From: Limisphaerales bacterium
Lineage (GTDB): Bacteria; Patescibacteriota; JACMRA01
Reading direction: 5' to 3'
Length of the DNA: 64,000 bases
Assembly: GCA_044361365.1 (NCBI GenBank)
Contig: JBIKIW010000001.1
Span: forward strand, 2,501 to 66,500
Positions 1-64,000 of the stretch are shown here, in pieces. Below the pieces are notes generated by a model that worked only from the letters and a program-made list of their open reading frames with translations, made no database searches and was not told where the DNA came from. How positions within the stretch are numbered: position 1 is the first letter of the stretch; the number at the start of each line of letters is the position of its first letter. A program made the position numbers and the translations under genes.

Positions 1-1
1 T

Positions 2-679
2 CAAGTTAAGAATTTGTATTTAGTTGCGAGCTGCCAAAATATTGGTGATTTTAAAACCGGAAAAGACTTTAGTTTGATCCAAAAAAATTGTGAAAATATC
101 ACCATTTACCATTCCAAAGATGATCAAGTTGTACCTTTTAGCGTGGCTCAAGAAATTGCTAGCAAACTACCTAAGGCAAAGCTGGTTGAATTTGAAAACC
201 GAGGGCATTTTGTGGAAGCAGAATTTGTGGAATTAAAGTCTCAAATTAGTGCGGATTTACGAGTTGAAAACAAGACAGATTTTGAGAAATTTTACCCGAC
301 TCAGGAAATGACAACAGCCAAAGAAATTTTTTATATTTGGATCGTGCGAATGATTATTTTAGGGAAATATTTTACCGGTAAAATTCCGTTTGAAAAGGTG
401 ATTATTACGCCTACAATTTTGGACGAAAAAGGTAGAAAAATGAGTAAAAGCTTGGGCAACGGTCTCGACCCGGTTGTAGCAATTGATCAGTTCTCTTCAG
501 ACAGTCTCAGGCTTGCGATGCTCGGTGGTATGATCCCAAACAGAAACATGAAAATGGGCGGAAAATTAGCCGAAAATATCATGCAAAAATACCGCAACTT
601 TGGGAATAAGATTTGGAATGTAGCTAGGTTTTTGGAGGGGAAGGAAGGGGAGAAGAAACAAGATTTTGATATAAAATAA
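2..679 (+). CDS. valS: Chimeric ORF, 5' partial. The C-terminal end of a YdeN/RBBP9-like alpha/beta serine hydrolase is fused in frame to a valyl-tRNA synthetase catalytic-core segment (KMSKS region).
   Basis: The frame is open to the window edge. Up to about nt 265 it reads like the end of a hydrolase (IYHSKDDQVVPF...FENRGHF). From about nt 266 the same frame reads ValRS core: FYPTQ, IFYIWIVRMI, GRKMSKSLGNGLDP (KMSKS loop), YRNFGNKIWNVARF. There is no stop codon between the two parts. Confidence 0.7.
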   Translation, partial: QVKNLYLVASCQNIGDFKTGKDFSLIQKNCENITIYHSKDDQVVPFSVAQEIASKLPKAKLVEFENRGHFVEAEFVELKSQISADLRVENKTDFEKFYPTQEMTTAKEIFYIWIVRMIILGKYFTGKIPFEKVIITPTILDEKGRKMSKSLGNGLDPVVAIDQFSSDSLRLAMLGGMIPNRNMKMGGKLAENIMQKYRNFGNKIWNVARFLEGKEGEKKQDFDIK

Positions 680-804
680 ACCTCAAAATAAATATTTAGA
701 CACTAGATATAGTGTTAAAACTTAACTTAAAATTACTATATTTAGAAAAAAAGTGAATTTTCATTGACGAAAGTGTTGATTTTAGCGATAAGATTAATAC
801 TTTT

Positions 805-2382
805 ATGTTTGTGAAAATAATAACTCCAAAAACTTACTTTTCAGATTTTTTTGGTGTTGAGCAGAAAACAATTGAAAAATATGGTGCTTTTAATATTTCT
901 TTATTAAATGATTTACCATTATTTATTGACCCATTTTTACTTTTTAATAGCAAAAAAGAAGAGTATCAAAAATTACACCAAGATATTATAGATTATTTAT
1001 TATTTTTAAAATCAATTTCGGTTGAAGAATTAACTAAGGGTGATATTGATAATTATTTTAAATTTCCTGAAATTAAACAAACTTGGCTGGGCTATTCAAA
1101 AACTGGAAATGGTGGGAGTGGGTTAGGTGAAAAATTTGCAAATGGGCTTACGGAAAGTTTTAGAAAATATTTAACCAATTTCGGACAAGAAAAAGGTATA
1201 AGCCCACATTTAGAAAAAATTTGCTTATTTGATACAGGAATTGGTAAAGATAATATAAGTGATTTTACAACTAATTTGATCGTTGGATATTTAGCTAATT
1301 ACACACAAAAATTTTCAAATAAAAATATAGATGATAAATTTTTAGAGGATTTTAAAATTGAAAAATACAAATTTAATTATAACACAAGTAGTTGGGTTCC
1401 AAAAGTTTTTAAGCTACCTTTTATTATCAAAAGTAACGGGAAGAAAGAATATGTCTTATTAACACCTAAAGATATTTTAACTAAAGACAATCCCTGGATT
1501 AATAATAAAGATAAACTTAATCAATTTAATACAATTTTAGAAATACTTCCAAATGAACAATTGAGATCTCAAATAAATAGATATTTTAACTCAATTTTAA
1601 AAAAAGACGAAAAGGGTAGGTCGAGTAAAAAAGATCAAAATCAGGCTAAACTACAAATTTATCAAGAATACCCAGAATTAATAGATTTATTCATTAAAAC
1701 TAAAGAAGAGAGTGGTGATCAGGCTATAGCAAATAGCAGTGAAATTGTAGCTCAAACTGAATCTATCTTTATAGATCTTGCTAGAGAAATTGTTAAAAAA
1801 TTACAATCTGAAACAAATTTCTATAAACAAAAAACAGATTCTTTCGAAGATATTTACAGGAGGTTGCTTTATTTTAAAGATTGGGTTGAAAATAAAGGAG
1901 GTTGGAAGTTATTTTATAATAAACACCGAGAAATTACGAATGAATCTGAACTCCAGCTACTTTTTAAACTAGCTCATTTTGAGTCAAAATTTGATATCAA
2001 CTCGGAAGTAGACAACGGTTCGGGTCCAGTAGATTTTAAATCTTCAATGGGTTCAAAAGATAAAACTATTGTAGAGTTTAAACTTGCGAGAAATAGTAAA
2101 TTTAAACAAAATGCTCACCCACAAGGACAAGTTAGAGTTTATGAAAAATCTAATAATACTAAAAAATCTATAAAAGTCTTTTTTTGCTTTAATAAAAGTG
2201 AAGTTCAGAAGGTTGAAAAAAGTATAAAAGAGTTTAAGCTAAATGAAAATCAAATTGTAATTATAAACTGTAATAGCCAAGTTTCTGCTTCAAATGTTGA
2301 TCCTGCTAAGTTTGATGATTGGGATATAGAGAAAATGAGCGAACCCTCTTTTGAAGAGCAAGAATTAAATTGGAAGATATAA
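805..2382 (+). CDS. Hypothetical 525-aa protein with a C-terminal PD-(D/E)xK nuclease-like motif
   Basis: Long uninterrupted ORF. The C-terminal segment ESELQLLFKLAHFE...GPVDFKSSMGSKDKTIVEFKLARN fits the E...D...(D/E)xK pattern. The N-terminal 350 aa are not recognised. Confidence 0.6.
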   Translation: MFVKIITPKTYFSDFFGVEQKTIEKYGAFNISLLNDLPLFIDPFLLFNSKKEEYQKLHQDIIDYLLFLKSISVEELTKGDIDNYFKFPEIKQTWLGYSKTGNGGSGLGEKFANGLTESFRKYLTNFGQEKGISPHLEKICLFDTGIGKDNISDFTTNLIVGYLANYTQKFSNKNIDDKFLEDFKIEKYKFNYNTSSWVPKVFKLPFIIKSNGKKEYVLLTPKDILTKDNPWINNKDKLNQFNTILEILPNEQLRSQINRYFNSILKKDEKGRSSKKDQNQAKLQIYQEYPELIDLFIKTKEESGDQAIANSSEIVAQTESIFIDLAREIVKKLQSETNFYKQKTDSFEDIYRRLLYFKDWVENKGGWKLFYNKHREITNESELQLLFKLAHFESKFDINSEVDNGSGPVDFKSSMGSKDKTIVEFKLARNSKFKQNAHPQGQVRVYEKSNNTKKSIKVFFCFNKSEVQKVEKSIKEFKLNENQIVIINCNSQVSASNVDPAKFDDWDIEKMSEPSFEEQELNWKI

Positions 2383-2527
2383 AAAACAACATAGGTTATT
2401 TTAGTTTAATTAAAATTTAAAAGATAGATTCTCATAAACCCCTATTTAATCAACAAATATCTTTTTATACGAAAGAAAAAAAGTTTTGTGAAAATTAAAG
2501 AAAATAAAAAAAGAAACTCGGACTTGC

Positions 2528-2983
2528 TTACCCCACCAACTTAATCTTTTGAAATTTAGAATATTTCTTACTTAGTTCAATATCCCTAGTCACAAACATA
2601 TCAACATTATTGTTAATACAGCAGGCGATTTGCAGGGCATCTTCAAAATCTTTTTGACCATAATTACTTATTGCCCATTTTGCGTCTTCTTTAGATGCAT
2701 TCATTATTTCAAAATCTTTCGTAATTTCTTCAGCTAAGGTTAAAAAATTCTTTTTATAATTTTCTTGATCTAGCTTGGGAATATCTTCAAATTTAAGGTT
2801 TTTTAAATCTTTTTTAAAACCAGATTCTGCATAATAAAATATGGTATGTAGCGATAAAATAGTTACTGCAGGAACGTCATCATGTGCTAACTCTTGTATA
2901 AAAGAAGTGCTTGTTTCGTGAGATTCTCTATGAGAATTCATTATGTCCAAAATTATGTTTGTGTCGAAAAGAATTGTTGCCAT
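2528..2983 (-). CDS. vapC: PIN-domain toxin (VapC-like)
   Basis: N-terminus MATILFDTNIILD carries the first acidic residue. The C-terminal FVTRD motif, the size (151 aa), and the position immediately downstream of a small antitoxin-like ORF fit VapC. Confidence 0.8.
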   Translation of the reverse strand: MATILFDTNIILDIMNSHRESHETSTSFIQELAHDDVPAVTILSLHTIFYYAESGFKKDLKNLKFEDIPKLDQENYKKNFLTLAEEITKDFEIMNASKEDAKWAISNYGQKDFEDALQIACCINNNVDMFVTRDIELSKKYSKFQKIKLVG

Positions 2984-2989
2984 GTATAA

Positions 2990-3280
2990 TTATATTTTAC
3001 GTTCGTTATAAAGTTTATTTATATCAGTATTTGGATTGATTGGTGGTAATTTTGAAGATATTTTTTTTTGTTTATCAAGAAATGAAACTACTCTTTTATT
3101 TTCGATTTTTGAGTCAGCATTTAGCACAATACTAAATCGTTTCATTTTTTCACCGCGACCGTAGGTAAATTCGACTTCTTCGCCGTTGTAATAAATATCG
3201 TTGACGATATCACTTAGGTTTTGGCGGAGTTGTTTGGCTGAGACTGTTTTCATAAAAGTTAAAAGGTTGAACTTTGTCAA
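2990..3280 (-). CDS. Phd/YefM-like antitoxin (VapB partner)
   Basis: MKTVSAKQLRQNLSDIVNDIYYNGEEVEFTYGRGEK resembles Phd/YefM N-termini. The gap to the PIN gene is 6 nt. The true start is more likely the ATG at 3253 than the TTG at 3280. Confidence 0.7.
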   Translation of the reverse strand: MTKFNLLTFMKTVSAKQLRQNLSDIVNDIYYNGEEVEFTYGRGEKMKRFSIVLNADSKIENKRVVSFLDKQKKISSKLPPINPNTDINKLYNERKI

Positions 3281-3298
3281 GGTAAAAGTAGTAGATAA

Positions 3299-3327
3299 AA
3301 CTTACCACTACTTTAAAGTATTGTCAA
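3299..3327 (-). promoter_or_regulatory. Candidate sigma70-type promoter with an overlapping inverted repeat (putative TA autoregulatory operator)
   Basis: On the minus strand: TTGACA (3327-3322), a 17-nt spacer, then TAAGTT (3304-3299). The inverted-repeat arms aaagtagt (3285-3292) and actacttt (3307-3314) bracket the -10 element. Confidence 0.35.
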
Positions 3328-3476
3328 GTATTATCAATAAAGTAGCTAATAAATTGTATTTAATAAAGTTGAAAGGTTAAACTTTTGATGGTATTTTTGG
3401 ATTTATTTATGTCAACTTAAATATTGCCCTGCCAAAACAATTTGCCCAAACTTAAAAAGATTCGTTAGGTTTAGAT

Positions 3477-4025
3477 GTGTCCAAAACTGTTTTGATTTCT
3501 TGTTATGGGGTGTACGATTTAGAGCATCGAAACCCACTTCAGATCCAGGGTTTGCAGTCTTATTTTGGGGGGATTTATAAATATTTAAAGCCTATTAAAG
3601 ACGATTTAAAGTCGGTGATTTTTTGTGGAGGTTATCGGAATTTGGCAATTAGTGAAAGCCAAACTAGTCGGGATTATTTTTTAACTTTAGGTGCTGATTT
3701 TGAAAATTTCCCCTTGCTTTTAGAAACTAATTCTAAGTCCACACTTCAGAATCTAGCTCTAGGCTTTTTAACTGCCAACGAAGGTTTTTTGGGTCAAGAT
3801 TTGCTGATAATTTGTGATAGTTTTAGAGTAGAAAGAGTTAAAAATTTATCCAAGATTTTGTTTGAAGATCTAGGGCTAAAAATTGAAGTAAAAGGCTTTG
3901 AACGAAAAGATGATCACCCTCATTCTGATCAAAAATACCAACTAGAAACTGCTCTTCCGGGAGATTTAAACAGTCCAGAACTACAAACTTGGAAACAACT
4001 TTTAACCACTCAAATTACAAAATAA
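3477..4025 (+). CDS. DUF218/YdcF-like protein
   Basis: CGGYRNLAISESQTSRDYF...LLETNSKSTLQNLALG...LLIICDSFRVERV matches the DUF218 pattern (GG..SEA, S.nT.eN, vTs.fH..R). The stop at 4023-4025 lies 3 nt before the ATG of the valS C-terminal fragment. Confidence 0.55.
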   Translation: MSKTVLISCYGVYDLEHRNPLQIQGLQSYFGGIYKYLKPIKDDLKSVIFCGGYRNLAISESQTSRDYFLTLGADFENFPLLLETNSKSTLQNLALGFLTANEGFLGQDLLIICDSFRVERVKNLSKILFEDLGLKIEVKGFERKDDHPHSDQKYQLETALPGDLNSPELQTWKQLLTTQITK

Positions 4026-4028
4026 TTT

Positions 4029-4847
4029 ATGCTACAAACTCAAAATTTATCGCCGGCTTCCATTTGGATTTTGCAAAAATATGTGGAATTAGAAAACAGA
4101 TTAGAAGAAAATTTGGTGACCTACGAATTAGCTCATTCGGTGGACGGTTTATACAAATTTTTGTGGGATTTTTATGCCGATTGGTATGTGGAATATATCA
4201 AAACTGACCCAAGTCAGGTGCCTTTTGCTAAAGATCTTTTTAAGCAATTTATAGTTACTCTAAACCCGTATTCACCGTTTGAAACTGAAGCCCTGTGGCA
4301 AGATTTTTTTGGAGAAAAAGAAAGTTTAGCTTTGGTGCAAAAAGATGTAAGTTGGGCTAAAAATATTTGGTCGCAGATTGATCAAAATAGGGTAGGTGAG
4401 TTCCAAACAATTGTGGATTTTATTTCAGATGTGAGATCTCTGAGGGGTTTATTTGCTATCGACCCGGCAGTTTTTTTGGAGGTAAATTCGTCCACCAAAT
4501 TGCTATCGGTTTATGCTGATTTTATAAAATCCAGCTCAAGAGTACACATTTTGGATCAAGAAGTTGAGGGTTTGTACGAAGTTGCTAGTCAAAATTATAT
4601 TTACAAAATTGATATTATTAAATACATTCCAGACTTCCAAAAAGAAATTAAACGAACTGAAAAAATCTTAGAAAGCCTAGAAAAGCAAATCAAAGCTTTG
4701 GAAAGTCAGCTACAAAATGAATCATTTTTGAAAAACGCTGAAGCTGAAGTAATAGCAGAAAAAAGACAAGATTTAAGGAATAGAGAGTTAGAAAAAACCC
4801 AGCAAGAGCAAAAACTAAAATACATAACAAGCTCGATTTTAAGCTAA
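4029..4847 (+). CDS. valS: Valyl-tRNA synthetase C-terminal fragment (anticodon-binding domain plus C-terminal coiled coil)
   Basis: SIWILQKYVELENRL...YKFLWDFYADWYVEYIK aligns to the ValRS segment that directly follows the NKLWNASRF motif. The heptad-like tail IKALESQLQNESFLKNAEAEVIAEKRQ is typical of ValRS. Confidence 0.85.
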   Translation: MLQTQNLSPASIWILQKYVELENRLEENLVTYELAHSVDGLYKFLWDFYADWYVEYIKTDPSQVPFAKDLFKQFIVTLNPYSPFETEALWQDFFGEKESLALVQKDVSWAKNIWSQIDQNRVGEFQTIVDFISDVRSLRGLFAIDPAVFLEVNSSTKLLSVYADFIKSSSRVHILDQEVEGLYEVASQNYIYKIDIIKYIPDFQKEIKRTEKILESLEKQIKALESQLQNESFLKNAEAEVIAEKRQDLRNRELEKTQQEQKLKYITSSILS

Positions 4848-4883
4848 TAATTGCACTACCACAACTAAACTAAATTTATAATT

Positions 4884-5336
4884 ATGCACTGTCCAAAATG
4901 TTATCACCAGCACACCAAAGTCTATGATACTCGCCTAAGCCAAGGTGGAAAAGCCACTCGAAGACGCCGAGAATGTGAAGACTGTGGCTATAGATTTACA
5001 ACCCTTGAAGAAGTAAAAGTGTTAGATTTGAAAGTAGAAAAACGAAATGGACAGTTGGTTGATTTTAGCCAAGAAAAGCTAGAAAAAGGTATTCGAAAGG
5101 CTTTTAACAAGCGAAATACTGACAACCAAAAAATTGCTCAGCTGGTTCAAAAAGTAATTGAAGATACTTTAGCTACCGGCAAAAACCCTATTAAATCAAC
5201 TAGAATTGGTAAAATTGTACTCAAAAATCTCAAAAATACCGACGAAGCCGCATATGTTTGTTTTGGAGCAATGTTTTTAAGCTTTGAGAGTATTGAAGAT
5301 TTCCAAATGCTTCTTAAAGATGTTCAAAAGGATTAA
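4884..5336 (+). CDS. nrdR: Transcriptional repressor NrdR
   Basis: MHCPKC...VYDTR...RRRRECEDCGYRFTTLEEV zinc ribbon followed by an ATP-cone region; 150 aa. Confidence 0.9.
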   Translation: MHCPKCYHQHTKVYDTRLSQGGKATRRRRECEDCGYRFTTLEEVKVLDLKVEKRNGQLVDFSQEKLEKGIRKAFNKRNTDNQKIAQLVQKVIEDTLATGKNPIKSTRIGKIVLKNLKNTDEAAYVCFGAMFLSFESIEDFQMLLKDVQKD

Positions 5337-5350
5337 CACATTTTAAATTT

Positions 5351-5917
5351 CTATTTTGAAGTATCTCTTTCCGAGTATTCATCTTCAACGGTATTTACCA
5401 GGATTTGCTCTCCAATTTTAATAAATCCTGGTACTTTCACAACTTTTCCAGTTTCAATGGTAGCATCTTTCATTACCCCTTGAACAGTATTTCCCTTATC
5501 TACATCTGCAGTAAGAATTACTTTATAAGAAATCTTAATAGGCAAATCGATACTTATAGGATTTTCGTTAAAATATATAATCGCAATCTCCAAACCTTCT
5601 TTAAGGTAATCAACTTTATCAGCCATAATACTACCAGGTATTTCTACAGTTTCATAGGTTTCAGACTCCATAAAACTAAGAACTTCTCCAGTTTTATACA
5701 TAAAAGTTGCCATTCTTTTGGCAAGATCTGCCTCTTCTACAGATTCTCCACTTTTGAAAGAGTAATCTACGTTATTACCGGTTATCAAGTTTTTCATAAC
5801 ACACTTCTTAACAGGTTTTCGTTGTTGCATTCTCAAAAAGTCACACTTTACAATCACACAAGGATTGTTATTAAACTGAACCACTTTACCCAGTTTAATT
5901 TCAGAAAAATCGAGCAT
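5351..5917 (-). CDS. efp: Elongation factor P
   Basis: 188 aa with the EF-P three-domain layout, including LRMQQRKPVKKCVMKNLITG and C-terminal OB-like repeats. Confidence 0.9.
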   Translation of the reverse strand: MLDFSEIKLGKVVQFNNNPCVIVKCDFLRMQQRKPVKKCVMKNLITGNNVDYSFKSGESVEEADLAKRMATFMYKTGEVLSFMESETYETVEIPGSIMADKVDYLKEGLEIAIIYFNENPISIDLPIKISYKVILTADVDKGNTVQGVMKDATIETGKVVKVPGFIKIGEQILVNTVEDEYSERDTSK

Positions 5918-6032
5918 AAATTAAATATAATTTAACTTATTTCAAAAGAGTTTGTTTTGTCAAAATATACCATGAATTAGGCTCGAATCGGCACCGTTTA
6001 GGCATGCTTAATAACTTATTTTTTATAACTGT

Positions 6033-6061
6033 TTGACAATCAACCAAGCTTTTCGTAGATT
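6033..6061 (+). promoter_or_regulatory. Candidate promoter of tRNA-Ser
   Basis: TTGACA (6033-6038), a 17-nt spacer, then TAGATT (6056-6061). The tRNA 5' end at 6068 lies 7 nt downstream. Confidence 0.45.
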
Positions 6062-6067
6062 ATATTT

Positions 6068-6155
6068 GGAAGTGTCGCCTAGTGGCCTATGGCGGCGGTC
6101 TTGAAAACCGCTTGGGCTTATACCCTCGTGAGTTCGAATCTCACCACTTCCGCCA
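6068..6155 (+). tRNA. tRNA-Ser (anticodon UGA), long variable arm, CCA encoded
   Basis: Acceptor GGAAGTG/CACTTCC. Anticodon stem GCGGT/ACCGC with loop CTTGAAA. Variable arm TTGGGCTTATACCCTC. T arm GTGAG-TTCGAAT-CTCAC. Confidence 0.9.
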
Positions 6156-6192
6156 TCTTTTTGATTTAAAAAGTCACTCTTATACAAAAAAT

Positions 6193-6456
6193 ATGAAAAC
6201 AAATAAAAAAATAAATCCCAATATTGCTATAATAGTTGTTTCTATTATTTTGATGATCGGTGTTCTAGTTTTAATAATTAGTTCAATTATCAGCAAGCAG
6301 GACACAGGAGGGTCAAGCTCTTCTTCAAAATCTTCTTTTTCTAGCTTTTCCACGTCTAGCGTTGGCACGAGTTCTTCTTTGTCGAAAAGTGAACCACCTA
6401 AGCCAAGTAGTACTCCTACTCCTCAAGTTTTGCCAAGTACTCAAAATTCAAATTAG
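6193..6456 (+). CDS. Small membrane protein with a Ser/Pro-rich tail
   Basis: The ATG at 6193 lies downstream of the tRNA, whereas the ORF-track start at 6082 lies inside the tRNA. One hydrophobic helix (IAIIVVSIILMIGVLVLIISSII) is followed by a low-complexity S/P tail. Confidence 0.5.
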   Translation: MKTNKKINPNIAIIVVSIILMIGVLVLIISSIISKQDTGGSSSSSKSSFSSFSTSSVGTSSSLSKSEPPKPSSTPTPQVLPSTQNSN

Positions 6457-6512
6457 CTTGACATCATTAAGTAATTGCTAGACTTCCTTCGCTTAATCTA
6501 ATAATTTTTTAT

Positions 6513-7007
6513 ATGTTCGAATCATTTTCAAAAGCTTACGAATCAATTTTTCGTGTGATTTTTATTATTTGGGTCTCGTTATGGGGGTTTATTAACCTAA
6601 TTAATTTGATAGTCCAATATGCCAATTTTTCCTCAATTTATGATGCTGGAGGTAACCAACTTGGTCTTTGGTGGGTAAATACAATTGGACATGTTTTAAC
6701 TATTACTTTTGGAGTTAGTTTGTTTGCTTTTATGCTTACAATTCCAAGCAAAATTAGAAAAGAAAAAACTGTCAGTAATGTAGGACTTATGGTTGCTTTG
6801 GTCATCTTTTACTACTTGTTTATTACAGTTATGAATATTGTAGCTAATCTACTTTTTGATCCAGGTAATTTTGCTAAATACTTTGCTTTTTCGACAGCTT
6901 GGTTATTGCCTAGTATAGTTTTGATGGTCTTCCATATTCTATATTTTGTGAATATCAATAAATACAATTTAGAGCTTGAAGAAAAGATGAAAACACATTC
7001 TAAATAA
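6513..7007 (+). CDS. Integral membrane protein, unknown function
   Basis: 164 aa with four to five hydrophobic segments. Confidence 0.6.
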   Translation: MFESFSKAYESIFRVIFIIWVSLWGFINLINLIVQYANFSSIYDAGGNQLGLWWVNTIGHVLTITFGVSLFAFMLTIPSKIRKEKTVSNVGLMVALVIFYYLFITVMNIVANLLFDPGNFAKYFAFSTAWLLPSIVLMVFHILYFVNINKYNLELEEKMKTHSK

Positions 7008-7013
7008 TTCAAA

Positions 7014-7838
7014 ATGCTTACTAAATTCTTAATAGGGACAAAAGATTTTTTGTTTGATACTTGGTGGAAAACAATCATAACTTGGATTTTACTAATTGCC
7101 TTACTTTGGGTCGCAGCTTCTTTTTATTTACTTTCTCAAACTTCAACTTTAGTTTTTAATAACACTGTTAGTTGGGCTCCAGTTCCAAATATTGGATTTG
7201 AGCAAAATTATGTAAGAAACTCTAAAAACGAAAATATTTCACTTGCTTATTTTCCTAACTCAAACAAAAAAGAAGTTATTTTATATTTACATGGAAACGC
7301 AGGAAGAATCAATGATTTTTTCAAAGATTTAACTGCACAAGCTAACGTTTTATCACCAGCTTATACGGGTTATCATGAATCTGAAGGAGATCCAACTCCA
7401 GAAAAAGTCTATGAAACTGCCCGATTAGCCTACGATTGGCTTGTTAATGTAAAAGGTTATAAAGAAAATCAAATTACAATTCTAGGTCACTCTCTTGGTG
7501 GATCTCCATCAACTTACTTAGCTAGTATCAGACCACAAGCTAAAAGATTAGTATTAATAAACACCTTTAGTAGTATTCAGAGCATGTGTTTTAGAAGTTA
7601 TACAATTTTATGTGGTTTCACTGGTGGGGTTTTTAACTCTGCTGAAAATGCTAAAAAAGTGGAGATTCCAGTTAGACAATTTGGTTATAAAAACGACCTA
7701 ACAGTTCCTTTTGAAGAGGGAAAAACTTTATATACCTATTTTGAAAAAAGCCCAGATAAAAAGTTTATAGAATTAGATGAGTTTACTCATACTTTTCCTA
7801 ACTTTAAAAAAGTTTTTGCAGAGGTCAGCTTTAGTTAG
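7014..7838 (+). CDS. Membrane-anchored alpha/beta hydrolase
   Basis: N-terminal TM helix, LYLHGNAGR oxyanion region, and nucleophile elbow GHSLGG. Confidence 0.75.
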   Translation: MLTKFLIGTKDFLFDTWWKTIITWILLIALLWVAASFYLLSQTSTLVFNNTVSWAPVPNIGFEQNYVRNSKNENISLAYFPNSNKKEVILYLHGNAGRINDFFKDLTAQANVLSPAYTGYHESEGDPTPEKVYETARLAYDWLVNVKGYKENQITILGHSLGGSPSTYLASIRPQAKRLVLINTFSSIQSMCFRSYTILCGFTGGVFNSAENAKKVEIPVRQFGYKNDLTVPFEEGKTLYTYFEKSPDKKFIELDEFTHTFPNFKKVFAEVSFS

Positions 7839-7876
7839 TTTTTTAATCTTTGGTCAGACATTTTCCAATTAAGGCA

Positions 7877-7906
7877 GCCCTGAATTTATTTCAGGGTCTT
7901 TTTTTT
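7877..7906 (+). terminator. Rho-independent terminator between convergent genes
   Basis: Hairpin ccctgaa-tttat-ttcaggg (7878-7896) followed by tctttttttt. Confidence 0.6.
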
Positions 7907-7941
7907 GGATTGAAGTAAAAAGTGAAGTAAGAGAGCTTTTA

Positions 7942-9318
7942 CTAATCAGCAATTCTTAACTCTTTAGGGTAAAAGGTGTTAATCCTTTTTTCGTTTACTT
8001 TTGCCCAAGATAAAGGTATATTTTGGTAAGTTAAAATAATCCAGTCACTCTTTGTGTGAACTTCTTGAATCATGAGACCATCGATTTCTAAGGTTTTACC
8101 TTGCATCACCTCAAGACTTTTTTGTTCACTAATTTCTAGGGTAGGGATGTTTTTATTTTGCTGACAGCATAACAAAGTTTGGTGATGAGGAACAAACTCT
8201 TTATGTCCAAAAGTACCCACTTTAAAGCTATATTTGTGAACTCTAAAGTCTAGTTCAAGAAATTTTAAAATATCTTTATGGTGCATTTTATTGATAGCCA
8301 AAACCTGATTATCCTTTTTATATAAGAAAAAGTTGTTTGTATTTTGAATAAACTTTGCCACTACTTCTAAGTCTTGTTTGTTTAGTTCTTTAAACACAAA
8401 CTCAGATTTTTTAGGCTTGAATTCATTCGTTAAAACCTTTTCAAGTCTAGCCTTTTTCTTGAAAATAGCAAAAGAAAACCCTTCACCATCAAGCTTGTGT
8501 GGTAACATTTTATAACACCCCTTTTGAAGGCTAAACAGATTCCACTCTTTATTAAATTCTAAATCAATTGCTTCTAATTCTGGGTATTTTTCTAGCAACC
8601 AAGTTGTGATATCTTCGTTTTCTATTTTGTTAAAAGTACAAGTTGAATAAACCAAATAACCACCAACTTCAATTGCTGGTAAAATATTTTCTAAAATTTC
8701 TTTTTGTCTGAGGGCATCCTTTTTAACCATTTCCAAAGACCAGTGATTCCACAAAAAAGCGTCTTTTCTAGCTAAACCTTCGCCACTACAAGGAGCATCG
8801 ACTAAAACACAGTCAAAAAACTCTCCAAGCCTTGAGAAATCCTGACCCTGATTTTGAGTTACTACAACATTAGAATTTCCCCATTTTTCGAGATTGTCGA
8901 TCAGCTTATGAACTCGTTTTGTAACCACTTCGTTGGCTATTAAAAGGCTTTCTGGGGTTATTCTGGCAAGGGCCAAAGTACTTTTTCCACCAGGACTAGC
9001 ACACAAATCTAAAACTTTTTTTGGCTGCAATTGGCTTAAAATTTCACCTAAAATCATGGAAGAAGGTTCTTGAGAATAAACCGCTCCTAAGTGCCAAAGT
9101 GGATCATTTTTGTAAGTTTTTTCAGGTAATACATACTCTGCATCTAGTGACCAAGGTACAGGATTTTTAAGAGTTGGTAAAATTTTATTTGGATTATAAC
9201 GAGTGGCTCTTTTGGAGGTTAATTTTAAGGATTCAATAAAGCTAAAAAACTCTTTTTTATCAGTAAAAATAGGTTCTACGGTGTTTATAAAATCTTGTGG
9301 TATTGGGGCTGTTTGCAT
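7942..9318 (-). CDS. NOL1/NOP2/Sun-family RNA m5C methyltransferase (RsmB/RsmF-like)
   Basis: SAM motif VLDLCASPGGKST, catalytic VDAPCSGEG and YSTCT motifs; 458 aa. Confidence 0.8.
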   Translation of the reverse strand: MQTAPIPQDFINTVEPIFTDKKEFFSFIESLKLTSKRATRYNPNKILPTLKNPVPWSLDAEYVLPEKTYKNDPLWHLGAVYSQEPSSMILGEILSQLQPKKVLDLCASPGGKSTLALARITPESLLIANEVVTKRVHKLIDNLEKWGNSNVVVTQNQGQDFSRLGEFFDCVLVDAPCSGEGLARKDAFLWNHWSLEMVKKDALRQKEILENILPAIEVGGYLVYSTCTFNKIENEDITTWLLEKYPELEAIDLEFNKEWNLFSLQKGCYKMLPHKLDGEGFSFAIFKKKARLEKVLTNEFKPKKSEFVFKELNKQDLEVVAKFIQNTNNFFLYKKDNQVLAINKMHHKDILKFLELDFRVHKYSFKVGTFGHKEFVPHHQTLLCCQQNKNIPTLEISEQKSLEVMQGKTLEIDGLMIQEVHTKSDWIILTYQNIPLSWAKVNEKRINTFYPKELRIAD

Positions 9319-9391
9319 AAATGAAAAATGTATAATAAAATCGTGTAGAAAGTTAAGATTTCAAACAAAATCAAAAAATCAAAGACAAAAA

Positions 9392-11128
9392 ATGTATCGA
9401 CCAAATACTTATAATCAAAACCCTAATTGGCAAGGCGACCCCTACAATCAAAATAATGGATATTACCCACCTCAAAATAATAATGGATACAATCCTTACC
9501 AAAATCATCCTAGTTTTCAACAATATTATCCTCAGAATTTATCTCAGCCTCAGCAGCAAAACAATTCTTTTAGAAACTTTAACCAACAACTACAACCTGC
9601 TTCAGTAATTACCCAAGAAGAGTTAATTGCTAATCATTTAGAGCAAACCAGAAAACAAAGAAAATACAGACAGGTTCCGATCAGAACTAAAGTGGTAGAA
9701 GATACACATCAAGAATTACAGCGAAGGCTTTTGGGCAAAGTGGTTGAAAAGTCAGCTAACTCAACTAACAGTAGTATTGTTCCTGTAAATATTTACGTTC
9801 ATAAAAATCAACCTGTAAGTCCTGTTCAAAGTGAAGCTAGGAAAGAGATTAAAACAAACCCATCTTTTAAAAATTCACAACCTTTTACCTCTCAGCAATC
9901 TGCTATTAATCCAACCTTAAACAACACTGATAATAAAAGTTTTGCTTCCAAGATTGAATCAGATAATGAAATTTTAAAATCTTTTAGTATTAAAAAGAAG
10001 CCCAATTTTTCAATTTATCAAAAAGATTTCGAACCGAACAAGGCTTCAGCCAAAACCTCTAAGGTTTCTCAAACTCATTCTAAATTTCCTAAAAAAATCT
10101 CAAAAAGAAGAACTAAAGTTGCTGCTATAATTTCTATTTTTTTGTTATCAGCTAGTATTTTTGGGATAAGCGGTTTTAGTTATTATCAAAAATTCTTTAA
10201 ACAAACACAACCAACAGTTGCTGGAGCTATGGAGGTAGCCAAGCCAAAAGTTGTTAATTATGATGAATACAAAACTTGGATCGAGTCTAAAAACGAAGGT
10301 AGCTTTTCTGAACCAGATTTAGATTTAGATAAAGATCAGCTTAGCAATTATGAAGAATTTTTAATTAGTTCAAATCCTATTTCAGCCAATACTTGTGATC
10401 CAAAAACAAGTGATAGTAAAAATTTGTTTCAACTTATAAACCCAGCTACTTGTAAGCCAATTGACTTGAAAGATGAAAACCAAGCTAAACTCTTCGGTAC
10501 TCTTTTGAGTGTTTCGGATAGTAGCCAGCGTTTTGTAGAAAGTTTTGTTGAAGATTCTAAAGCTAATTCTACAGTTACAAACAGTTCAGTTTTAGATTTA
10601 TTTGGTGTAAAAGAGTATTCTGAAATAGATAAAATTACCAACGAAAGTTTGGATCAAAAAGCCACTCAGGAAAACCTTAAGAAAGATTACTTAAAATCTA
10701 TTCAAAAAACTAAAGATTATATTGATAAGTACAGATCTTACGAAACATATGATAGAAATTATGATTCTCCAGTGCATCCAGCAGTGTATTTAGAAATGTC
10801 CATAAAGTACGGAACTCCACTTAAATACATGTTGGCCATTGCTCGTACTGAAAGTCGTTTTGGTACTGATAGATACACAAATAGTGGAGCCTTAACTAGA
10901 CCAGGTCAGTTTCAAAATATCTACTCCATGGGTCTTACTGATAGCGGAAGTAACTTTGGATTTATGGCTTGGGAAGAAGGGGTTGAGTCTTTTGGTAAGT
11001 GGTATAAGAAATTTCAAGACAGGGGTGTAGGGGATTGTAATAAATGGAGAATATATAATCCAAATGGTGACTATTGTTCCAAGATAGAAAATTTGGCTGC
11101 CGAGATTGAAGTTTTTTTAAAGTCTTAA
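9392..11128 (+). CDS. Membrane protein with a Q/N/P-rich N-terminal tail and a C-terminal lytic-transglycosylase-like domain
   Basis: The start was moved to the ATG at 9392, because the ORF-track start at 9203 overlaps the divergent methyltransferase gene. TM helix AAIISIFLLSASIFGISGF. C-terminal LAIARTESRFG resembles an SLT catalytic E-S motif. Confidence 0.55.
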   Translation: MYRPNTYNQNPNWQGDPYNQNNGYYPPQNNNGYNPYQNHPSFQQYYPQNLSQPQQQNNSFRNFNQQLQPASVITQEELIANHLEQTRKQRKYRQVPIRTKVVEDTHQELQRRLLGKVVEKSANSTNSSIVPVNIYVHKNQPVSPVQSEARKEIKTNPSFKNSQPFTSQQSAINPTLNNTDNKSFASKIESDNEILKSFSIKKKPNFSIYQKDFEPNKASAKTSKVSQTHSKFPKKISKRRTKVAAIISIFLLSASIFGISGFSYYQKFFKQTQPTVAGAMEVAKPKVVNYDEYKTWIESKNEGSFSEPDLDLDKDQLSNYEEFLISSNPISANTCDPKTSDSKNLFQLINPATCKPIDLKDENQAKLFGTLLSVSDSSQRFVESFVEDSKANSTVTNSSVLDLFGVKEYSEIDKITNESLDQKATQENLKKDYLKSIQKTKDYIDKYRSYETYDRNYDSPVHPAVYLEMSIKYGTPLKYMLAIARTESRFGTDRYTNSGALTRPGQFQNIYSMGLTDSGSNFGFMAWEEGVESFGKWYKKFQDRGVGDCNKWRIYNPNGDYCSKIENLAAEIEVFLKS

Positions 11129-11200
11129 TTTAAATCATTTTTAGGAATAAATTTGTTCTCTAAAATAGAGTTTTAATATAAGTATTTGAAAACTTTTTGC

Positions 11201-11230
11201 AAATAAAAAATTCCTCTAAATTAAGAGGAA
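11201..11230 (-). terminator. Candidate terminator downstream of the minus-strand tRNA cluster
   Basis: Hairpin ttcctct-aaatta-agaggaa (11211-11230). On the minus strand it is followed by ttttttattt. Confidence 0.4.
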
Positions 11231-11247
11231 AACATTTTGAATTTATT

Positions 11248-11335
11248 TGGTGGGTATGGGTGGATTTGAACCACCGACCAGTCGCTTTGCGACTCTGCTA
11301 CTTCGTATCAGGCAGACTTATGAGCTAAGTTCTGC
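11248..11335 (-). pseudogene. Partial tRNA-like copy with no 5' half: anticodon loop with CAU, a 32-nt insertion, then T arm and acceptor 3' strand plus CCA
   Basis: 11248-11279 is identical to the 3' 32 nt of the adjacent tRNA. The sense strand reads CTCATAAGTCTGC, then a 32-nt insert with hairpin AGTCGC-AAA-GCGACT, then GGTCGGTGGTTCAAATCCACCCATACCCACCA. No GGGTATG 5' acceptor strand lies upstream. Confidence 0.5.
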
Positions 11336-11410
11336 TATTTATGGTCGAACAAAGTCCGATCCTTCTCAGCATTCACTTCGTTATGCTTTCTCTCAATCGC
11401 CACTTGGCTT

Positions 11411-11486
11411 TGGTGGGTATGGGTGGATTTGAACCACCGACCGCAGACTTATAAGATCTGTGCTCTAACCCCTGAGCTACATACCC
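11411..11486 (-). tRNA. tRNA-Ile (anticodon UAU), CCA encoded
   Basis: Sense strand: GGGTATG-TA-GCTC-AGGGGTTA-GAGC-A-CAGAT-CTTATAA-GTCTG-CGGTC-GGTGG-TTCAAAT-CCACC-CATACCC-A-CCA. This gives a clean cloverleaf of 76 nt. Confidence 0.75.
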
Positions 11487-11564
11487 AAATCACATTAAAT
11501 CTGATCTAAGTTTCTAAAATCGGTCAAGTAAAACTGATTGTAGTTCAATTAATTTGGGTCAAAT

Positions 11565-12197
11565 TTACTCTTTTGTTTCTATATATTCAAACGGGAAAGG
11601 ATCTCCCCAATATCTTTGTCTGCTAAACACCCAATCTCGGAATTTAAAATTAATCTGCTTTTCACCCTTTCCAAGGTCAACCAATTTATTAGTAATTTTT
11701 TGCTTTGCTTCTTTTCCATCTAAACCACTAAACTCACCAGAGTCGAATAAAATTCCATATTTGGTAAAAATATCTCCATTTTTTAACTTTTCCTCACAGT
11801 TTTCTCTTGGCTTTCCGTCTTCACTAATAGTTTCTTTGAGAGGAATGTTGTATTTTAAAGCAAATTCTACGTCTCTTTCGTCGTGAGCATCTGCCATAAC
11901 TACCCCAGTTCCGTAATTAGCTAAAACAAAATCGGCAATCCAAACAGGAATTTTATCTCCTCGTAGTGGGTGTTTAACAAAACTACCTGTGAAGACTCCA
12001 GTTTTTTCTTTGTTAATTTGCCTCTCTCGTTCACTTTTGGCTTTGGCTTTTTGGATGTATTTTTCAACCTCTTGCCTAAATTCTGGTTTGGTTATCTCTA
12101 AAACCATCGGGTGTTCTGGAGCCATTACTAAAAATGTGGCTGCATAAATAGTATCAACTCGGGTAGTGAAAGTGGAAAGTTTGGTAGGTTTTGACAT
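11565..12197 (-). CDS. leuS: Leucyl-tRNA synthetase fragment (CP1 editing domain through the RDW..SRQRYWG strand only)
   Basis: TTRVDTIYAATFLVMAPEHP, IPVWIADFVLANYGTGVVMADAHDERDVEFA and FKFRDWVFSRQRYWGDPFP align to the LeuRS CP1 region. The HIGH, KMSKS and anticodon-binding parts are absent. The ORF has its own ATG and stop. Confidence 0.85.
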   Translation of the reverse strand: MSKPTKLSTFTTRVDTIYAATFLVMAPEHPMVLEITKPEFRQEVEKYIQKAKAKSERERQINKEKTGVFTGSFVKHPLRGDKIPVWIADFVLANYGTGVVMADAHDERDVEFALKYNIPLKETISEDGKPRENCEEKLKNGDIFTKYGILFDSGEFSGLDGKEAKQKITNKLVDLGKGEKQINFKFRDWVFSRQRYWGDPFPFEYIETKE

Positions 12198-12264
12198 ACA
12201 AAAGTCTTATTTATTGTAGAATTTCACAAGTATTTTGGTTAGTCAAACAGAGAAGAGTTATTTT

Positions 12265-14505
12265 TTAACTAAATAAAGTGTCTTGACCGCTAGTTTTTAT
12301 CTTCCACCTATCGTCTTCGGTTCTTTCAGCAATATCTTCCAAAACTCTTAAAATATCTTGGTTTTCAGGTGTGATTCCATTTTTAAGTAGTGGAATAATT
12401 TCCCAACAAATTTCATCAAAAGTAGGCAATTGTTTTTCTCGTTCTCTACGATTTAAAAGACTAATTAAATAGTATTTTATCCTTAATTCTAAAGGGATAT
12501 GAGTTCTAAATTTTTTATTTTCTCTGATAAAGTATTTTTGTGAATTAAAATCGTAGTCAAAATTGGCTGTCAAAATTGGAGTTAAATCGCTATATTCTTT
12601 GCTTAAAATATCCAAAAAACCAAGTTCCAAACCTTGGATAACCAAGGCGTCATTGATTTCTTCCAAAGTTGCTCCATGATTTTTAGCAATAATTCCTTCG
12701 ATAGTCTCCAAAACTATAGCTGCAATATCTGTACCCAAATTTGCTTTTAGGATATTTTTTGGACTGCGGACTTTTTTGAAATTGATAATCAGTTGTCCAG
12801 CGATTACAGTAAAAGGATTTTGTCGTTTTTTAAAGCTAGTTTGCCCATTTGCTTGCTTGACTGCTCCTGCGTACTCAAATCCCATCTTTTCAGCTGTTTC
12901 TACGATAATATGCCAGTAGTGGGGATCTTTGTGAGCAAAAACAAAACTCATCCAGCGATCAAATTTTAGCACCCTGTACATTTCAGATATACTTTTAGCT
13001 ATCAAGTCCGAATACTCATGTTTGGTCTTATTATGGCTACCTCCCTCGATGGCTTCTTTTTCAAAATCCTCTTCAGTTACGGGCAAATCCAGCCAAGCAT
13101 TCCACATTGCTGACAAATCCAAATAAGCAATTTTAGCTCCGTAAGGTGGGTCAGTATAAATATAATCTACAGATTCGTCTTCAACTTTATTCAAATCAGT
13201 AGCATCACCTTTATAGACTTGTAAATCTTGAATAGTTTTTTGGTTAATTTTGTCCTTGATTTCTTGTTTGGCTGAAATTATTTTCTTCACTTTGTTTTCA
13301 AATGAATTTATCAAATTTAATTCAACAGGAGTTTTAGCTACTCTGTATCTATAATAAGCGAAAGCAGCAGCATTTCCAGCATTTTCTCCACGAGAACTAG
13401 AGGCATGATAGGTTAAGTTGTGTTTGGTAACTGTACTTGAAAAAGCTAATAAAAGTGAATTTTGAATACTTTTGTCTTTTACTTTTTTGATTAAATGCTT
13501 CAAAAAGGCTAATTCGGCAGTTTGTAGCGAGCTAAATAATTCAGCTACAGTTTGGACATCGGCAGTTTTATCGAGCTTTATATTTTTTAGGTTTTGCCAT
13601 TCAGTTTTATATTTTTCAAGATATTCTTGAGGTTTTTCTTTAATTTTATTCTCTTCGTTTTCATACTTTTCTTTAATTTTTAAAAATTCTTCATGTAATT
13701 TAGCAATATCTGTAGGCTCACAAAGACTGTTGATTATAAAAACTGGTAAAGGATTGAGGTCGATTCCAATAGTTTTGCGAGCTTGCATTAAAGATTCGAT
13801 ACTAGTAACACCACTTCCTACAAAAGGATCTAGTACCAAATCTCCAGGCTGGGTAAAATGCTTGATATAATGACTAACAATATTCCAAGCTTGTTTGGTA
13901 AAATATCCGTGAACTCCAAAATGCCTAGCAGTTGACTGTTTTTTTACTGGTATTTCTTTTGGTAATGGTCGGTTCAAATAATCAAAGTCTGGTTGTAAAG
14001 CTGGCGACACGGTGGTCGCCTCTACGGAAAGGGAATTGGGTTTGTTGAAATTTTTTGGTGAAAGGAGTTTTTCTAACTTACCCCAATAATAATCAATTTC
14101 TTGAAGATCGAAACGAAGTAGGTTCTGGCTACTTTCTTTTTCCCAAAGGACAAATTCTCTTCCGTTGCACATTGCAAAATATTTAGCACGAATTTCTGGA
14201 TGAATAGCATAACCATAAACCTGTCCATCATCTTCACACTTTTCTTTTGGAGATTTCGCATCAAGAACACAAATTGAAAGCCCATTAGTTTGTAATAGAT
14301 AATCTGGTATTTCAGTTATTTGTCTTTTATTTGATCCAATTTTGTAAAAAGGATTTCTCAAACCTTTGTGTGATAAAATTTTAGCATCTTCTGTTGACCT
14401 AGAATAACCAAGTTTGATTAAAATTGGCATTATCAGGTCTTCCCGTACAGAGTCTTCTTTAAAATCTGGTGAATTTAACAAATCAAAGTTGAAGTTGGAA
14501 AACAT
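12265..14505 (-). CDS. Fusion of an HsdR_N-like PD-(D/E)xK fold with an amino (N6-A/N4-C) DNA methyltransferase
   Basis: N-terminus DSVREDLIMPILIKLGY...IPDYLL...VLDAKSP (nuclease-fold motif). SAM motif DPFVGSGVTS. Catalytic motif YTDPPYGAKI. 746 aa. Confidence 0.8.
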   Translation of the reverse strand: MFSNFNFDLLNSPDFKEDSVREDLIMPILIKLGYSRSTEDAKILSHKGLRNPFYKIGSNKRQITEIPDYLLQTNGLSICVLDAKSPKEKCEDDGQVYGYAIHPEIRAKYFAMCNGREFVLWEKESSQNLLRFDLQEIDYYWGKLEKLLSPKNFNKPNSLSVEATTVSPALQPDFDYLNRPLPKEIPVKKQSTARHFGVHGYFTKQAWNIVSHYIKHFTQPGDLVLDPFVGSGVTSIESLMQARKTIGIDLNPLPVFIINSLCEPTDIAKLHEEFLKIKEKYENEENKIKEKPQEYLEKYKTEWQNLKNIKLDKTADVQTVAELFSSLQTAELAFLKHLIKKVKDKSIQNSLLLAFSSTVTKHNLTYHASSSRGENAGNAAAFAYYRYRVAKTPVELNLINSFENKVKKIISAKQEIKDKINQKTIQDLQVYKGDATDLNKVEDESVDYIYTDPPYGAKIAYLDLSAMWNAWLDLPVTEEDFEKEAIEGGSHNKTKHEYSDLIAKSISEMYRVLKFDRWMSFVFAHKDPHYWHIIVETAEKMGFEYAGAVKQANGQTSFKKRQNPFTVIAGQLIINFKKVRSPKNILKANLGTDIAAIVLETIEGIIAKNHGATLEEINDALVIQGLELGFLDILSKEYSDLTPILTANFDYDFNSQKYFIRENKKFRTHIPLELRIKYYLISLLNRREREKQLPTFDEICWEIIPLLKNGITPENQDILRVLEDIAERTEDDRWKIKTSGQDTLFS

Positions 14506-14546
14506 AAATACTTCTCTTAAAGAGGTCTTAGAAGTCTATCTAATTT

Positions 14547-17360
14547 TTACTTCGCCTCATTTTCCAAGATTTCAGCTGGAACTAGATCTGGAGTGACTTT
14601 GAAAATGGTTCGGGAAACTTCTTTATCTACCTCTTGTAAAAGATTGATGAAAATGTTTAAACCTTCTTCTTTAAATTCAGTAAGAGGGTCTTTTTGAGAG
14701 TAACCTCGAAGTCGTACAGCATCTTGTAAATGTTCGATTGTTACCAAATGTTCTGTCCACAAAATATCGATTGCTCGTAGGAAAATAAACCTAACCATCG
14801 CACCTTTTTCTACAGGAGTGTAGTCAGTCCATCTTTTATTCATTTGGAATTTGATTTTATCAAACAAAAAGCTAGCTACTCTTTTGTATTTGTATCTTTC
14901 ATCTTTCATCAAAACTTCCAAAATTTCCGAGTCAAAATCATGTAAAGAAACAACACTTTTTAGATCTTCGCTGGTAGTTTTTAGCTCTTTTTGGTAAATT
15001 TCAGCATTTTTTCTTTTTGGTGGCTGCACTTGACTTACAGCTCGTAAAGTTTCTCTTTGTAAAGATTTTTCAACTTCATCTTGCCATTCAAAACCATCGT
15101 TTAAAAGTACTTTTTTGCGTCTAGCATAGATTACACTTCGTTGGCGATTGATTACATCATCGTATTCGGTAACGTGTTTACGGATATCAAAGTTTTGTCC
15201 TTCAATTTTCTTTTGAGCCTGTTCGATCAACCAAGAAAGCTGTCCATTAGAAATTGGTTCATCATCAGCAATTGGTAAAATACTGTAGTACCCAACTCGG
15301 TCTCCTCCAAAAATTCTGAGGATAAAATCTTGTAAAGAAACATAAAACTGACTTTCTCCTGGATCTCCTTGTCTTCCAGCTCTCCCTCGTAACTGGTTAT
15401 CAATTCTTCGGCTTTCGTGCCTCTCACTTCCAATTACGTGCAAACCCCCTAAGCTTTTAACTTCTTCGTGTTTCTCTCTCCAATCTTCCATTTTTTCATG
15501 ATTTTCTGGTGGCTCGCCTCCAAGCTTGATGTCAATTCCACGACCTGCAATGTTGGTAGCTAAAGTTACAGCTCCTTTTTTACCAGCTTCAGCGATAATT
15601 CGGGCTTCTTGTTCGTGGTTTTTAGCGTTTAATAGTTGGTATTTTACCCCAGCTTCATCAAGATATTTAGCAAGTAGCGAATTTTTCTCGATGGAAGTTG
15701 TGCCAATCAAAATTGGCTGACCCTTAGCATTAATAGCTTTTACGTCTCTAGCAATTGCTTTGAATTTACCGTCTTCAGTTTTGAAAATTTTATCAACAAA
15801 ATCTTTTCTCACAATCGGTTTGTTTGTTGGGATTGTAACTACCAAAAGTTTGTAAATTTTGAACAATTCCTCTGATTCAGTGCTAGCAGTTCCAGTCATT
15901 CCGGCTAGTTTTTTGTATAATCGGAAGTAGTTTTGGAAGGTGATCGAGGCTGTAGTTTTGCTTTCTGGTTGAATATTTAGACCTTCTTTAGCTTCGATAG
16001 CCTGGTGTAAACCTTCGTTGTAACGACGACCAAACATCAATCGACCTGTGTTTTCATCTACAATAATAATTTCTCCATCTTTAGCGACATACTCTTTTTC
16101 TCGTTTAAATAGAGCTTGAGCCTTTAAAGCTTGGTTAAGGTGATGAACAATGGTTACATTTTCTACAGAATCGTATAAATGAGTAATGTTTAACATTCTT
16201 TCAATTTTCTCAACTCCTAATTCGGTTAGGGTTACAGTTCGGCGTTTTTCATCTACATCGTAGTCAAGATCTGGGTTTATTTTTGCAACAATTTTGGCGA
16301 AGTTTTTGTATTCTTCTGAAGAGTCTTTATCTTGAGCTGAGATGATAAGGGGAGTTCTGGCTTCGTCGATTAAAATAGAGTCAACTTCATCTACAATAGC
16401 TACATGGTGACCAGCTTTTTGAGATATTTCGCTAGGTGTGTTTGCCATGTTGTCACGCAAATAATCAAATCCAAATTCGGAATTTACTCCATAAACAATA
16501 TCGACAGGCTTATCTGCTTTTTCATCAAAATAAGCTCGTTTTCGATCGCAAGGAATAAGGTGTTTTACGTCCAAAACCGTGCGTGATTCTTGTTTCTCAC
16601 CATCTTCGTATGTTTCCAAAAGTCCAGCAGCTCGTTTCTTTTCAGAATTTTCATCACTCCCAGCTCCAAGTTTAAAGTAAAAACTAGCCTGGTTTTGAAT
16701 AACTCCAACAGTTAGTCCCAAAAAATTGTAAATTTGACCCATCCAGCTAGCACCAACACGAGCAAGGTAGTCATTTACAGTAACCAAGTGAACTTGATTT
16801 TTTTCAGGTAAAGCGTTTAGATAACCAACCAAGGTTGATACCAAAGTTTTTCCTTCTCCAGTACGCATTTCAGCAACCCGTCCTTCATGAAGCACCATTG
16901 CTCCAATAAGTTGAACAGGAAAGTGTTTTTGACCGATTGTACGGTGAGCCGCTTCTCTAACTACTGCAAAAGCCTCAGGTAAAAGCTCTTTTAGTTTCTT
17001 TTCAATTTCTTTTTCATCTTTAATCCCTTTCATGCGGTTTCGAAATTCTTGGGTCTTCCCTCTTAATTCCTCATCTGACAAAGCTTTAGTTTTTTCATCC
17101 AAATCCAAAACTTGTTGCACTACCGAATCGTACCTACCAATTTCTTTTTTCTCTCCAACTACACTACTAAAAAACTTGGAAATAAGACCTTTGTTTTTAT
17201 CGTTATGAGTGGTGGTTTTGTAGCTTATTGAGGTAGATTCTGGTTTAATTTCAGCAGAAATTTCTACTTTCATTTTTGGTTCTGTTTCGGTGATTTTGTC
17301 AGAAACTGGCTTCTTGGAAACAACTTTTTTGTGCTTTTTAGTCGTAGTAGTTTTATTCAT
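14547..17360 (-). CDS. secA: Preprotein translocase ATPase SecA
   Basis: MRTGEGKTLV Walker A, DEVDSILIDEARTPLIIS, TNIAGRGIDIKLGG, and the C-terminal HWD/IRA regions. It has a Lys/Thr-rich N-terminal extension of about 58 aa. Confidence 0.95.
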   Translation of the reverse strand: MNKTTTTKKHKKVVSKKPVSDKITETEPKMKVEISAEIKPESTSISYKTTTHNDKNKGLISKFFSSVVGEKKEIGRYDSVVQQVLDLDEKTKALSDEELRGKTQEFRNRMKGIKDEKEIEKKLKELLPEAFAVVREAAHRTIGQKHFPVQLIGAMVLHEGRVAEMRTGEGKTLVSTLVGYLNALPEKNQVHLVTVNDYLARVGASWMGQIYNFLGLTVGVIQNQASFYFKLGAGSDENSEKKRAAGLLETYEDGEKQESRTVLDVKHLIPCDRKRAYFDEKADKPVDIVYGVNSEFGFDYLRDNMANTPSEISQKAGHHVAIVDEVDSILIDEARTPLIISAQDKDSSEEYKNFAKIVAKINPDLDYDVDEKRRTVTLTELGVEKIERMLNITHLYDSVENVTIVHHLNQALKAQALFKREKEYVAKDGEIIIVDENTGRLMFGRRYNEGLHQAIEAKEGLNIQPESKTTASITFQNYFRLYKKLAGMTGTASTESEELFKIYKLLVVTIPTNKPIVRKDFVDKIFKTEDGKFKAIARDVKAINAKGQPILIGTTSIEKNSLLAKYLDEAGVKYQLLNAKNHEQEARIIAEAGKKGAVTLATNIAGRGIDIKLGGEPPENHEKMEDWREKHEEVKSLGGLHVIGSERHESRRIDNQLRGRAGRQGDPGESQFYVSLQDFILRIFGGDRVGYYSILPIADDEPISNGQLSWLIEQAQKKIEGQNFDIRKHVTEYDDVINRQRSVIYARRKKVLLNDGFEWQDEVEKSLQRETLRAVSQVQPPKRKNAEIYQKELKTTSEDLKSVVSLHDFDSEILEVLMKDERYKYKRVASFLFDKIKFQMNKRWTDYTPVEKGAMVRFIFLRAIDILWTEHLVTIEHLQDAVRLRGYSQKDPLTEFKEEGLNIFINLLQEVDKEVSRTIFKVTPDLVPAEILENEAK

Positions 17361-17613
17361 AACTAGATGATAGTAAATAATTTGGGAATTTGCTTTGGAG
17401 GTTGCTTTGGTACAGTTATTTTGTCAAGAAGTAAAGTAATAGTCGGTTGATTTAGATTAGGCTTTTGAAAATTGTGTCGCTTGTTTGATTTAATGAGAAA
17501 AGCTGTTTGATAAATTATTTTTGGGTTTGTTTAAAAAACGATGAAATGCGAAGTTAGTAGATTTAAGTTTTTGACTTTGACGAAGAAAAATAAACCGCAT
17601 AGCAGTTATTTAT

Positions 17614-20600
17614 ATGCCAAAAGATCTTCACCTTTTTGATAGTTACCAAAGAAAAGTTTTGCCGATCCAGTGCAGCGAAGAAGATAAACTAAAAATTTAC
17701 GGCTGTGGTCCAACAGTATATAATTATCAGTCTATTGGAAACATGCGAGCAGTCTGGTTACCGGATACAATTTCAAAAGTTGCTAAAATTGCCGGGTACA
17801 AAACTGAGTGGGTTAGTAACATTACCGATGTTGGGCATTTGGTGGATGATGGAGACGATGGTGAAGACAAAATCGAGAAAGGTGCCAAGCGAGAGCAAAA
17901 AACCGTGGAGGAAATTATCAACTTTTATGTACAAGATTTTAAGGATCAGTGCGGGGCATTAAACTTTGATTTGCCAGCTGGAAAATACCAACCAAAAGCT
18001 ACACAATATATTGGTGAACAAATGGTTTTGGCTTTGGAGCTACTGCGAGATGGGAAAGCTTACCTGACAGATGACGGGATTTATTTTGAGAATATCCCAC
18101 CAGATACAACATCTCCCCAACCCTTGTGGAACAGAGAAACACCCCCCCAACCCCCTTCAAAGGGGGAGTACATCAAGCTTACTAGTGTTCTTGAGGATAG
18201 GGATGTGTATTCTTCTACCTTTAGCCACCCCCCCAGCCTTCAAAGGGGGAGTACAAAGTCTAGGTTAGAACTTGCTCGGGAACACAAATTAAACAAAGAA
18301 GGTTGGGATTTTGTAGTTTATAACAATAAGTTGAATAAGTTTTCTAAAGAAATGCGAAAAAACCCCACGAAAGCGGAGAAAAAGTTTTGGGATGTTGTCC
18401 GTAAAGATAAGTTGTTGGGTGAATTTACCTGGAATCGACAAAAACCTATAGATAATTTTATAGCTGATTTTTACTGTAGGGAGTTGAAAGTGGTTATTGA
18501 AATTGATGGAGGTGTGCATAATTCTGAGCAAGCCAAAGGCTACGATAATGAGAGGGATAATATCCTAAGAGGTTTAGGTTTAGAAATGCTTAGATTTACA
18601 AATGATGAAATACTAGTTAATCCAAATTCAGTTTTGGCACAAATAAATGATTGGGCTAACTTATCACCTACGAGCTTTCAAGTCGAGAATACCCCCCCCT
18701 TGAGGGGGGTTGGGGGGATGTCTCCATTAAAGGGGTTAAGCCAAATTATTGAAACGATTCAAAATCTCCAAAAAGAAAAACCAAACAAACCTTTGATAAT
18801 AACTATCGACGGGCGAGGTGGGAGTGGAAAGTCAACTTTTGCTGAAAAATTGATTGAACTAATCCCAAATTCAGCTGCAATTGAACAAGACAAATTTTTG
18901 GAATTTATGAAAGGAATGGATACCAAATCTGACTCCTGGAACCATCGAAATTTTGAATTAGATAAACAATCTTTGCAGGAAGAATTGGAAAATCACAAAG
19001 ATAAAAAAGTGATAATCCTAGAAGGCATAAAAAGTTTTGCAAATATTGAATCTGATCTAAAAATTTGGCTTGATTCTAGTCAAAAAGATAACAAACAAAG
19101 AGCTAAAAAAAGAGATGTAAAAGGTGAAGTAAATTCAGATGGTTTTGAAATATTTTGGCAGGAGTTTGAGGTACATTCTCAAAAATATATTCAGGATTTT
19201 AAACCCGAGGAAAAAGCTGATTTCATAGTTTCGATAGAAGGTGATGGGTATGAGGTAATTTCAACTGATGACACAGAACTCGAAAAAATAGTTGGTACTA
19301 TTAATCGACTCAAAAAAGATAAAGGTGATAAACCAATTATAATAGCTATTGATGGTCGAGGCGGGAGTGGAAAGTCAATTTTAAGTAAGAAAATAGCTGA
19401 AAATCTCGAGGATGTAGAAGTTTTAGAATGTGATGATTTTTTTGATTTTGAAAAGCTAGATGAAAAGGTTTTTTTCTGGGATAAAGAAAGATTTAAAACT
19501 CAAATTCTAATACCACTGACTCAAGGCAAAGAAGCTATCTTTGAAAGCAATAATTGGATAGATCAAAAACTAGTCGGTAAAATAAATAAAACTGTGCAAT
19601 CAAAAAAATTTATTATACTTGATGGTTTGTGTACTTTGCAACAAGATTTGATCAAGTATTACGATCTTAATATTTGGGTTGAAAAAGAATTAGAATCATC
19701 ACTTCATGCCGCTAAAACACGAGATGTAAATGAGAGAAATAGAGCAGAACAAGAATTTCATGAATTGTGGGATAAATGGATTCCAGTTCAAGAGAAATAT
19801 ATCAATTTAGTAAAACCCCAGGAAAAAGCTGATATTATTATTTCTACTGAAAATGGTGGGTATGAGATTTTGGAAGATAGAACCAATCAAAACTACACCG
19901 GTCGTAACATAATCCAAACCGAAAAAAGAAATCCGCATGATTTTGCTTTGTGGAAATTTGTATCCGAAAATAGTTTGCAAAAATGGAAGTTTAATCAGTT
20001 TGAAAATACTGAAGATTTGATGATTGAGATTATTCAAACCCTCGATTCTAAAGATTACGATTTACCAAATAGATGGGGTTGCCCTGGTTGGCACAGTGAG
20101 TGCGTGGCGATGATTAGTGAGATACTTGGGCATCAGAGATTTTCTGGAAAGTTTGGGCATCTTCTCAAAGATAATTTGTATGAAATCGACATTCATACCG
20201 GCGGCGAAGATCATATCGATATTCACCACAAAAATGAAATTTTACAATCCAAAGCTCTTGGTTTTCATTTGTCCAAATATTGGGTTCACAACAAATTTGT
20301 GCTGGTTGATGCTAAAAAAATGAGTAAGAGTTTGGGGAATGTTTTTTTGGTTAAAGGCGATTTTAAAACAACAGGTTTTTATAGTTTCCAAAACCCGCCA
20401 ACTCAAGATTTTAGCGAGGAGTTTAAACAGCAGATTATTAAGAAATATAAGGAGCTGAAAATTTATGATTTGAATAAAAATCTAAGTGAAGTAGAAATAC
20501 CCCGTCAGTCTATGACTGCCACCCCTTCGCAAGCAAAGGGGAATATGGAGTTTGAAGAACAGTCCAAAAAAGAAAGTGTATTTTGGCAGAATTTTAGTTT

Positions 20601-21120
20601 CGACCCCATTGCTTACAGGTTGATGCTAATGGAACATCACTACACTGAACAGATGAATTTTACCTGGGAAAAGCTTTGGCAAAGCCAAATGAGACTCTGG
20701 AATTTGCGAAAAGATGCTGCTAGAATTATCAGTTTTGCAACTCAAAATAAAACTAAACCAGAAACCGATCAAAAACAAATTCAAATACTTTTGGACTATC
20801 TTTTAGATAATTTAGATACACCAAAATTTGTGGAAAAATACCAGAACTTTTTGGGAGATGTTATAAATGAAATTGCAAAAAATAATGTTTTAAACCCTAA
20901 AAATTTGGGAGCAATTCTATTTTGGGAAAAGGAACTTTTGAAGTTAAATTTTAATCCAAAAATATCACCTGAAGTTATTGAGTTAATCGAGCAAAGGCAA
21001 GAGGCAAAAATTGCCAAAGATTATCAAAAATCTGATCAAATTAGAGTTCAAATTCAGGCTCAAAATCTGCAAGTTGATGATTATAGTTGGGGTAGTGGAG
21101 TTTGGAAGAGATTAAATTAA
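17614..21120 (+). CDS. cysS: Cysteinyl-tRNA synthetase with two large in-frame insertions
   Basis: CysRS motifs: YGCGPTVYNY, RNPHDFALWK, GCPGWHSEC, DIHTGGEDHIDIHHKNE, KKMSKSLGN, MEHHYTEQMNF. The ORF is interrupted in frame at 18097-19890 (598 codons) and at about 20365-20592 (76 codons). Confidence 0.9.
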   Translation: MPKDLHLFDSYQRKVLPIQCSEEDKLKIYGCGPTVYNYQSIGNMRAVWLPDTISKVAKIAGYKTEWVSNITDVGHLVDDGDDGEDKIEKGAKREQKTVEEIINFYVQDFKDQCGALNFDLPAGKYQPKATQYIGEQMVLALELLRDGKAYLTDDGIYFENIPPDTTSPQPLWNRETPPQPPSKGEYIKLTSVLEDRDVYSSTFSHPPSLQRGSTKSRLELAREHKLNKEGWDFVVYNNKLNKFSKEMRKNPTKAEKKFWDVVRKDKLLGEFTWNRQKPIDNFIADFYCRELKVVIEIDGGVHNSEQAKGYDNERDNILRGLGLEMLRFTNDEILVNPNSVLAQINDWANLSPTSFQVENTPPLRGVGGMSPLKGLSQIIETIQNLQKEKPNKPLIITIDGRGGSGKSTFAEKLIELIPNSAAIEQDKFLEFMKGMDTKSDSWNHRNFELDKQSLQEELENHKDKKVIILEGIKSFANIESDLKIWLDSSQKDNKQRAKKRDVKGEVNSDGFEIFWQEFEVHSQKYIQDFKPEEKADFIVSIEGDGYEVISTDDTELEKIVGTINRLKKDKGDKPIIIAIDGRGGSGKSILSKKIAENLEDVEVLECDDFFDFEKLDEKVFFWDKERFKTQILIPLTQGKEAIFESNNWIDQKLVGKINKTVQSKKFIILDGLCTLQQDLIKYYDLNIWVEKELESSLHAAKTRDVNERNRAEQEFHELWDKWIPVQEKYINLVKPQEKADIIISTENGGYEILEDRTNQNYTGRNIIQTEKRNPHDFALWKFVSENSLQKWKFNQFENTEDLMIEIIQTLDSKDYDLPNRWGCPGWHSECVAMISEILGHQRFSGKFGHLLKDNLYEIDIHTGGEDHIDIHHKNEILQSKALGFHLSKYWVHNKFVLVDAKKMSKSLGNVFLVKGDFKTTGFYSFQNPPTQDFSEEFKQQIIKKYKELKIYDLNKNLSEVEIPRQSMTATPSQAKGNMEFEEQSKKESVFWQNFSFDPIAYRLMLMEHHYTEQMNFTWEKLWQSQMRLWNLRKDAARIISFATQNKTKPETDQKQIQILLDYLLDNLDTPKFVEKYQNFLGDVINEIAKNNVLNPKNLGAILFWEKELLKLNFNPKISPEVIELIEQRQEAKIAKDYQKSDQIRVQIQAQNLQVDDYSWGSGVWKRLN
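18140..18168 (+). repeat. Left terminal inverted repeat with internal hairpin cccccttcaaaggggg
   Basis: Read directly from the sequence; the hairpin spans 18151-18166. Confidence 0.7.
18226..18255 (+). repeat. Second, direct partial copy of the left repeat
   Basis: The 19-mer ccttcaaagggggagtaca is shared between 18154-18172 and 18237-18255. Confidence 0.7.
18691..18720 (-). repeat. Right terminal inverted repeat
   Basis: The sequence accccccccttgaggggggttggggggatg is the reverse-complement match to 18140-18168. Confidence 0.7.
20497..20544 (+). repeat. GC-rich two-hairpin element (about 48 nt), copy 1, in frame inside cysS
   Basis: ataCCCCGTCAGTCtatGACTGCCACCCCTTcgcaagcAAAGGGGAAt. The same architecture occurs at 34125-34172 and 34260-34310 on the opposite strand. 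Confidence 0.7.
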
Positions 21121-21122
21121 AT

Positions 21123-22136
21123 ATGAAAAAAATAATTTTTGTTTTTATTGTTTTATTACTATTAGCTTTATTTGTATTCGGTGGTTTTGTGCTGTATAAG
21201 AAATTTAAAATATCCGAAAACCAAAAGTCAGTAGCTAAAGTCTTTAACAACGAAATAAATGTTCAAAGAATTAAACCATCTCAAACTGATAAAGAAATTA
21301 ACGATCCGAATAATGATTATCTTGTGGCAACTTCTAAAATTTCAGAAAAAACAAATAAACTGGTTATTTTTCTTCCAGGGACTTTTGGCAATCCTGATGA
21401 CTACTCCTTGCTAAACTCATGGTTAGCAGATCAAGGTTATTATAGTATTTCTATTAGTTATCCAAATGATTCTGCAGTTGTGAGTGTTTGTAAAAACAGC
21501 TTTGACGAAGATTGTGCTGGTAAAATCAGAGAAGAGCGTTTTAGCGGCAAAGACAAAAGTGAATTGGTAAAAGTTAGCCAGTCTAATTCAATTGAAAATC
21601 GTATTCAAAAACTTTTAGTATACCTTAAGAAAAATGATAAAAACAACAACTGGTCACAGTTTTTAAAAAATGATGAGACTAATTGGTCAAATATTATTGT
21701 TTCTGGACATTCTCAGGGTGGTGGGATGGTAGCCTACATAGCTAAAAAAAGATTGGTTGATAGGGCGGTTATGTTTTCAGGGCCTGGAGATTGGGATTAC
21801 AAAACCGAAAAATCTTCTAAATGGCTTTACGAATCAAGTATAACTCCAGCAAACCGGTATTTTACAGTTAGGCACGTAAAAGAACCATCAACAGAAATCA
21901 TTCAGTCGAATTTTGAAGCTTTGGGTTTGTCAGAATTTGGTCCTGAAAAAGAATATACAGATTATTCTAGTCTAAATAATACACATCGGATATTACTAAA
22001 AATTGAACCAAAAGAAGCTAGTATAGGGATTTTTAACAATTTTCACTCTGCATCAGTTACTGACAAATTTACTCCAGTTGATAAAGATGGCAAGCCCATT
22101 TTAAATGATGTTTGGAAGTTTTTATTTTCAACCTAA
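21123..22136 (+). CDS. Secreted or membrane-anchored alpha/beta hydrolase
   Basis: Start at the ATG at 21123 (MKKIIFVFIVLLLLALFVF signal/anchor). Nucleophile elbow GHSQGG. Confidence 0.7.
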   Translation: MKKIIFVFIVLLLLALFVFGGFVLYKKFKISENQKSVAKVFNNEINVQRIKPSQTDKEINDPNNDYLVATSKISEKTNKLVIFLPGTFGNPDDYSLLNSWLADQGYYSISISYPNDSAVVSVCKNSFDEDCAGKIREERFSGKDKSELVKVSQSNSIENRIQKLLVYLKKNDKNNNWSQFLKNDETNWSNIIVSGHSQGGGMVAYIAKKRLVDRAVMFSGPGDWDYKTEKSSKWLYESSITPANRYFTVRHVKEPSTEIIQSNFEALGLSEFGPEKEYTDYSSLNNTHRILLKIEPKEASIGIFNNFHSASVTDKFTPVDKDGKPILNDVWKFLFST

Positions 22137-22161
22137 AGTTAATTCTATTTACTATTCTAAC

Positions 22162-22189
22162 TTGACAACCATACAACCAAAAGTATAAG
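22162..22189 (+). promoter_or_regulatory. Candidate promoter
   Basis: TTGACA (22162-22167), a 16-nt spacer, then TATAAG (22184-22189), upstream of the ORF at 22221. Confidence 0.4.
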
Positions 22190-22220
22190 TGCTGTTTGTA
22201 GATAAGAATTCAAATACAAA

Positions 22221-22610
22221 ATGCAAACTAAAAATTCTTCAAGCTTATCGAAAGTTAGTACCTATTCTTTAATAGTTAGTTTAGCTTTGGTTTTGTTTTC
22301 TTTAATTTCCTCACTGATTAGTTTTGTAGGCTCTTTTTTTATTTTTCAGTTTGGTTTTAAAGATAAATTTCTAGCTTTAGATTATACTCAGAAACTTAGC
22401 TCTGGTATTTTGGTGGTTGCTATTTTGATGGGGATTTCTTTATTTTCAGCCAACAATTTTTTGAGTGTTCGTATGGAAGAGATTGAAGAAAGTGTAGGTT
22501 CGGTTTTATTATCGATTTTATCACTCATTTTATCAACTCTACTATTGGTTCTTTTTTATTTTTCTTTTAGCTATTTTATCAGCTATTTAAGTACTCGTTT
22601 TTGGTCATAA
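22221..22610 (+). CDS. Integral membrane protein, unknown function
   Basis: 129 aa with four hydrophobic segments. The stop is 1 nt from the next ATG. Confidence 0.6.
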   Translation: MQTKNSSSLSKVSTYSLIVSLALVLFSLISSLISFVGSFFIFQFGFKDKFLALDYTQKLSSGILVVAILMGISLFSANNFLSVRMEEIEESVGSVLLSILSLILSTLLLVLFYFSFSYFISYLSTRFWS

Positions 22611-22611
22611 T

Positions 22612-23151
22612 ATGAAATTTAGTAACAACTTCAACTTCAATAGACGCACACTTTCTTCGTATTATGTGTCTATCTTAATAAGTTATTTTTTGATTCAGCT
22701 GATCGAGCCGCTGGTTAGAAGTTGGACGATCTTTTTTGCTAGCTATTTTGCGGTATCAGACTCTACAGCTTTTTTGTCCACCGGCAGACAATGGGTTATT
22801 TTTTTCATAATTTGTTTGCTTATTTTGATTTTAGTTAGGCAGTTTATTGCTGAACCTTTGACACTTTTTGTTGATACAGATGACGGAAAAGGTTGGGAAG
22901 CCTCCATTTTAGTTTTAGTTTTGCTCGGGTTTTATGCTTATCTACTAAATCAAATTTTTGAATATCCTATGCCTCGTGAATGGTGGTCTCCAAGTTGGTT
23001 GGTGAGATTATTAGGTGGTTATAGAGCTACTTATTTACCAGGAATTGCTAGAGCTAGCTACCAAGAAGAGTGGTGGCTTTTACCTTGGTTTTGGTTTTTA
23101 GCTCCAATCGGGATAATATTTGCACGCACTAAGATTGCGATTAAAGAATAA
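22612..23151 (+). CDS. Integral membrane protein, Trp-rich, unknown function
   Basis: 179 aa with multiple TM segments, coupled to the preceding ORF. Confidence 0.6.
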   Translation: MKFSNNFNFNRRTLSSYYVSILISYFLIQLIEPLVRSWTIFFASYFAVSDSTAFLSTGRQWVIFFIICLLILILVRQFIAEPLTLFVDTDDGKGWEASILVLVLLGFYAYLLNQIFEYPMPREWWSPSWLVRLLGGYRATYLPGIARASYQEEWWLLPWFWFLAPIGIIFARTKIAIKE

Positions 23152-23247
23152 GTGGTGGTTAAATTTAATCAGATTAGGTTTTAATTATTTAAGATTTTGG
23201 TTACAAAAAAAACTAGAATTTTAAAGCTCTCAAGAGTTGTATTTTTC

Positions 23248-23276
23248 TTGACAAAACGCTGGTTTACAACTTTAAA
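23248..23276 (+). promoter_or_regulatory. Candidate promoter of tRNA-Leu
   Basis: TTGACA (23248-23253), a 17-nt spacer, then TTTAAA (23271-23276). Confidence 0.35.
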
Positions 23277-23289
23277 TTAAGTTGATGTT

Positions 23290-23375
23290 GCCGTGGTGGC
23301 GGAATGGTAGACGCGAAGGACTTAAAATCCTTTGTCTTTACAGACGTGAGGGTTCGAGTCCCTCCCTCGGCACCA
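23290..23375 (+). tRNA. tRNA-Leu (anticodon UAA), long variable arm, CCA encoded
   Basis: D arm GCGGAATGGTAGACGC. Anticodon stem AAGGA/TCCTT with loop CTTAAAA. Variable arm TGTCTTTACAGACG. T arm GAGGGTTCGAGTCCCTC. There is one T-T mismatch in the acceptor stem. Confidence 0.85.
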
Positions 23376-23433
23376 ATAAAAAATCTTTTACTTAGAAGAA
23401 TTAACCGATTTCAAATATTTGATATTTTCATAA

Positions 23434-23462
23434 ACACCTTTTTTAGGGTGTATTTTTTTTGT
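23434..23462 (+). terminator. Candidate terminator after tRNA-Leu
   Basis: Hairpin acacc-ttttttag-ggtgt followed by attttttttt. Confidence 0.4.
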
Positions 23463-23557
23463 TTGAATTAAATTTGCCTAAACCAAAATCTTACTATATA
23501 ATAGTGGTAGTTGGCTAAAACTTTAGCTCAAAATAAATACAAAAACATATACAATTT

Positions 23558-24107
23558 ATGCCACAATTACCAGCAGTAGGTGCTACAGGATGGGGAACTA
23601 CCTTACATTTTTAGAAACAGCTCATGATAATACTACCAGTGCTACCAATAGTGGTAAAATCAAACCAGCAGGGATTATAGGAGGGACTGAAGGGCAGGTT
23701 TAACAACAACGGCAAGTGGAGTGCCTGCTTGGGGAAGTGCAGCTGGAGGTGGAAACCTTGATTTTTCAGCACCAAATTTGTTATTTCTTCAAAATGAAAC
23801 CTTAGTTGGAAATAGTATAGCAAATATTATTCCAGGAGATTCAACAAAAACAACTCTAGTAGGAATTGATTATTATGGCAATCTCGTTGCAGGAGCAACA
23901 TCGTCATATGTATCTACTACTTTAGTCAAAAATGGAACTTTCGTACCATTTGACGCAAGAATAGGCTATATGACCTACAACGTAACATTTGGTTGGTACA
24001 TGAAAGAAACCTTAAGTTTCCCTTTTAAAGTTGCTTCTAATCAGGTTATTAGGTTTATTACAGATGCTAATGTTCAGAGCATGACGCTTCAGCTTAGATG
24101 GGTTTAA
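23558..24107 (+). pseudogene. Phage tail-fibre-like gene broken by two single-base frame changes in T runs
   Basis: MPQLPAVGATGWGTTLHF stops at 23612-23614. Adding one T to T5 (23608-23612) and one T to T3 (23699-23701) restores a continuous reading: ...LHFLETAHDNTTSATNSGKIKPAGIIGGTEGQVLTTTASGVPAWGSAAGGGNLDF..., running to 24107. Confidence 0.6.
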
Positions 24108-24138
24108 TAAATATCAAGCAACTCTCATACCCAGAAAT

Positions 24139-24693
24139 TTGAGCAGAATCGATTGTAATTTTTGTATTAAAATAGCTTTGACAGAAATTTTAGGGATAAA
24201 TAAAACAAAAAAAGCCTTGACTCAAACTTTCCCCTTCCAAATCCGTGGCGACTCTATGTTTCCCACACTCAAAAACCTTCAGGAGGTGGAGATTGTGGCT
24301 ATTAGTTCAGATGAATCGATCGATCGTGGTGATATCGTGGTTTTTAGTTTGGATACAGATTCCTCCAAAACCGCCGACCAAAAACTTTGGCATGTAAAAA
24401 GGATTATCGGCTTGCCAGGTGAGCAAGTAATTTTTAGAAATGGTTCAGCTTGGACTAAAAACTCTCTAAACGAAGAATCTCAGTTAGATGAGTCTTATCT
24501 TCAAAACGATTCTAGCTACAAATTAGGGATCAGAAATTATACTGAAAATGGTAAAGGAAATGTGGACTATTTTGAGCCTATTTTAGACCGTAATCAATTT
24601 TATGTGTTGGGTGATAACCGCACAGGAAGTAGTGATTCTAGAAATTTTGGAGCTATTGATGTTGGTTTAATCAAATTCAGAGTGGTGGTTTGA
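24139..24693 (+). CDS. lepB: Signal peptidase I
   Basis: IRGDSMFPTL (catalytic Ser), VKRIIGLPGE (catalytic Lys box), VLGDNRTGSSDSRNFG. Confidence 0.85.
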   Translation: MSRIDCNFCIKIALTEILGINKTKKALTQTFPFQIRGDSMFPTLKNLQEVEIVAISSDESIDRGDIVVFSLDTDSSKTADQKLWHVKRIIGLPGEQVIFRNGSAWTKNSLNEESQLDESYLQNDSSYKLGIRNYTENGKGNVDYFEPILDRNQFYVLGDNRTGSSDSRNFGAIDVGLIKFRVVV

Positions 24694-25557
24694 TTACCCC
24701 AACAAATTCTCCCAATCTTTAACGAATTTTATTAGCCCTTCTTCGGTTTGAGAATTGTAAATGTCATAACTTTCCCAAGGTTTGTTTAGATCAATTTCTT
24801 GGTATTTTGGCTCGGTTAGACTTGGTGAACTTAGATCAAGATGAGCGGGAATTTCGAGACCTGCTTTTTTCCATTCTAAAATTAGTGGCAGTGAAACTGT
24901 GATTATTTCTGGTTTGGTAATTAAAGAAGCTTGAAACTGAGCTAAACTTCTAAAACTAGCTGCCAAAACATGCACATGACCATCGCCCTTTTTGTACAAT
25001 TTTAGTACATTTTCGAGTTGAGTTATGCCGTTGATATGATTATCAAAAAGTCTGCCGATAAAAGATGAATAAAAAACATCTCCAGGTTTTGCTCCCAAAG
25101 TTGCTGCATAAACTGCCGCTGCCTGCTCTGAGGTAAAACAGAGTGTCATGTTTACTCTTCCACCTTTTTTGACAAATGCTTCGCTAGCTCCAAGTCCAGC
25201 TTTGGTAGTTGGGAATTTGATGTGGGCATTTGGAATCCAAGCAAACATTTCTTCAGCTTGTTTGAGTAAATCTTCTTTGGTAGAATCAGGTTTGGCATCG
25301 ACTTCGATTGAAACCGAACCTTGTGGAATTAAGCTAGAGATTTCTTGGATAATTTCTTTGTAAAAACCGTTTAAAGATTCTTTGGTAAGTTTTTGACCAC
25401 TTTGAATTTTTTTCTGAATTTGGGGGTTTTTAGTTACAAGTGAGGGGTTGGTAGTTTGTCCGTCCAAAAAACCAAGTTCGGCTAGGGCTGTACGAGTTTC
25501 AGCTGGATCACCTGAGTCTAAAAATATTTTGGATTGTAAGTTGTTTGGCTTGTTCAT
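24694..25557 (-). CDS. Transaldolase-family enzyme
   Basis: IFLDSGDP...DGQTTNPSLV and the Schiff-base lysine context HIKFPTTKAGL; 287 aa. The stop codon abuts the lepB stop with no intergenic base. Confidence 0.85.
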   Translation of the reverse strand: MNKPNNLQSKIFLDSGDPAETRTALAELGFLDGQTTNPSLVTKNPQIQKKIQSGQKLTKESLNGFYKEIIQEISSLIPQGSVSIEVDAKPDSTKEDLLKQAEEMFAWIPNAHIKFPTTKAGLGASEAFVKKGGRVNMTLCFTSEQAAAVYAATLGAKPGDVFYSSFIGRLFDNHINGITQLENVLKLYKKGDGHVHVLAASFRSLAQFQASLITKPEIITVSLPLILEWKKAGLEIPAHLDLSSPSLTEPKYQEIDLNKPWESYDIYNSQTEEGLIKFVKDWENLLG

Positions 25558-25698
25558 ATTTTGCTAAAATTAAATTAGTATAAAATTGAAACTTATCTCT
25601 CGCCATTTTTCTGTCAATGGAAATTTGTAGTTCTGAATTGAGTTTTATTCGCACAAACTTGCTAATTTTTTAAAGCCAGGTTTTAGTAGATTTGAATT

Positions 25699-26691
25699 AT
25701 GGATTTTGACCCCAAAGAAATTATCAAAAACTTGCCTCACGAGCCTGGAGTTTATCGTTTTTATTCTTCCAGTGAAGATCCACTTTATATCGGAAAAGCT
25801 AAAGACCTCAAAAACCGAGTTAGTAGTTATTTTCAAGATGGGCGTCCTAAAAACCAGCGACTAAGTTTGATGATTTCTCAGATTGAAAGGATTGAATATA
25901 CTGTTGTAAAAACTGAAAAAGAAAGCCTAATTTTGGAGGCAAATTTGATCCACAAACTTCAGCCAAAATACAATATTTTACTCAAAGATGATCGTAATTA
26001 TTTGTATGTGCGGCTGACGAACGCCGATCCGATTCCAGGATTTTTCTTGACCCGCAGAAAATACGACCCACGAAGTGACTATTTTGGTCCATACACCAAG
26101 TTAAGCGGAATAGTCCAAACCATGAGGACTTTAAGGCTTATTTTTCCGTACTGCCAAGAAAAATTTCCCAAAAAAAAAGCTTGTAGTTATGTGGGGATTA
26201 AGCAGTGCGATGGAATTTGTGCGGGGCTTGAAAGCAAACAGGATTATCTCAAAAAATTAGATCAAATTAAAAATATTTTGAGTGGGAAAATTGAACCAGC
26301 CGAAAACTTTTTGACCCAAAAAATGCAAGAAGCGGTGGCAACTCAAAACTTTGAACTAGCGGCACTTTGGAGGGATAGATTAAAAATGCTTAAAGAAACC
26401 ATCGCCGATCAAAAGATAATTTTGCCACACCCGCAAGATCTGGATTTGGTGACTTTGGTGGTGGACGAACCGGACGGAAATGGCTTGCAAATCGGAAGTG
26501 TTTTTGTGCAAACAATTAGAGAAGGGAAGATTATTAATGTGAACAATTTTTTGCTTAGCGGAAGTGAAGAAGAGAGTCAGGAAAATTCTGCAAATTCATT
26601 TTTAGAAAGATTTTTGGTGTCGTATTATTCGTCTCGAACTGAAAATGCTCCGGTTTTGGTGCAATCTTTTTATAGACAAAATGAGATTTAA
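25699..26691 (+). CDS. uvrC: UvrC N-terminal half only (GIY-YIG nuclease, Cys cluster, UVR domain)
   Basis: PGVYRFYSSSEDPLYIGKAKDLKNRVSSYF (GIY-YIG), CSYVGIKQCDGICAG, QNFELAALWRDRLKML (UVR). It ends at 330 aa with no RNase H-like or HhH2 C-terminal half. Confidence 0.8.
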   Translation: MDFDPKEIIKNLPHEPGVYRFYSSSEDPLYIGKAKDLKNRVSSYFQDGRPKNQRLSLMISQIERIEYTVVKTEKESLILEANLIHKLQPKYNILLKDDRNYLYVRLTNADPIPGFFLTRRKYDPRSDYFGPYTKLSGIVQTMRTLRLIFPYCQEKFPKKKACSYVGIKQCDGICAGLESKQDYLKKLDQIKNILSGKIEPAENFLTQKMQEAVATQNFELAALWRDRLKMLKETIADQKIILPHPQDLDLVTLVVDEPDGNGLQIGSVFVQTIREGKIINVNNFLLSGSEEESQENSANSFLERFLVSYYSSRTENAPVLVQSFYRQNEI

Positions 26692-27472
26692 AAATTTGGA
26701 TTACAAAACTATGCCAAGATTAATGACGCACCTGGTCGCCAATTTCCCTGATCCAAAAGGGTATCAAGAGGCTCTACAAACCATGCTAGAATTTGATGTG
26801 GACTACTTAGAAATTCAACTCCCTTTCAACCACCCAGTAGGAGACGGACCAACAATTTATCAGGCAAACCAAGTCGCTCTGGAAAATCACCTAACTCTAC
26901 AAGAACTTGTTCAGAATTCAGCTCAGTTAAAATCTAAAATTAAAAGCAAAACCAAGCTAATTTTGATGACTTACCTAACGCCAGTTTTAGCTTATGGAAT
27001 GGCAAATTTGGGTGAGCTACTAAAAGAAAATGATTTTTTTGGAGTCATAATTCCAGACCTTCCTTTTGGATCTCCTGAACATTTGGAACTGCACGCAGCT
27101 AACCCTAAACTAGAAATAATTCCGCTAATTTCACCACTTACAAATATAGATAGATTAAACTTTATCAAACAATTTCTAATCCCAAATCAAGTAGTTTATG
27201 CAACAGCTAGAAAGGGTCAAACTGGAAACGGCTCAGATCTGGATAATCCTGAAATTCAGAAATATTTTAGTTTTTTAAAGGAAAATTTAGAAGGGTTTGA
27301 AATCGCAGTTGGGTTTGGAATTGCCCACAAAACTCAGGTAGATTTTTTGAGTGAATTAAATTTTATTTCAGTTATCGGCTCAGAAATTGTACGCAGGCTC
27401 GAAGCCGCTCAAAAAGAAGGCGGATTATATCAAAAAGCTGTGGAGGGTTTTTTACATGGGGTTTTGGGGTAG
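26681..27472 (+). CDS. trpA: Tryptophan synthase alpha chain
   Basis: DYLEIQLPFNHPVGDGPTIYQANQVAL (catalytic Glu and Asp equivalents), VGFGI loop. The ATG at 26681 overlaps the uvrC stop. No trpB is adjacent. Confidence 0.8.
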   Translation: MRFKNLDYKTMPRLMTHLVANFPDPKGYQEALQTMLEFDVDYLEIQLPFNHPVGDGPTIYQANQVALENHLTLQELVQNSAQLKSKIKSKTKLILMTYLTPVLAYGMANLGELLKENDFFGVIIPDLPFGSPEHLELHAANPKLEIIPLISPLTNIDRLNFIKQFLIPNQVVYATARKGQTGNGSDLDNPEIQKYFSFLKENLEGFEIAVGFGIAHKTQVDFLSELNFISVIGSEIVRRLEAAQKEGGLYQKAVEGFLHGVLG

Positions 27473-28126
27473 GGGTGGGTTAGGCTGATCTTTGTTTTCA
27501 TGATTATCTAGCTCGTCAATATGAAACCCAAATTTTGGCAAAGCTTTGTCTCGAAGGTGAAGACACATAACACTTAAAACATCTTCCAAACTGTATCCTT
27601 TTTTATAAATATAATCCTTAATCGGGATAAAGTCGTCTTGGCTAGAGTATGGAGTTAAGACGGTGAGAGTGTAAGATTGAACATCATACGCACTTTTCGG
27701 ATTTAGACTCCGCATAGATTCTGTAAGACTATCAAAATATTTATCTACATACTTGTCGCCACCAGAATCAGTCAACAGACTTATACCTTCATCTGTTAGT
27801 TTTAACGGACTGTTATTTGCCATAAGACCTTTGTTAACTTTCTTACTACTAAAGACTACCATCTTAATTTCTGTAAAACTGACTTCAATTGTTCTAATTT
27901 CTCTGATCAAGTCATCTTTGTTTGTGTCTACTTTACTACTTAAACTGTCTAACTTGCCTTCAAAGCTATTAAATTTTCCGTTAACTTCGTTTTTTAGCTC
28001 TTTCAGCTGATCCTTCACACCTTTTATGCTTTCATTCAAAGCTCCAAAAAAGTAAAACCCACCACCTACTGTAACAAGTAAGCTAATTAAGGTGCTAACT
28101 AAACTAAAGATAATTGATACATCCAT
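27452..28126 (-). CDS. Hypothetical membrane-anchored coiled-coil protein
   Basis: N-terminal TM helix followed by heptad-like KGVKDQLKELKNEVNGKFNSFEGKLDSLSSKV. The C-terminal domain is not recognised. It overlaps the trpA 3' end by 21 nt (convergent). Confidence 0.55.
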   Translation of the reverse strand: MDVSIIFSLVSTLISLLVTVGGGFYFFGALNESIKGVKDQLKELKNEVNGKFNSFEGKLDSLSSKVDTNKDDLIREIRTIEVSFTEIKMVVFSSKKVNKGLMANNSPLKLTDEGISLLTDSGGDKYVDKYFDSLTESMRSLNPKSAYDVQSYTLTVLTPYSSQDDFIPIKDYIYKKGYSLEDVLSVMCLHLRDKALPKFGFHIDELDNHENKDQPNPPLPQNPM

Positions 28127-28233
28127 AAAATTTACTATAAAATTATTATATACTTTTTGTTAATTGGGAATTTGCTTAATAGGGTACATCAAAACGCTCT
28201 TAGTCAAATTTATTTTTTCAACATTTATTTATT

Positions 28234-28866
28234 TCAAATTTTTGCAAACTGCTCTTTACCTAGTTTTTCCAAAACATCAAAATCAGTTTTTGTGCCTGAC
28301 TGAGTATTTGTAATAAAAACATTTTCTTTTATTGCCATTATAAAAACGGGCTTTTCAGGTTCAATTATAAACCCAATACATTTTTCACCTACATCGCATG
28401 GTAATTCTTGTGCGGTTGGCACAGCCTTTTTAACCTCGCTTTTCGCATCATTTAATTGTAGTGATAGATCCGAACCTTCTTTATAGACTGATACTGATTG
28501 TTCAACCACTGAGTACAATCCTTGTACTTTTTCACTTGTACTTACGGTTGTAGTATAACCTTTTAGCCAATAATCTTTTGCTCCCTGTGAAATCTCGTCT
28601 TTGCTTCTTGGAGAATTAGAGACCAAGAAAGTATAATCTTTAAGCCCACCTTCTTTTTCATTAACAATTATTTTTTTTGGGTCTCTAGCTTCCACATTAA
28701 TTTTTGACGAACTGCTAGACGTAGCAACTGATGCTTTATCATCTTTTTTAGCGATATTTTGTTGGCTGTAAAAATAGATACCCCCACCAGCAACGCTGAT
28801 AAACAAAACCACACCTAAGATAATAACTATTATTTTATTCATAAATTGCAACAAATTTTCAAACAC
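28234..28866 (-). CDS. Hypothetical secreted or anchored protein
   Basis: N-terminal hydrophobic anchor. The ATG at 28842 is a plausible alternative start. Confidence 0.55.
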   Translation of the reverse strand: MFENLLQFMNKIIVIILGVVLFISVAGGGIYFYSQQNIAKKDDKASVATSSSSSKINVEARDPKKIIVNEKEGGLKDYTFLVSNSPRSKDEISQGAKDYWLKGYTTTVSTSEKVQGLYSVVEQSVSVYKEGSDLSLQLNDAKSEVKKAVPTAQELPCDVGEKCIGFIIEPEKPVFIMAIKENVFITNTQSGTKTDFDVLEKLGKEQFAKI

Positions 28867-29011
28867 CTTATAAAATAGGGTTTGCTTTAAATTGTCAAGG
28901 TTTTAGCCGCTCAATTTCAACAAGTTTGTTGCCCCCCAAAAAACCATCACCACCTTTGATTTAAGTCACGATTTTGGCCTTATCTAGCTAAAAAATTGAT
29001 TTGGCTGTGAA

Positions 29012-29359
29012 CTACAAACTTTTACTTTCATACTTTTCCCCATAACTTTTGATAGCCTCTACTATAAGATGTAAGTCTGTGCCTTTTTGGGTTAAGCTGT
29101 ATTCCACGCGGGGAGGGATTTCTGGGAATGAAACTCGTGTTAAAATATTTTCAGATTCTAGTAATTTTAACCTCTGAACAAGGGTTGAAGAGCTAATACC
29201 TTTTAGGGATTCTAAGAGTTCGTTAAACCTTTTTGCACCTTTCAAAAGGTCTCGAATAATCAAAAGTGTCCAAATATCGCCAATTATTTTACTAGCCGCC
29301 GCCATTGGGCAATATCCATTGATTTCTTTGTGTTCAGTAGATTTTTTGATTTTCAGCAT
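29012..29359 (-). CDS. HxlR-family transcriptional regulator
   Basis: CPMAAASKIIGDIWTLLIIRDLLKGAKRFNELLESLKGISSSTLVQRLKLLESENIL...RVEYSLTQKG matches the HxlR wHTH signature. Confidence 0.85.
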   Translation of the reverse strand: MLKIKKSTEHKEINGYCPMAAASKIIGDIWTLLIIRDLLKGAKRFNELLESLKGISSSTLVQRLKLLESENILTRVSFPEIPPRVEYSLTQKGTDLHLIVEAIKSYGEKYESKSL

Positions 29360-29372
29360 ATTCTATAGGTTT

Positions 29373-29384
29373 GTAGTTAACTAC
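29373..29384. promoter_or_regulatory. Perfect 12-bp palindrome GTAGTTAACTAC, a candidate HxlR operator
   Basis: Lies 14 nt upstream of the hxlR-like start codon (29359), in the gap to the co-directional VOC gene. Confidence 0.3.
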
Positions 29385-29471
29385 TGTTACATTAAATTAA
29401 TCAAATTGGCAAGTTTATCAGCAATCTATTCTGATTTCTCGTTTGTGATTTTATACTAAATCTGGCTATAT

Positions 29472-29867
29472 CTATATTGAAATCAACTCGACCATGACTT
29501 TATCTGGGGTGTAAAAAGTAAAAGTGAAATATTCTTTTCCGTGGTGCATAGCCATTTCTAGATTTTCTCGTAGAGCTGGGTTCAATTTTAGAATAATTTG
29601 TTTAGCAATGTTTTCAAGCTTTTCTCTGGTTTCAATTTCTAAAGCAAAATGTGACATTCCAACTTTAAATCTATCATATTTTTCACCTTCAAATTGTTGG
29701 GAGCTTGAAACAATTCCAATGCTCAAATTATCTTTAGAAAAAGCGACAAAACCACCATCTGTATAGACAAAGGTTTTTTGGAATTCTAAAATTTCGAATA
29801 AACTCTCAAACCAGCTCAGATTTTTATCAAAGTTGTTGATTGTTAGGTATAGGTGATTTATTTTCAT
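29472..29867 (-). CDS. VOC/glyoxalase-bleomycin-resistance family protein
   Basis: 131 aa. MKINHLYLTINNFDKNLSWF and the paired beta-alpha-beta-beta-beta pattern with HFALEI. Confidence 0.7.
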   Translation of the reverse strand: MKINHLYLTINNFDKNLSWFESLFEILEFQKTFVYTDGGFVAFSKDNLSIGIVSSSQQFEGEKYDRFKVGMSHFALEIETREKLENIAKQIILKLNPALRENLEMAMHHGKEYFTFTFYTPDKVMVELISI

Positions 29868-29895
29868 ATTTCTTTATTAAATCTATTTTTATTTC

Positions 29896-29969
29896 TGGCA
29901 CGGGTGGAAGGAATCGAACCCTCGACAAAGGTTTTGGAGACCTCTATTATACCATTTAACTACACCCGT
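29896..29969 (-). tRNA. tRNA-Trp (anticodon CCA), CCA encoded
   Basis: Sense strand: ACGGGTG...GAGGT-CTCCAAA-ACCTT...GAGGGTTCGATTCCTTC-CACCCGT-G-CCA. Confidence 0.9.
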
Positions 29970-29998
29970 ATGTAGCTTTAAATCAGTTTTATTTTGAC

Positions 29999-31126
29999 CT
30001 ATTTGTCAAGAATATCCTTAATCTTTTGGTAATAATTTTCTAGGTTTTTGTGAATTTGGGTCGAGCTTTTGAATTTGTTATTTAGAAAAGCTTTTGGGTA
30101 ATTTGCTTGAATTTGGGAAAGCCAGTTTTGGCTATTTTTTTGCTCCAAAATGTAAAATTTATCTTTTACAAGTTCAGCATTCAATTCTTGATGTGAGTCT
30201 GGAAGTGGAATCAAAAAAGCTGGTTTGTTTAGGTACTCCAATTCGCTAATCGAAGCTAGTCCTGCTCTGCAAATTACCAAATCAGACAGACTCAAAATTG
30301 GTACCATTTCTGCCACAAAAACTTTGGTTTGAAAGTAATTTTCCCGTTTGATTTTAAATTGTTCTGTCTGCAAAATTCCTGTTAGGTGAATGATTTTAAA
30401 TTTTACCAAAAGACTTTCCAAATTATCAATTGTCCACTTATTTATAGCTTCAGCTCCACTGCCTCCACCAAAGATAAACAGCGTGGGTTTGTCAGTTTTT
30501 TCTTGAAGAAAATTATACAGTTCAAAATTACTTTTTTGCAGGATTTGATGCAGTTCATTTTCAGTTTGATTGTATTTTTTTTCATCGATTGGATTGGGTG
30601 TTAATAAAGCTTTTGAGAAATTTTTGAAATGACTTTTTGTGTAATCAAAAACACACGAAACCAAATCAGCAAACTTAACTGTAACTCGATTAGCAAGCCC
30701 TGGTAAAGGATCTTGTTGGTGAATCAGAATTTTACTATTTGTAAGCCTCAAAAAGTTAGTAATTTTGCTACTAAAAATAATTGGAACTGCCAAAAAACTC
30801 CCAGTTGAAATTATCAAGTTTGGTTTGTATTTTAGAAGTAAAAAAATGGATTTAAAGAATGAAAAAATGAGTCTAAAAACATCTAAAAATGTTAAAAAAA
30901 GATTGGCGATTTTTTCTAAAAAAGTTTGATTTTTAAAGCTCAAAATTCCTAATTTCACTTCCGATAAAAATTCTAACTTCCAATTATTTTGGGTACACAC
31001 TTTTTGTTCAAAACTATTTCTAACTCCAATAAAAATTGGATTGTATTCCGGCAAATTTTGAGCAATGGTAGGGAGTGGGAAAAAAGGACCACCTGTTCTG
31101 CCAGCAAGTAAAAAAATGTTTTTCAT
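29999..31126 (-). CDS. murG: MurG-like glycosyltransferase (GT28)
   Basis: AGRTGGPFFPLPTIA (G-loop), FGGGSGAEAIN, ICRAGLASISELEYLNKPAFLIPLPDSHQELNA. Confidence 0.8.
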   Translation of the reverse strand: MKNIFLLAGRTGGPFFPLPTIAQNLPEYNPIFIGVRNSFEQKVCTQNNWKLEFLSEVKLGILSFKNQTFLEKIANLFLTFLDVFRLIFSFFKSIFLLLKYKPNLIISTGSFLAVPIIFSSKITNFLRLTNSKILIHQQDPLPGLANRVTVKFADLVSCVFDYTKSHFKNFSKALLTPNPIDEKKYNQTENELHQILQKSNFELYNFLQEKTDKPTLFIFGGGSGAEAINKWTIDNLESLLVKFKIIHLTGILQTEQFKIKRENYFQTKVFVAEMVPILSLSDLVICRAGLASISELEYLNKPAFLIPLPDSHQELNAELVKDKFYILEQKNSQNWLSQIQANYPKAFLNNKFKSSTQIHKNLENYYQKIKDILDK

Positions 31127-31289
31127 GGGTTAGATTTTAAAGAAATTCTAAAAAATTTAGTTTGGCAAATTTGGACTAATTGAAATACTTAATGAATTTA
31201 GCCCGTAATTAACCATCAATCATTTACAATTTACAATTTACAAACCCTTCGTTTGCCCAAAAGCTGTTTTTCTGTTTAGAATTTGACTT

Positions 31290-32231
31290 GTGTCTTTCGC
31301 AACCAACCCGACCTTTTCTAGAGAGTTTTTATCTGAATTAAATCAAGTTATCACCACCGATCAATGGAGCCAGAGTTTGTACGATTTACTTACTCCAATT
31401 CGAAATTGTCTATTAGCTGAAACCAATTTACTAAGTTTTTCCATCGCTCGCCACGCTGGAGCCCCAATCAAAATTGCATTTTTTGCCGAGTGGAATTATC
31501 AGATTTTAAGACTAACTGCTGATTCCAAGATTTTGCTAGAAGAAAATCGCAAATATTTCCGTAAAAAAGTTCCAGTCCGTTTGCGAGGAGTGCCTGGTTT
31601 GTATGATTTAATAGACAAACATATCAACGAAGTCTTTCAACCCAAACAAAATATTTTGATGAATCTTAAGTCTGAAGAATTAATGAATCAGCTTGGGCAA
31701 AACCATGAGTATTACAAAAAATACTTTAGTAAAGAGTTTTTAGCCAAATTTCAGCAAAGCGAAATGCTGGGAGTGCGTCCACTTTATCAAGAAACCGTAA
31801 ATGTAAGTCAGTATCTGGAAGCTCAGGGTATGAGACTCGGTTTTATTAAAATTGGTTTGCCGGTTTTACTCGGATTTTTACACACTTTTTATTTGGTTCC
31901 TAAAAATTCTACTAAGAGCATTCGATGGGTTTTGCTCGAAGAAGTTTTACGGGGAATTTCAGCTCTCCACCAAACCGGAGAAACCAAGGATTTGCAAAAG
32001 TTTATTTACGCTAGCAGGTTAAACGAAAAAGAGGAGTTTCAGTGGTGGCAACAAGACGAAAGCAAACAACTTCAAATCGCACTTTCTAGCACTGAAGCCC
32101 GCGAAATCAGCAAAGAAGCCAGAGAAAAAATCTACCACAACACTAAAAACAACCTCGCCTCAGTAGGACTTTCCACCAACCAAAGAGAGATACTGGAAGA
32201 CCTTTTGAACTGGACTTATAAGATGGGGTAA
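31290..32231 (+). CDS. Hypothetical protein
   Basis: 313-aa ORF with a GTG start and no recognisable motif. Confidence 0.5.
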   Translation: MSFATNPTFSREFLSELNQVITTDQWSQSLYDLLTPIRNCLLAETNLLSFSIARHAGAPIKIAFFAEWNYQILRLTADSKILLEENRKYFRKKVPVRLRGVPGLYDLIDKHINEVFQPKQNILMNLKSEELMNQLGQNHEYYKKYFSKEFLAKFQQSEMLGVRPLYQETVNVSQYLEAQGMRLGFIKIGLPVLLGFLHTFYLVPKNSTKSIRWVLLEEVLRGISALHQTGETKDLQKFIYASRLNEKEEFQWWQQDESKQLQIALSSTEAREISKEAREKIYHNTKNNLASVGLSTNQREILEDLLNWTYKMG

Positions 32232-32238
32232 AATCAAA

Positions 32239-33522
32239 CTACTCCTGCCAAAATTCGCTGGTTTTTTGCTCTATGTATTTTTGAAGTCTTTGCATGTCTG
32301 TTGGTAGTTTTGACAAATCCATAGTATCAACCATTTGGCTAATTTCTTCGTAGCTTTTGGTGTCTAGCCCAAGCAATTGATCTAGCTCTGAATCGAATCC
32401 GCTTTGACTTTGACCAAGCATGTTTCCAGCTCCACGAAGTTCCAAATCTTTTTGAGCCAGTTCAAAACCGTCATTGTATTGCACCAAATATTTCAGTCTT
32501 TTGGCGTATTTAAAATTCGGGTGAGTGACCAAAATACACAAATTATTTTCTAGATTATTTCTACCAATTCTACCTCGTAATTGATGCAAAGCTGCTAGTC
32601 CAAACCGCTCAGAATTTAAAATCAAAATCATTGTTGCAGACCCGACATCAACCCCAACTTCAACCACACTTGTTGCCACCAAAATTTGCTTTTCGGGGTT
32701 ATCTTTAAACTCTTGCAAAATCTCTTTTTTTTCTTTTAGTCTGCCGTGAACTTGTAGTACTTTTCCTCTAAAAAATGACTCAAAATAATTGTAAGTTTTT
32801 TGCACATTCCAGACTTCATTTTCTTCCACTTCTTCGCCCTCTTCCACTTTCGCACAAATCACATAAACCTTTTCTCCAAGCAAAAGTTTGTTTTCAATTT
32901 CAGCAAAAGTTTGGTTTAATTTATCAAAAGTTATAACGTTAGTCTGGATCGATTTTCGGGTGGCAATTTTTTGCAAAAAATGGGGCTGCAAATATCTATA
33001 AACTGTAAGAGCTAAAGTACGTGGAATTGGGGTAGCTGAAAAGGATAAATAGTGAGCCGAAAGTTCTTGTTTTTCACTTGCATTTTTAGTCAAAACTTCA
33101 CGCTGTCTTACTCCAAATCTGTGTTGCTCATCCACCAAAACCAAGTCAGGTTTTACCTCCGCATCAAACAGTAAAGCTTGAGTCCCAATCCAAAATATTT
33201 TTGCCTCAGCTTCAAACAACCTTTCTTTCTCTTTTAAAAACTCTTTTTTGGTTAATTTTTGTCCATTTAAAAAGTATTTTTTCCCAGCTACCAAAAACAC
33301 CTCAAACCAATTTAGTAGTTCTGGATTTTGATTTTTTAATTCCAAAAGGCTTGCCGCGTGCTGACCTGCCAAAACCTCGGTTGGAGACATCAGAGCAACT
33401 TGGGATTTTGGTAAATTCTGCATGTAACAAAGTGCAATTACAAAAGCTACAATGGTTTTTCCACTTCCTACATCTCCAATTATAATACGGTTTACAGCCG
33501 AAATGAGATTATCTTTTGGCAT
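32239..33522 (-). CDS. recG: RecG-type helicase core without the N-terminal wedge domain
   Basis: GDVGSGKT, LVDEQHRFGV, SATPIPRTLAL, QLRGRIGR, ELRGAGNMLGQSQSG. Only 427 aa, and the Walker A motif begins about 15 residues from the start. Confidence 0.85.
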   Translation of the reverse strand: MPKDNLISAVNRIIIGDVGSGKTIVAFVIALCYMQNLPKSQVALMSPTEVLAGQHAASLLELKNQNPELLNWFEVFLVAGKKYFLNGQKLTKKEFLKEKERLFEAEAKIFWIGTQALLFDAEVKPDLVLVDEQHRFGVRQREVLTKNASEKQELSAHYLSFSATPIPRTLALTVYRYLQPHFLQKIATRKSIQTNVITFDKLNQTFAEIENKLLLGEKVYVICAKVEEGEEVEENEVWNVQKTYNYFESFFRGKVLQVHGRLKEKKEILQEFKDNPEKQILVATSVVEVGVDVGSATMILILNSERFGLAALHQLRGRIGRNNLENNLCILVTHPNFKYAKRLKYLVQYNDGFELAQKDLELRGAGNMLGQSQSGFDSELDQLLGLDTKSYEEISQMVDTMDLSKLPTDMQRLQKYIEQKTSEFWQE

Positions 33523-33532
33523 AAAGTTTTTT

Positions 33533-35386
33533 TTATTCTAATTCAAACATTGACTCAACTTCAGACTCCCACTCATCATGTATATTTTTAGCTACAGGTG
33601 ATGGAATTTGATCTTTATAAACTGGCACATTTGGATTAGAAAAACCTTCTGGAATTTGCTTATAAACTTCATAAAAAATCTTTTTCCCTGCAACCAAATT
33701 CAAATTATTTTCAGGTTCATCTTGAGTAATTTTTGGAGGTGGGGTTGGAGTGTCAAAATCTTGAATTTCGTACGATTCTTTAGGTGGTTCTTCGTAGCTA
33801 ATATCTTGAAAATTTTCTGGTTCAAATTTTGGATTTGGAGCTGTTGATTTTGCCCGAATTATATTTTCAATTTGAGGTGCAAATTTTAATTCAGAAGTTA
33901 AAAATTCTTTCAAAAAGTTTTGCAAAGTTGTCGACTTTAATTGGCTCAAAAAAAGATTGGTTGTGACACTAAAAATTGCCTTGTTATTTTCTACACTTTC
34001 TAACCTCAAATCGTGACCCAACATTTTTAAAATCGTAGGTGCGTTCGAAGCCTTCAACATCTTAGAAAAAAGTGAATTTGAGTTTGTATTTAAATCACTT
34101 TCTAGGTTGGAATTTTGAGTAAGCAATTCCCCTTTTGAAAGGGGTGGCACCGAAGGTGACGGGGCATGTTTGCCACTTTCAGATTCAACTAAATCAACTT
34201 TTTTTATGCTCGATAAATTTTCTTTTGATTCACTTTCATGCTTGGAACCTGGAGTCAATAATTCCCCTTTTTCAAAAGGGTTGGCAGCGATAGCTGACGG
34301 GGTATGTTTGTCGTTTTGAGAATAAGCAAAATCAACTTTTCTTACCTCTGAATTTACTACAGTAGATCTGTTCTCAACTGGCTTTTTTTTTACACTAACC
34401 ATTCCTTCTTTCTGATTCAAATTTGCCTGCAAAAGTGCAATTGTTTGAGCTATCGAAGTCACTGGTAATTTCCAACTTAAAACCTCAGCCGTAGTCGGAA
34501 CCAGGCTACCATAATCTGAATTTCCAGACAAAGTTTGGTCTAATAAAAATTCTAAAAATTGTCCCAAAAAAGTTTCCGCATCAAAGTTAATTTGAGTTAG
34601 TTTTTGTAAAAAGTTTTTATCTAAATTTTGACTTACAATTTTATCTGCAATTTCTACCAAAAAAGTTTCTGGAATTACACCCAAAATCTCAGCAGTTTTT
34701 TCAACCGAAAATTCATCCAAATTATAACTAGAAACTGTCTCCATGAGGTTGATTGCATCGCGTTGACTTCCTTCAGCTCTTTTAGCAATCAGCTCCAAAC
34801 TTTCTGTGTCAATTTTCAAAGTTTCAGCCTTAGCTATGAATTGTAATCTACCTACAATATTTTGAATTGTATGAGACGAAAGTGGAAGCTTGGTAAGCCT
34901 AGAAAGTACAGTAGGTAAAAGCTTTTCGGGATTGGTGGTGGCAAGCAAAAATACTACATGTTTTGGTGGCTCTTCTAGGGTTTTGAGTAATGCACTCATG
35001 GCACTTTTGGACAGCATGTGTACCTCGTCGATGATATAGATTTTGTACTTACCCGAAAGTGCTGGGGTGCTGGCGTTTTCAATAAGTTGTCTGATGTTAT
35101 CAATCCCGGTATTTGAGGCTGCATCTAGCTCGATAATATCAATTTTGGCTTCAGGGTAAGTTTCTACCTGGTTCAAAAGATTCGCAAAAATCCTGGCTAG
35201 TGTGGTTTTTCCAACTCCTCGTGAACCCGAAAAAAGATAGGCTTGTTTGATCAAATTTTTGGCGATTGCATTTTGCAAAACTGATTTTACTAACTCCTGA
35301 CCAACCACATCTTCAAAAGACTGGGGGCGATACTTGTTGTACCATGACATATACTTATTTCTTGGGTTAAAAATAACTTTAGTCAA
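33533..35386 (-). CDS. dnaX: DNA polymerase III gamma/tau subunit
   Basis: YRPQSFEDVVGQ, GSRGVGKTT, IYIIDEVHMLS, LLKTLEEPP, SRL. The linker region contains the tandem repeat listed below. Confidence 0.9.
   Translation of the reverse strand: MTKVIFNPRNKYMSWYNKYRPQSFEDVVGQELVKSVLQNAIAKNLIKQAYLFSGSRGVGKTTLARIFANLLNQVETYPEAKIDIIELDAASNTGIDNIRQLIENASTPALSGKYKIYIIDEVHMLSKSAMSALLKTLEEPPKHVVFLLATTNPEKLLPTVLSRLTKLPLSSHTIQNIVGRLQFIAKAETLKIDTESLELIAKRAEGSQRDAINLMETVSSYNLDEFSVEKTAEILGVIPETFLVEIADKIVSQNLDKNFLQKLTQINFDAETFLGQFLEFLLDQTLSGNSDYGSLVPTTAEVLSWKLPVTSIAQTIALLQANLNQKEGMVSVKKKPVENRSTVVNSEVRKVDFAYSQNDKHTPSAIAANPFEKGELLTPGSKHESESKENLSSIKKVDLVESESGKHAPSPSVPPLSKGELLTQNSNLESDLNTNSNSLFSKMLKASNAPTILKMLGHDLRLESVENNKAIFSVTTNLFLSQLKSTTLQNFLKEFLTSELKFAPQIENIIRAKSTAPNPKFEPENFQDISYEEPPKESYEIQDFDTPTPPPKITQDEPENNLNLVAGKKIFYEVYKQIPEGFSNPNVPVYKDQIPSPVAKNIHDEWESEVESMFELE
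34125..34172 (-). repeat. GC-rich two-hairpin element, copy 2 (inside dnaX)
   Basis: Sense (minus) strand: caaacatgCCCCGTCACCttcGGTGCCACCCCTTtcaaAAGGGGAAtt, translated as KHAPSPSVPPLSKGEL. Confidence 0.7.
34260..34310 (-). repeat. GC-rich two-hairpin element, copy 3 (inside dnaX, 135 nt from copy 2)
   Basis: Sense (minus) strand: caaacataCCCCGTCAGCtatcGCTGCCAACCCTTttgaaAAAGGGGAAtt, translated as KHTPSAIAANPFEKGEL. Confidence 0.7.
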
Positions 35387-35434
35387 AAATCAAAATTTAT
35401 AATTCAACATTTATAATTCACAAATAACTCACCT

Positions 35435-35463
35435 TTGACATAAAATCACCCTACGGCTATGGT
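35435..35463 (+). promoter_or_regulatory. Candidate promoter of ssrA
   Basis: TTGACA (35435-35440), a 17-nt spacer, then TATGGT (35458-35463). The tmRNA 5' end at 35472 follows. Confidence 0.5.
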
Positions 35464-35471
35464 TAAAATCT

Positions 35472-35959
35472 GGGGATGACCTAGTTTTGACAGTTGGATA
35501 TTGGCTAAAACATACTAGATAGTTTTGCTTATTTTTTCTATAAAAACGAGTAGCACTTTTAAATGCAAACAATTCAACTTCTGCCTTTGAGAAAATCGGA
35601 GGACGTATCGCACAAGCTTTAGGTCTCGAGATCACTCAGGGCGTACCCCAAACAGCAATCGCCTAGTTTAGTTGCCACTTATTGGCAGAATATCCCTCCG
35701 GATAAAATCTAAACATGGGGTACACAATTACTTTTATATTGGATTTGGCGTAAGAGTAAATTGTAGAAAAACAACACAAATTCCTTGGTTAAGTTGTTAG
35801 CGGGCTAACCGAGTACAATGCTAACAGTGTGCTTAAAACTTTTTTGATTTGGTTTGAGATCACACTTAAAACAATTAAATCAAATATGCGTCTAGTTTGA
35901 AAAAGTGTTTTAGACCCAAATCCAATTGGACGGGGGTGCAACTCCCCCCATCTCCACCA
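35472..35959 (+). ncRNA. ssrA: tmRNA (SsrA)
   Basis: The 5' GGGGATG pairs with the 3' CATCTCC, including the G3-U pair, followed by ACCA. The T-arm-like GGACGGGGGTGCAACTCCCCCC precedes it. A candidate tag frame starts at GCA 35565. The length of 488 nt is at the long end for tmRNA. Confidence 0.85.
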
Positions 35960-35988
35960 AGAGAAAAATAATAATTAAATGATTTAAA

Positions 35989-36459
35989 ATGCCTGAAACT
36001 TCAAAAGTATCGATGGATTTACTACTATACCTTTACGGTTTATACAAAACGAACTTAACACTATTTAAAAAAATAGACTTATTTTTTGACCCACCTGCAA
36101 AACTTATGAATACAACTTACAGTGGTGGCGAAGAATCTGATCAGTTAAAAGAAGATTTCTTAAAAGTGTGTCAAACAGCTGATGAAATGAGAAGATCCTT
36201 AGATTTTCTTGAAAACGAAGGTTTTATTAGCTATAATAATTGTAAGTATGATGAGTGGAGTGTAGAGTATAAAGAGTTTAATCTTCACTCTTCGGGAATC
36301 AAAATAATCGAAGGTATTAATGACAAGAATCATAGAAAAAGTTTTTCAGATAAATTCCATATTACCATAAATGTTAATTTAGAAAGTCTTATAAAAAATG
36401 AACTAGGAGGTCTAAATTTAAGTTTGCTGAATTTAAAAGATTTACTCGGAATGCTCTGA
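35989..36459 (+). CDS. Hypothetical protein
   Basis: 156-aa ORF directly after ssrA. The segment RRSLDFLENEGFISY is wHTH-like, but this is weak. Confidence 0.5.
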   Translation: MPETSKVSMDLLLYLYGLYKTNLTLFKKIDLFFDPPAKLMNTTYSGGEESDQLKEDFLKVCQTADEMRRSLDFLENEGFISYNNCKYDEWSVEYKEFNLHSSGIKIIEGINDKNHRKSFSDKFHITINVNLESLIKNELGGLNLSLLNLKDLLGML

Positions 36460-36579
36460 AATTCTTAAACTGAGAAATAACTTAATTAGTACAACAATAC
36501 CAAATTTAACCGAGGAAATATTAGGTCTTGAAAGGTTTAGTTAGGTTAATTAGATCGAATTTACTCTGTTTGAATATAT

Positions 36580-36852
36580 TTAAAACCAGAATTTCTTCAT
36601 TTGAACTAAGAAATTTTTATCTATTTCTACATCGCTATTTGCAATAACTGAATCAATTCCACAATTAGGACAAATAGCTGTTTTACATTCGTGTTTTGCT
36701 TCGTTAACCCATTCGCTAATCGTATTTGGGTGATAAATTTCTAAACAATAAAAACAACCACAACTATCAGATTTTGCTAGACTTGGTTTATTACAAATAC
36801 AGAAATCGTGGTACTTTTGCAGTTCTTCTTTGGATAGAATTTCGTTTTTCAT
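36580..36852 (-). CDS. Small cysteine-rich (probable zinc-binding) protein
   Basis: 90 aa with nine Cys, including CGCFYC and CPNCG pairs. Confidence 0.55.
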   Translation of the reverse strand: MKNEILSKEELQKYHDFCICNKPSLAKSDSCGCFYCLEIYHPNTISEWVNEAKHECKTAICPNCGIDSVIANSDVEIDKNFLVQMKKFWF

Positions 36853-37011
36853 AAGTATGAATTATCTTTTTATAACTTATTTACTTTAAATGCAAATTTA
36901 TCAACTCAAATTTTACTCCACTCTACCCCAATTTGACCACCTATTTAAAACTCAAACTACAACATCAGCTCATCCCTTTACAGTCCACAACAATCCAACT
37001 AAAAACACACT

Positions 37012-37605
37012 ATGACAAAAAACACACCAAATCCAAAAGTTGATTTTTATTTTACTAAAGCCAAAAAATGGCAAGTGGAGTTAGAAAAATTGCGAAAAAT
37101 TGTCCTTGATTGTGGACTAAGCGAAGAATTGAAATGGGGTGTTCCTTGTTATACTTTTGAGGGAAATAATATAGTTTTGATACATACATTTAAAGAGTAC
37201 TGTGCAGTTTTGTTTTTTAAGGGAGTTTTGTTAAAAGATATCAGTCATATTCTAATCCAACAAACTGAAAACGTGCAGTCAGCTCGCCAAATACGATTTA
37301 TAAATATTGAAGAAGTGGTTGAAAAGGAAGAGGTTATAAAAGCCTATATTGATGAAGCCATAGAAGTAGAAAAATCATGGTTGACGGTGAATTTTAAAAA
37401 GCCTGCGGAGTTCACATTTCCTGAAGAATTTCAAAACAAATTAAACGAAATTCCTACCCTAAAAACTGCTTTTGAGAAATTGACTCCAGGACGACAAAGA
37501 GCATATATTCTATATTTCTCCGCACCCAAACAATCCAAAACCAGAATCTCTCGAGTTGAAAAATACATCGACCGAATTTTGGACGGATTCGGAATAGACG
37601 ATTAG
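37012..37605 (+). CDS. YdeI/DUF1801-family protein
   Basis: N-terminal DUF1801-like region (KKWQVELEKLRKIVL...ELKWGVPCYTF) and the C-terminal YdeI signature LTPGRQRAYILYFSAPKQSKTRISRVEKYIDRIL. Confidence 0.75.
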   Translation: MTKNTPNPKVDFYFTKAKKWQVELEKLRKIVLDCGLSEELKWGVPCYTFEGNNIVLIHTFKEYCAVLFFKGVLLKDISHILIQQTENVQSARQIRFINIEEVVEKEEVIKAYIDEAIEVEKSWLTVNFKKPAEFTFPEEFQNKLNEIPTLKTAFEKLTPGRQRAYILYFSAPKQSKTRISRVEKYIDRILDGFGIDD

Positions 37606-37610
37606 ACAAA

Positions 37611-38642
37611 CTAAACCACCCCCGTCAACCTCCTAACAATTTCCTCCTCACTAGGTAAAAACTTGGCGATATTTTCTGGGAGATCTGAGAAATTTTTGTA
37701 TTGATTATAGGTTGCTACTCCAACGGGTTGATTTTGAGCTTCAAGTAAATACTCTACCACTGTTCTGTCTTTATCTTTGCAAACTAAAATCCCAATTGTA
37801 GGGTTGTGTTCTGGTTTTTTGATAGTTTGGTTTGTGGCTAACAAATACATCTGCAATTGACCTAAATCTTTTGGATCAAATTCTCTAGCCTTTAGTTCAA
37901 AAACTACATAACAATTTAGCGTCAGATTAAAAAACATTAAATCCACAAAGTATTCTTTTTCCCTATATTCTAGCCTAAACTGCCTGCCCACAAAAGCAAA
38001 ACTTCCACCCATTTCTGACAAAAACCTCACAATATTAGTCACAATGCTACTTTCTAATTCTTGCTCCTCAAATGGACTATCGGGGTTTATCAGTTCCACA
38101 TTGTAGTCATCTACAAATTCCCAGGCAACTCTACTTTTCAAATCTTCAGAAATTGTGCTGCCAAAGTTATTTTGTGTAAGCAATTGTTTTTGATAAAAGT
38201 TTTGCTGAATTTTGTCTTTTAGATCAAGTTTTGACCAACCCATTTGTGCGGTCTTTTTGAGGTAAAATTCTCTTTCCAAATCATCTTTACACTTTTCAAT
38301 AATCATACAATTTTGCACCCAGCCAATTTCTGCCACTAGCGGTGTCAGTTTTGCATTTTTTGAATAAACTTCATACAAAGACTTCATTCTCCATATATTT
38401 CTAGCTGAAAATCCTTTTGTTCCTGCAAATTCAAATTGTAAGTCTTTGGCTAATTTTTCGACCGTGCTATTACCCCAACATTCCAGCTCAATTTTCTCAG
38501 AAATAGTTTTGCCAATATTCCAGTACAGCTCCACAGTTTGCCTCGAAACGGATTTTAGCATGCTGTACCTAGCAAGTCTTATGTTTTCAACAAGTTGCTT
38601 TAGGGTTTGAGAATATTCGGTTGATAATTGGCTTTTGGTCAT
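37611..38642 (-). CDS. DUF1016/YhcG-family PD-(D/E)xK nuclease-domain protein
   Basis: N-terminal VELYWNIGKTISEK...WGNSTVEKLAKDL...KGFSARNIWRMKSLY. C-terminal nuclease core YFVDLMFFN...VVFELKA. Confidence 0.85.
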   Translation of the reverse strand: MTKSQLSTEYSQTLKQLVENIRLARYSMLKSVSRQTVELYWNIGKTISEKIELECWGNSTVEKLAKDLQFEFAGTKGFSARNIWRMKSLYEVYSKNAKLTPLVAEIGWVQNCMIIEKCKDDLEREFYLKKTAQMGWSKLDLKDKIQQNFYQKQLLTQNNFGSTISEDLKSRVAWEFVDDYNVELINPDSPFEEQELESSIVTNIVRFLSEMGGSFAFVGRQFRLEYREKEYFVDLMFFNLTLNCYVVFELKAREFDPKDLGQLQMYLLATNQTIKKPEHNPTIGILVCKDKDRTVVEYLLEAQNQPVGVATYNQYKNFSDLPENIAKFLPSEEEIVRRLTGVV

Positions 38643-38792
38643 CAGTTAAATTTAAAAAATAGTTTCTACTAAAGATCAAGCGTGTTCAATTGTTTTTGCA
38701 AATAACGGTCAAAATGAGTATTAATTTGGTCAGTATGTTTATTTTGGATAAATAAAAAATGATGTGTATTCGAAACAATCAGACTCTAAATT

Positions 38793-39143
38793 CTACCCCA
38801 AAACCTCTCCCCATTCCCCAATTTCAAACCCTCGAAGCACAACCTCCCCTTCTTTTTCAACCATCGGTCGTTTAATGGAATTAGGAGTTTTTAGCATAAA
38901 TTCAATAGCTGATTTGGTATCCACAACTAAATTTTTGTCTGATTCTAGGGCTTTTCGCCACATCATTCCTTGTCGGTTCAAAACCTGTTCCCAGCCAAAT
39001 TTATCACACCAAGACTGCAAATGAGTTGCGTCAATTCCTAATTTTTTATAGTCGTGGAAATTATAATTTATTTCGTTAGATTCCAGCCAATTTCTAGCTT
39101 TTTTTACAGTAGAACAGTTTGTAATTCCATAGACAGTAAGCAT
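38793..39143 (-). CDS. ArsC/Spx-family protein (YffB-like)
   Basis: The start is taken at ATG 39143: MLTVYGITNCSTVKKARNWLE...NRQGMMWRKL-type motif...SIKRPMV. Confidence 0.8.
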   Translation of the reverse strand: MLTVYGITNCSTVKKARNWLESNEINYNFHDYKKLGIDATHLQSWCDKFGWEQVLNRQGMMWRKALESDKNLVVDTKSAIEFMLKTPNSIKRPMVEKEGEVVLRGFEIGEWGEVLG

Positions 39144-39264
39144 ATTTTTGAATTTCTCCAGCAAGTTTGGGTTTGTCAAAAGCTATCTTCAGAAAAGATC
39201 TGCACAATTTTTTGTGTTTTGCGGTAGAAATTTCAACTCTTGATTAGTCGTTTTCCCCTTTGTA

Positions 39265-41247
<1,983 letters not shown>

Positions 41248-41255
41248 ACAAAATT

Positions 41256-41969
41256 ATGCTTGATATTGCCGTTTTTGAAGAACAAATTGGATATGTTTTT
41301 ACAGACAAAGTTTTATTAAAAATTGCCCTTACTCATAGATCTTATTTACACGAAAAAGAAAAAGACCCTGATATAACTAACCACAATGAAAGGTTGGAAT
41401 TTTTGGGCGATGCAGTTTTGGAACTGATTGTTACAGAGTTTTTGTATTCAGATTTTCCTGGTTCAGAAGAAGGTTATCTTACTTCTTTGCGGGCTGCCTT
41501 GGTGAATTATCGAAACTTAGGCGGAATTGGTAAAAAATTAGAGTTAGAGAAAAAAATGCTACTAGGAAGGAGTGAAAAAAGCGATCCGTCAGCAGATAAA
41601 ATAGTCTTGGTTGCTAACGCCATGGAAGCACTTCTTGGGGCAATTCACCTAGATGGTGGCTATGAACCAGCCAAAAAATTCGTGCAAAAGTTTATTTTGG
41701 TTGAAATAGATAATATCATTGCCACCAAAATTTACCGTGACAGCAAAACTGAATTCCAAGAACTAGTTCAAAGAAAATTAAAAGTTACCCCTCGCTACAA
41801 AATCATCGAAAGCCACGGTAAAGATCATGAAAAAATGTTTATTTCTGGGGTTTTTTTGGATGATAAAATGATCGCTCAAGGGATGGGTAAATCTAAACAA
41901 GAGGCAGAAACTATGGCAGCAGAAGAAGCACTGAAAGAAATGGCTGAAGAATTAGAAGAGGTTCTTTAA
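41256..41969 (+). CDS. rnc: Ribonuclease III
   Basis: NERLEFLGDAVL signature, a second acidic cluster ANAMEALLGAI, and a C-terminal dsRBD. Confidence 0.9.
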   Translation: MLDIAVFEEQIGYVFTDKVLLKIALTHRSYLHEKEKDPDITNHNERLEFLGDAVLELIVTEFLYSDFPGSEEGYLTSLRAALVNYRNLGGIGKKLELEKKMLLGRSEKSDPSADKIVLVANAMEALLGAIHLDGGYEPAKKFVQKFILVEIDNIIATKIYRDSKTEFQELVQRKLKVTPRYKIIESHGKDHEKMFISGVFLDDKMIAQGMGKSKQEAETMAAEEALKEMAEELEEVL

Positions 41970-41991
41970 ATTCACTTGGTAAGTTATTGAT

Positions 41992-43755
41992 TTAAGCAAT
42001 TTCTAGTTTAGATTTATGTCTGTGCCTGCCAAGATCATCATCACAAAAGCCTAGATGAAAAAGAGCATCTTTAGTTTTATCAAAAACCTTCCCATCAGAA
42101 TACATTTTTTTAAAAAAGGAGCTCTGTCTTAAAACTACTTCTACATCTTTGCCAGCGGAACTTATTAAAACATTTTTTCCAACTGCACGAAAATTGGTTA
42201 CAATTTCTTCCAAGGCATCAAGACCATCAATATCAACATAAAACAAATCTCGCATTCTTAAAATCACAGCCTCCAAACCAGGCATAGCTTTTATTTTTTC
42301 TAAATTTTCTTGATGAGCTTGGGTGTCTAAATAGACCATTACACCTTCAATACTATAGACCACTGTATCTACATCGCATTTAGGCATAAAAAGTGAATGC
42401 CCATGTTCGTATTCCACAACTTTTTTATTGGAGTTAAAAGTAATTTCGAATTCACCACGACTAAGCTTATCTACAAACATCAAAAGACTTACTACCACGC
42501 CAAGTAAAATCCCATATGAGGCATCTTCAGCAATTGTTATGCCAGCAACTAAAAGACTAACTATCAAACTTCCTGTTTCTTTTTTCCAGAAACGTTCAAA
42601 TTTTTCTATTTCAATCAATCCTAGGGCAGTATTAAAAAGTATTGCTGCAATCGCTGCCATTGGAATATACTGAAAAAATGGTAGGAAAATAATAGCCAAA
42701 AAACCTGTAAAAATAGCCGCTAATCCGGCAGAAAGCTTTCCTTTTGCTCCAGTTTTTATATTTAATCCGGTTCTAATAAAAACTCCGGTAGCAGGTAGTC
42801 CACCAAAAAAACCAGATGCAATATTCGCTAAAGCTAAACCTAGAACTTCTTTACGAACATTAGTTTTAGTTTTAGTTGTTTTATCTGCTATTCGGGCTGA
42901 GATTAGAGTTTCTAAAATAGCTATAGCTGCCACAACTATAGCTGTACTAATAAGCCTAGAATTAAAAGAATTGTCGTTTTGAATTAAATTAAGAATTTTT
43001 GAATAATCTGGAAAATTCCATATAGCTGGCTTTATTTGTCCAAATTTGTTGATTAGCGTTATTGGTTTTACCCCAAAATTAAAACTTGTAGTTATCCAGC
43101 CTAGAGCTATGCCGATAATTGAAACTATAATAGCTCCTGGGATTTTGAACTGAATTTTTTTTAGGTAAATTAAAATCGCTAAGGAAATAAAAAATATCGC
43201 CAAAGAGGTTGGTTGCCAAGTATCAATTTTATCAAAAGAAGCGACTAGTTTTTCAAAAAAGTGATTTTCTGAGTGCACACCTTGAAGACCAAGAGCATCG
43301 TTTATCTGTCCAAAAGCAATTAAAATAGCTACCCCTGCGGCAAATCCGTACATCACTGAACTTGGTATATAGATCAAATATTTATCTAATCTCAACATCC
43401 AAATAATAAGCGTAACTAAACCAGTTGTCATTGCAAGTAGGGGTAGTGCAAAAACCAACTCTTGACCATTAAAGTTGGCAAATGCAAAAAGTATTGTAGT
43501 TAAAGCTCCAGCAGCTCCAATGATATTATATTTACTACCACCAAATATAGCAGCTATCAAACCTGCCCAAACTCCAGTTATTACACCTGGTATCGGTCCA
43601 GCCCCGGAAGCGATTGAAAGTGCAATTCCAAGAGGTAAAGATACAAGAGCAACTGTAAGTCCAGCCGCCCAGTTTTGACTTAAATTAAATAAGATATTTT
43701 TTCCAAAGTTATTATTTTCCAAGTTTGTATCTTTTTCAGACACTAAATCAATCAT
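41992..43755 (-). CDS. SulP-family anion permease with a C-terminal STAS domain
   Basis: Multi-TM core with the SulP pattern (GLTVALVSLPLGIALSIASG, NIASGFFGGLPATG) plus a STAS-like tail. Confidence 0.9.
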   Translation of the reverse strand: MIDLVSEKDTNLENNNFGKNILFNLSQNWAAGLTVALVSLPLGIALSIASGAGPIPGVITGVWAGLIAAIFGGSKYNIIGAAGALTTILFAFANFNGQELVFALPLLAMTTGLVTLIIWMLRLDKYLIYIPSSVMYGFAAGVAILIAFGQINDALGLQGVHSENHFFEKLVASFDKIDTWQPTSLAIFFISLAILIYLKKIQFKIPGAIIVSIIGIALGWITTSFNFGVKPITLINKFGQIKPAIWNFPDYSKILNLIQNDNSFNSRLISTAIVVAAIAILETLISARIADKTTKTKTNVRKEVLGLALANIASGFFGGLPATGVFIRTGLNIKTGAKGKLSAGLAAIFTGFLAIIFLPFFQYIPMAAIAAILFNTALGLIEIEKFERFWKKETGSLIVSLLVAGITIAEDASYGILLGVVVSLLMFVDKLSRGEFEITFNSNKKVVEYEHGHSLFMPKCDVDTVVYSIEGVMVYLDTQAHQENLEKIKAMPGLEAVILRMRDLFYVDIDGLDALEEIVTNFRAVGKNVLISSAGKDVEVVLRQSSFFKKMYSDGKVFDKTKDALFHLGFCDDDLGRHRHKSKLEIA

Positions 43756-43869
43756 AGTAATTAATATCAGGGTAAAAATGTATAATTAAAAACATATTAA
43801 TCTTAAAGCCCTCTTGTCAAGATTTTAAGCCTAGACACAAAGTAAAAAACTCTATTAATTAAAATTATT

Positions 43870-45528
43870 GTGACTTCCAAAAAAACATTCCTTAAAAGAT
43901 TTATCAATTTTTCTTGGTTAAAAGAGATTAGTGGTGAAAATCTATTTCTGATTTATGCTATTTTAGTTTTATTAATAAGTTTTTGCACCTATTTTGTAAA
44001 CTATCAAAACCCTCAAGCTCCATTTTGGGATGAAAATTTTCACATAGCTTCAGCTGAAAAATATATTCAAGGAGACTTTTTTATGGAAAACCATCCACCA
44101 CTAGCCAAGATGTTGATTGCAGTTGGTGAGGTGATTTGGAATCCAAACAAAGATATCGATAAATCTGAATTTGTAAAAACTGATTATATTAAGGAATTTC
44201 CTAAAAATTATTCATTTACAGGAGTTAGATTTTTCCCAGCTCTTGCGGGTTTTTTGAGTTGTTTTTTGTTTTTTTTGCTACTGTACTTAATAAGTAGAAA
44301 CAGCCACTTGTCTTTTTTGTTTTCAAGTTTATATTTGTTTAACAATCAGATGATAGTTCATTTTCGGGGGGCTATGTTGGAGAGTATTCAGATTTTTTTT
44401 GGACTTTTGGTGCTTTTGTACACAGTTCATCTTTACCTTAGAAGTAAGAAAATCAAACTGTGGGAATATTTAATTCTGGGGGTTTTGGTTGGATTGGTTG
44501 CTAGTGTAAAAATAAACTCGCTTATAATGCTATTGGTTTTTCCATTTTTGTTTCTTACACGTACTCAATTCAGTGTTTTAGATAGGAAAGAAATCTTTCA
44601 GACCATAAAAAAATTAGTAATTAAAGGTTCGTTTTTTGTTTTTGGAGTCGGATTAATTTTTATGAGCATTAGTTACCTTCACTTAGCAATTGCTCACAAA
44701 CAATTACCTGATAAAGAAAACAACAATGGATATAAAATTATACCAAGTTATCAAGAAGTTTTGGATAAAAAAGACTATTATAATCCGCTAAACGCCTACA
44801 AAGCTAGCCTTGCCTGGTATTTTTATCAAAATCAGTACAACAACGGCGTACCTAAATTAGACGAAGCTAAACCGGATGAAAATGGTAGTTATCCCACTGA
44901 CTGGTTGGTTGGTAGAAAAGCTATTAGTTATAGATGGGAAAAATATCCAATCGAGAAAAAAAACCATTTTACTTATAATCTTTTTGAGCCTGATGGTAGC
45001 AAGACAATCACTCTGGACGAATATTCTCAGCTTCCAGAAAATGAAAAAAATAACTGGTTTGTGGTGGTAAAATATCTATATATTCAAACTAATCCGATTA
45101 TTACTTTTGTGAGCTTAGCAGCCTTGGTTTTAGCTCTTGGTTTGATTATTGCAGTGGCTTTTTTTGGTCTAAAAGTGCAAAATAAAAATCTTTTTAATCT
45201 AATTCTTCTCTTTATCTTTTTGTATGGGTTTTATATGTTTTCAGCTCTTCGAACGGAGCGGGTTTTGTATTTATACCACTATCTAATTCCATCTATTTTC
45301 TTGTTTATAGCAGGCTTTCTGGTGTTTTTGTATCGCTTTGAAACAATCCTTAGAGAAGATGATTATTGGCGAAAAAGATTGTATTTTTTGGTAGCTTTGG
45401 TAGCAGCAGCTATTTTTATTAGCTTTGTTTTCTTCGCTCCCTTTACGTACTATTTACCACTTTCTTCTCAGGAATTTCAAATGCGTAATTGGTTCAGTTT
45501 TTGGGGATTAAAAGATGTTAGCGGGTAG
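43870..45528 (+). CDS. PMT/GT39-family phospholipid-carrier-dependent glycosyltransferase
   Basis: FWDENFHIASAEKYIQGDFFMENHPPLAKMLIAVG matches the PMT loop-1 DE motif and the HPPL box; multi-TM protein. Confidence 0.8.
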   Translation: MTSKKTFLKRFINFSWLKEISGENLFLIYAILVLLISFCTYFVNYQNPQAPFWDENFHIASAEKYIQGDFFMENHPPLAKMLIAVGEVIWNPNKDIDKSEFVKTDYIKEFPKNYSFTGVRFFPALAGFLSCFLFFLLLYLISRNSHLSFLFSSLYLFNNQMIVHFRGAMLESIQIFFGLLVLLYTVHLYLRSKKIKLWEYLILGVLVGLVASVKINSLIMLLVFPFLFLTRTQFSVLDRKEIFQTIKKLVIKGSFFVFGVGLIFMSISYLHLAIAHKQLPDKENNNGYKIIPSYQEVLDKKDYYNPLNAYKASLAWYFYQNQYNNGVPKLDEAKPDENGSYPTDWLVGRKAISYRWEKYPIEKKNHFTYNLFEPDGSKTITLDEYSQLPENEKNNWFVVVKYLYIQTNPIITFVSLAALVLALGLIIAVAFFGLKVQNKNLFNLILLFIFLYGFYMFSALRTERVLYLYHYLIPSIFLFIAGFLVFLYRFETILREDDYWRKRLYFLVALVAAAIFISFVFFAPFTYYLPLSSQEFQMRNWFSFWGLKDVSG

Positions 45529-45707
45529 GGCAACTAGATATAGTTGTTAAGTACAATTTTAGATACTACAAGTTGAATTTTTTATTTGATAAATTGGTTA
45601 TTTTTAAGTAAAAAACCCTTTAAAAAGAGGATATTGATGTTTTTGACCAGAATTTAAAATTATTTCAGGTGATTATTAATAAATAAAATCAATAAATAAT
45701 TAAAAAA

Positions 45708-46955
45708 ATGCTCAAAATATCAAATGTTGAGAAAGGTAACAAGTTTGAAGCTGAAGTAATACCAATGTTTGAAAAATTATTACAAAATGGAGAATTGTCA
45801 GTTAATCCTAAAATTTCTAAATTAAGAATTAAGCCAAAATATTACAATAAAGACAGAGGTAGCTTAGATGCTTTTGACTTATCAATAGAAACTTATCCAG
45901 TGGGTGCTAAAATGCCGTCTTTGGTTCATATAATAGAATGTAAGCACTTTTCAGGAACTATAAATGTTGATGAGCTTGAACAAACCCTTTCCTTAACTTC
46001 AAATCATTTTCTAAAAGTAAGTAAAGATTCAGATTATAGTTTTGCAGTAAAAGTGATTTTTATATTCAAAGGTAAAATATCTCAAACACTTTCTACTAAA
46101 GCTAAAAATAATGGGGTTATGTTAATAGAGGTTTTGGATAAAAAAGATTACAAGATTCTTCTCTATAAAAATGAGAAAAAAGATTTTAGAAAATATGTTT
46201 GTCTTGATAAAAATATTGAAAAAGAGTTGGTAAAAACGGTTTACAGTTTAATAAATAACAACAATATAAATCAACCCAAAATTGAAGGTCTTAGAAGGCT
46301 TTCTAGGGTAGATGTTAAAGAAATTGCAAGAAAAGAATTTAAAAAAGTTGGAGCAATAAAATCGACTAGGTGTTTAAAAACACGAATTGTAAATTATATT
46401 GAAGAAACTTATTCTATTAAGGTTTGTTATAAAGTTTTTGACGGTTGCACGGAAGACAGTTTAGGGTACTTAGATATAAACTCTAATTCTATTTTTATTA
46501 ACGAAAACTTACGTGACACAAAATTGGAAATGTATCCAATTTGCCATGAAATAGGACATTTTATTTTACACAAGGATTTAATAAATAAAGATAATTTCGT
46601 GGACTATTTGAATTTGCCAGATTCTCTATATAATCAAAAAACTGGAAAATATGATTTAGTAAATGACAGGAATTTTATTGAATATCAGGCAAATACTTTT
46701 GCAGTTGAGTTTTTTCTTAATGAAGAACTTCTGAGATCTTTACTAGTAGAAAAACAAATTGAGATGGGCTTTAGTAAAACAAAAACAGGTTATATCTTTG
46801 CTGATAATCAGTATTGTAATTTAAAAGACAAAGAAGAAATAATCTCTCATTTATCAGAATATTTTAACACAACAAAAAAAGTTATAGAAAGCAGATTGGA
46901 AGGCTTAAAAATGTTAAGGTGTAATCATTTTACCCAATCACAGCCTGTTTTTTGA
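45708..46955 (+). CDS. Fusion of a restriction-endonuclease-like (PD-(D/E)xK) N-domain with an ImmA/IrrE (M78) zinc metallopeptidase C-domain
   Basis: N-terminus GNKFEAEV...DAFDLSIE...VHIIECKHFSGTINVDELEQ. C-terminus ICHEIGHFILH (HExxH) with downstream EYQANTFAVEFF, typical of ImmA/IrrE. Confidence 0.7.
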   Translation: MLKISNVEKGNKFEAEVIPMFEKLLQNGELSVNPKISKLRIKPKYYNKDRGSLDAFDLSIETYPVGAKMPSLVHIIECKHFSGTINVDELEQTLSLTSNHFLKVSKDSDYSFAVKVIFIFKGKISQTLSTKAKNNGVMLIEVLDKKDYKILLYKNEKKDFRKYVCLDKNIEKELVKTVYSLINNNNINQPKIEGLRRLSRVDVKEIARKEFKKVGAIKSTRCLKTRIVNYIEETYSIKVCYKVFDGCTEDSLGYLDINSNSIFINENLRDTKLEMYPICHEIGHFILHKDLINKDNFVDYLNLPDSLYNQKTGKYDLVNDRNFIEYQANTFAVEFFLNEELLRSLLVEKQIEMGFSKTKTGYIFADNQYCNLKDKEEIISHLSEYFNTTKKVIESRLEGLKMLRCNHFTQSQPVF

Positions 46956-48603
46956 CCAAATCGAACGAAACTGAGCCAAGTGTGAGATCTACGGTAACTG
47001 GGTTTTTTTCGTAGGCGTAACCAGCTTCTGATTTTCCGTTGGATTTTAGAACCGCAAGTTTTACTTTACTTTCTGCTTGTTTACCCAAAATTGCACGTCT
47101 AAGTGGGGAAGGGTTGTTTCTACTGGAGACGATTTTCTCACCATCGACTTCCAAAATAATATCACCTTCTTTCAAACCTGCCTGAGCTGCGGCTGAATCT
47201 TTAGCAATTGGGCTACCTTGTTCGCTGAATATAATTTCTCCATAATCTACAGGAATCCAAGAATTTTGAGACTTTCGCAGAGGTGTAATTTGTAATGAGG
47301 CTAAACCGATTCTAGGACGAACAATTTGACCTTTGGTTAGATAACCTTCCAAAACAGTCTTTATCGTTCGGGAAGGGATTGCAAGTCCGATATTTTGAGC
47401 ATCAACAGTACCCAAAGTATTCATGCCAATTAACTGACCAGAAGCATTAAATAGCGGTCCTCCAGAGTTTCCACGGTTAATAGCTGCGTCGGTTTGAATA
47501 AGGTTGTCAGCTTGAAAAGTAGTGTCTGTACATTGGTCTTTTATTTCAGTTTCAAAACTTCTATCCAGACCTGAAACTATCCCTCGAGTAACAGTATTTT
47601 GAAGCTCTCCTAATACGTTTCCGATGGCTACAACTTCTTGCCCTAATTTCAACTTTTCACTGTCAAAAAAGCTTACGGTTTTGAATTTCTCAGTACTGCC
47701 TTCTATTTTTAAAACAGCTAAATCATCAACTGGGTCTATACTTTTTAGGGTTAGATTATAAATTTTTTGATCACTAGAAACTCCAGTAATTTGAATTCTA
47801 GAAATATCGTTTTTACAGACCGTAGCAACTACGTGCTTATTGGTAACCACCAACCCATCCTCACTTACAATATAACCACTTCCAGCACTTAGATCTTGTC
47901 CTAAATCTACACCATTGCTTTTGCTTTTCAAGCTTATAGATAACACTGTTGGAAAAACGTCTTCCACAATTTGGGTCACTTCTTTACTATCAGTTGGGTC
48001 TTTGAAAGCTAAGTTTGGATTATTGCTAACAGCTGTAGAGCTATTTTGAGAGGAGCTTGAGCTTGTTTCACCTTGAGTTACTGTTGTTGATACGCTTGAA
48101 CCTGAGGATGATTCAACCAAATTGTTCAAAAAACTATTTTTAATAACCCACTTACTTCTCTCATCTTTTGGATTTACCACCACCAAGACCACAGCAATAC
48201 TACTCAAAATTAATCCCAAAACCAGTATAAAGGCTACCGTTCTAGCCATGCGTCTGATCGAGGAGGTTGTATTTGTTATTTTGGAGTATTTTTTTGGTTC
48301 AAAATTAAGGGATTCTGGGTTGCTATTTGAATTTGAATTTTGATTAGGCTGGTTGAAACTATTCGGATTGTTAAAATTATTTTGATTCGTAGAACTTTGC
48401 GAGAAGTCGTTTAAGCTGTCTCCACCAAAAGTATTATTTAACTCAGCATTGCTGAATTGCTGGTTGGAATTTAAATTTTCTAAGCCTTCTGTCGAGTTTG
48501 ATGTAGTTGGTTTCCAATCATTATTAAAATTAAAATCGGAATTTTGCCAATCTTGATTTGGGTTGATTGGTTCTGGGTTTTGTTTTTGATCGTCTGGTTG
48601 CAT
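46930..48603 (-). CDS. HtrA/DegP-type serine protease with a PDZ domain and a Q/N-rich N-terminal tail
   Basis: TNKHVV (His), DLAVLKI (Asp), GNSGGPLF (Ser), and a C-terminal PDZ (GLKEGDIILEVDG). One TM helix follows the low-complexity tail. Confidence 0.85.
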   Translation of the reverse strand: MQPDDQKQNPEPINPNQDWQNSDFNFNNDWKPTTSNSTEGLENLNSNQQFSNAELNNTFGGDSLNDFSQSSTNQNNFNNPNSFNQPNQNSNSNSNPESLNFEPKKYSKITNTTSSIRRMARTVAFILVLGLILSSIAVVLVVVNPKDERSKWVIKNSFLNNLVESSSGSSVSTTVTQGETSSSSSQNSSTAVSNNPNLAFKDPTDSKEVTQIVEDVFPTVLSISLKSKSNGVDLGQDLSAGSGYIVSEDGLVVTNKHVVATVCKNDISRIQITGVSSDQKIYNLTLKSIDPVDDLAVLKIEGSTEKFKTVSFFDSEKLKLGQEVVAIGNVLGELQNTVTRGIVSGLDRSFETEIKDQCTDTTFQADNLIQTDAAINRGNSGGPLFNASGQLIGMNTLGTVDAQNIGLAIPSRTIKTVLEGYLTKGQIVRPRIGLASLQITPLRKSQNSWIPVDYGEIIFSEQGSPIAKDSAAAQAGLKEGDIILEVDGEKIVSSRNNPSPLRRAILGKQAESKVKLAVLKSNGKSEAGYAYEKNPVTVDLTLGSVSFDLVKKQAVIG

Positions 48604-48631
48604 AGTGCAGAATTAAGGAGTTGCTAAAAGA

Positions 48632-49927
48632 TTAGTTTATTTTGATTTTATTAATTTCCGCTTTGTTGCTTACGATCACAACCTTTTTTTCTAAGAGACT
48701 TTTTTGAACATCTTGATAGATTTTTTTAACTTCAGCGATGGTCACTTTTGTTAATCTTTGCAAGTAATTCTCCAAATTTTCTGAGATTCCATAATTTAGC
48801 AGACTACTCTGGGCAAATTCAGTCTCGGCAGAAATAGTATCGGAGCTGATTTCAATTTTTTTGCGAATAGTTTGTTTCAAATCTTCAAATTTTTTCTCCT
48901 CAAAGAATTTTTCAAAATTGCTAAAGGTATCTGAGATAATGTCTAAAATTCGATTTGCAGAGTCTATTTCACACGAAAAATTTATAATCATTTTTCCTAA
49001 AGTCATATCGAAATTATTACTCATAGAATAAATCAAACCCTCTTTGTTTCTTAGCCTATCATACAAAATCCCGTAGTATTTTAAAAATAACTCATCAAAA
49101 ATTTTTAGAATCGGTTTGTTTTCAAAAGAAATTTCCAGTGGAATATAAATCGTTACATCAGCATGAGCATGAGCAAGTTCATGTACTATCGATAAAAAAT
49201 CAAAGTTTTGAAACTCGCTTTTTACTGAGAAATTAATCTTATCTTTACCTTCTACTTGATTGATAAGAGATTTTTCTGCTTTGTGTAAATTAAAATTCTT
49301 CTTAATATTATCGAGCGCTTCATCAAAACCAAAACCACCGCTAAGAGTTATTAAAAAGTGACTTTTAGCTAAATTTTCTCTATGGAGTCTCTCAAAATCT
49401 TCAATTATAGTTTGAGCGACACACTCGGAATCTCCCAAAACCTCATGATTTTCAAGACTATTAATTTCAAAAACTTGATTCATTACGGCGTAGTGCAAGC
49501 GATAATTAGGATCACCTCTTCTCTCTGAAATTTCTCTTAAAACAATCTCTTTTTCTTGGGCTAAGATTTCAGTATCAAAAGTTGGACGGATACTAATTTC
49601 CATAATTTTAGCAATCATATCTTGGGCATTTTCAGTATGACCTTGAGCATTTACTCCCATGGTCAGGGGGCTGGTATAAGCGTTGACCATTATGTTGCTT
49701 GCAAACTGAAAATCATGAAAACCTTGAAAATTTAACTCTTTAGTTCTGGAGGCGATACAGTGTTCTAAAAGATGTTTTTTACCTCGATCTAGATTTTTTT
49801 CAAACCAACTACCACCACTGGAATAAGTAACCTCAATTTCAAATTTTTTCCGTTCAGATGGTTTGGCTAAAACATGAATAAATGGGGATAATTGCTGATA
49901 AAACATAGTAATAATTTTAAATAACAA
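48632..49927 (-). CDS. M16 (pitrilysin) family peptidase-like protein
   Basis: Inverted zinc motif HLLEH followed by REISER-like EKEIVLREISER. Confidence 0.75.
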   Translation of the reverse strand: MLFKIITMFYQQLSPFIHVLAKPSERKKFEIEVTYSSGGSWFEKNLDRGKKHLLEHCIASRTKELNFQGFHDFQFASNIMVNAYTSPLTMGVNAQGHTENAQDMIAKIMEISIRPTFDTEILAQEKEIVLREISERRGDPNYRLHYAVMNQVFEINSLENHEVLGDSECVAQTIIEDFERLHRENLAKSHFLITLSGGFGFDEALDNIKKNFNLHKAEKSLINQVEGKDKINFSVKSEFQNFDFLSIVHELAHAHADVTIYIPLEISFENKPILKIFDELFLKYYGILYDRLRNKEGLIYSMSNNFDMTLGKMIINFSCEIDSANRILDIISDTFSNFEKFFEEKKFEDLKQTIRKKIEISSDTISAETEFAQSSLLNYGISENLENYLQRLTKVTIAEVKKIYQDVQKSLLEKKVVIVSNKAEINKIKIN

Positions 49928-50041
49928 TTAAATTTATTTTTCGTGCAAATTTTCAAAAATAAAAGATATTTACTTGACAAAAACCATTTCCTAGTTGATT
50001 TCGGTTGGTTATCTTTAAAAAATTATTTATTTATTATTGTT

Positions 50042-50341
50042 ATGGCTACTAAAACAGTTAAAAAAGCAAACCGCACCCAACTTATTGATAAGTTGTCTAT
50101 CACTCTTGGAGTTTCCAAAGCTCAAGCAGAAAAAACTCTAAATTCAGTTTTACAATCTGTTGTTGACATGGTTGTTGACGGATACGATCTTAACCTTACG
50201 GGTTTCGGTTCTTTCTACAAAACTTATAGAAAAGACAGAATTGGAGTTAATCCAAAAACTGGAGAAAAGATGAAAATCGCTGCTTCTACTAGCGTTGGTT
50301 TCAAAGTTGGAAAAACTTTTAAAGAAGCTGTTAAAAAATAG
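50042..50341 (+). CDS. HU/IHF-family DNA-binding protein
   Basis: Start at ATG 50042. GFGSFYKTYRKDRIGVNPKTGEKMKIAAS is the HU arm signature. Confidence 0.9.
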   Translation: MATKTVKKANRTQLIDKLSITLGVSKAQAEKTLNSVLQSVVDMVVDGYDLNLTGFGSFYKTYRKDRIGVNPKTGEKMKIAASTSVGFKVGKTFKEAVKK

Positions 50342-50364
50342 TTTTTTAGAAATTAAAATTCAGG

Positions 50365-50390
50365 AATTCCCCGCAAGGGGTTTTTCTTTT
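50365..50390 (+). terminator. Rho-independent terminator
   Basis: Hairpin cccc-gcaa-gggg (50369-50380) followed by tttttctttt. Confidence 0.65.
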
Positions 50391-50511
50391 GTCTCATAAA
50401 AGACCCTCCTTTCATTTGAAGGCAAGACGTGTTTCACTTAGTAGGCCAGATGTTTTAGGCTATTTAGATTGACAAATAAGGGAAATTCAATTTTTTTGAA
50501 AAGGAAATATT

Positions 50512-51090
50512 ATGCTTGCTCCAAATAAGCAAAACCTACTCATCCAAAAGAACCAAAAAAAACTGATTCTAAACGGCTATAAACTACTTAAAGAAAAGAG
50601 AGCTGGTCTGATAATTACTTTCTTGGAGTTTGCTAGCAAAGGAAAAAAAATAGAAAAAAAAGTCTCCAACCAAATATCTCAAATCTTAAGCTCGTATCGA
50701 ACTGGACTAACCTTTGTAAGCAGCCAAACTCTGTTTGAAAATTTGCAATCAACACCATCTTTAAATTTGAATGTATCCAAAAAAAGAGTTTCTGGCGTTT
50801 ATATAGATTCTTTAGATTTACAGACCAAAATCCCTGATAGAAAAGATTTAAAAGCTGATATAGAAACTAGCTTAAAAGCTTTTGGTTGGTTTTTTCCGAT
50901 TCTTTTGGAACTAAGTCAACTAAAAATAAACACTCTTAGAATTGCTGCTGAAATTGAAAAAACTAACAGACAGATCCAAAACCTAGAGAAAAAAACTGAG
51001 GACATAGAAGCTGAAATAAAATTCATCGAAAACGCCTTAAATGAAAAATCCAATCTTGAAAAAGCAACCTTAATTAAAATTTTTAAATAA
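50512..51090 (+). CDS. V/A-type ATPase subunit D
   Basis: APNKQNLLIQKNQKKLILNGYKLLKEKRAGL, LRIAAEIEKTNRQIQNLE and the C-terminal LNEKSNLEKATLIKI align along the whole length with NtpD/AtpD-type subunit D. Confidence 0.85.
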   Translation: MLAPNKQNLLIQKNQKKLILNGYKLLKEKRAGLIITFLEFASKGKKIEKKVSNQISQILSSYRTGLTFVSSQTLFENLQSTPSLNLNVSKKRVSGVYIDSLDLQTKIPDRKDLKADIETSLKAFGWFFPILLELSQLKINTLRIAAEIEKTNRQIQNLEKKTEDIEAEIKFIENALNEKSNLEKATLIKIFK

Positions 51091-51091
51091 T

Positions 51092-51361
51092 ATGTCATAC
51101 ACTAATTTTGAAGAATACTTAGCTAGCTTAGCTAAAAAAGTTAAAAACCTAAAGTCTAAAATTGATGAAGCTGGAAAATCAATTGTAGAACAGGGTTTAA
51201 GTTTTGAAATCAAAAAAAACGATCTATATGAAGTAGTTGCTGGAGAGCAAAGAGGTTACAAACCATCTGGAACAGGCTTAAATATCAATATAAATTCTGA
51301 TTCTAAAATTTCAAACGAAGAAATAACTAAAATTTTATCTTCAATGTATAAACTTTCCTAA
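51092..51361 (+). CDS. Hypothetical 89-aa protein between V-ATPase D and I
   Basis: ORF tightly coupled to subunit D (1-nt gap). No motif recognised. Confidence 0.45.
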   Translation: MSYTNFEEYLASLAKKVKNLKSKIDEAGKSIVEQGLSFEIKKNDLYEVVAGEQRGYKPSGTGLNININSDSKISNEEITKILSSMYKLS

Positions 51362-51379
51362 AATTAAATTACTCGAAAC

Positions 51380-53155
51380 ATGTCCGTAACATCCACAATA
51401 TCAAAGCTTGTAAACATACCAGCAAAAAAAGTAGATTCTTTTTTCAGATCTTTAATGAAAACTGGAATTGATTTTGAAGTATTAGACCCAAAAGACCTAG
51501 AAGGAAAATGGTCTGCAATTAGCTATTATAAAACTGAAGGAGTTGAATTTGCCGGTCAAAAACTAATCACCATAGATGAAATTTTAAGCACCAATCTTCC
51601 TAAAAAAAGCTTTTTAGAGTCATTTGCTGACGATAGAGTTGAAGTTAGTTTAGGCGAACTAAAAAATATTGAAGATGAGAAAGTTGAACTAGATAATCTT
51701 GTTTCAAAACTAGCCCTAGTCAACGAAAAATCTCAACTTATAAAAACTGATATTGCTGATGAAAGTAAAGAAGAACTCCAAAAAGAAATAGATCAAATTA
51801 AAGACTCATTAAAAGATTATTTAGAAAAAGATTTATATATAAACTCTGAGACCAAGAAAAAATTAACCCTATTGTACGGATACTACCAGTTGCAGGCTAA
51901 AACTGAAGAGATTAGGTCTAAAGCTTTTAGGTTAAATGATAAATCTGAAGCTGTATTTGCTTTTATTGCTGTTAAGGAAAAAGACGAAGCTAAACTTGCT
52001 GAATTCTTACAAAAAGAAGAAGTTTTTGGAGAAAATATCGATTGGAATAAAGACATTGTTGATTGGGATAATCCAGGGGCTTTAAAATCTTTTCAAGATG
52101 TAGCTCAATCAATTGGAACTATTGATAAAAAAGAAGCAGACCCAACTTCAGGAGTTGCTGCATTTTTCATGATTTTCTTTGCTTTTTGCTTGGGAGACGC
52201 TATTTATGGAGCAATAATAGCTTTATTTACAGGTTATTTTCTATTTATCAGAGGTGTGAAATCTAACTTTAAAGGTATCTTTAACATATTTTTCTATTCA
52301 AGTCTTATTGCTATTTTGATTGGCGTCGTGACTAACTCTTGGGCTGGAGACTTTTTCAACAGTTCTTTGGTGAAGCAACTATTTGGAATTAGTACTGACC
52401 CAGCTCTTTCCACTTCTACACCGATTAACGACTTTCTGGTTAATTTCCAGCTCATCGATGTTCTAACTGCTAGTGCTAAAGTTCCTGTTAATCAAGCCAT
52501 GAAAGATACCAGTCCTATCATAATCATGATGTTGGCTGCTGGTTTTATTGGTTTTTTAAATCAGCTTTTGGGTTATATTTACAGAATTATCACAAATGCA
52601 GCTAATGGTCTTTGGAATGTTGTTTTTGGTCAGTTTGCGTGGTTACTTTTCTTATCGATGTCTATAGGTCTTATTGTTGTAAATTCAGTTGCTCCTAGTA
52701 TAAGCTCCGTAGCTTTAATAGCACTCTATGTTTCTTTAGGTATTTTGTTTATTCTAAATCAAGCAGACTCTTTTGGAGGAAAAATACTTGGATTCTTGTT
52801 AGGACCAAGAGGTATTTACGGTATATTACAATTAGGATCAAACCTTATCTCTTATGTTCGTATAGTCGCCATTGGTTTAACTGGTACTATTATTGCCCAG
52901 ATAGTAAACCTTTTAGCAGGTCTTATGTATGCAAGTGCCGGACCGGTTGTTGGTTTGATTTTAGCCTTAATTATTTTGATTATAGGTCATGTATTTAATT
53001 TTGTTCTAGCTGCTTTTGGAGCATACATTAACCCACTTCGTCTTACATACGTTGAATTTATGCCTGGATTTTTTGAAGGAAGTGGAAGACAACTCGCTTC
53101 AGCAAGGCCTGAATTTAAACATCTAAAAATAGTTTCTAACTCAGAAAATTCATAA
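51380..53155 (+). CDS. V/A-type ATPase subunit I (a-subunit)
   Basis: A soluble coiled N-terminal half of about 250 aa, then a multi-TM half with LISYVRIVAIGLTGTIIAQ (the conserved Arg helix). Confidence 0.7.
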   Translation: MSVTSTISKLVNIPAKKVDSFFRSLMKTGIDFEVLDPKDLEGKWSAISYYKTEGVEFAGQKLITIDEILSTNLPKKSFLESFADDRVEVSLGELKNIEDEKVELDNLVSKLALVNEKSQLIKTDIADESKEELQKEIDQIKDSLKDYLEKDLYINSETKKKLTLLYGYYQLQAKTEEIRSKAFRLNDKSEAVFAFIAVKEKDEAKLAEFLQKEEVFGENIDWNKDIVDWDNPGALKSFQDVAQSIGTIDKKEADPTSGVAAFFMIFFAFCLGDAIYGAIIALFTGYFLFIRGVKSNFKGIFNIFFYSSLIAILIGVVTNSWAGDFFNSSLVKQLFGISTDPALSTSTPINDFLVNFQLIDVLTASAKVPVNQAMKDTSPIIIMMLAAGFIGFLNQLLGYIYRIITNAANGLWNVVFGQFAWLLFLSMSIGLIVVNSVAPSISSVALIALYVSLGILFILNQADSFGGKILGFLLGPRGIYGILQLGSNLISYVRIVAIGLTGTIIAQIVNLLAGLMYASAGPVVGLILALIILIIGHVFNFVLAAFGAYINPLRLTYVEFMPGFFEGSGRQLASARPEFKHLKIVSNSENS

Positions 53156-53208
53156 GATTGACTTTTTAGGCTAATTATGTATATGATAAGTACTAATTAT
53201 TTGAATTA

Positions 53209-53877
53209 GTGAATATTATGCATGTTGGCTTTATAATGGATGGCAATCGAAGATGGGCAAAAAAAGGTAATTTTCTTCCATACTTTGGTCACAACATGGG
53301 AGGTGAAACGCTAGAGAAATTATTAGAAATTTGTCCTAAATTTAACATCACAACTGTCACAATATATGCACTTTCTTCGGAAAATTTAGAAAATAGATCT
53401 AAAGCAGAAGTTGTGGCATTGATGAGTTTGTTAAAAATAATGGCAGAGAGCAAAAAAGAGAAACTATTCAAAGGAGGTATAAGAGTTAAGATTGCAGGCA
53501 ATTTAAAGCCATTCCCAGAATCTACTTCTAAAGCTTTGATTGAGCTGGAAGATTACACAAAGGATTGCAAAAATAGCTTGCTTCAAATTTGTGTAAATTA
53601 CGGGGGAAGGCAAGAAATAATTGAAGCTGTCAAAAAGACTCTAAAAGACGGAGAAGATATAAATGAAAAAAATATAAGTAAAAATTTACAAGCTGGTGGT
53701 GATCCTGATTTGATTATTCGTACAGGTGGCAGACAAAGACTATCTAATTTTTTGCTTTGGCAAGGAACTTATTCTGAGCTATATTTTTCTGATAAATTGT
53801 GGCCTGAGTTTGATGAGGCTGAGCTTAAAAAAGCGATAGAATTTTTTGAAAGCCAAGAAAGAAACTTTGGTAAGTAA
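53209..53877 (+). CDS. uppS: Undecaprenyl-diphosphate synthase
   Basis: HVGFIMDGNRRWAKK, TIYALSSENLENR, IRTGGRQRLSNFLLWQ. Confidence 0.9.
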   Translation: MNIMHVGFIMDGNRRWAKKGNFLPYFGHNMGGETLEKLLEICPKFNITTVTIYALSSENLENRSKAEVVALMSLLKIMAESKKEKLFKGGIRVKIAGNLKPFPESTSKALIELEDYTKDCKNSLLQICVNYGGRQEIIEAVKKTLKDGEDINEKNISKNLQAGGDPDLIIRTGGRQRLSNFLLWQGTYSELYFSDKLWPEFDEAELKKAIEFFESQERNFGK

Positions 53878-53946
53878 AAACTAATGCATCTAAGTTGCTT
53901 TTAAAATTTCAATCTCTGAGTTTTTATGACTATAAATCCTTGGCGT

Positions 53947-56900
53947 TTAATTAATTTCAACTGTTTGTTTCGGAGATAAATTTAAACTTGAATCTGATTT
54001 TAAGTTTTCAATGGTGGCACTTTGTACATTAAAACCCCCAGCACTAAAAGCTTTTGCAAAATAGTTTATTTTTATTGTTGATAAGCCAGTTTGGTTGGGG
54101 TAGATACAAAAATTAATAGTTTTAGTATCGTTTTGATAAGGTGTAATTTGGTTTATAGAGTCAGTTATTTTTTCGGGCATTATTTTGAGTCCAGCAGGTA
54201 CTTGATCACTAACTTTGTAGCAACCATCTAGCAAGTTATTTCCAAACTCGATTTCCAAGCCAACGTTAACCAAATCATTTTTATTAAACTTGTTAGTTGG
54301 AGTATTTTCAGTTTGGTAAATTCTGGTAATTTTTGGTTGATTAGGGTTAGATTCAAAAGCCAATGTGTAGTTTAAACCAAGAGATATTTCTCCAGTTTTA
54401 ATTTCTAAATTTAAATCTTCTAAAGCTTTTTTATTTAAGTTAATTTTAAATAATTTATTGTATTCAACTGTTACTTCTTTTTTCTGACCATCGATTTGAT
54501 AACTAAAAATAATTTTATCAGTTTTGAGATTTTTTAGAGTTTTTTGAAGATATAAAATTTGCTTAAAAGAAGAGTAATTATTCTTGGCTAAATACTCATT
54601 TAAATCTTTAGCATCTGGTTCATTTAGTAGATTAGCTAAACCTAAAGCCTGATTAGTTAATTCCAAATTCTGATCCAAATTATCACCCTTTATATATTTA
54701 GAATTATCACTCACTTGAGAGTTTTCTTGTAAAATTTGGTAGTAATTCTGACGAGCTTTTTCTTTATCACCAGCATAATCCAAAGCTTGCGAAATTATCA
54801 ATTTTTGGTTTAAAGTTAAATCAGTTTTTTGGTTCAAATTTTGTAATTGTTGCAAAACATTGTGTTGGTTTAAAGTTAGTCCAAAAAGTATCCAAAGGTG
54901 ATCTTCAAAATTTTCTTGAACTTTACTATTTTCTGCTTTAAAAAAGTTAAAGGATCTTGTTCCAGTTAAATTATTCAAATCACTTTCTAAAACTTGAGTT
55001 GTAAATTTTATATCTTTTTGAGAATCGGGGAAATTGCTAAAACCTCCATTTTTATTAAACGTATCTAGTTCTGGGGCGTTCGGTTTTTTAGTTGAATCGT
55101 AATATTGAGTAAGTAGTTTTTTAGCTAAATAAGAAATTTGCAAACTCTCTAAAGTTCCGCTATCTGAATTCGCCATTTTTTGTAGCTGAGTGTAGTATCC
55201 AATATTTTCAGCCGAGCCTATTACCACCTGAAAGGTTTGATCTTCGGGTAAATTTGTTAGACTAGCTTTTTGGCTTAATTCTGGGTAGGTAAACTGTTGG
55301 GTAATACTTTTTTGATTAGTGGATTTAACACTTATAATCTGTTGAATTTTGCTCTGCTTTTCTCCATTTTTGACACTAAGATTGAGTTCTAATTCTCCAA
55401 TCTTAAGCTTTGGTAATTGAACTTCGACCCCTGAAGCTAAGCCTTTTTGAGTTTTCTTAAATTCTAAATAGGGGATTTCTATTGTATATTCAACCTCAGT
55501 TTTGGGATCTAGCTTTTCACCAATAGTTTGTAATTTAATCGAGGGTTGGTCATTTTCTAGATAATCTGAGCTTAAAATACTTGCAATTTGTAAATCTGTA
55601 GCGGTGTAAATAGTTGCTAAGTTACTGCCAAAAAATAAATCTGAACTAACAACTTTAGCCAAAATATCCCAAGAATCAAAGCTATCAGGTAAATTAAAAT
55701 TAGCTTTAGCAAGACCGTTTTGATCACTTTCAATTTCTTCAAAAAAGATAACTTCAGATTTTTTAGGTTCATTTTGTAAATCAGATTTTGTAAGTTTTTG
55801 TGGGGAAGTCGAATCCGAATGAGAATTGTAGTTTTGATTAATTCCTGTACTTAAATTACTATAAATGTTTTCTGACTTATTTATTTCTAAATTTTCACCA
55901 TTAGCAGTTTTCGGACTAACCCAGACTAAGATTTTAGATTTCTTAGGTTCGTTTTTTAAGTCACTTATTTTAAATTCTACAGAGGCATTTTCTCCTGATT
56001 GATAGACACTTTTGTTACTAAATATTTCTACTTTTAATTCCTGATTTTCTTTGGTAAAATTAACTGGGTAACCTTCTGGGCTAATTTTAGAATAGTTTTT
56101 ACCGTCAAACTTTACACCTGAAAAATTTATATTTGGAATACCACTTTCAGTAAAATTATATTCGTATTGAGATTTGCTTTGCAAGCTATATTTTTTGATT
56201 CCATTTTGACTTTGAATAATTAGATAATTGCTATTTGTTTGAGGGATATCGGTTTGACCATTTTTTTGAATTTCCAATTTTACCACTTCTCCGGGTTGGT
56301 AGTTTTTTTGAGAAAGATTTTGAGCTTTTTGATCTATAAATTGAAAGTTTTGGGTTGTTTCAGGTGAACTATTTGTAGTTGTAGAAAAATAGCGACTGAA
56401 CAAAATATTTTTATTATCAGAATCCGTTAGTTGCAGATTTATTTGGTAGTAGGTTTCTGATTCAAAGCTTATTTCTAGCCTAGCCAGACCCTGATTGTCG
56501 GTGCTGACTTTGGTTTCAGTTTGTTTTTTGTCACGCCTAGTATATGAGTACTGAGTTTCAGTTTGCTTAGTAATTGGGTTGTAATTTTGGCCAGTTTCAA
56601 TTTTATCAAAAACATAGCTAGTTATTTGAGCTAAAATATCTTTGCTACCAATTGGATTTCCTTTCAAATTGTTAATATTTTGTAGCCCACTAGTGTATTT
56701 GAAGGTATCTAGAGAGTTTAAATTGATATCAAGGATTCCTTTACTAGTGTCTGTTTTGGATTGATCAGAGATGATTATTTGGTATGGGAAGTAGGGTATT
56801 TTTAAACTACTTTTAATATCAGATTCTTGTGGGTTTTTTAGTTGAACTAAAATGCTAGTGTGTGCAATTGGCTGGTAGCTTTTTTGAACAATCGAAGAGA

Positions 56901-58851
56901 CTGGATATTTGATACTAAAATTACCAAAATTATCTGTAACAACTTCTCCATTTACATCTCCAGAATAATTTAAACTCACTTGACTAGCTGGAGTTTGGTC
57001 TTTGAAATTTACTTTTCCACTGATTACAATTTCTTCATTTTTTAAATAAAACTTTTTGTTCGATTCTAAGAGAATTTGGTAGTTTTTTGGCGTAGGATTT
57101 TGAACTCTAAAATTGCTATTAATTATAATCTCATTTTCAGTATTTTTTTGTAAATTTAGTTGGTAATTTCCCTCAGGCAGATTTTGTAAATTAAGACTTG
57201 ATAGGAATGTATCTAAAGAAGAAAGTGAAATAGTTTGATCCTGAATTAAGACAGTTTTTTGGTTTTCAATTTTATAAACAACAGCTTTTAGAGAGTCTAT
57301 TTTTTCGCCAGTTCTAGATTTGGCTAAACCCCAAAAAGAAATTTTATCACTGGGTTTGTAGGTATTTTTGTCGAGGTATAAGTAACTCCAGTAATTAGCA
57401 TTTTTAGTTTCATTTAAAGGTGAATTTTGTTTTGTTTTGGTTGTTGATACGATTAGTATTTCTTTGTCTGAGATTACTTGATAAAATTGATATCTGTCTT
57501 CATTATTTTTTGGTTTTGGTTTATCAAAAAAAGCTAGACCACTATCGTCTGTAACGGCTAATTGCTCACCATTTATGTCTTTAATTTGAGCTATGGAAGC
57601 AGGTTTTTGGGTTTGTATATTGTTTGCCCAAGCTAAAATTTTGTTGTTGTCTGTGGTAAAATTTACGGTCAAATCAGTAGATTGCAAAATAGCTGAGTTT
57701 TGATTTTCAGGAAGGTGCAAAAGATAAAAACCTTTTTCAAGCTGAGCTGGGAATTTTACAAAATTTTGAGTATCAGTTTTTTCAATTCCAAAACTTTCAC
57801 CTAACACTTTTTGTAAATTTTTGAGATCGTATTTTTCTTTTTGATCTTGATAATTTGTCCAATTTGGTAGCTGTTGCTTGGTTTTAAGATATTCCAAAAA
57901 CTGCCCCAAATCTCTAAATTTATATAGCTCAAGATTAGCTTTGTCACCAAGTTTTCCGCCAAGGGTAATATTTGGAGATACGCTTTGAGAAAATTCATAA
58001 AACTCTTGGTTAAAATAAGTTCTGTTTTCTGCAACCTGGGAGTCTTGTTGAGTTTCAAACTGCCAGCTAAAATCGTTGTCTAAAAATTGCTTACTACCTT
58101 CCAATGCCAAGCCTTTTTTGATTGTTATGGTATAAATTGTAGCGGGCTCTAGTTTTTCTGGAATGAAATTAATTTTGTTACCAATTTTTACAAATTTACC
58201 CTTGGTTGGTGGAGAGATTTCCCAAAAGTTTTCGATTGATTGAAAAGTCTCGGTGTTAAACTCTACTTCAATTTTGGAGTTGGTGGAGATGTCGGAAGTA
58301 TTAGATTCTGGAATGGTTTTTGTGACAGCAAATTTTTGGTAAGTTTGAAAAGCCCAGCTAAGTTCTTTAGTTTGATTTTGGTTACTAGTATCTTCTATGT
58401 TAAGACTAAATTTTTGTACCGAACCGGGGTCAAAAACGTTTTTTAGTTTGAGTAAAAATTCTTTATCGCTTTTTTGAGTGATTTCTATTTCTTGCTTTGG
58501 GTCTAATTTTAGATTGTCAGTAACTTGGTATTTAGTTAGTTTGATTTCACTTTTAAGAATATATTTAGAGCTTTCCAGAACCCCTATAGAATCTGATTGT
58601 TCGGGAGTGAGGGTGATTTGGCTGGGTTTGATTTGAATACTTTTGGTTGGAGAAATTTCAGCGTTATTTGGTTGGTTAAATTGGATAAGTTGTTTGCCGC
58701 CAGCTGTATTTAAAATCACAGCAACCACTAAAATCAGCACCAAAACTAACCCCAAACCAAAGCTCCAAAATAACGATCTTTTTTTAGTCTTTTGAGGTTG
58801 ATTGGCAGGATTTTGTTTTTGTTTTTCAGCGTGTGGTGAATTTGCCATCAT
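53947..58851 (-). CDS. Alpha-2-macroglobulin-family giant envelope protein (1634 aa) without a thioester motif
   Basis: N-terminal TM anchor and repeated Ig/MG-like segments. A2M_N-like DSFDSWDILAKVVSSDLFFGSNLATIY. The sequence SGTLES sits where the GCxEQ thioester would be. There are only two Cys in the whole protein. Confidence 0.7.
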   Translation of the reverse strand: MMANSPHAEKQKQNPANQPQKTKKRSLFWSFGLGLVLVLILVVAVILNTAGGKQLIQFNQPNNAEISPTKSIQIKPSQITLTPEQSDSIGVLESSKYILKSEIKLTKYQVTDNLKLDPKQEIEITQKSDKEFLLKLKNVFDPGSVQKFSLNIEDTSNQNQTKELSWAFQTYQKFAVTKTIPESNTSDISTNSKIEVEFNTETFQSIENFWEISPPTKGKFVKIGNKINFIPEKLEPATIYTITIKKGLALEGSKQFLDNDFSWQFETQQDSQVAENRTYFNQEFYEFSQSVSPNITLGGKLGDKANLELYKFRDLGQFLEYLKTKQQLPNWTNYQDQKEKYDLKNLQKVLGESFGIEKTDTQNFVKFPAQLEKGFYLLHLPENQNSAILQSTDLTVNFTTDNNKILAWANNIQTQKPASIAQIKDINGEQLAVTDDSGLAFFDKPKPKNNEDRYQFYQVISDKEILIVSTTKTKQNSPLNETKNANYWSYLYLDKNTYKPSDKISFWGLAKSRTGEKIDSLKAVVYKIENQKTVLIQDQTISLSSLDTFLSSLNLQNLPEGNYQLNLQKNTENEIIINSNFRVQNPTPKNYQILLESNKKFYLKNEEIVISGKVNFKDQTPASQVSLNYSGDVNGEVVTDNFGNFSIKYPVSSIVQKSYQPIAHTSILVQLKNPQESDIKSSLKIPYFPYQIIISDQSKTDTSKGILDINLNSLDTFKYTSGLQNINNLKGNPIGSKDILAQITSYVFDKIETGQNYNPITKQTETQYSYTRRDKKQTETKVSTDNQGLARLEISFESETYYQINLQLTDSDNKNILFSRYFSTTTNSSPETTQNFQFIDQKAQNLSQKNYQPGEVVKLEIQKNGQTDIPQTNSNYLIIQSQNGIKKYSLQSKSQYEYNFTESGIPNINFSGVKFDGKNYSKISPEGYPVNFTKENQELKVEIFSNKSVYQSGENASVEFKISDLKNEPKKSKILVWVSPKTANGENLEINKSENIYSNLSTGINQNYNSHSDSTSPQKLTKSDLQNEPKKSEVIFFEEIESDQNGLAKANFNLPDSFDSWDILAKVVSSDLFFGSNLATIYTATDLQIASILSSDYLENDQPSIKLQTIGEKLDPKTEVEYTIEIPYLEFKKTQKGLASGVEVQLPKLKIGELELNLSVKNGEKQSKIQQIISVKSTNQKSITQQFTYPELSQKASLTNLPEDQTFQVVIGSAENIGYYTQLQKMANSDSGTLESLQISYLAKKLLTQYYDSTKKPNAPELDTFNKNGGFSNFPDSQKDIKFTTQVLESDLNNLTGTRSFNFFKAENSKVQENFEDHLWILFGLTLNQHNVLQQLQNLNQKTDLTLNQKLIISQALDYAGDKEKARQNYYQILQENSQVSDNSKYIKGDNLDQNLELTNQALGLANLLNEPDAKDLNEYLAKNNYSSFKQILYLQKTLKNLKTDKIIFSYQIDGQKKEVTVEYNKLFKINLNKKALEDLNLEIKTGEISLGLNYTLAFESNPNQPKITRIYQTENTPTNKFNKNDLVNVGLEIEFGNNLLDGCYKVSDQVPAGLKIMPEKITDSINQITPYQNDTKTINFCIYPNQTGLSTIKINYFAKAFSAGGFNVQSATIENLKSDSSLNLSPKQTVEIN

Positions 58852-59031
58852 CTAAGGCTATTTTTAGCCAACAAGTAGTTTTGGTCAAAGGGGTGGGTTG
58901 GTGAATTAGGTTGATTTAAAAACCAAGAAGGTATTCAGCTTTAAATAATAACAGGGTTGATTTTTTTAAACTGATTAGGCTTAAATCACAAACTTGCCTA
59001 TTTTTGAAAAACTGTTAATTTTTCGCTCATT

Positions 59032-59334
59032 ATGACTACATGCCCACATGGACACGGAAACCTCAACAAAATAAACAAACAAGGTATTGAAATCGAATAT
59101 TGCCCAGTTTGTGGCGGAGTTTGGCTGGATAGAGGGGAGCTTGAAAATTTAATCGATTTAGCCTCCAGAGCCAGTGCTTCAGCTCAAAATATGGCACCTA
59201 ATTTAGATTTTGATAAGCCAAAACAAACCGACAACTTTTCTCAAAATAGAGACTCCCAGCCATACAACAAAGATTTCAAGAAAAAGAAAAAAGAAGGGTT
59301 TTTAGGTGAGATTTTCGATTTCGATTTGTTTTAG
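59032..59334 (+). CDS. TFIIB-type zinc-ribbon protein
   Basis: CPHGHG...IEYCPVCGGVWLDRGELENL matches the zf-TFIIB family pattern. Confidence 0.7.
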   Translation: MTTCPHGHGNLNKINKQGIEIEYCPVCGGVWLDRGELENLIDLASRASASAQNMAPNLDFDKPKQTDNFSQNRDSQPYNKDFKKKKKEGFLGEIFDFDLF

Positions 59335-59453
59335 TTTTGTAAGATAAAAAACGGTATAAATCAAGATTTTTTTAAACTCGAAGAAAATTTATAGTGCTAA
59401 AATAACTTTATTGACAAATAGCACATTACTATATTTTTTATAATGACACCGTT

Positions 59454-60506
59454 ATGACGCCAACTCACTTTAAATTTATTGATCTGTTTGCAGGAATAGG
59501 AGGCTTTAGAATAGCCTTGGATAATTTAGAGGGCGAGTGTGTTTTTAGCTCTGATATTGATCTGGAGTGTCAAAAAACTTATCAAGCAAATTTTGGAGAA
59601 TTACCTTTTGGCGATATTACAAAAATTGATCCAGAAAATGTACCTCAGCATGATGTTTTGTGTGCGGGTTTTCCATGTCAGCCATTTTCTATTTGTGGCT
59701 TGCAGAGGGGTTTTGAAGATACCAGGGGTACCTTGTTTTTTAATATAATGCAGATTATTAAAGCACAAAATCCTAGTATAGTTTTTTTAGAAAATGTAAA
59801 ACATCTTAAACATCACGACAAAGGGCGAACTCTAGAAGTTATTGTAGAAACCTTGCAAAACGAAGGTTATTTTGTAAATTGGAAAGTTTTAAATGCAAAA
59901 AATTTTGGTTTGGCTCAAAATCGAGAAAGAATCATTATTATAGGCACAAAGAACAAACCTTTTAATTTTAATAAAATAACTACAAAAAAAGCAGTCAAAA
60001 TTAGAGATATTTTAGAAACTAGAGACGATTTTAGTTATTTAAACCCAGAGGAGTACACTATTTTGGATAGAAATTTGTGGAAAGTGCAAGAAAGCGGTTT
60101 GATATTTTGTGGTTTTAGAAATAAATCAATTAGAACTAAAGGAACCAGACCAGACACCGAACATTTGTCCAGAGTTCACAAGCAACCAAACAGAATTTAC
60201 CATATTGATGGCACTCACCCAACTATACCTTCGCAAGAGGTTTCAGGTAGGTTTTTTATTTATGACGGTGAAAAAGTCAGAAAAATGACTATAAAAGAGT
60301 GTTTCAGGTTACAAGGTTTTCCAGACGATTACAAAAAAATTAGTTCAAATGGAAATTTATACAAACAAATTGGTAACTCTGTAGCCATTCCGATGATTCA
60401 AGCAGTTGGGGAAGAGTTGGTAAAAAGTCATTTGATTGATAGAAGTCCTATTTTAAATCATGTTTTTAGTTTGGAGAAAGTATCAGTGATGGAAAGGTTG
60501 TTTTAG
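59454..60506 (+). CDS. dcm: DNA (cytosine-5) methyltransferase
   Basis: Motif I FAGIGGF, motif IV GFPCQPFS, motif VI ENVKHL, motif VIII QNRERIIIIG, motif X YKQIGNSVAIPM. Confidence 0.9.
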   Translation: MTPTHFKFIDLFAGIGGFRIALDNLEGECVFSSDIDLECQKTYQANFGELPFGDITKIDPENVPQHDVLCAGFPCQPFSICGLQRGFEDTRGTLFFNIMQIIKAQNPSIVFLENVKHLKHHDKGRTLEVIVETLQNEGYFVNWKVLNAKNFGLAQNRERIIIIGTKNKPFNFNKITTKKAVKIRDILETRDDFSYLNPEEYTILDRNLWKVQESGLIFCGFRNKSIRTKGTRPDTEHLSRVHKQPNRIYHIDGTHPTIPSQEVSGRFFIYDGEKVRKMTIKECFRLQGFPDDYKKISSNGNLYKQIGNSVAIPMIQAVGEELVKSHLIDRSPILNHVFSLEKVSVMERLF

Positions 60507-60507
60507 T

Positions 60508-61191
60508 ATGGCTAATGTAATTATCAATGGAATCCAGGCGGAAATTGATAATGGTTTATCAAACATTGTTGGTTATAATTTTTTAAAAACCGTATTTTCA
60601 AATCATCAAACTATTCAGAAAAAAAGAGCAGAAGAATTTTTAGAATTTATCAAAGAAAATGAACAGAAATTTACTGTTGAACTTATAAATAATGAATGTT
60701 TTGTATCAGGCTTAGCTTTAACTTTAAGAGAAATAATTCAACAATACTCAGAAATTAAAAGGGTAAAAATTTACTCAATTTTTCTAGGTTTTGTAGAGTC
60801 AGAAGATAAAGAAAATTTTGAGTTAGAAAAAATGTATCATACTTTGAATTTGATGTCGCTAGAAGACCTACACATCTTAAATAACTATAGTGGCTTAGGA
60901 GTTTTTAGATTAACACAAGACGAGGTTGTGCAAGAGACAAAAGATGGTATTAAGGTTTTATTTAGTCGTGAAAATATGAAAAACTTAGCCTCGATAGGGA
61001 TTGTAAAGGAAGACATAGAATTTAGAGATGAAAAGGAGGCAAGGGTCGGGAATTTAAACAGCTCAACATTTTCAGTTTTGGAAGATTCATTGTTTAAAAA
61101 AGGTGTTATCTATGTTGAAATTTATGAATACACCAATTTTGGTAAAAAATTTAAAAAATTCGCTTTCTCACAAAACAGATTAAAAATATAA
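60508..61191 (+). CDS. Hypothetical 227-aa protein embedded in the R-M operon
   Basis: The ATG lies 1 nt after the methyltransferase stop. No Vsr, HTH (C-protein) or nuclease motif is recognised. Confidence 0.55.
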   Translation: MANVIINGIQAEIDNGLSNIVGYNFLKTVFSNHQTIQKKRAEEFLEFIKENEQKFTVELINNECFVSGLALTLREIIQQYSEIKRVKIYSIFLGFVESEDKENFELEKMYHTLNLMSLEDLHILNNYSGLGVFRLTQDEVVQETKDGIKVLFSRENMKNLASIGIVKEDIEFRDEKEARVGNLNSSTFSVLEDSLFKKGVIYVEIYEYTNFGKKFKKFAFSQNRLKI

Positions 61192-61203
61192 AATAATTCT
61201 GAC

Positions 61204-62340
61204 ATGTCCCAAGCCCATCACCAACTTTTAGAAGATATTTACAACCAAGTTTTAGCTGAACTTGAGGCAAGGGATTTTGTGGCTAACACACCAAAAGAAT
61301 TAAATATTGAAGTTATAAATTGGATTGAAATAATTGCCAAAAATAGCGAGAATTTTTTGGGTGTTTTGAATGTAACTGTAACCAGTTTAACTGAAAAAAT
61401 AGTTAGTCCTAATCAAGATATTAGAAAACATCAGGCAAAAATGGAAGGAGGTTATTCTGGTAGAACGCTGGACACAAAAACCATTGCACCTTGGCTCAAA
61501 TCTAAAAAACTTAAATCCATGGTAGAAAGTGGCTGGCTTACAAGGTCTTTAGAGCAAGATTCTCCTTATACTTTGGATTACAAGGGAGCTATTAGAAATA
61601 AAGAGGTTAAAGAAGCTTTTTTGCAACTACTCAATTTTATACAAAATAATCAAGCGAAAACTACTTTGTGTTTAAAATATCTCTTTCAGCTTTTAATTAT
61701 TCAAAGAGAACAAAATAAAGTAGAAATTAACCCGCTAGCTAAAAAATCTAAATACTCTATAACTGAAATAATTGACTTGTTAACCAAGCATTTTACTCAA
61801 ACCAGTCAAGTTGGAACTGCTAGGTTGCCTGTTTTGGCTATCTATTCAGTTTATCAGATCATTATAAAAGAGGTAGGCAGGTATGAAGAAAAAACTTTAC
61901 AACCTTTAGGGTCTCATACTTCTGCTGACCTCCGTTCTGGCGATATTGGAGATATTCAAATAAATGACAAAAATGACAAACCTTTTGAAGGGGTAGAGGT
62001 AAAATATGGTAAGCTAATTGACCATGCTTTGGTGGAAGACGCTTTTGAAAAAATCAAACAATATCCAGTAAATAGGTATTATTTGCTTTCAACAGAAATA
62101 ACCACTGGTGAAGAATTGGTCAAAATCCAAACTACTATTGATGAAATAAGCAAACAACACGGTTGTCAGGTAATAGTTAATGGACTTATTCCTACAATCA
62201 AATATTATTTAAGATTGATTAGTGACACAGACGATTTTTTACAAAATTACACAGACAATATCATCAATGACCCAGCTATAAAAATTGACCATAAAAGATA
62301 TTGGAAAAACTTGGTTGAAAACTCTACTAATAAAAACTAA
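61204..62340 (+). CDS. Putative type II restriction endonuclease
   Basis: Position behind the C5-MTase. Candidate PD-(D/E)xK core SGDIGDIQ...FEGVEVKYG. Confidence 0.5.
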   Translation: MSQAHHQLLEDIYNQVLAELEARDFVANTPKELNIEVINWIEIIAKNSENFLGVLNVTVTSLTEKIVSPNQDIRKHQAKMEGGYSGRTLDTKTIAPWLKSKKLKSMVESGWLTRSLEQDSPYTLDYKGAIRNKEVKEAFLQLLNFIQNNQAKTTLCLKYLFQLLIIQREQNKVEINPLAKKSKYSITEIIDLLTKHFTQTSQVGTARLPVLAIYSVYQIIIKEVGRYEEKTLQPLGSHTSADLRSGDIGDIQINDKNDKPFEGVEVKYGKLIDHALVEDAFEKIKQYPVNRYYLLSTEITTGEELVKIQTTIDEISKQHGCQVIVNGLIPTIKYYLRLISDTDDFLQNYTDNIINDPAIKIDHKRYWKNLVENSTNKN

Positions 62341-62367
62341 CACGAATCAGTGGAATCGAAAGTCCAC

Positions 62368-63438
62368 CTAACTCAACCCAACCTCCTTACATAAATACAC
62401 ACTTTGCACGGCTTTGAGGATTTCCACACCTTCTTCCATTTCTCTTTGAAAAGCTTTGCGTCCCATAATTAAGCCACTTCCACCAGCTTTTTTGTTGATT
62501 ACAGCTGATCTTACAGCATCTTGTAGGTCATTGTCAGCACTCCCACCTCCTGAGCTGATTAGAGGAATCTTGCCGCTGTAGCAGTTTAGTACTTGGTATC
62601 TAGCTAGGTCAATTGGGTGTTCGCTGGTTAGATTTGTGTAAATCTTTTCATCTAGTTTTCCGTAGCTGGAGCTTCCAGTATTCATAGCTTTAAAACCTCC
62701 GTTTATGTCTGGTAATTTTTGCTTGATAATATCAGCTTCAAGTGTTACTCCAAGATGATTAGCTTGCCCGGTAAGGTCGGCTGAAGTTTCGTAGTTTTTG
62801 CCGTTTTGTTTAAAATTATCGTTACGAACATAGCACCATAAAATCGTGAAAAGTCCTAATTTATGAGCTTTTTGAAAGGCTTTACGAATCGCTTGAATTT
62901 CCTCTCCAGAATTTGGCGAACCAAAATAAATTGTAGCTCCAACTCCCACCGCTCCCATATCAAAAGCCTGATCAACTTCAGCAAAAAGCTGCTCGTTAAA
63001 TTTATTTGGGTAGCTCAAAAGTTCGTTGTGATTTAGTTTCAAAATAAAAGGAATTTGGTGAGCGTATTTGCGAGACATTAACCCCAAAACTCCAAGAGTA
63101 GAAGTGACACCACTACAACCTGCATTTATAGCCAATTTGATTATATTTTCTGGGTCAAAATAAATTGGATTTTTGGCAAAACTTGCTCCTGCAGAGTGTT
63201 CAACTCCTTGATCAACAGGTAGAATTGAAAGATAGCCAGTTCGTCCCAAATTGCCGTGATTATAAAGCGAGGATAGATTTCGTAAGACTGAATTATTTCT
63301 ATCGGAGTTCATCATTATTTCAGAAATATGATTTGGATTTGGGGAGTGTAGGGAATCTTTGGATACAGTTTTGGACTCGTGATTTAGAAGGTAATCAGCG
63401 TGATCGCCGAGGATTTTTTGAATGTCAGAATATTGCAT
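62368..63438 (-). CDS. fbaB: Class I fructose-bisphosphate aldolase (FbaB/DhnA type)
   Basis: Near-colinear with E. coli FbaB: GYLSILPVDQGVEHSAGASFA, KLNHNE, GAVGVGATIYFGS, ADLTGQANHL, DIIKQK, VINKKAGGSGLIMGRKAFQ. Confidence 0.9.
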   Translation of the reverse strand: MQYSDIQKILGDHADYLLNHESKTVSKDSLHSPNPNHISEIMMNSDRNNSVLRNLSSLYNHGNLGRTGYLSILPVDQGVEHSAGASFAKNPIYFDPENIIKLAINAGCSGVTSTLGVLGLMSRKYAHQIPFILKLNHNELLSYPNKFNEQLFAEVDQAFDMGAVGVGATIYFGSPNSGEEIQAIRKAFQKAHKLGLFTILWCYVRNDNFKQNGKNYETSADLTGQANHLGVTLEADIIKQKLPDINGGFKAMNTGSSSYGKLDEKIYTNLTSEHPIDLARYQVLNCYSGKIPLISSGGGSADNDLQDAVRSAVINKKAGGSGLIMGRKAFQREMEEGVEILKAVQSVYLCKEVGLS

Positions 63439-63561
63439 AATATTTTTAGGTTACAAGAGTTTGATTTTTCTGTAAATGTTATTTTTTCAAGATCTTGTGC
63501 AGGTGGAATTATTTTTGGGAGAATTTGACATAATACTGAAATCAGTATATTTTACTGAAAT

Positions 63562-63807
63562 ATGATCACCAAAACCGTTAGAATAACTTTAGATTTACCC
63601 CTTAAATTGCACACTCAAGTCAAAACTAAAGCAAGTCAAAATGGGCAAACTCTAAAGCAGTTTTTTATAGATTTGGCGACTGGTAAAAATCAAAATTTAG
63701 TAAATGCCAAAAAAAATACTAGGAAAATGCCAAAAGGTGTGAAACTTGGTGTAAATGAGGATCAGATCAAACAAATAATTAGTGAAACATGGCTACCAAA
63801 GTTTTAA
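63562..63807 (+). CDS. Ribbon-helix-helix antitoxin (VapB-like)
   Basis: VRITLDLPLKLHTQVKTKASQNGQTLKQFFIDL is an RHH pattern. It overlaps the downstream PIN gene by 19 nt. Confidence 0.55.
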   Translation: MITKTVRITLDLPLKLHTQVKTKASQNGQTLKQFFIDLATGKNQNLVNAKKNTRKMPKGVKLGVNEDQIKQIISETWLPKF

Positions 63808-64000
63808 TTGATACCAATGTTTTGATTTACACTTTCGTTGTAGATAGTCCATTTTATGCAAAAAGTAGAGAGTTTTTGGAAGGTTTAATTCAAGATAAAG
63901 AAGTGGAAATTTGCATTACTGAAAAATCACTTTTTGAAATGGTAGTTGTTTTTGCAAGTCCAGCTTTTTTGGGCAAAATTGAAGTGGTGCAAATAAAAGA
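63789..64000 (+). CDS. vapC: PIN-domain toxin (VapC-like), 3' partial
   Basis: The MATKVLIDTNVLIY N-terminus is nearly identical in style to the PIN gene at 2528-2983. The ORF runs off the window. Confidence 0.75.
   Translation, partial: MATKVLIDTNVLIYTFVVDSPFYAKSREFLEGLIQDKEVEICITEKSLFEMVVVFASPAFLGKIEVVQIK

What the first reader, a model, noticed from the sequence alone, without database searches (positions are those of the whole stretch)
45708..46955. Single-gene fusion of a restriction-nuclease fold and an ImmA/IrrE metallopeptidase
The N-terminal 150 aa carry a Mrr/NERD-like core (FDLSIE...IIECKH). The C-terminal part carries HEIGH plus the downstream EYQANxFA motif of M78 ImmA/IrrE peptidases.

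ImmA/IrrE proteases normally act on a partner HTH repressor or antitoxin encoded next door. Here no HTH gene is adjacent. The gene stands alone after a 180-nt AT-rich gap, and its 3' end overlaps the convergent htrA by 26 nt, which suggests a recent insertion.

A protease-gated nuclease would be a plausible one-gene abortive-infection or defence device. I do not recognise this domain combination as a described system.
Basis: partly seen in the sequence, partly recalled or inferred. Interest (0 to 1): 0.7.

Follow-up and report, generated by a model that had tools for sequence, protein, structure and literature searches.

The report
Fused nuclease-peptidase gene, likely defence
A small uncultured bacterium has picked up a single foreign gene that joins a DNA-cutting enzyme to a zinc protease; this uncharacterised but widespread family sits among anti-virus genes and mobile DNA elsewhere, so it is a plausible, untested one-gene immune device.

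Summary
ORF 45708..46955 (+, 415 aa) encodes an N-terminal Mrr-type PD-(D/E)xK nuclease domain joined by a flexible linker to a CapP/IrrE-like M78 zinc peptidase.

- **Catalytic residues.** In 129 diverse family representatives both catalytic sets are invariant: E14, D57, E77, K79 for the nuclease and H280, E281, H284, E325 for the peptidase.
- **Family size and spread.** At least about 660 clusters at 50% identity. Most are in Bacteroidota, with scattered copies in other phyla.
- **Partner genes.** None is conserved in 84 loci. XRE HTH genes make up 2 of 147 immediate neighbours.
- **Phages and plasmids.** The family is virtually absent from both.
- **Neighbourhoods.** Copies recur on conjugative or integrative elements beside Hachiman, GmrSD, restriction-modification, pAgo and TIR genes, and also sit alone among housekeeping genes.
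- **In this window.** The host is a Patescibacteria (CPR) bacterium. The gene fills a strain-variable slot: a sister strain carries a methyltransferase gene there, with homology breaking at 45528/45529 and resuming at 46923.

So this is not an ordinary ImmA/ImmR pair. A stand-alone conflict or defence protein is the best reading. The "protease-gated nuclease" mechanism remains inference. I found no publication or PADLOC model describing this fusion.

The parts
45708..46955 (+). Complete ORF, 415 aa: Mrr-type nuclease domain + linker + M78 peptidase module
   Evidence: ORF call. Full-length homologues at E 1e-54 to 1e-21. The identical protein and DNA occur on 14 metagenome contigs in the same context.
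45708..46166 (+). N-terminal PD-(D/E)xK (Mrr_cat-like) nuclease domain, residues 1-153. Catalytic E14 (45747-45749), D57 (45876-45878), E77-C78-K79 (45936-45944).
   Evidence: E14, D57, E77 and K79 are invariant in 129 representatives. Mrr_cat is found in 20 of 25 homologues. Foldseek matches MspJI 4f0p, AF1548 1y88, AspBHI 4oc8 and Cdn1. pLDDT is 78-89.
46167..46277 (+). Inter-domain linker, residues 154-190, variable in length and sequence
   Evidence: pLDDT is below 50 for residues 154-166 and 181-188. The columns are gapped and variable in A1.
46278..46922 (+). M78 (ImmA/IrrE/CapP-type) zinc peptidase module with helical C-terminal subdomain, residues 191-405. HEIGH at 46545-46559; H288; Glu ligand E325 at 46680-46682 within EYQAN.
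   Evidence: Pfam PF06114 at 39.9 bits. PADLOC capP E 4.6e-10. Profile against PDB: CapP 7t5t E 2e-11, IrrE 3dte E 5e-6. Foldseek matches CapP and IrrE/PprI with probability 1.0. H280, E281, H284, H288, E325 and Q327 are invariant.
45529..46922 (.). Strain-specific cassette (intergenic leader plus gene) with no counterpart in sister strain L110
   Evidence: blastn of the window against L110: homology (about 84% identity) ends at 45528 and resumes at 46923. L110 carries a Methyltransf_33 gene plus a 79-aa ORF in this slot. Gene GC is 0.272, second lowest of 50 ORFs, z = -2.1.
45529..45707 (+). 179-nt AT-rich leader. No HTH ORF, no Rfam match, no unusual fold, no consensus sigma-70 promoter on the + strand.
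46930..46955 (.). 26-nt overlap of the convergent 3' ends. The last codons of the gene are read from the antisense of the conserved htrA 3' end.
   Evidence: The window protein lacks the roughly 30-aa C-terminal tail of most homologues.
43870..45528 (+). Upstream flank: PMT-family glycosyltransferase (housekeeping, conserved in relatives)
   Evidence: Pfam PMT and PMT_4TMC. 72% identical in L098 and syntenic in L110.
46930..48603 (-). Downstream flank: HtrA-like serine protease with PDZ domain
   Evidence: Pfam Trypsin_2 and PDZ. Syntenic in L110.

Best explanation
This is a horizontally acquired, self-contained conflict (most likely anti-phage or anti-plasmid defence) gene. It makes one polypeptide with two active enzymes.

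- **N-terminal domain.** A Mrr-type PD-(D/E)xK DNA endonuclease with no DNA-reader domain and no partner methyltransferase.
- **C-terminal module.** A CapP/IrrE-type M78 zinc peptidase that has lost the GAF sensor domain and has no XRE repressor substrate next door.

**Shown**
- The fusion is obligate in this M78 subfamily.
- Both active sites are under strict conservation.
- The gene moves as a single-gene cassette between phyla and lands in variable slots, conjugative-element cargo regions and defence islands.

**Inferred**
- By analogy with CapP and IrrE, whose peptidase is switched on by single-stranded DNA (PMC13228613), the peptidase module senses an infection or DNA cue.
- It then acts either on its own chain, with the flexible linker (residues 154-190) as a candidate site, or on an invader or host protein.
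- The nuclease is the DNA-degrading effector.

In the window the gene replaced or filled the PMT|htrA slot of a Patescibacteria genome.
For: - **Domain identities.**
- **Catalytic residues.** Invariant in 129 representatives that share only 19-35% identity with the window protein.
- **Family size.** 663 representatives at E < 1e-30.
- **Obligate fusion.** The M78 subfamily occurs almost only in 400-460 aa Mrr_cat + M78 proteins. Short or split forms are frameshifts, an IS630 truncation or remnants.
- **No conserved partner.** The commonest neighbour family occurs in 7 of 84 loci. HTH_3 is found in 2 of 147 immediate neighbours and 3 of 150 neighbours at positions 2-3.
- **Defence and mobile-element neighbours.**
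  - Hachiman HamAB, GmrSD + CoiA_nuc, and an MmeI-type RM gene beside a PRTase + PNP module whose PNP gene hits PADLOC PDC-M60C.
  - ThsB_TIR + caspase, YobI-ATPase and RloB/AAA_21 + KAP.
  - pAgo, DrmMII, PD-T7-4, ShosT, PbeA and mREase_IV.
  - CTnDOT tra genes, relaxases and integrases.
  -.
- **Patchy distribution.** Bacteroidota, Gracilibacteria, Calditrichota, Campylobacterota, Ignavibacteria, Proteobacteria and this CPR genome.
- **Strain-variable slot and low GC.**
- **Phages.** 0 genuine hits in 50,697 phage records and only 2 full-length hits in 2.9 million IMG/VR contigs. One of those lies beside a reverse-transcriptase gene and neither has an ImmR.
Against: - No functional data exist. 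No defence phenotype, nuclease activity or proteolysis has been shown for any member.
- Context enrichment is qualitative. Many copies, including this one, lie among housekeeping genes.
- Neighbours also include anti-restriction ArdA (2 loci) and RadC, which would fit a mobile-element offence or establishment role.
- The peptidase substrate is unknown. Nothing here shows self-cleavage or coupling between the two domains.
- The window copy is divergent: at most 36% identity to any relative, WIEWQAN changed to FIEYQAN, a 9-residue insert in the nuclease domain, and the C-terminal tail lost. It could be inactive despite keeping every invariant residue.
Confidence: 0.5

Rival explanations
1. Mobile-element weapon or establishment factor (anti-defence). 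As proposed for ArdC and the metallopeptidase-bearing polyvalent proteins of conjugative elements, the protein would act in a new host. The DNA-binding nuclease-fold domain would target it, and the peptidase would destroy host restriction or defence proteins or process the protein itself.
For: - Copies lie inside or beside conjugation modules: CTnDOT tra operon in L011, relaxase in L014, integrase/DUF3871/AAA_24 elements in L007, L009 and L012.
- ArdA is an immediate neighbour in 2 loci, and RadC occurs in at least 4.
- The theme of a DNA-binding domain plus a zincin peptidase is described for ArdC and polyvalent proteins (PMC5512222).
Against: - Only 1 full-length hit in 72,556 plasmids and none in genuine phages.
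- Many solitary chromosomal copies are not on recognisable elements: this window, Acinetobacter L102, and neighbours such as methylmalonyl-CoA mutase or TGT.
- The peptidase is of the CapP/IrrE M78 type. The polyvalent-protein clades are described as distinct from known zincin clades.
- There is no ArdC-N domain.
- Strict conservation of the nuclease catalytic residues is not needed for a mere DNA-binding role.
Confidence: 0.15
2. Single-chain addiction or toxin-antitoxin-like module. The nuclease is a toxin kept in check in cis by the peptidase module, or by its turnover. This would stabilise the DNA segment that carries it rather than fight phages.
For: - M78/COG2856 proteins are classic components of TA-like modules (PMC2701414). 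Examples are PD-lambda-2B, which is toxic alone (PMC9519451), and the weak RmrA hits.
- The gene spreads as a single-gene selfish cassette with patchy distribution.
Against: - Known M78 TA-type modules carry an XRE HTH in cis or in trans, which is absent here.
- A covalently linked toxin and antitoxin lacks the differential stability that addiction needs, unless the chain is cleaved.
- Several copies are decaying through frameshifts and IS insertions without any obvious rescue gene. This suggests that loss is tolerated.
Confidence: 0.12
3. Type IV (modification-dependent) restriction enzyme. The Mrr-type nuclease cuts modified foreign DNA constitutively, and the M78 module serves only as a DNA-recognition or oligomerisation scaffold.
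For: - The best structural matches of the N-terminal domain are the catalytic domains of modification-dependent enzymes MspJI and AspBHI.
- No methyltransferase partner is present.
- Neighbours include GmrSD and mREase_IV.
Against: - There is no SRA-like or winged-helix modification-reader domain.
- The peptidase zinc ligands and the catalytic Glu are invariant in 129 sequences. That would not be expected of a scaffold.
Confidence: 0.1
4. Ordinary ImmA/IrrE-type regulator. The peptidase cleaves an XRE repressor encoded elsewhere in the genome or element, and the nuclease-fold domain is its DNA-damage sensor.
For: - An M78 peptidase closest to CapP and IrrE.
- In three Flavobacterium elements an HTH_3 gene lies 1.4-6 kb upstream, with RadC genes between.
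Against: - There is no adjacent HTH in the window.
- HTH_3 accounts for 5 of 297 surveyed neighbours within three genes.
- The family is absent from phage lysogeny modules.
- The GAF sensor domain of IrrE and CapP is missing.
- The nuclease catalytic residues are invariant.
Confidence: 0.08

Closest known systems
CapP (M78 peptidase of the CapP/CapH regulator of CBASS and other immune operons; PDB 7T5T)
   Same: - Closest solved relative of the C-terminal half: profile E 2e-11, Foldseek probability 1.0, PADLOC capP E 4.6e-10.
- The same HExxHxxxH ... E zinc site, and a long loop between HExxH and the Glu ligand where CapP has its cysteine-switch loop.
- Both are linked to DNA and to bacterial immunity.
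   Different: - CapP has peptidase + HTH + GAF domains, is activated by ssDNA bound between the peptidase and GAF domains, and cleaves the adjacent XRE repressor CapH (PMC13228613).
- Here there is no GAF, no CapH-like gene and no regulated operon.
- Instead a catalytic nuclease domain is fused at the N-terminus.
ImmA/ImmR (ICEBs1, prophages) and IrrE/DdrO (Deinococcus)
   Same: Same Pfam family, PF06114/COG2856, with the same fold (PDB 3DTE, 8SLM) and the same catalytic motif.
   Different: - Those are two-component protease/repressor switches encoded side by side in regulation modules.
- This family has no such partner in 84 loci and is nearly absent from phages.
Mrr / MspJI / AspBHI-type restriction endonuclease catalytic domains (Pfam Mrr_cat PF04471)
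   Same: - E...D...ExK catalytic signature.
- Mrr_cat matches in most homologues, and structural similarity of the model.
- No cognate methyltransferase.
   Different: - Type IV enzymes carry a modification-reading DNA-binding domain, which is absent here.
- None is known to be fused to a peptidase.
M78-containing defence TA-like systems: RosmerTA RmrA (identification from memory) and PD-lambda-2B (PMC9519451)
   Same: An M78 peptidase domain inside validated anti-phage systems. Weak PADLOC RmrA hits fall on the HExxH region.
   Different: - Those proteins are XRE-HTH + peptidase fusions that work with a separate toxin gene.
- Here there is no HTH and no second gene.
Nuclease-protease pairs in Hachiman, AVAST, Lamassu and DRT (PMC12799240)
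   Same: The concept is the same: a latent nuclease unleashed by a linked protease after infection is sensed.
   Different: - There the nuclease is MBL-fold, the protease is trypsin- or caspase-like, and the two are separate genes attached to a larger sensor system.
- Here a PD-(D/E)xK nuclease and an M78 zincin share one stand-alone chain.
- Activation by cleavage is not shown here.
ArdC and metallopeptidase-bearing polyvalent proteins of conjugative elements (PMC5512222)
   Same: A DNA-binding N-terminal domain plus a C-terminal zincin peptidase in one chain, encoded on conjugative elements, with proposed autoproteolytic release of domains.
   Different: - The N-terminal domain differs (ArdC-N against a catalytic REase fold), and so does the peptidase clade.
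- ArdC-type proteins are abundant on plasmids, whereas this family is not.

Membership tests
Peptidase M78 (ImmA/IrrE, Pfam PF06114, COG2856) | Profile match above the curated threshold | tested here: met
   39.9 bits against a cut-off of 22, E 4.4e-10, residues 233-347. All 25 members of A1 match.
Peptidase M78 (ImmA/IrrE, Pfam PF06114, COG2856) | HExxH plus a downstream Glu zinc ligand | tested here: met
   H280, E281, H284 and E325 are present and invariant in 129 representatives.
Peptidase M78 (ImmA/IrrE, Pfam PF06114, COG2856) | Fold similar to solved IrrE/CapP peptidase domains | tested here: met
   Foldseek 7t5t E 3e-5, 8slm E 7e-5, 3dte E 9e-5, probability 1.0. Model pLDDT is 86-93 over the core.
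ImmA/ImmR-, IrrE/DdrO-, CapP/CapH-type protease-repressor switch | XRE-family HTH substrate encoded adjacent to the peptidase or fused to it | tested here: not met
   None in the window. HTH_3 is found in 2 of 147 immediate neighbours and 3 of 150 at positions 2-3. No HTH domain is detected in the protein.
ImmA/ImmR-, IrrE/DdrO-, CapP/CapH-type protease-repressor switch | C-terminal GAF-like sensor domain (IrrE, CapP) | tested here: not met
   Only about 70 helical residues follow the Glu-ligand helix. Matches to CapP and IrrE cover the peptidase part only.
ImmA/ImmR-, IrrE/DdrO-, CapP/CapH-type protease-repressor switch | Location in a prophage or ICE regulation module, or upstream of a regulated immune operon | tested here: not met
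   The window gene lies between PMT and htrA. There are 0 genuine phage hits, 2 full-length hits in IMG/VR without ImmR, and no conserved downstream operon.
Mrr_cat / PD-(D/E)xK restriction-endonuclease fold (Pfam PF04471) | Profile match | tested here: inconclusive
   The window protein has no hit at E <= 1. It aligns over its full length with homologues, of which 20 of 25 match Mrr_cat, best E 4.6e-8.
Mrr_cat / PD-(D/E)xK restriction-endonuclease fold (Pfam PF04471) | Catalytic D ... (D/E)xK signature with an upstream helix Glu | tested here: met
   E14, D57, E77 and K79 are invariant in 129 representatives.
Mrr_cat / PD-(D/E)xK restriction-endonuclease fold (Pfam PF04471) | Alpha-beta-beta-beta-alpha-beta core similar to solved nucleases | tested here: met
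   Foldseek MspJI 4f0p E 2e-3 probability 0.99, AF1548 1y88 E 1e-2 probability 1.0, AspBHI 4oc8, Cdn1 9u49. The secondary-structure order is given.
Type IV modification-dependent restriction enzymes (Mrr, MspJI family) | Separate DNA-modification reader domain (winged helix or SRA-like) | tested here: not met
   No such domain is found by Pfam or by fold search. The nuclease domain is the bare catalytic core of about 150 aa.
Type IV modification-dependent restriction enzymes (Mrr, MspJI family) | Cleavage only of modified DNA | not testable with these tools
   Needs biochemistry.
Known or candidate defence systems in PADLOC-DB v2 (2023) | Full-length match to a system component model | tested here: not met
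   Only partial, peptidase-level hits: capP at residues 231-351 and RmrA at residues 260-294. Nothing covers the nuclease half.
Protease-activated pro-nuclease modules (HamM and related, PMC12799240) | MBL-fold nuclease encoded next to a trypsin- or caspase-like protease fused to a sensor | tested here: not met
   The folds and the gene organisation differ.
Protease-activated pro-nuclease modules (HamM and related, PMC12799240) | Nuclease activated by site-specific proteolysis | not testable with these tools
   Needs expression and a cleavage assay.
ArdC / polyvalent proteins | ArdC-N or other polyvalent-protein domains, with plasmid or phage carriage | tested here: not met
   No such Pfam domain. 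One full-length hit in 72,556 plasmids. PHROGs hits cover the peptidase part only.

The most novel reading that the evidence does not exclude
The family is a new mechanistic class of single-protein abortive-infection system. A CapP-like, DNA-activated M78 peptidase would cut its own chain (or a neighbouring copy) in the flexible linker and so unleash the fused Mrr-type nuclease. That is a zymogen nuclease with sensor, switch and effector in one 400-aa polypeptide. The class would be widespread in Bacteroidota mobile elements and transferable as a one-gene cassette even into minimal CPR genomes.
Probability: 0.2. Interest if true: 0.75.

Novelty: new variant of a known kind. Interest (0 to 1): 0.5.

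Why it matters
- **A missing case for M78 peptidases.** In bacterial immunity M78 peptidases are known only as partners of XRE repressors (CapP/CapH, ImmA/ImmR, IrrE/DdrO, RosmerTA, PD-lambda-2). Here the same peptidase type has exchanged its repressor and GAF sensor for a catalytic nuclease and works without any partner gene.
- **If it defends.** It would add a compact one-gene system, easy to test by two point mutants. It would show another way in which proteolysis and DNA cleavage are coupled in prokaryotic immunity. It would also be one of few defence candidates seen in a Patescibacteria genome.
- **A cautionary example.** The automatic name "ImmA/IrrE family metallo-endopeptidase" hides a different biology.

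Tried and rejected
- **Alternative genetic code.** GyrB places the host near SR1 and Gracilibacteria, which read UGA as Gly, and the gene ends in TGA. Rejected: genes are long and unbroken under table 11, and TGA ends 4 of 52 ORFs.
- **Footprints of a mobile element around the gene.**
  - The 10-nt direct repeat TTTTTGACCA at 45640 and 46949 is at chance level, by my estimate about 9 such pairs in 1.8 kb.
  - It does not coincide with the homology break points.
  - No integrase or transposase lies nearby.
- **A regulatory RNA, small ORF or promoter in the 179-nt leader.** Nothing found.
- **Natural split versions (nuclease gene + peptidase gene).**
  - L091, L093/L094 and L105 are frameshifts.
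  - P0219 is truncated by an IS630-type transposase.
  - P0267 is a remnant.
- **A conserved partner gene.** None found. The recurrent PRTase + PNP_UDP_1 module (5 of 84 loci) changes side relative to the gene and is absent elsewhere, so I treat it as a neighbour, not a component.
- **A clean empty site in relatives.** The 72%-PMT relative L098 has rearranged synteny right after PMT. The informative comparison came from L110.
- **Shine-Dalgarno usage as a marker of foreign origin.** Uninformative, because the host lacks SD motifs in 48 of 50 genes.
- **Selection from population variants.** Uninformative: six contigs carry identical DNA, and variants differ at only 1-2 residues.
- **Literature.** Nine searches found no paper on an Mrr_cat + M78 fusion. 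The "RmrA" search returned only unrelated uses of the string.
- **Quantitative defence-island enrichment.** Not achieved. The family-scan summary lists only the 25 commonest families, so counts are qualitative.
Full report
**1. Observation**

The ORF is there as described: 45708..46955 on the + strand, ATG to TGA, 415 aa.

- It follows a 179-nt gap (45529-45707, GC about 0.27) after a PMT-family glycosyltransferase gene (43870..45528).
- Its last 26 nt overlap the 3' end of a convergent HtrA-like gene (46930..48603, -).
- The gap holds no HTH ORF (only a 23-codon ORF) and no Rfam match. Its RNA fold is no better than shuffled sequence (z = -0.9), and it has no consensus promoter.

**2. Domain identities**

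*C-terminal half*
- It matches Pfam Peptidase_M78 above threshold (39.9 against 22 bits) and the PADLOC capP model (E 4.6e-10).
- A profile of 129 family members hits CapP (7T5T, E 2e-11) and IrrE (3DTE, E 5e-6) among solved structures.

*N-terminal half*
- It gives no Pfam hit by itself.
- The protein aligns end to end with homologues, of which 20 of 25 match Mrr_cat (best E 4.6e-8).

*Model*
- An AlphaFold2 model was built on the 25-sequence alignment (mean pLDDT 79). Residues 154-166 and 181-188 are below 50, so there are two well-predicted domains and a floppy linker.
- The C-half matches CapP and IrrE/PprI.
- The N-half matches the catalytic domains of MspJI, AspBHI, AF1548 and Cdn1.
- Against predicted viral structures only single-domain matches appear. 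PHROGs families cover only the peptidase part.

**3. Family and conservation**

- The exact protein occurs on 14 metagenome contigs, always in the same housekeeping context and with identical DNA.
- The nearest other relatives are only 36% identical and come from Flavobacteriia.
- A profile search of 1.84 billion cluster representatives finds 663 proteins at E < 1e-30. Nearly all of the best 150 are full length, 390-470 aa.
- In an alignment of 129 such representatives (19-35% identical to the window protein) the invariant columns are E14, D57, E77, K79, H280, E281, H284, H288, E325 and Q327. These are exactly the PD-(D/E)xK catalytic set and the zincin site.
- A search with the C-half profile alone returns almost only 400-460 aa Mrr_cat + M78 proteins.
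- The few short or split forms are decay products:
  - frameshifts in L091, L093/L094 and L105;
  - an IS630-type insertion in L107-L109;
  - a remnant in L104.
- The fusion is thus the native, obligate state of this M78 subfamily.

**4. Neighbourhoods**

*Survey of 84 loci.* A scan of one genome per GTDB species found 234 relatives. The best 80 are mostly Bacteroidota, with single cases in Gracilibacteria, Calditrichota, Sulfurimonas, Ignavibacteria, Hyphomicrobiales and Marinicella. I called ORFs in 84 non-redundant loci and clustered the five genes on each side.
- No partner is conserved. The commonest neighbour family (DUF3871) is in 7 of 84 loci.
- Of 147 immediate neighbours only 2 carry HTH_3. 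Of 150 neighbours at positions 2-3, 3 do.

*Loci annotated gene by gene*
- L011: inside a CTnDOT-like tra operon.
- L014: beside a relaxase, two ThsB_TIR genes and a caspase.
- L012: in integrase/DUF3871/AAA_24 elements, next to an MmeI-type RM gene and a 1,580-aa PRTase + PNP_UDP_1 module.
- L007: beside Hachiman HamAB.
- L010: beside CoiA_nuc/DUF6035 and two GmrSD genes.
- L015: beside FRG and a YobI-ATPase.
- L104: beside RloB/AAA_21 and a KAP NTPase.
- L103: on a Spirosoma plasmid near a CoiA-family gene.

*PADLOC hits among neighbours*: PDC-S26, PDC-S51, PD-T7-4, PD-Lambda-2_A, mREase_IV, ShosT, PbeA, pAgo, DrmMII, PDC-M48B and PDC-M60C.

*Other neighbours.* Many are plain housekeeping genes, such as methylmalonyl-CoA mutase, acyl-CoA dehydrogenase, TGT, glycosidases and DNA ligase. 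ArdA (2) and RadC (4) also occur.

*Phages and plasmids*
- The phage collection gives no genuine hit. The two "Acinetobacter phage MD-2021a" records are bacterial chromosome carrying nrdAB and metE.
- The plasmid collection gives one full-length hit.
- IMG/VR gives two full-length relatives in 2.9 million contigs. One is disrupted and lies beside a reverse-transcriptase gene, and neither has an XRE partner.
- The second refutation test (ordinary prophage ImmA with ImmR) is therefore not met.

**5. The window copy as an acquired cassette**

- GyrB from the window is 62-69% identical to proteins named candidate division SR1 and Patescibacteria.
- The standard code applies. Genes are unbroken under table 11, and TGA ends 4 of 52 ORFs.
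- A sister strain (L110; GyrB 97% aa, DNA about 84% identical) has the same gene order: gyrB, rnc, SulP, PMT, [slot], htrA, M16 peptidase, HU, ATP-synt_D.
- In L110 the slot holds a 404-aa Methyltransf_33 gene and a 79-aa ORF.
- DNA homology stops at 45528, the PMT stop codon, and resumes at 46923.
- The last 11 codons of the gene are therefore read from host DNA antisense to htrA. This fits the missing C-terminal tail of the window protein.
- More distant relatives also lack the gene after PMT.
- Gene GC is 0.272, the second lowest of 50 ORFs (z = -2.1).
- No integrase or significant flanking repeat is present, so I infer exchange by homologous recombination in the flanks.
- "Recent" holds at the level of species within a genus. 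The donor is unknown, because the best homologue is only 36% identical.

**6. Mechanism**

*Shown*
- Two catalytically competent domains in one chain.
- No partner gene.
- Mobility as a one-gene unit.
- Frequent residence in cargo and defence regions.

*Inferred*
- The closest characterised peptidases, CapP and IrrE, are stimulated by ssDNA bound between the peptidase and GAF domains. In CapP a cysteine-switch loop between HExxH and the Glu ligand blocks the zinc site (PMC13228613).
- This family lacks GAF. It has a 40-residue loop at the same place, with family-conserved Y300, D305 and N319, and it carries a DNA-binding catalytic nuclease domain instead.
- I therefore favour a DNA-coupled peptidase controlling, or cooperating with, a nuclease effector in defence against invading DNA.
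- Whether the peptidase cuts its own linker, an invader protein or a host protein is unknown.
- The concept of protease-unleashed nucleases has precedent with different folds and separate genes (PMC12799240).
- Rival readings are given with their evidence in the Rival explanations section: anti-defence factor of conjugative elements, single-chain addiction module, Type IV restriction enzyme with a scaffold domain, and an ImmA acting on a remote repressor.

**7. Comparison and novelty**

- The protein is a member of Peptidase_M78 and, by homology, of the Mrr_cat fold.
- It fails the defining features of the ImmA/ImmR-type switch (adjacent XRE substrate, GAF sensor, regulatory location) and of Type IV enzymes (reader domain).
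- It matches no PADLOC system over its full length.
- Nine literature searches and eleven papers consulted gave no description of this fusion. M78 in defence is described only with XRE partners (PMC9519451, PMC2701414, PMC13228613).
- Databases already hold the family under generic names.
- I rate it a new variant of a known kind: an uncharacterised, widespread nuclease-peptidase fusion that is a reasonable one-gene defence candidate. Interest is moderate (0.5), because the function rests on context and analogy only.

Noticed in passing
window 35472-35959 and 35987-36973: A tmRNA gene (Rfam 72.7 bits) is followed directly by about 1 kb that has no counterpart in sister strain L110. This looks like a second strain-variable slot at a classic integration site.
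   Followed up: partly
window 37611-38642 (-), variable segment 37617-38809: A YhcG/DUF1016 (PD-(D/E)xK-type) gene occupies a third slot that differs from L110, which has RibD_C and DUF1801 genes there. It is another solitary nuclease-fold gene acquired by this small genome.
   Followed up: partly
L110 12676-13890 (-) and 14034-14273 (+): In the sister strain the PMT|htrA slot holds a 404-aa Methyltransf_33 gene and a 79-aa ORF instead of the nuclease-peptidase gene.
   Followed up: no
L007 9253-15685; L009 9253-15696; L012 2057-8000; also L056, L059: A recurrent module lies next to family members in 5 of 84 loci, on either side. It consists of a 1,577-1,602 aa protein (faint PRTase hit), a 400-aa PNP_UDP_1 protein and sometimes a roughly 145-aa protein. 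The PNP gene hits PADLOC candidate PDC-M60C.
   Followed up: partly
L102 (CAKLQH020000007.1, 'Acinetobacter phage MD-2021a'): This record in the phage collection carries nrdAB, metE and LysR/TetR regulators, so it is bacterial chromosome rather than phage. It encodes a 431-aa DUF955 protein whose N-terminus resembles the nuclease domain (36% over residues 8-104).
   Followed up: partly
window 46930-48603 (-): The HtrA-like protease has a roughly 200-residue N/Q/S-rich low-complexity N-terminus before a membrane segment.
   Followed up: no
window 53947-58851 (-): A 1,634-aa alpha-2-macroglobulin-like gene (MG2, bMG3 and Big_5 hits), which is large for a small genome.
   Followed up: no
L093 1794-3081 and L094 9871-11158 (Aquimarina longa): Two identical copies of a family member sit on two scaffolds, and both carry the same frameshift.
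   Followed up: partly
L107-L109: An IS630-type transposase (HTH_23/29/32 + DDE_3) is inserted so that only the peptidase half (233 aa) of a family member remains. This truncated form recurs on at least 24 metagenome contigs.
   Followed up: partly
window 45640-45649 and 46949-46958: A 10-nt direct repeat, TTTTTGACCA, brackets the gene. It is at chance level for this composition and does not coincide with the homology break points.
   Followed up: yes
L081 10001-11137 (Gracilibacteria MAG): The family member there is continuous only if in-frame TGA is read as a sense codon. This is consistent with genetic code 25 in that lineage.
   Followed up: partly

Follow-up and report, generated by a model that had tools for sequence, protein, structure and literature searches.

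What does a 227-residue protein of no evident family do between the methyltransferase and the nuclease of a restriction-modification (R-M) operon? The question is raised by three tightly packed open reading frames in a stretch of 64,000 nucleotides of Patescibacterial DNA (hereafter the window), in which a cytosine-5 methyltransferase gene (M), an unannotated gene (X) and a putative nuclease gene (R) follow each other in the order M, X, R (Table 1). An earlier note on this DNA had left three options for the middle gene, namely a nuclease subunit, a specificity or regulatory factor, or a defence gene that rides in the operon but is unrelated to it. Genes nested in immune operons are a productive source of new anti-phage systems, and surveys of such embedded genes have reportedly dealt with the genomes of cultured organisms and with Type I, BREX, DISARM and Hma hosts. 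To our knowledge, almost nothing about immunity in CPR bacteria has been tested experimentally.

Results

M and R form a probable Type II pair
The three reading frames, with gaps of 1 nt between M and X (TAG-T-ATG) and 12 nt between X and R, are as the earlier note gave them. M contains the full set of C5-methyltransferase motifs that had been ascribed to it, as it matches PF00145 from end to end (E=5.7e-97, profile positions 1-323 of 324), TIGR00675 in NCBIfam (E=1.2e-95) and PADLOC MTase_II (5.8e-113), and it aligns over its full length with its closest solved relative, M.HhaI (7.8e-68), with only the TRD aligned patchily. The TRD is too divergent from that of M.HhaI for a recognition site to be read from M, and this route was rejected. 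Avoidance of palindromes in the host genome would indicate GCGC (O/E 0.08), and GAGCTC is also avoided (O/E 0.26), but the genome encodes six C5 methyltransferases and the avoidance is therefore confounded as evidence of the site. Likeness to HhaI (GCGC) systems as such consists in the closest solved structure of M and in the avoidance of GCGC, in contrast to a TRD that matches M.HhaI only in patches. Likeness to SacI (GAGCTC) systems consists in the RE_SacI_N tag on relatives of R and in the avoidance of GAGCTC, in contrast to R of the window, which itself lies below PF09566 in hmmscan (no match at E<=10).

Table 1. Features of the M-X-R locus, in coordinates of the window.
Feature	Position	Strand	Basis
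Zinc-ribbon gene, 100 aa	59032..59334	+	PF13453 Zn_ribbon_TFIIB, E=4.8e-14
M, Type II DNA (cytosine-5) methyltransferase, 350 aa	59454..60506	+	PF00145, TIGR00675, PADLOC MTase_II
X, whole gene, unannotated, 227 aa	60508-61191	+	ORF
X N-module, residues 1-120, conserved helical domain	60508..60867	+	Alignments, structure model
X C-module, residues 121-227, exchangeable, winged-helix-like core (sub-threshold)	60868..61191	+	DNA comparison with L001, module shuffling, PadR matches
X-R spacer, 12 nt, part of swapped cassette	61192..61203	+	Comparison with L001 and L054
R, putative Type II restriction endonuclease, 378 aa, RE_SacI_N-tagged family	61204..62340	+	Homologue clusters, invariant residues
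R predicted catalytic residues	D250 61951-61953; E265 61996-61998; K267 62002-62004	+	PD-(D/E)xK, family alignment

R belongs to a family of 2061 homologue clusters, most of which carry the precomputed assignment PF09566 (PF09566.18, RE_SacI / RE_SacI_N), and the earlier statement that the third gene has no recognisable feature other than its nuclease core no longer holds. A single homologue (P0041) reaches this model by hmmscan (E=6.9e-4, 20.1 bits against a cutoff of 19.3 bits), and a profile search of the PDB found no solved homologue. The PD-(D/E)xK core that had been proposed (DIGDIQ...EVK) was borne out, in that D250 (of 'IGD'), E265 and K267 (of 'E-V-K'), together with D242 and E262, show no variation among 41 family members with identities as low as 46%. 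R is predicted from these residues to be a PD-(D/E)xK nuclease. In every context inspected a C5 methyltransferase gene adjoins the R-family gene, and the description of the locus as an R-M operon is upheld by its C5 methyltransferase and a predicted PD-(D/E)xK nuclease of a large methyltransferase-linked family. M and R are best explained as an ordinary, self-sufficient Type II restriction-modification pair.

The zinc-ribbon gene upstream of M, whose product has 100% amino acid identity to its counterpart in L001, lies in a syntenic block common to L001, a locus from a near-identical strain. It is not in the R-M unit of L054 or L033, and is absent beside the M-X-R genes of L054. A 12-mer hairpin core was considered as an insertion mark of the M-X-R operon and was rejected, with only chance-level matches and none flanking the operon.

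X is optional within the operon
Related M-R operons occur without X. In one of them (G042) M and R overlap directly, with nothing between them, and in two others the slot is filled by an unrelated gene: an AbiU2-like HEPN gene in L033 (PF18734, E=7.6e-5, with the R-x5-H motif; R 89% identical), and in G024 a 324-aa ORF of no known family (R 67% identical). In the family alignment R has the same length and is collinear with or without X. Because such operons lack X or hold other genes in its place, X is not a core subunit of the R-M system. Absence of the middle ORF from operons of relatives was the refutation that the earlier note had named, and it speaks against X being a nuclease subunit or specificity factor on which the system depends. 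Among 61 relatives X is found in 3 genomes and R in 3 genomes, with both together only in the genome of the window. Across the phylum X is sporadic, occurring in 8 of 401 genomes (2%), and searches of sequenced phages, plasmids and IMG/VR contigs gave no match to it.

X belongs to an unannotated, two-module family
The profile of the X family is matched by 325 representative clusters, mostly from Patescibacteria, and searches of Pfam, NCBIfam, PADLOC, PHROGs and the PDB matched the family to nothing known. The only signal towards a known family was a chance-level match to ZinT, which was rejected. Against PADLOC-DB v2.0.0 neither X of the window nor two homologues (P0010 and P0015) gave a match, and another homologue (P0303) matched only AbiEi, at E=0.0076. 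The best explanation is that this is a previously unannotated family centred on Patescibacteria. The N-module carries the signature KR..I..IFLGF....DKE.FELE(K/R).Y..LN(L).S..D(L/I). The C-module, which is ~65-145 aa long across the family, has a core of the form L..(I/L)G(I/L)...beta hairpin...(Y)xT.FG.KF, with a lineage-specific insert in the wing. K84, R85 and E107 are the only near-invariant charged residues in the family alignment, Pfam, NCBIfam and PADLOC gave no NTPase or nuclease family, and X, which has no catalytic signature, is probably non-enzymatic.

Pfam and NCBIfam likewise gave no Vsr match and, at E<=1, no HTH family. The earlier note had excluded a Vsr, a C protein and an NTPase motif, and these exclusions stand, as there is no family match. 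Its exclusion of any HTH was too strong given that 17 of 21 weak PDB profile matches, sub-threshold at E 0.15-0.9, are of the C-module core to PadR-type winged helices, aligning to its L..LGI...LT.FG core. A first structure model, from 15 sequences, reached a pLDDT of 66.8, and a second, from 90 sequences, reached 83.8 with a pTM of 0.78, residues 30-130 lying above 92. Foldseek found no neighbour of either model in the PDB or BFVD at E<=0.001, and assignment of a fold was rejected on this ground. With a median net charge of -2, each module is slightly acidic, unlike the usual strong DNA binder, and a membrane or strongly basic protein is unsupported. Of the remote-homology searches and structure prediction that had been proposed for both downstream proteins, homology searches led R to the RE_SacI_N-tagged family, and the two approaches together led X to no family and no significant fold.

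The C-module of X is exchanged as a cassette
X is a real gene under purifying selection. Compared with the M-X-R locus L054 it has a dN/dS of 0.075, near the 0.088 of R, with 0.11 for the N-module, and at 86% amino acid identity it is better conserved than M (75%) or R (82%). The C-module, of the same type in both loci, is 81% identical. Between the window and L001, which are ~97% identical strains, exactly the C-module of X has been replaced as a cassette: the DNA is 97.4% identical up to position 60866, shows no similarity from 60867 to 61203, and is again 96.9% identical from the ATG of R, and 116 of the 120 residues of the N-module are identical. The spacer between X and R differs in length among the window (12 nt), L001 (5 nt) and L054 (17 nt). 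C-module types have also been shuffled among X genes of different contexts, with incongruent identities in the two modules (N-module versus C-module: 97% versus 27% between the window and P0003, 74% versus 82% between P0003 and P0009, and 59% versus 71% between P0004 and P0010). The swapped cassette was considered as the carrier of its own operator or promoter for R, and this was rejected as no signal exceeded chance. Promoter-like sites in or before the cassette numbered 12, against 13.5 +/- 4.1 in shuffles, the inverted repeats there were weak, and no operator was found. The spacer and the DNA upstream of M are unconserved between the window and L054.

X recurs in several types of restriction locus
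The order C5 M-X-R is found in the window, L001 and L054, and it moves as a unit in at least three lineages, of which one carries it on an integrative element that encodes a serine recombinase. Elsewhere X lies between an MmeI-type enzyme and a STAND NTPase (L008), within a complete Type I operon of the order hsdM-X-hsdS-384aa-hsdR (G087), or as a separate gene that overlaps an Mrr_cat gene (L030). It immediately follows the methyltransferase gene in systems of three classes (Type II, MmeI-type and Type I), and an R-M enzyme gene lies directly upstream of X in 4 of ~18 independent unfused contexts (binomial p ~4e-4, assuming that at most 2% of genes are R-M). The full X module is also fused N-terminal to Mrr_cat in P0231 and in a Fimivivens protein (hhalign 99.9%, E=1.8e-35), with the Mrr_cat part scoring 23.7 bits against a 21-bit cutoff. 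The two proteins are 78% identical to each other and represent a single lineage, a Firmicute one.

Approximately half of the contexts in the sample have no apparent tie to defence (Ham1/NUDIX, HD_3/PTPS, DUF218-murC, UvrD, YchF), in a sample that is small, at ~20 loci, and picked partly by size of contig. The genes downstream of X elsewhere include hsdS-hsdR, a STAND NTPase, an Abi_alpha-like gene, a muramidase and a Ham1 gene. An all-versus-all BLAST of the neighbours in 20 loci found no recurrent partner, so that X appears autonomous, and only genes of mobile elements recur nearby, such as serine recombinases in 3 loci. A hidden conserved partner was rejected on this result, and three ~385-aa ORFs near X are unrelated to each other. 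Profile search of genome contigs with a narrow X alignment gave 4 loci only. The co-occurrence of X homologues with the nuclease family of R, proposed earlier as a check, is seen as M-X-R in three lineages, while other homologues have different neighbours or stand alone.

Discussion

Embedded defence genes have precedents in PrrC (PMC12707154), in DarTG2, which is found in Type I loci (PMC12255303), and in the 'guilt-by-embedding' candidates of Payne et al. 2024 (doi 10.1101/2024.01.29.577857). X resembles PrrC/RloC, DarTG2 and these candidates in being an extra gene nested in an R-M operon, optional for restriction and presumably co-expressed with it, and in being sporadic and present also outside R-M loci, with one homologue inside a Type I operon (G087). 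However, these proteins are enzymes, PrrC/RloC with an ABC-ATPase and an anticodon nuclease domain, DarT with ADP-ribosyltransferase activity, whereas X lacks enzymatic motifs and is homologous to none of them, and the PADLOC models, which include such embedded-gene candidates, do not match X. Embedded genes of the PrrC type lie between hsdS and hsdR, in contrast to X, which directly follows the methyltransferase gene and is found also in Type II and MmeI-type systems. Mrr-type (Type IV) enzymes consist of an N-terminal winged-helix DNA-recognition domain and a C-terminal Mrr_cat nuclease. The X module holds the place of the recognition domain in P0231 and the Fimivivens protein, a likeness by position only, and in L030 the X gene overlaps an Mrr_cat gene, but X of the window is free-standing and paired with a Type II nuclease of another family.

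Abi-alpha is a single-gene abortive-infection protein of prophages and defence islands. X is similar to Abi-alpha (Abi_alpha/DUF4393, PF14337) in being helical, sporadic and of comparable size (~200-290 aa), and a weak Abi_alpha match is seen in the gene that follows one of the X homologues. The top match of the first X model, not significant, was PDB 3H35, which has been reported to resemble Abi-alpha (PMC6356687), and Abi_alpha was matched by 1 of 90 members of the X family (E=0.0066). X of the window has no hmmscan match to Abi_alpha, and its own genome has none even at E<=10. Homology to Abi_alpha, raised by three weak hints, was rejected by profile-profile comparison, in which hhalign gave the two families a probability of 2.9%.

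The place of X immediately before R, co-oriented and presumably co-transcribed with it, recalls the controller (C) proteins of R-M systems, which in the classical arrangement come before R and at times form a fusion with it (PMC12707154), much as the X module is fused to a nuclease in one lineage. X could on this reading be a winged-helix transcriptional regulator that times or limits R or whichever gene follows X, be it hsdS-hsdR, the STAND NTPase, the Abi_alpha-like gene, the muramidase or Ham1. The sub-threshold PadR-like matches in the C-module core would be consistent with a helix-turn-helix-type fold, and a family of generic regulators would account for the mixed contexts. However, C proteins are Xre-type HTH dimers of ~80-100 aa that act on a C-box operator, whereas X has 227 aa with a large helical N-domain and no detected Xre HTH, and no palindromic C-box and no promoter or operator signal above chance was found in or before the cassette. 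Further against a regulator, neither the spacer nor the sequence before M is conserved in L054, both modules are slightly acidic, the module presumed to read DNA is swapped between 97%-identical strains while the surrounding DNA is unchanged, and one C-module type stands before different genes. We consider a C-like regulator unlikely, and the earlier suggestion of a regulatory factor is left with the position of X before R and is weakened by the size of X and the absence of an Xre-type HTH and of an operator.

That X is instead an integral subunit of R, serving in targeting, specificity or modulation of activity within a three-component SacI_N-type variant, would fit the inheritance of M-X-R as a unit in three lineages and at least two genomic settings including a mobile element, the better conservation of X than of M or R against L054, the fusion of the whole X module to a PD-(D/E)xK nuclease in a Firmicute, and the adjacent Mrr_cat gene in L030. 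However, R occurs in more than 2000 clusters, as opposed to a handful of M-X-R operons, is full-length and collinear without X, and has unrelated genes beside it in the slot in close relatives. R and M stay 97% identical and show nothing that would compensate for the exchange of the C-module, and X elsewhere has entirely different neighbours or is alone. Such a subunit is very improbable. A role outside defence, with X as mobile-element or housekeeping cargo (such as a factor that binds DNA or protein and is associated with the nucleoid or the element) and R-M operons as a permissive, well-expressed insertion site, is also doubtful, if less so. It would be in keeping with the absence of defence genes from about half of the contexts, the recurrence of serine recombinases, integrases and element genes nearby, and the lack of a match to any known defence model. 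It sits poorly with the same relative position of X after the methyltransferase in three R-M classes and its fusion to a restriction-type nuclease, with the cassette-type diversification of one module, which is typical of conflict systems, with a sporadic distribution (2% of genomes) that speaks against housekeeping, and with the absence of X from the sequenced phages, plasmids and IMG/VR contigs searched.

On balance we lean, with modest confidence, towards X being an autonomous accessory 'guest' gene, a restriction-linked defence candidate that stands beside a self-sufficient M-R pair. A defence gene riding in the operon was the best fit among the three options set out earlier, with one refinement: the recurrent link to several restriction types and the fusion to Mrr_cat mean that X may not be functionally unrelated to restriction. 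As such a guest, X would lodge preferentially in restriction loci, right behind the methyltransferase gene, and be co-expressed with the system. Its variable C-module would be a recognition or sensor module for a nucleic acid or an invader-derived ligand, and its constant N-module would serve for output or oligomerisation. In this scheme X would provide a second layer, or an adaptor, linked to restriction, in a logic comparable to that of PrrC and other genes embedded in R-M loci, and may interact with R. In some lineages it would be the recognition half of an Mrr-type nuclease.

More tentatively, and with less confidence than in the guest reading itself, it is possible that the X family comprises Patescibacteria-centred, modular 'restriction-linked sensors', an unrecognised immune component in which a constant helical output domain is joined to an exchangeable recognition domain and which fits any restriction type, behind the methyltransferase gene or fused to Mrr. 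Such proteins might retarget or activate nucleases, or guard R-M systems against phage counter-measures. If this is true, the allelic diversification of X would be comparable to the shuffling of specificity subunits.

In this Type II operon of an uncultured Patescibacteria lineage, the junction of M and R is a variable slot for different guests, and the X family of guests recurs in four classes of restriction systems and diversifies by the swap of one module between near-identical strains. Should X have no role in defence, the locus would still offer a clear case of a hitch-hiking site within an operon. A role in modulating or backing up restriction would make X a non-enzymatic, modular addition to the R-M toolkit and would offer a handle on immunity in CPR bacteria.

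Anatomy of the operon and its enzymes

The earlier note's three ORFs, their sizes and the gaps of 1 nt (TAG-T-ATG) between the methyltransferase gene M and the middle gene X and of 12 nt between X and the nuclease gene R were borne out exactly by the ORF coordinates, and GC content is ~30-33% across the trio without a break in composition. M is, as that note had also called it, a complete C5 DNA methyltransferase, matching PF00145 over the whole profile (E=5.7e-97), TIGR00675 (1.2e-95) and PADLOC MTase_II (5.8e-113). Upstream of M lie a perfect TTGACA and a perfect TATAAT, which a consensus promoter scan missed because they are 22 nt apart; a transcript of M begun from this TATAAT would have next to no leader. 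R lacks a Shine-Dalgarno-like sequence ahead of it, a hint that its translation is coupled to that of X. The PIN-domain ORF downstream has an orthologue annotated PF01850 PIN (146 aa) in L001, a syntenic, ~97% identical relative, and with the 81-aa ORF overlapping its start it probably forms a VapBC-type toxin-antitoxin pair, 1.2 kb downstream of the operon.

Window R had no Pfam match in our own hmmscan. Its homologues form 2061 clusters in a deep search, most bearing a precomputed PF09566 (RE_SacI / RE_SacI_N) match, and the homologue P0041 clears the PF09566 threshold marginally in our hmmscan. D242, G249, D250, E262, E265, K267 and K283 are invariant among 41 aligned members with identity down to 46%, confirming at the level of conservation the PD-(D/E)xK core (IGD...EVK) previously proposed. 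No solved homologue of R was found by sequence. A C5 methyltransferase precedes R in all contexts inspected.

The closest solved structure to M is M.HhaI (7.8e-68), with which the target-recognition region aligns only in patches. Of all 4-bp palindromes, GCGC is avoided most strongly in the 1.48-Mb genome (65 observed vs ~797 expected, O/E 0.08), and GAGCTC, the SacI site, has an O/E of 0.26. Six C5-methyltransferase genes share this genome, which for its small size is an unusually heavy R-M load, so avoidance does not single out the site of M-R. Genome-wide, GGCC (O/E 0.26), CGCG (0.40), ACGT (0.43), GTCGAC (0.25), GTGCAC (0.26), GTATAC (0.28) and GAATTC (0.41) are also strongly avoided.

Coordinates of features in the window and in the loci compared
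Locus	Feature	Coordinates	Strand	Description
Window	TTGACA	59411-59416	+	
Window	TATAAT	59439-59444	+	
Window	M	59454-60506	+	350 aa
Window	X	60508-61191	+	227 aa
Window	R	61204-62340	+	378 aa
Window	81-aa ORF and PIN-domain ORF	63562-63998	+	overlapping; PIN ORF runs past window end
L021 (G024:C34)	slot ORF	3383-4357	+	324 aa, Cys/His-rich (CSYCNKDF...CCHW...HKGYYPHYH)
L033	C5 methyltransferase	3170-4225		
L033	slot protein	4227-4994	+	255 aa
L033	R homologue	5001-6149		
L008	STAND-type NTPase	2287-6348	+	1353 aa
L049 (G087:C3)	ORF between hsdS and hsdR	3640-4794	-	384 aa
L054	X-carrying region with the backbone shared with L005	2519-8496		
L005	X-carrying region with the backbone shared with L054	8939-11844		

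X is a constrained gene with an exchangeable C-terminal module

X is a real, constrained gene from an unannotated family. A word-indexed search gave 15 relatives and an exhaustive profile search 325 representative clusters (230 at E<=1e-10), nearly all members being 170-300 aa long; named members are all 'hypothetical protein', Patescibacteria predominating, and a sampling of 401 genomes from across the phylum found X in 8. Neither X nor 90 aligned members of its family matched a family in Pfam, NCBIfam, PADLOC or PHROGs, and searches of sequenced phages, plasmids and IMG/VR contigs gave no match to X. In the comparison of the window with L054, another M-X-R locus, X has a dN/dS of 0.075 and R one of 0.088, at identities of 86% (X), 82% (R) and 75% (M).

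Conservation spans the N-terminal 120-130 residues, which have the signature KR..I..IFLGF....DKE.FELE(K/R).Y..LN.S..D(I/L) and near-invariant F65, K84, R85, F92 and E107; the C-terminal 63-145 residues vary outside the core L..(I/L)G(I/L)...(Y)x(L)T.FG..F. A confident AlphaFold model from the 90-sequence alignment (pLDDT 83.8, pTM 0.78, residues 30-130 above 92) had no significant fold neighbour in PDB or BFVD. The X profile gave repeated non-significant matches to PadR-type winged helices (E 0.15-0.9) on the C-terminal core, where a winged helix may be regarded as a lead only. No invariant residue looks catalytic, most members lack a membrane segment, and each of the two modules is slightly acidic.

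The window and L001 are 97.4% identical in DNA over 58908-60866, have no detectable similarity over 60867-61203, and are 96.9% identical from 61204 on, resuming exactly at the ATG of R. The replaced stretch is exactly residues 121-227 of X (the C-module) plus the X-R spacer; residues 1-120 (the N-module) are identical at 116/120 positions, and protein identity is 97.4% for M, 96.8% for R, 98.3% for DeoC and 100% for a zinc-ribbon protein. Module identities (N, C) likewise disagree across contexts, at 97% and 27% for window X and its homologue P0003, 74% and 82% for P0003 and P0009 (143aa-X-Ham1 context), and 59% and 71% for P0004 and P0010 (MmeI-X-STAND context). Because the C-module type shared by the window and L054 stays 81% identical, the change is module exchange, not decay.

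X is an optional occupant of a variable slot

In G042 (R 51% identical) M overlaps R directly with no gene between, and in G024 (R 67% identical) the slot is filled by a 324-aa ORF unrelated to X and matching nothing in Pfam or PADLOC. L033 (R 89% identical, another chromosomal neighbourhood) carries there a 255-aa protein, also unrelated to X, that aligns with HEPN_AbiU2 at profile positions 2-183/193 (E=7.6e-5; 22.7 bits, below the 26.8-bit cutoff) and has an R-x5-H motif, LRNNVIAHRG; it is probably an RNase of the abortive-infection kind lodged within a Type II R-M operon. R does not differ in length or architecture between operons that have X and operons that lack it, and among 61 relatives X is present in three genomes and R in three, both together only in the window's own. 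By the refuting test that the earlier note itself had set, these operons count against X as an integral component. With X optional and the slot between M and R variable in content, X is unlikely to be an obligate subunit of R.

The contexts of X homologues come from about 20 distinct loci, a small sample biased to long contigs. X is linked directly to restriction enzymes in C5 M-X-R (window, L001, L054), an MmeI-type enzyme-X-STAND NTPase (L008), a complete Type I operon, hsdM-X-hsdS-384aa-hsdR (G087), and Mrr_cat (502 aa)-X (L030); P0231 and a Fimivivens protein have the whole X module (hhalign 99.9%, E=1.8e-35) fused to Mrr_cat. The three genes of L008, a short metagenomic contig, form a compact defence-like cluster whose NTPase has weak NACHT, NB-ARC and nSTAND matches at residues 176-357. 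The 384-aa ORF of G087, without a Pfam match, is a second embedded unknown beside the X homologue. Mobile settings comprise a serine recombinase and Abi_alpha-like neighbour (L005), a LexA-S24-N6-methyltransferase fusion and muramidase (L028), an rve integrase, ParB-methyltransferase and DUF2779 (L032), and a tyrosine integrase directly upstream of X (G092). M, X and R of L054 are carried by an integrative element that also has one SpoVG-like and one replication-initiator-like gene and a large serine recombinase. L054 and L005 share a backbone of SpoVG-like gene, ~300-365-aa ORF (faint Phage_CRI match in L054) and large serine recombinase, and a Patescibacteria integrative-element family carrying X, with or without M and R, is suggested. 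Remaining contexts resemble housekeeping or nucleotide house-cleaning (Ham1/NUDIX, HD_3/PTPS, DUF218-murC, UvrD, YchF). Nucleotide house-cleaning or modification genes adjoin X homologues in L011 (Ham1/ITPase and NUDIX), L031 (NUDIX) and L052 (G325:C1; HD_3 5'-deoxynucleotidase and PTPS/QueD-like), which could be chance or another association that recurs. Comparing the neighbours all-vs-all gave no recurrent partner of X.

Possible roles of X

What we say about the function of X is inferred from its anatomy, distribution and evolution. X might be a regulator of the C-protein kind, a reading weakened in three ways: no operator was found when looked for, the DNA flanking the swapped C-module is unchanged, and one C-module type precedes different genes. 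An autonomous accessory gene fits the data, one with a preference for riding in restriction operons directly after the methyltransferase gene, as it does in 4 of the roughly 18 independent contexts without fusion (chance ~4e-4 by our own arithmetic, provided R-M genes are <=2% of genes). Such an arrangement resembles known embedded genes, namely PrrC in a Type IC locus (PMC12707154), DarTG2 in a Type I locus (PMC12255303) and the 'guilt-by-embedding' candidates (doi 10.1101/2024.01.29.577857). In one lineage X has been joined to a restriction-type nuclease as its N-terminal half; this fusion and the diversification of one module by cassettes together point to recognition or sensing by X in genetic conflict.
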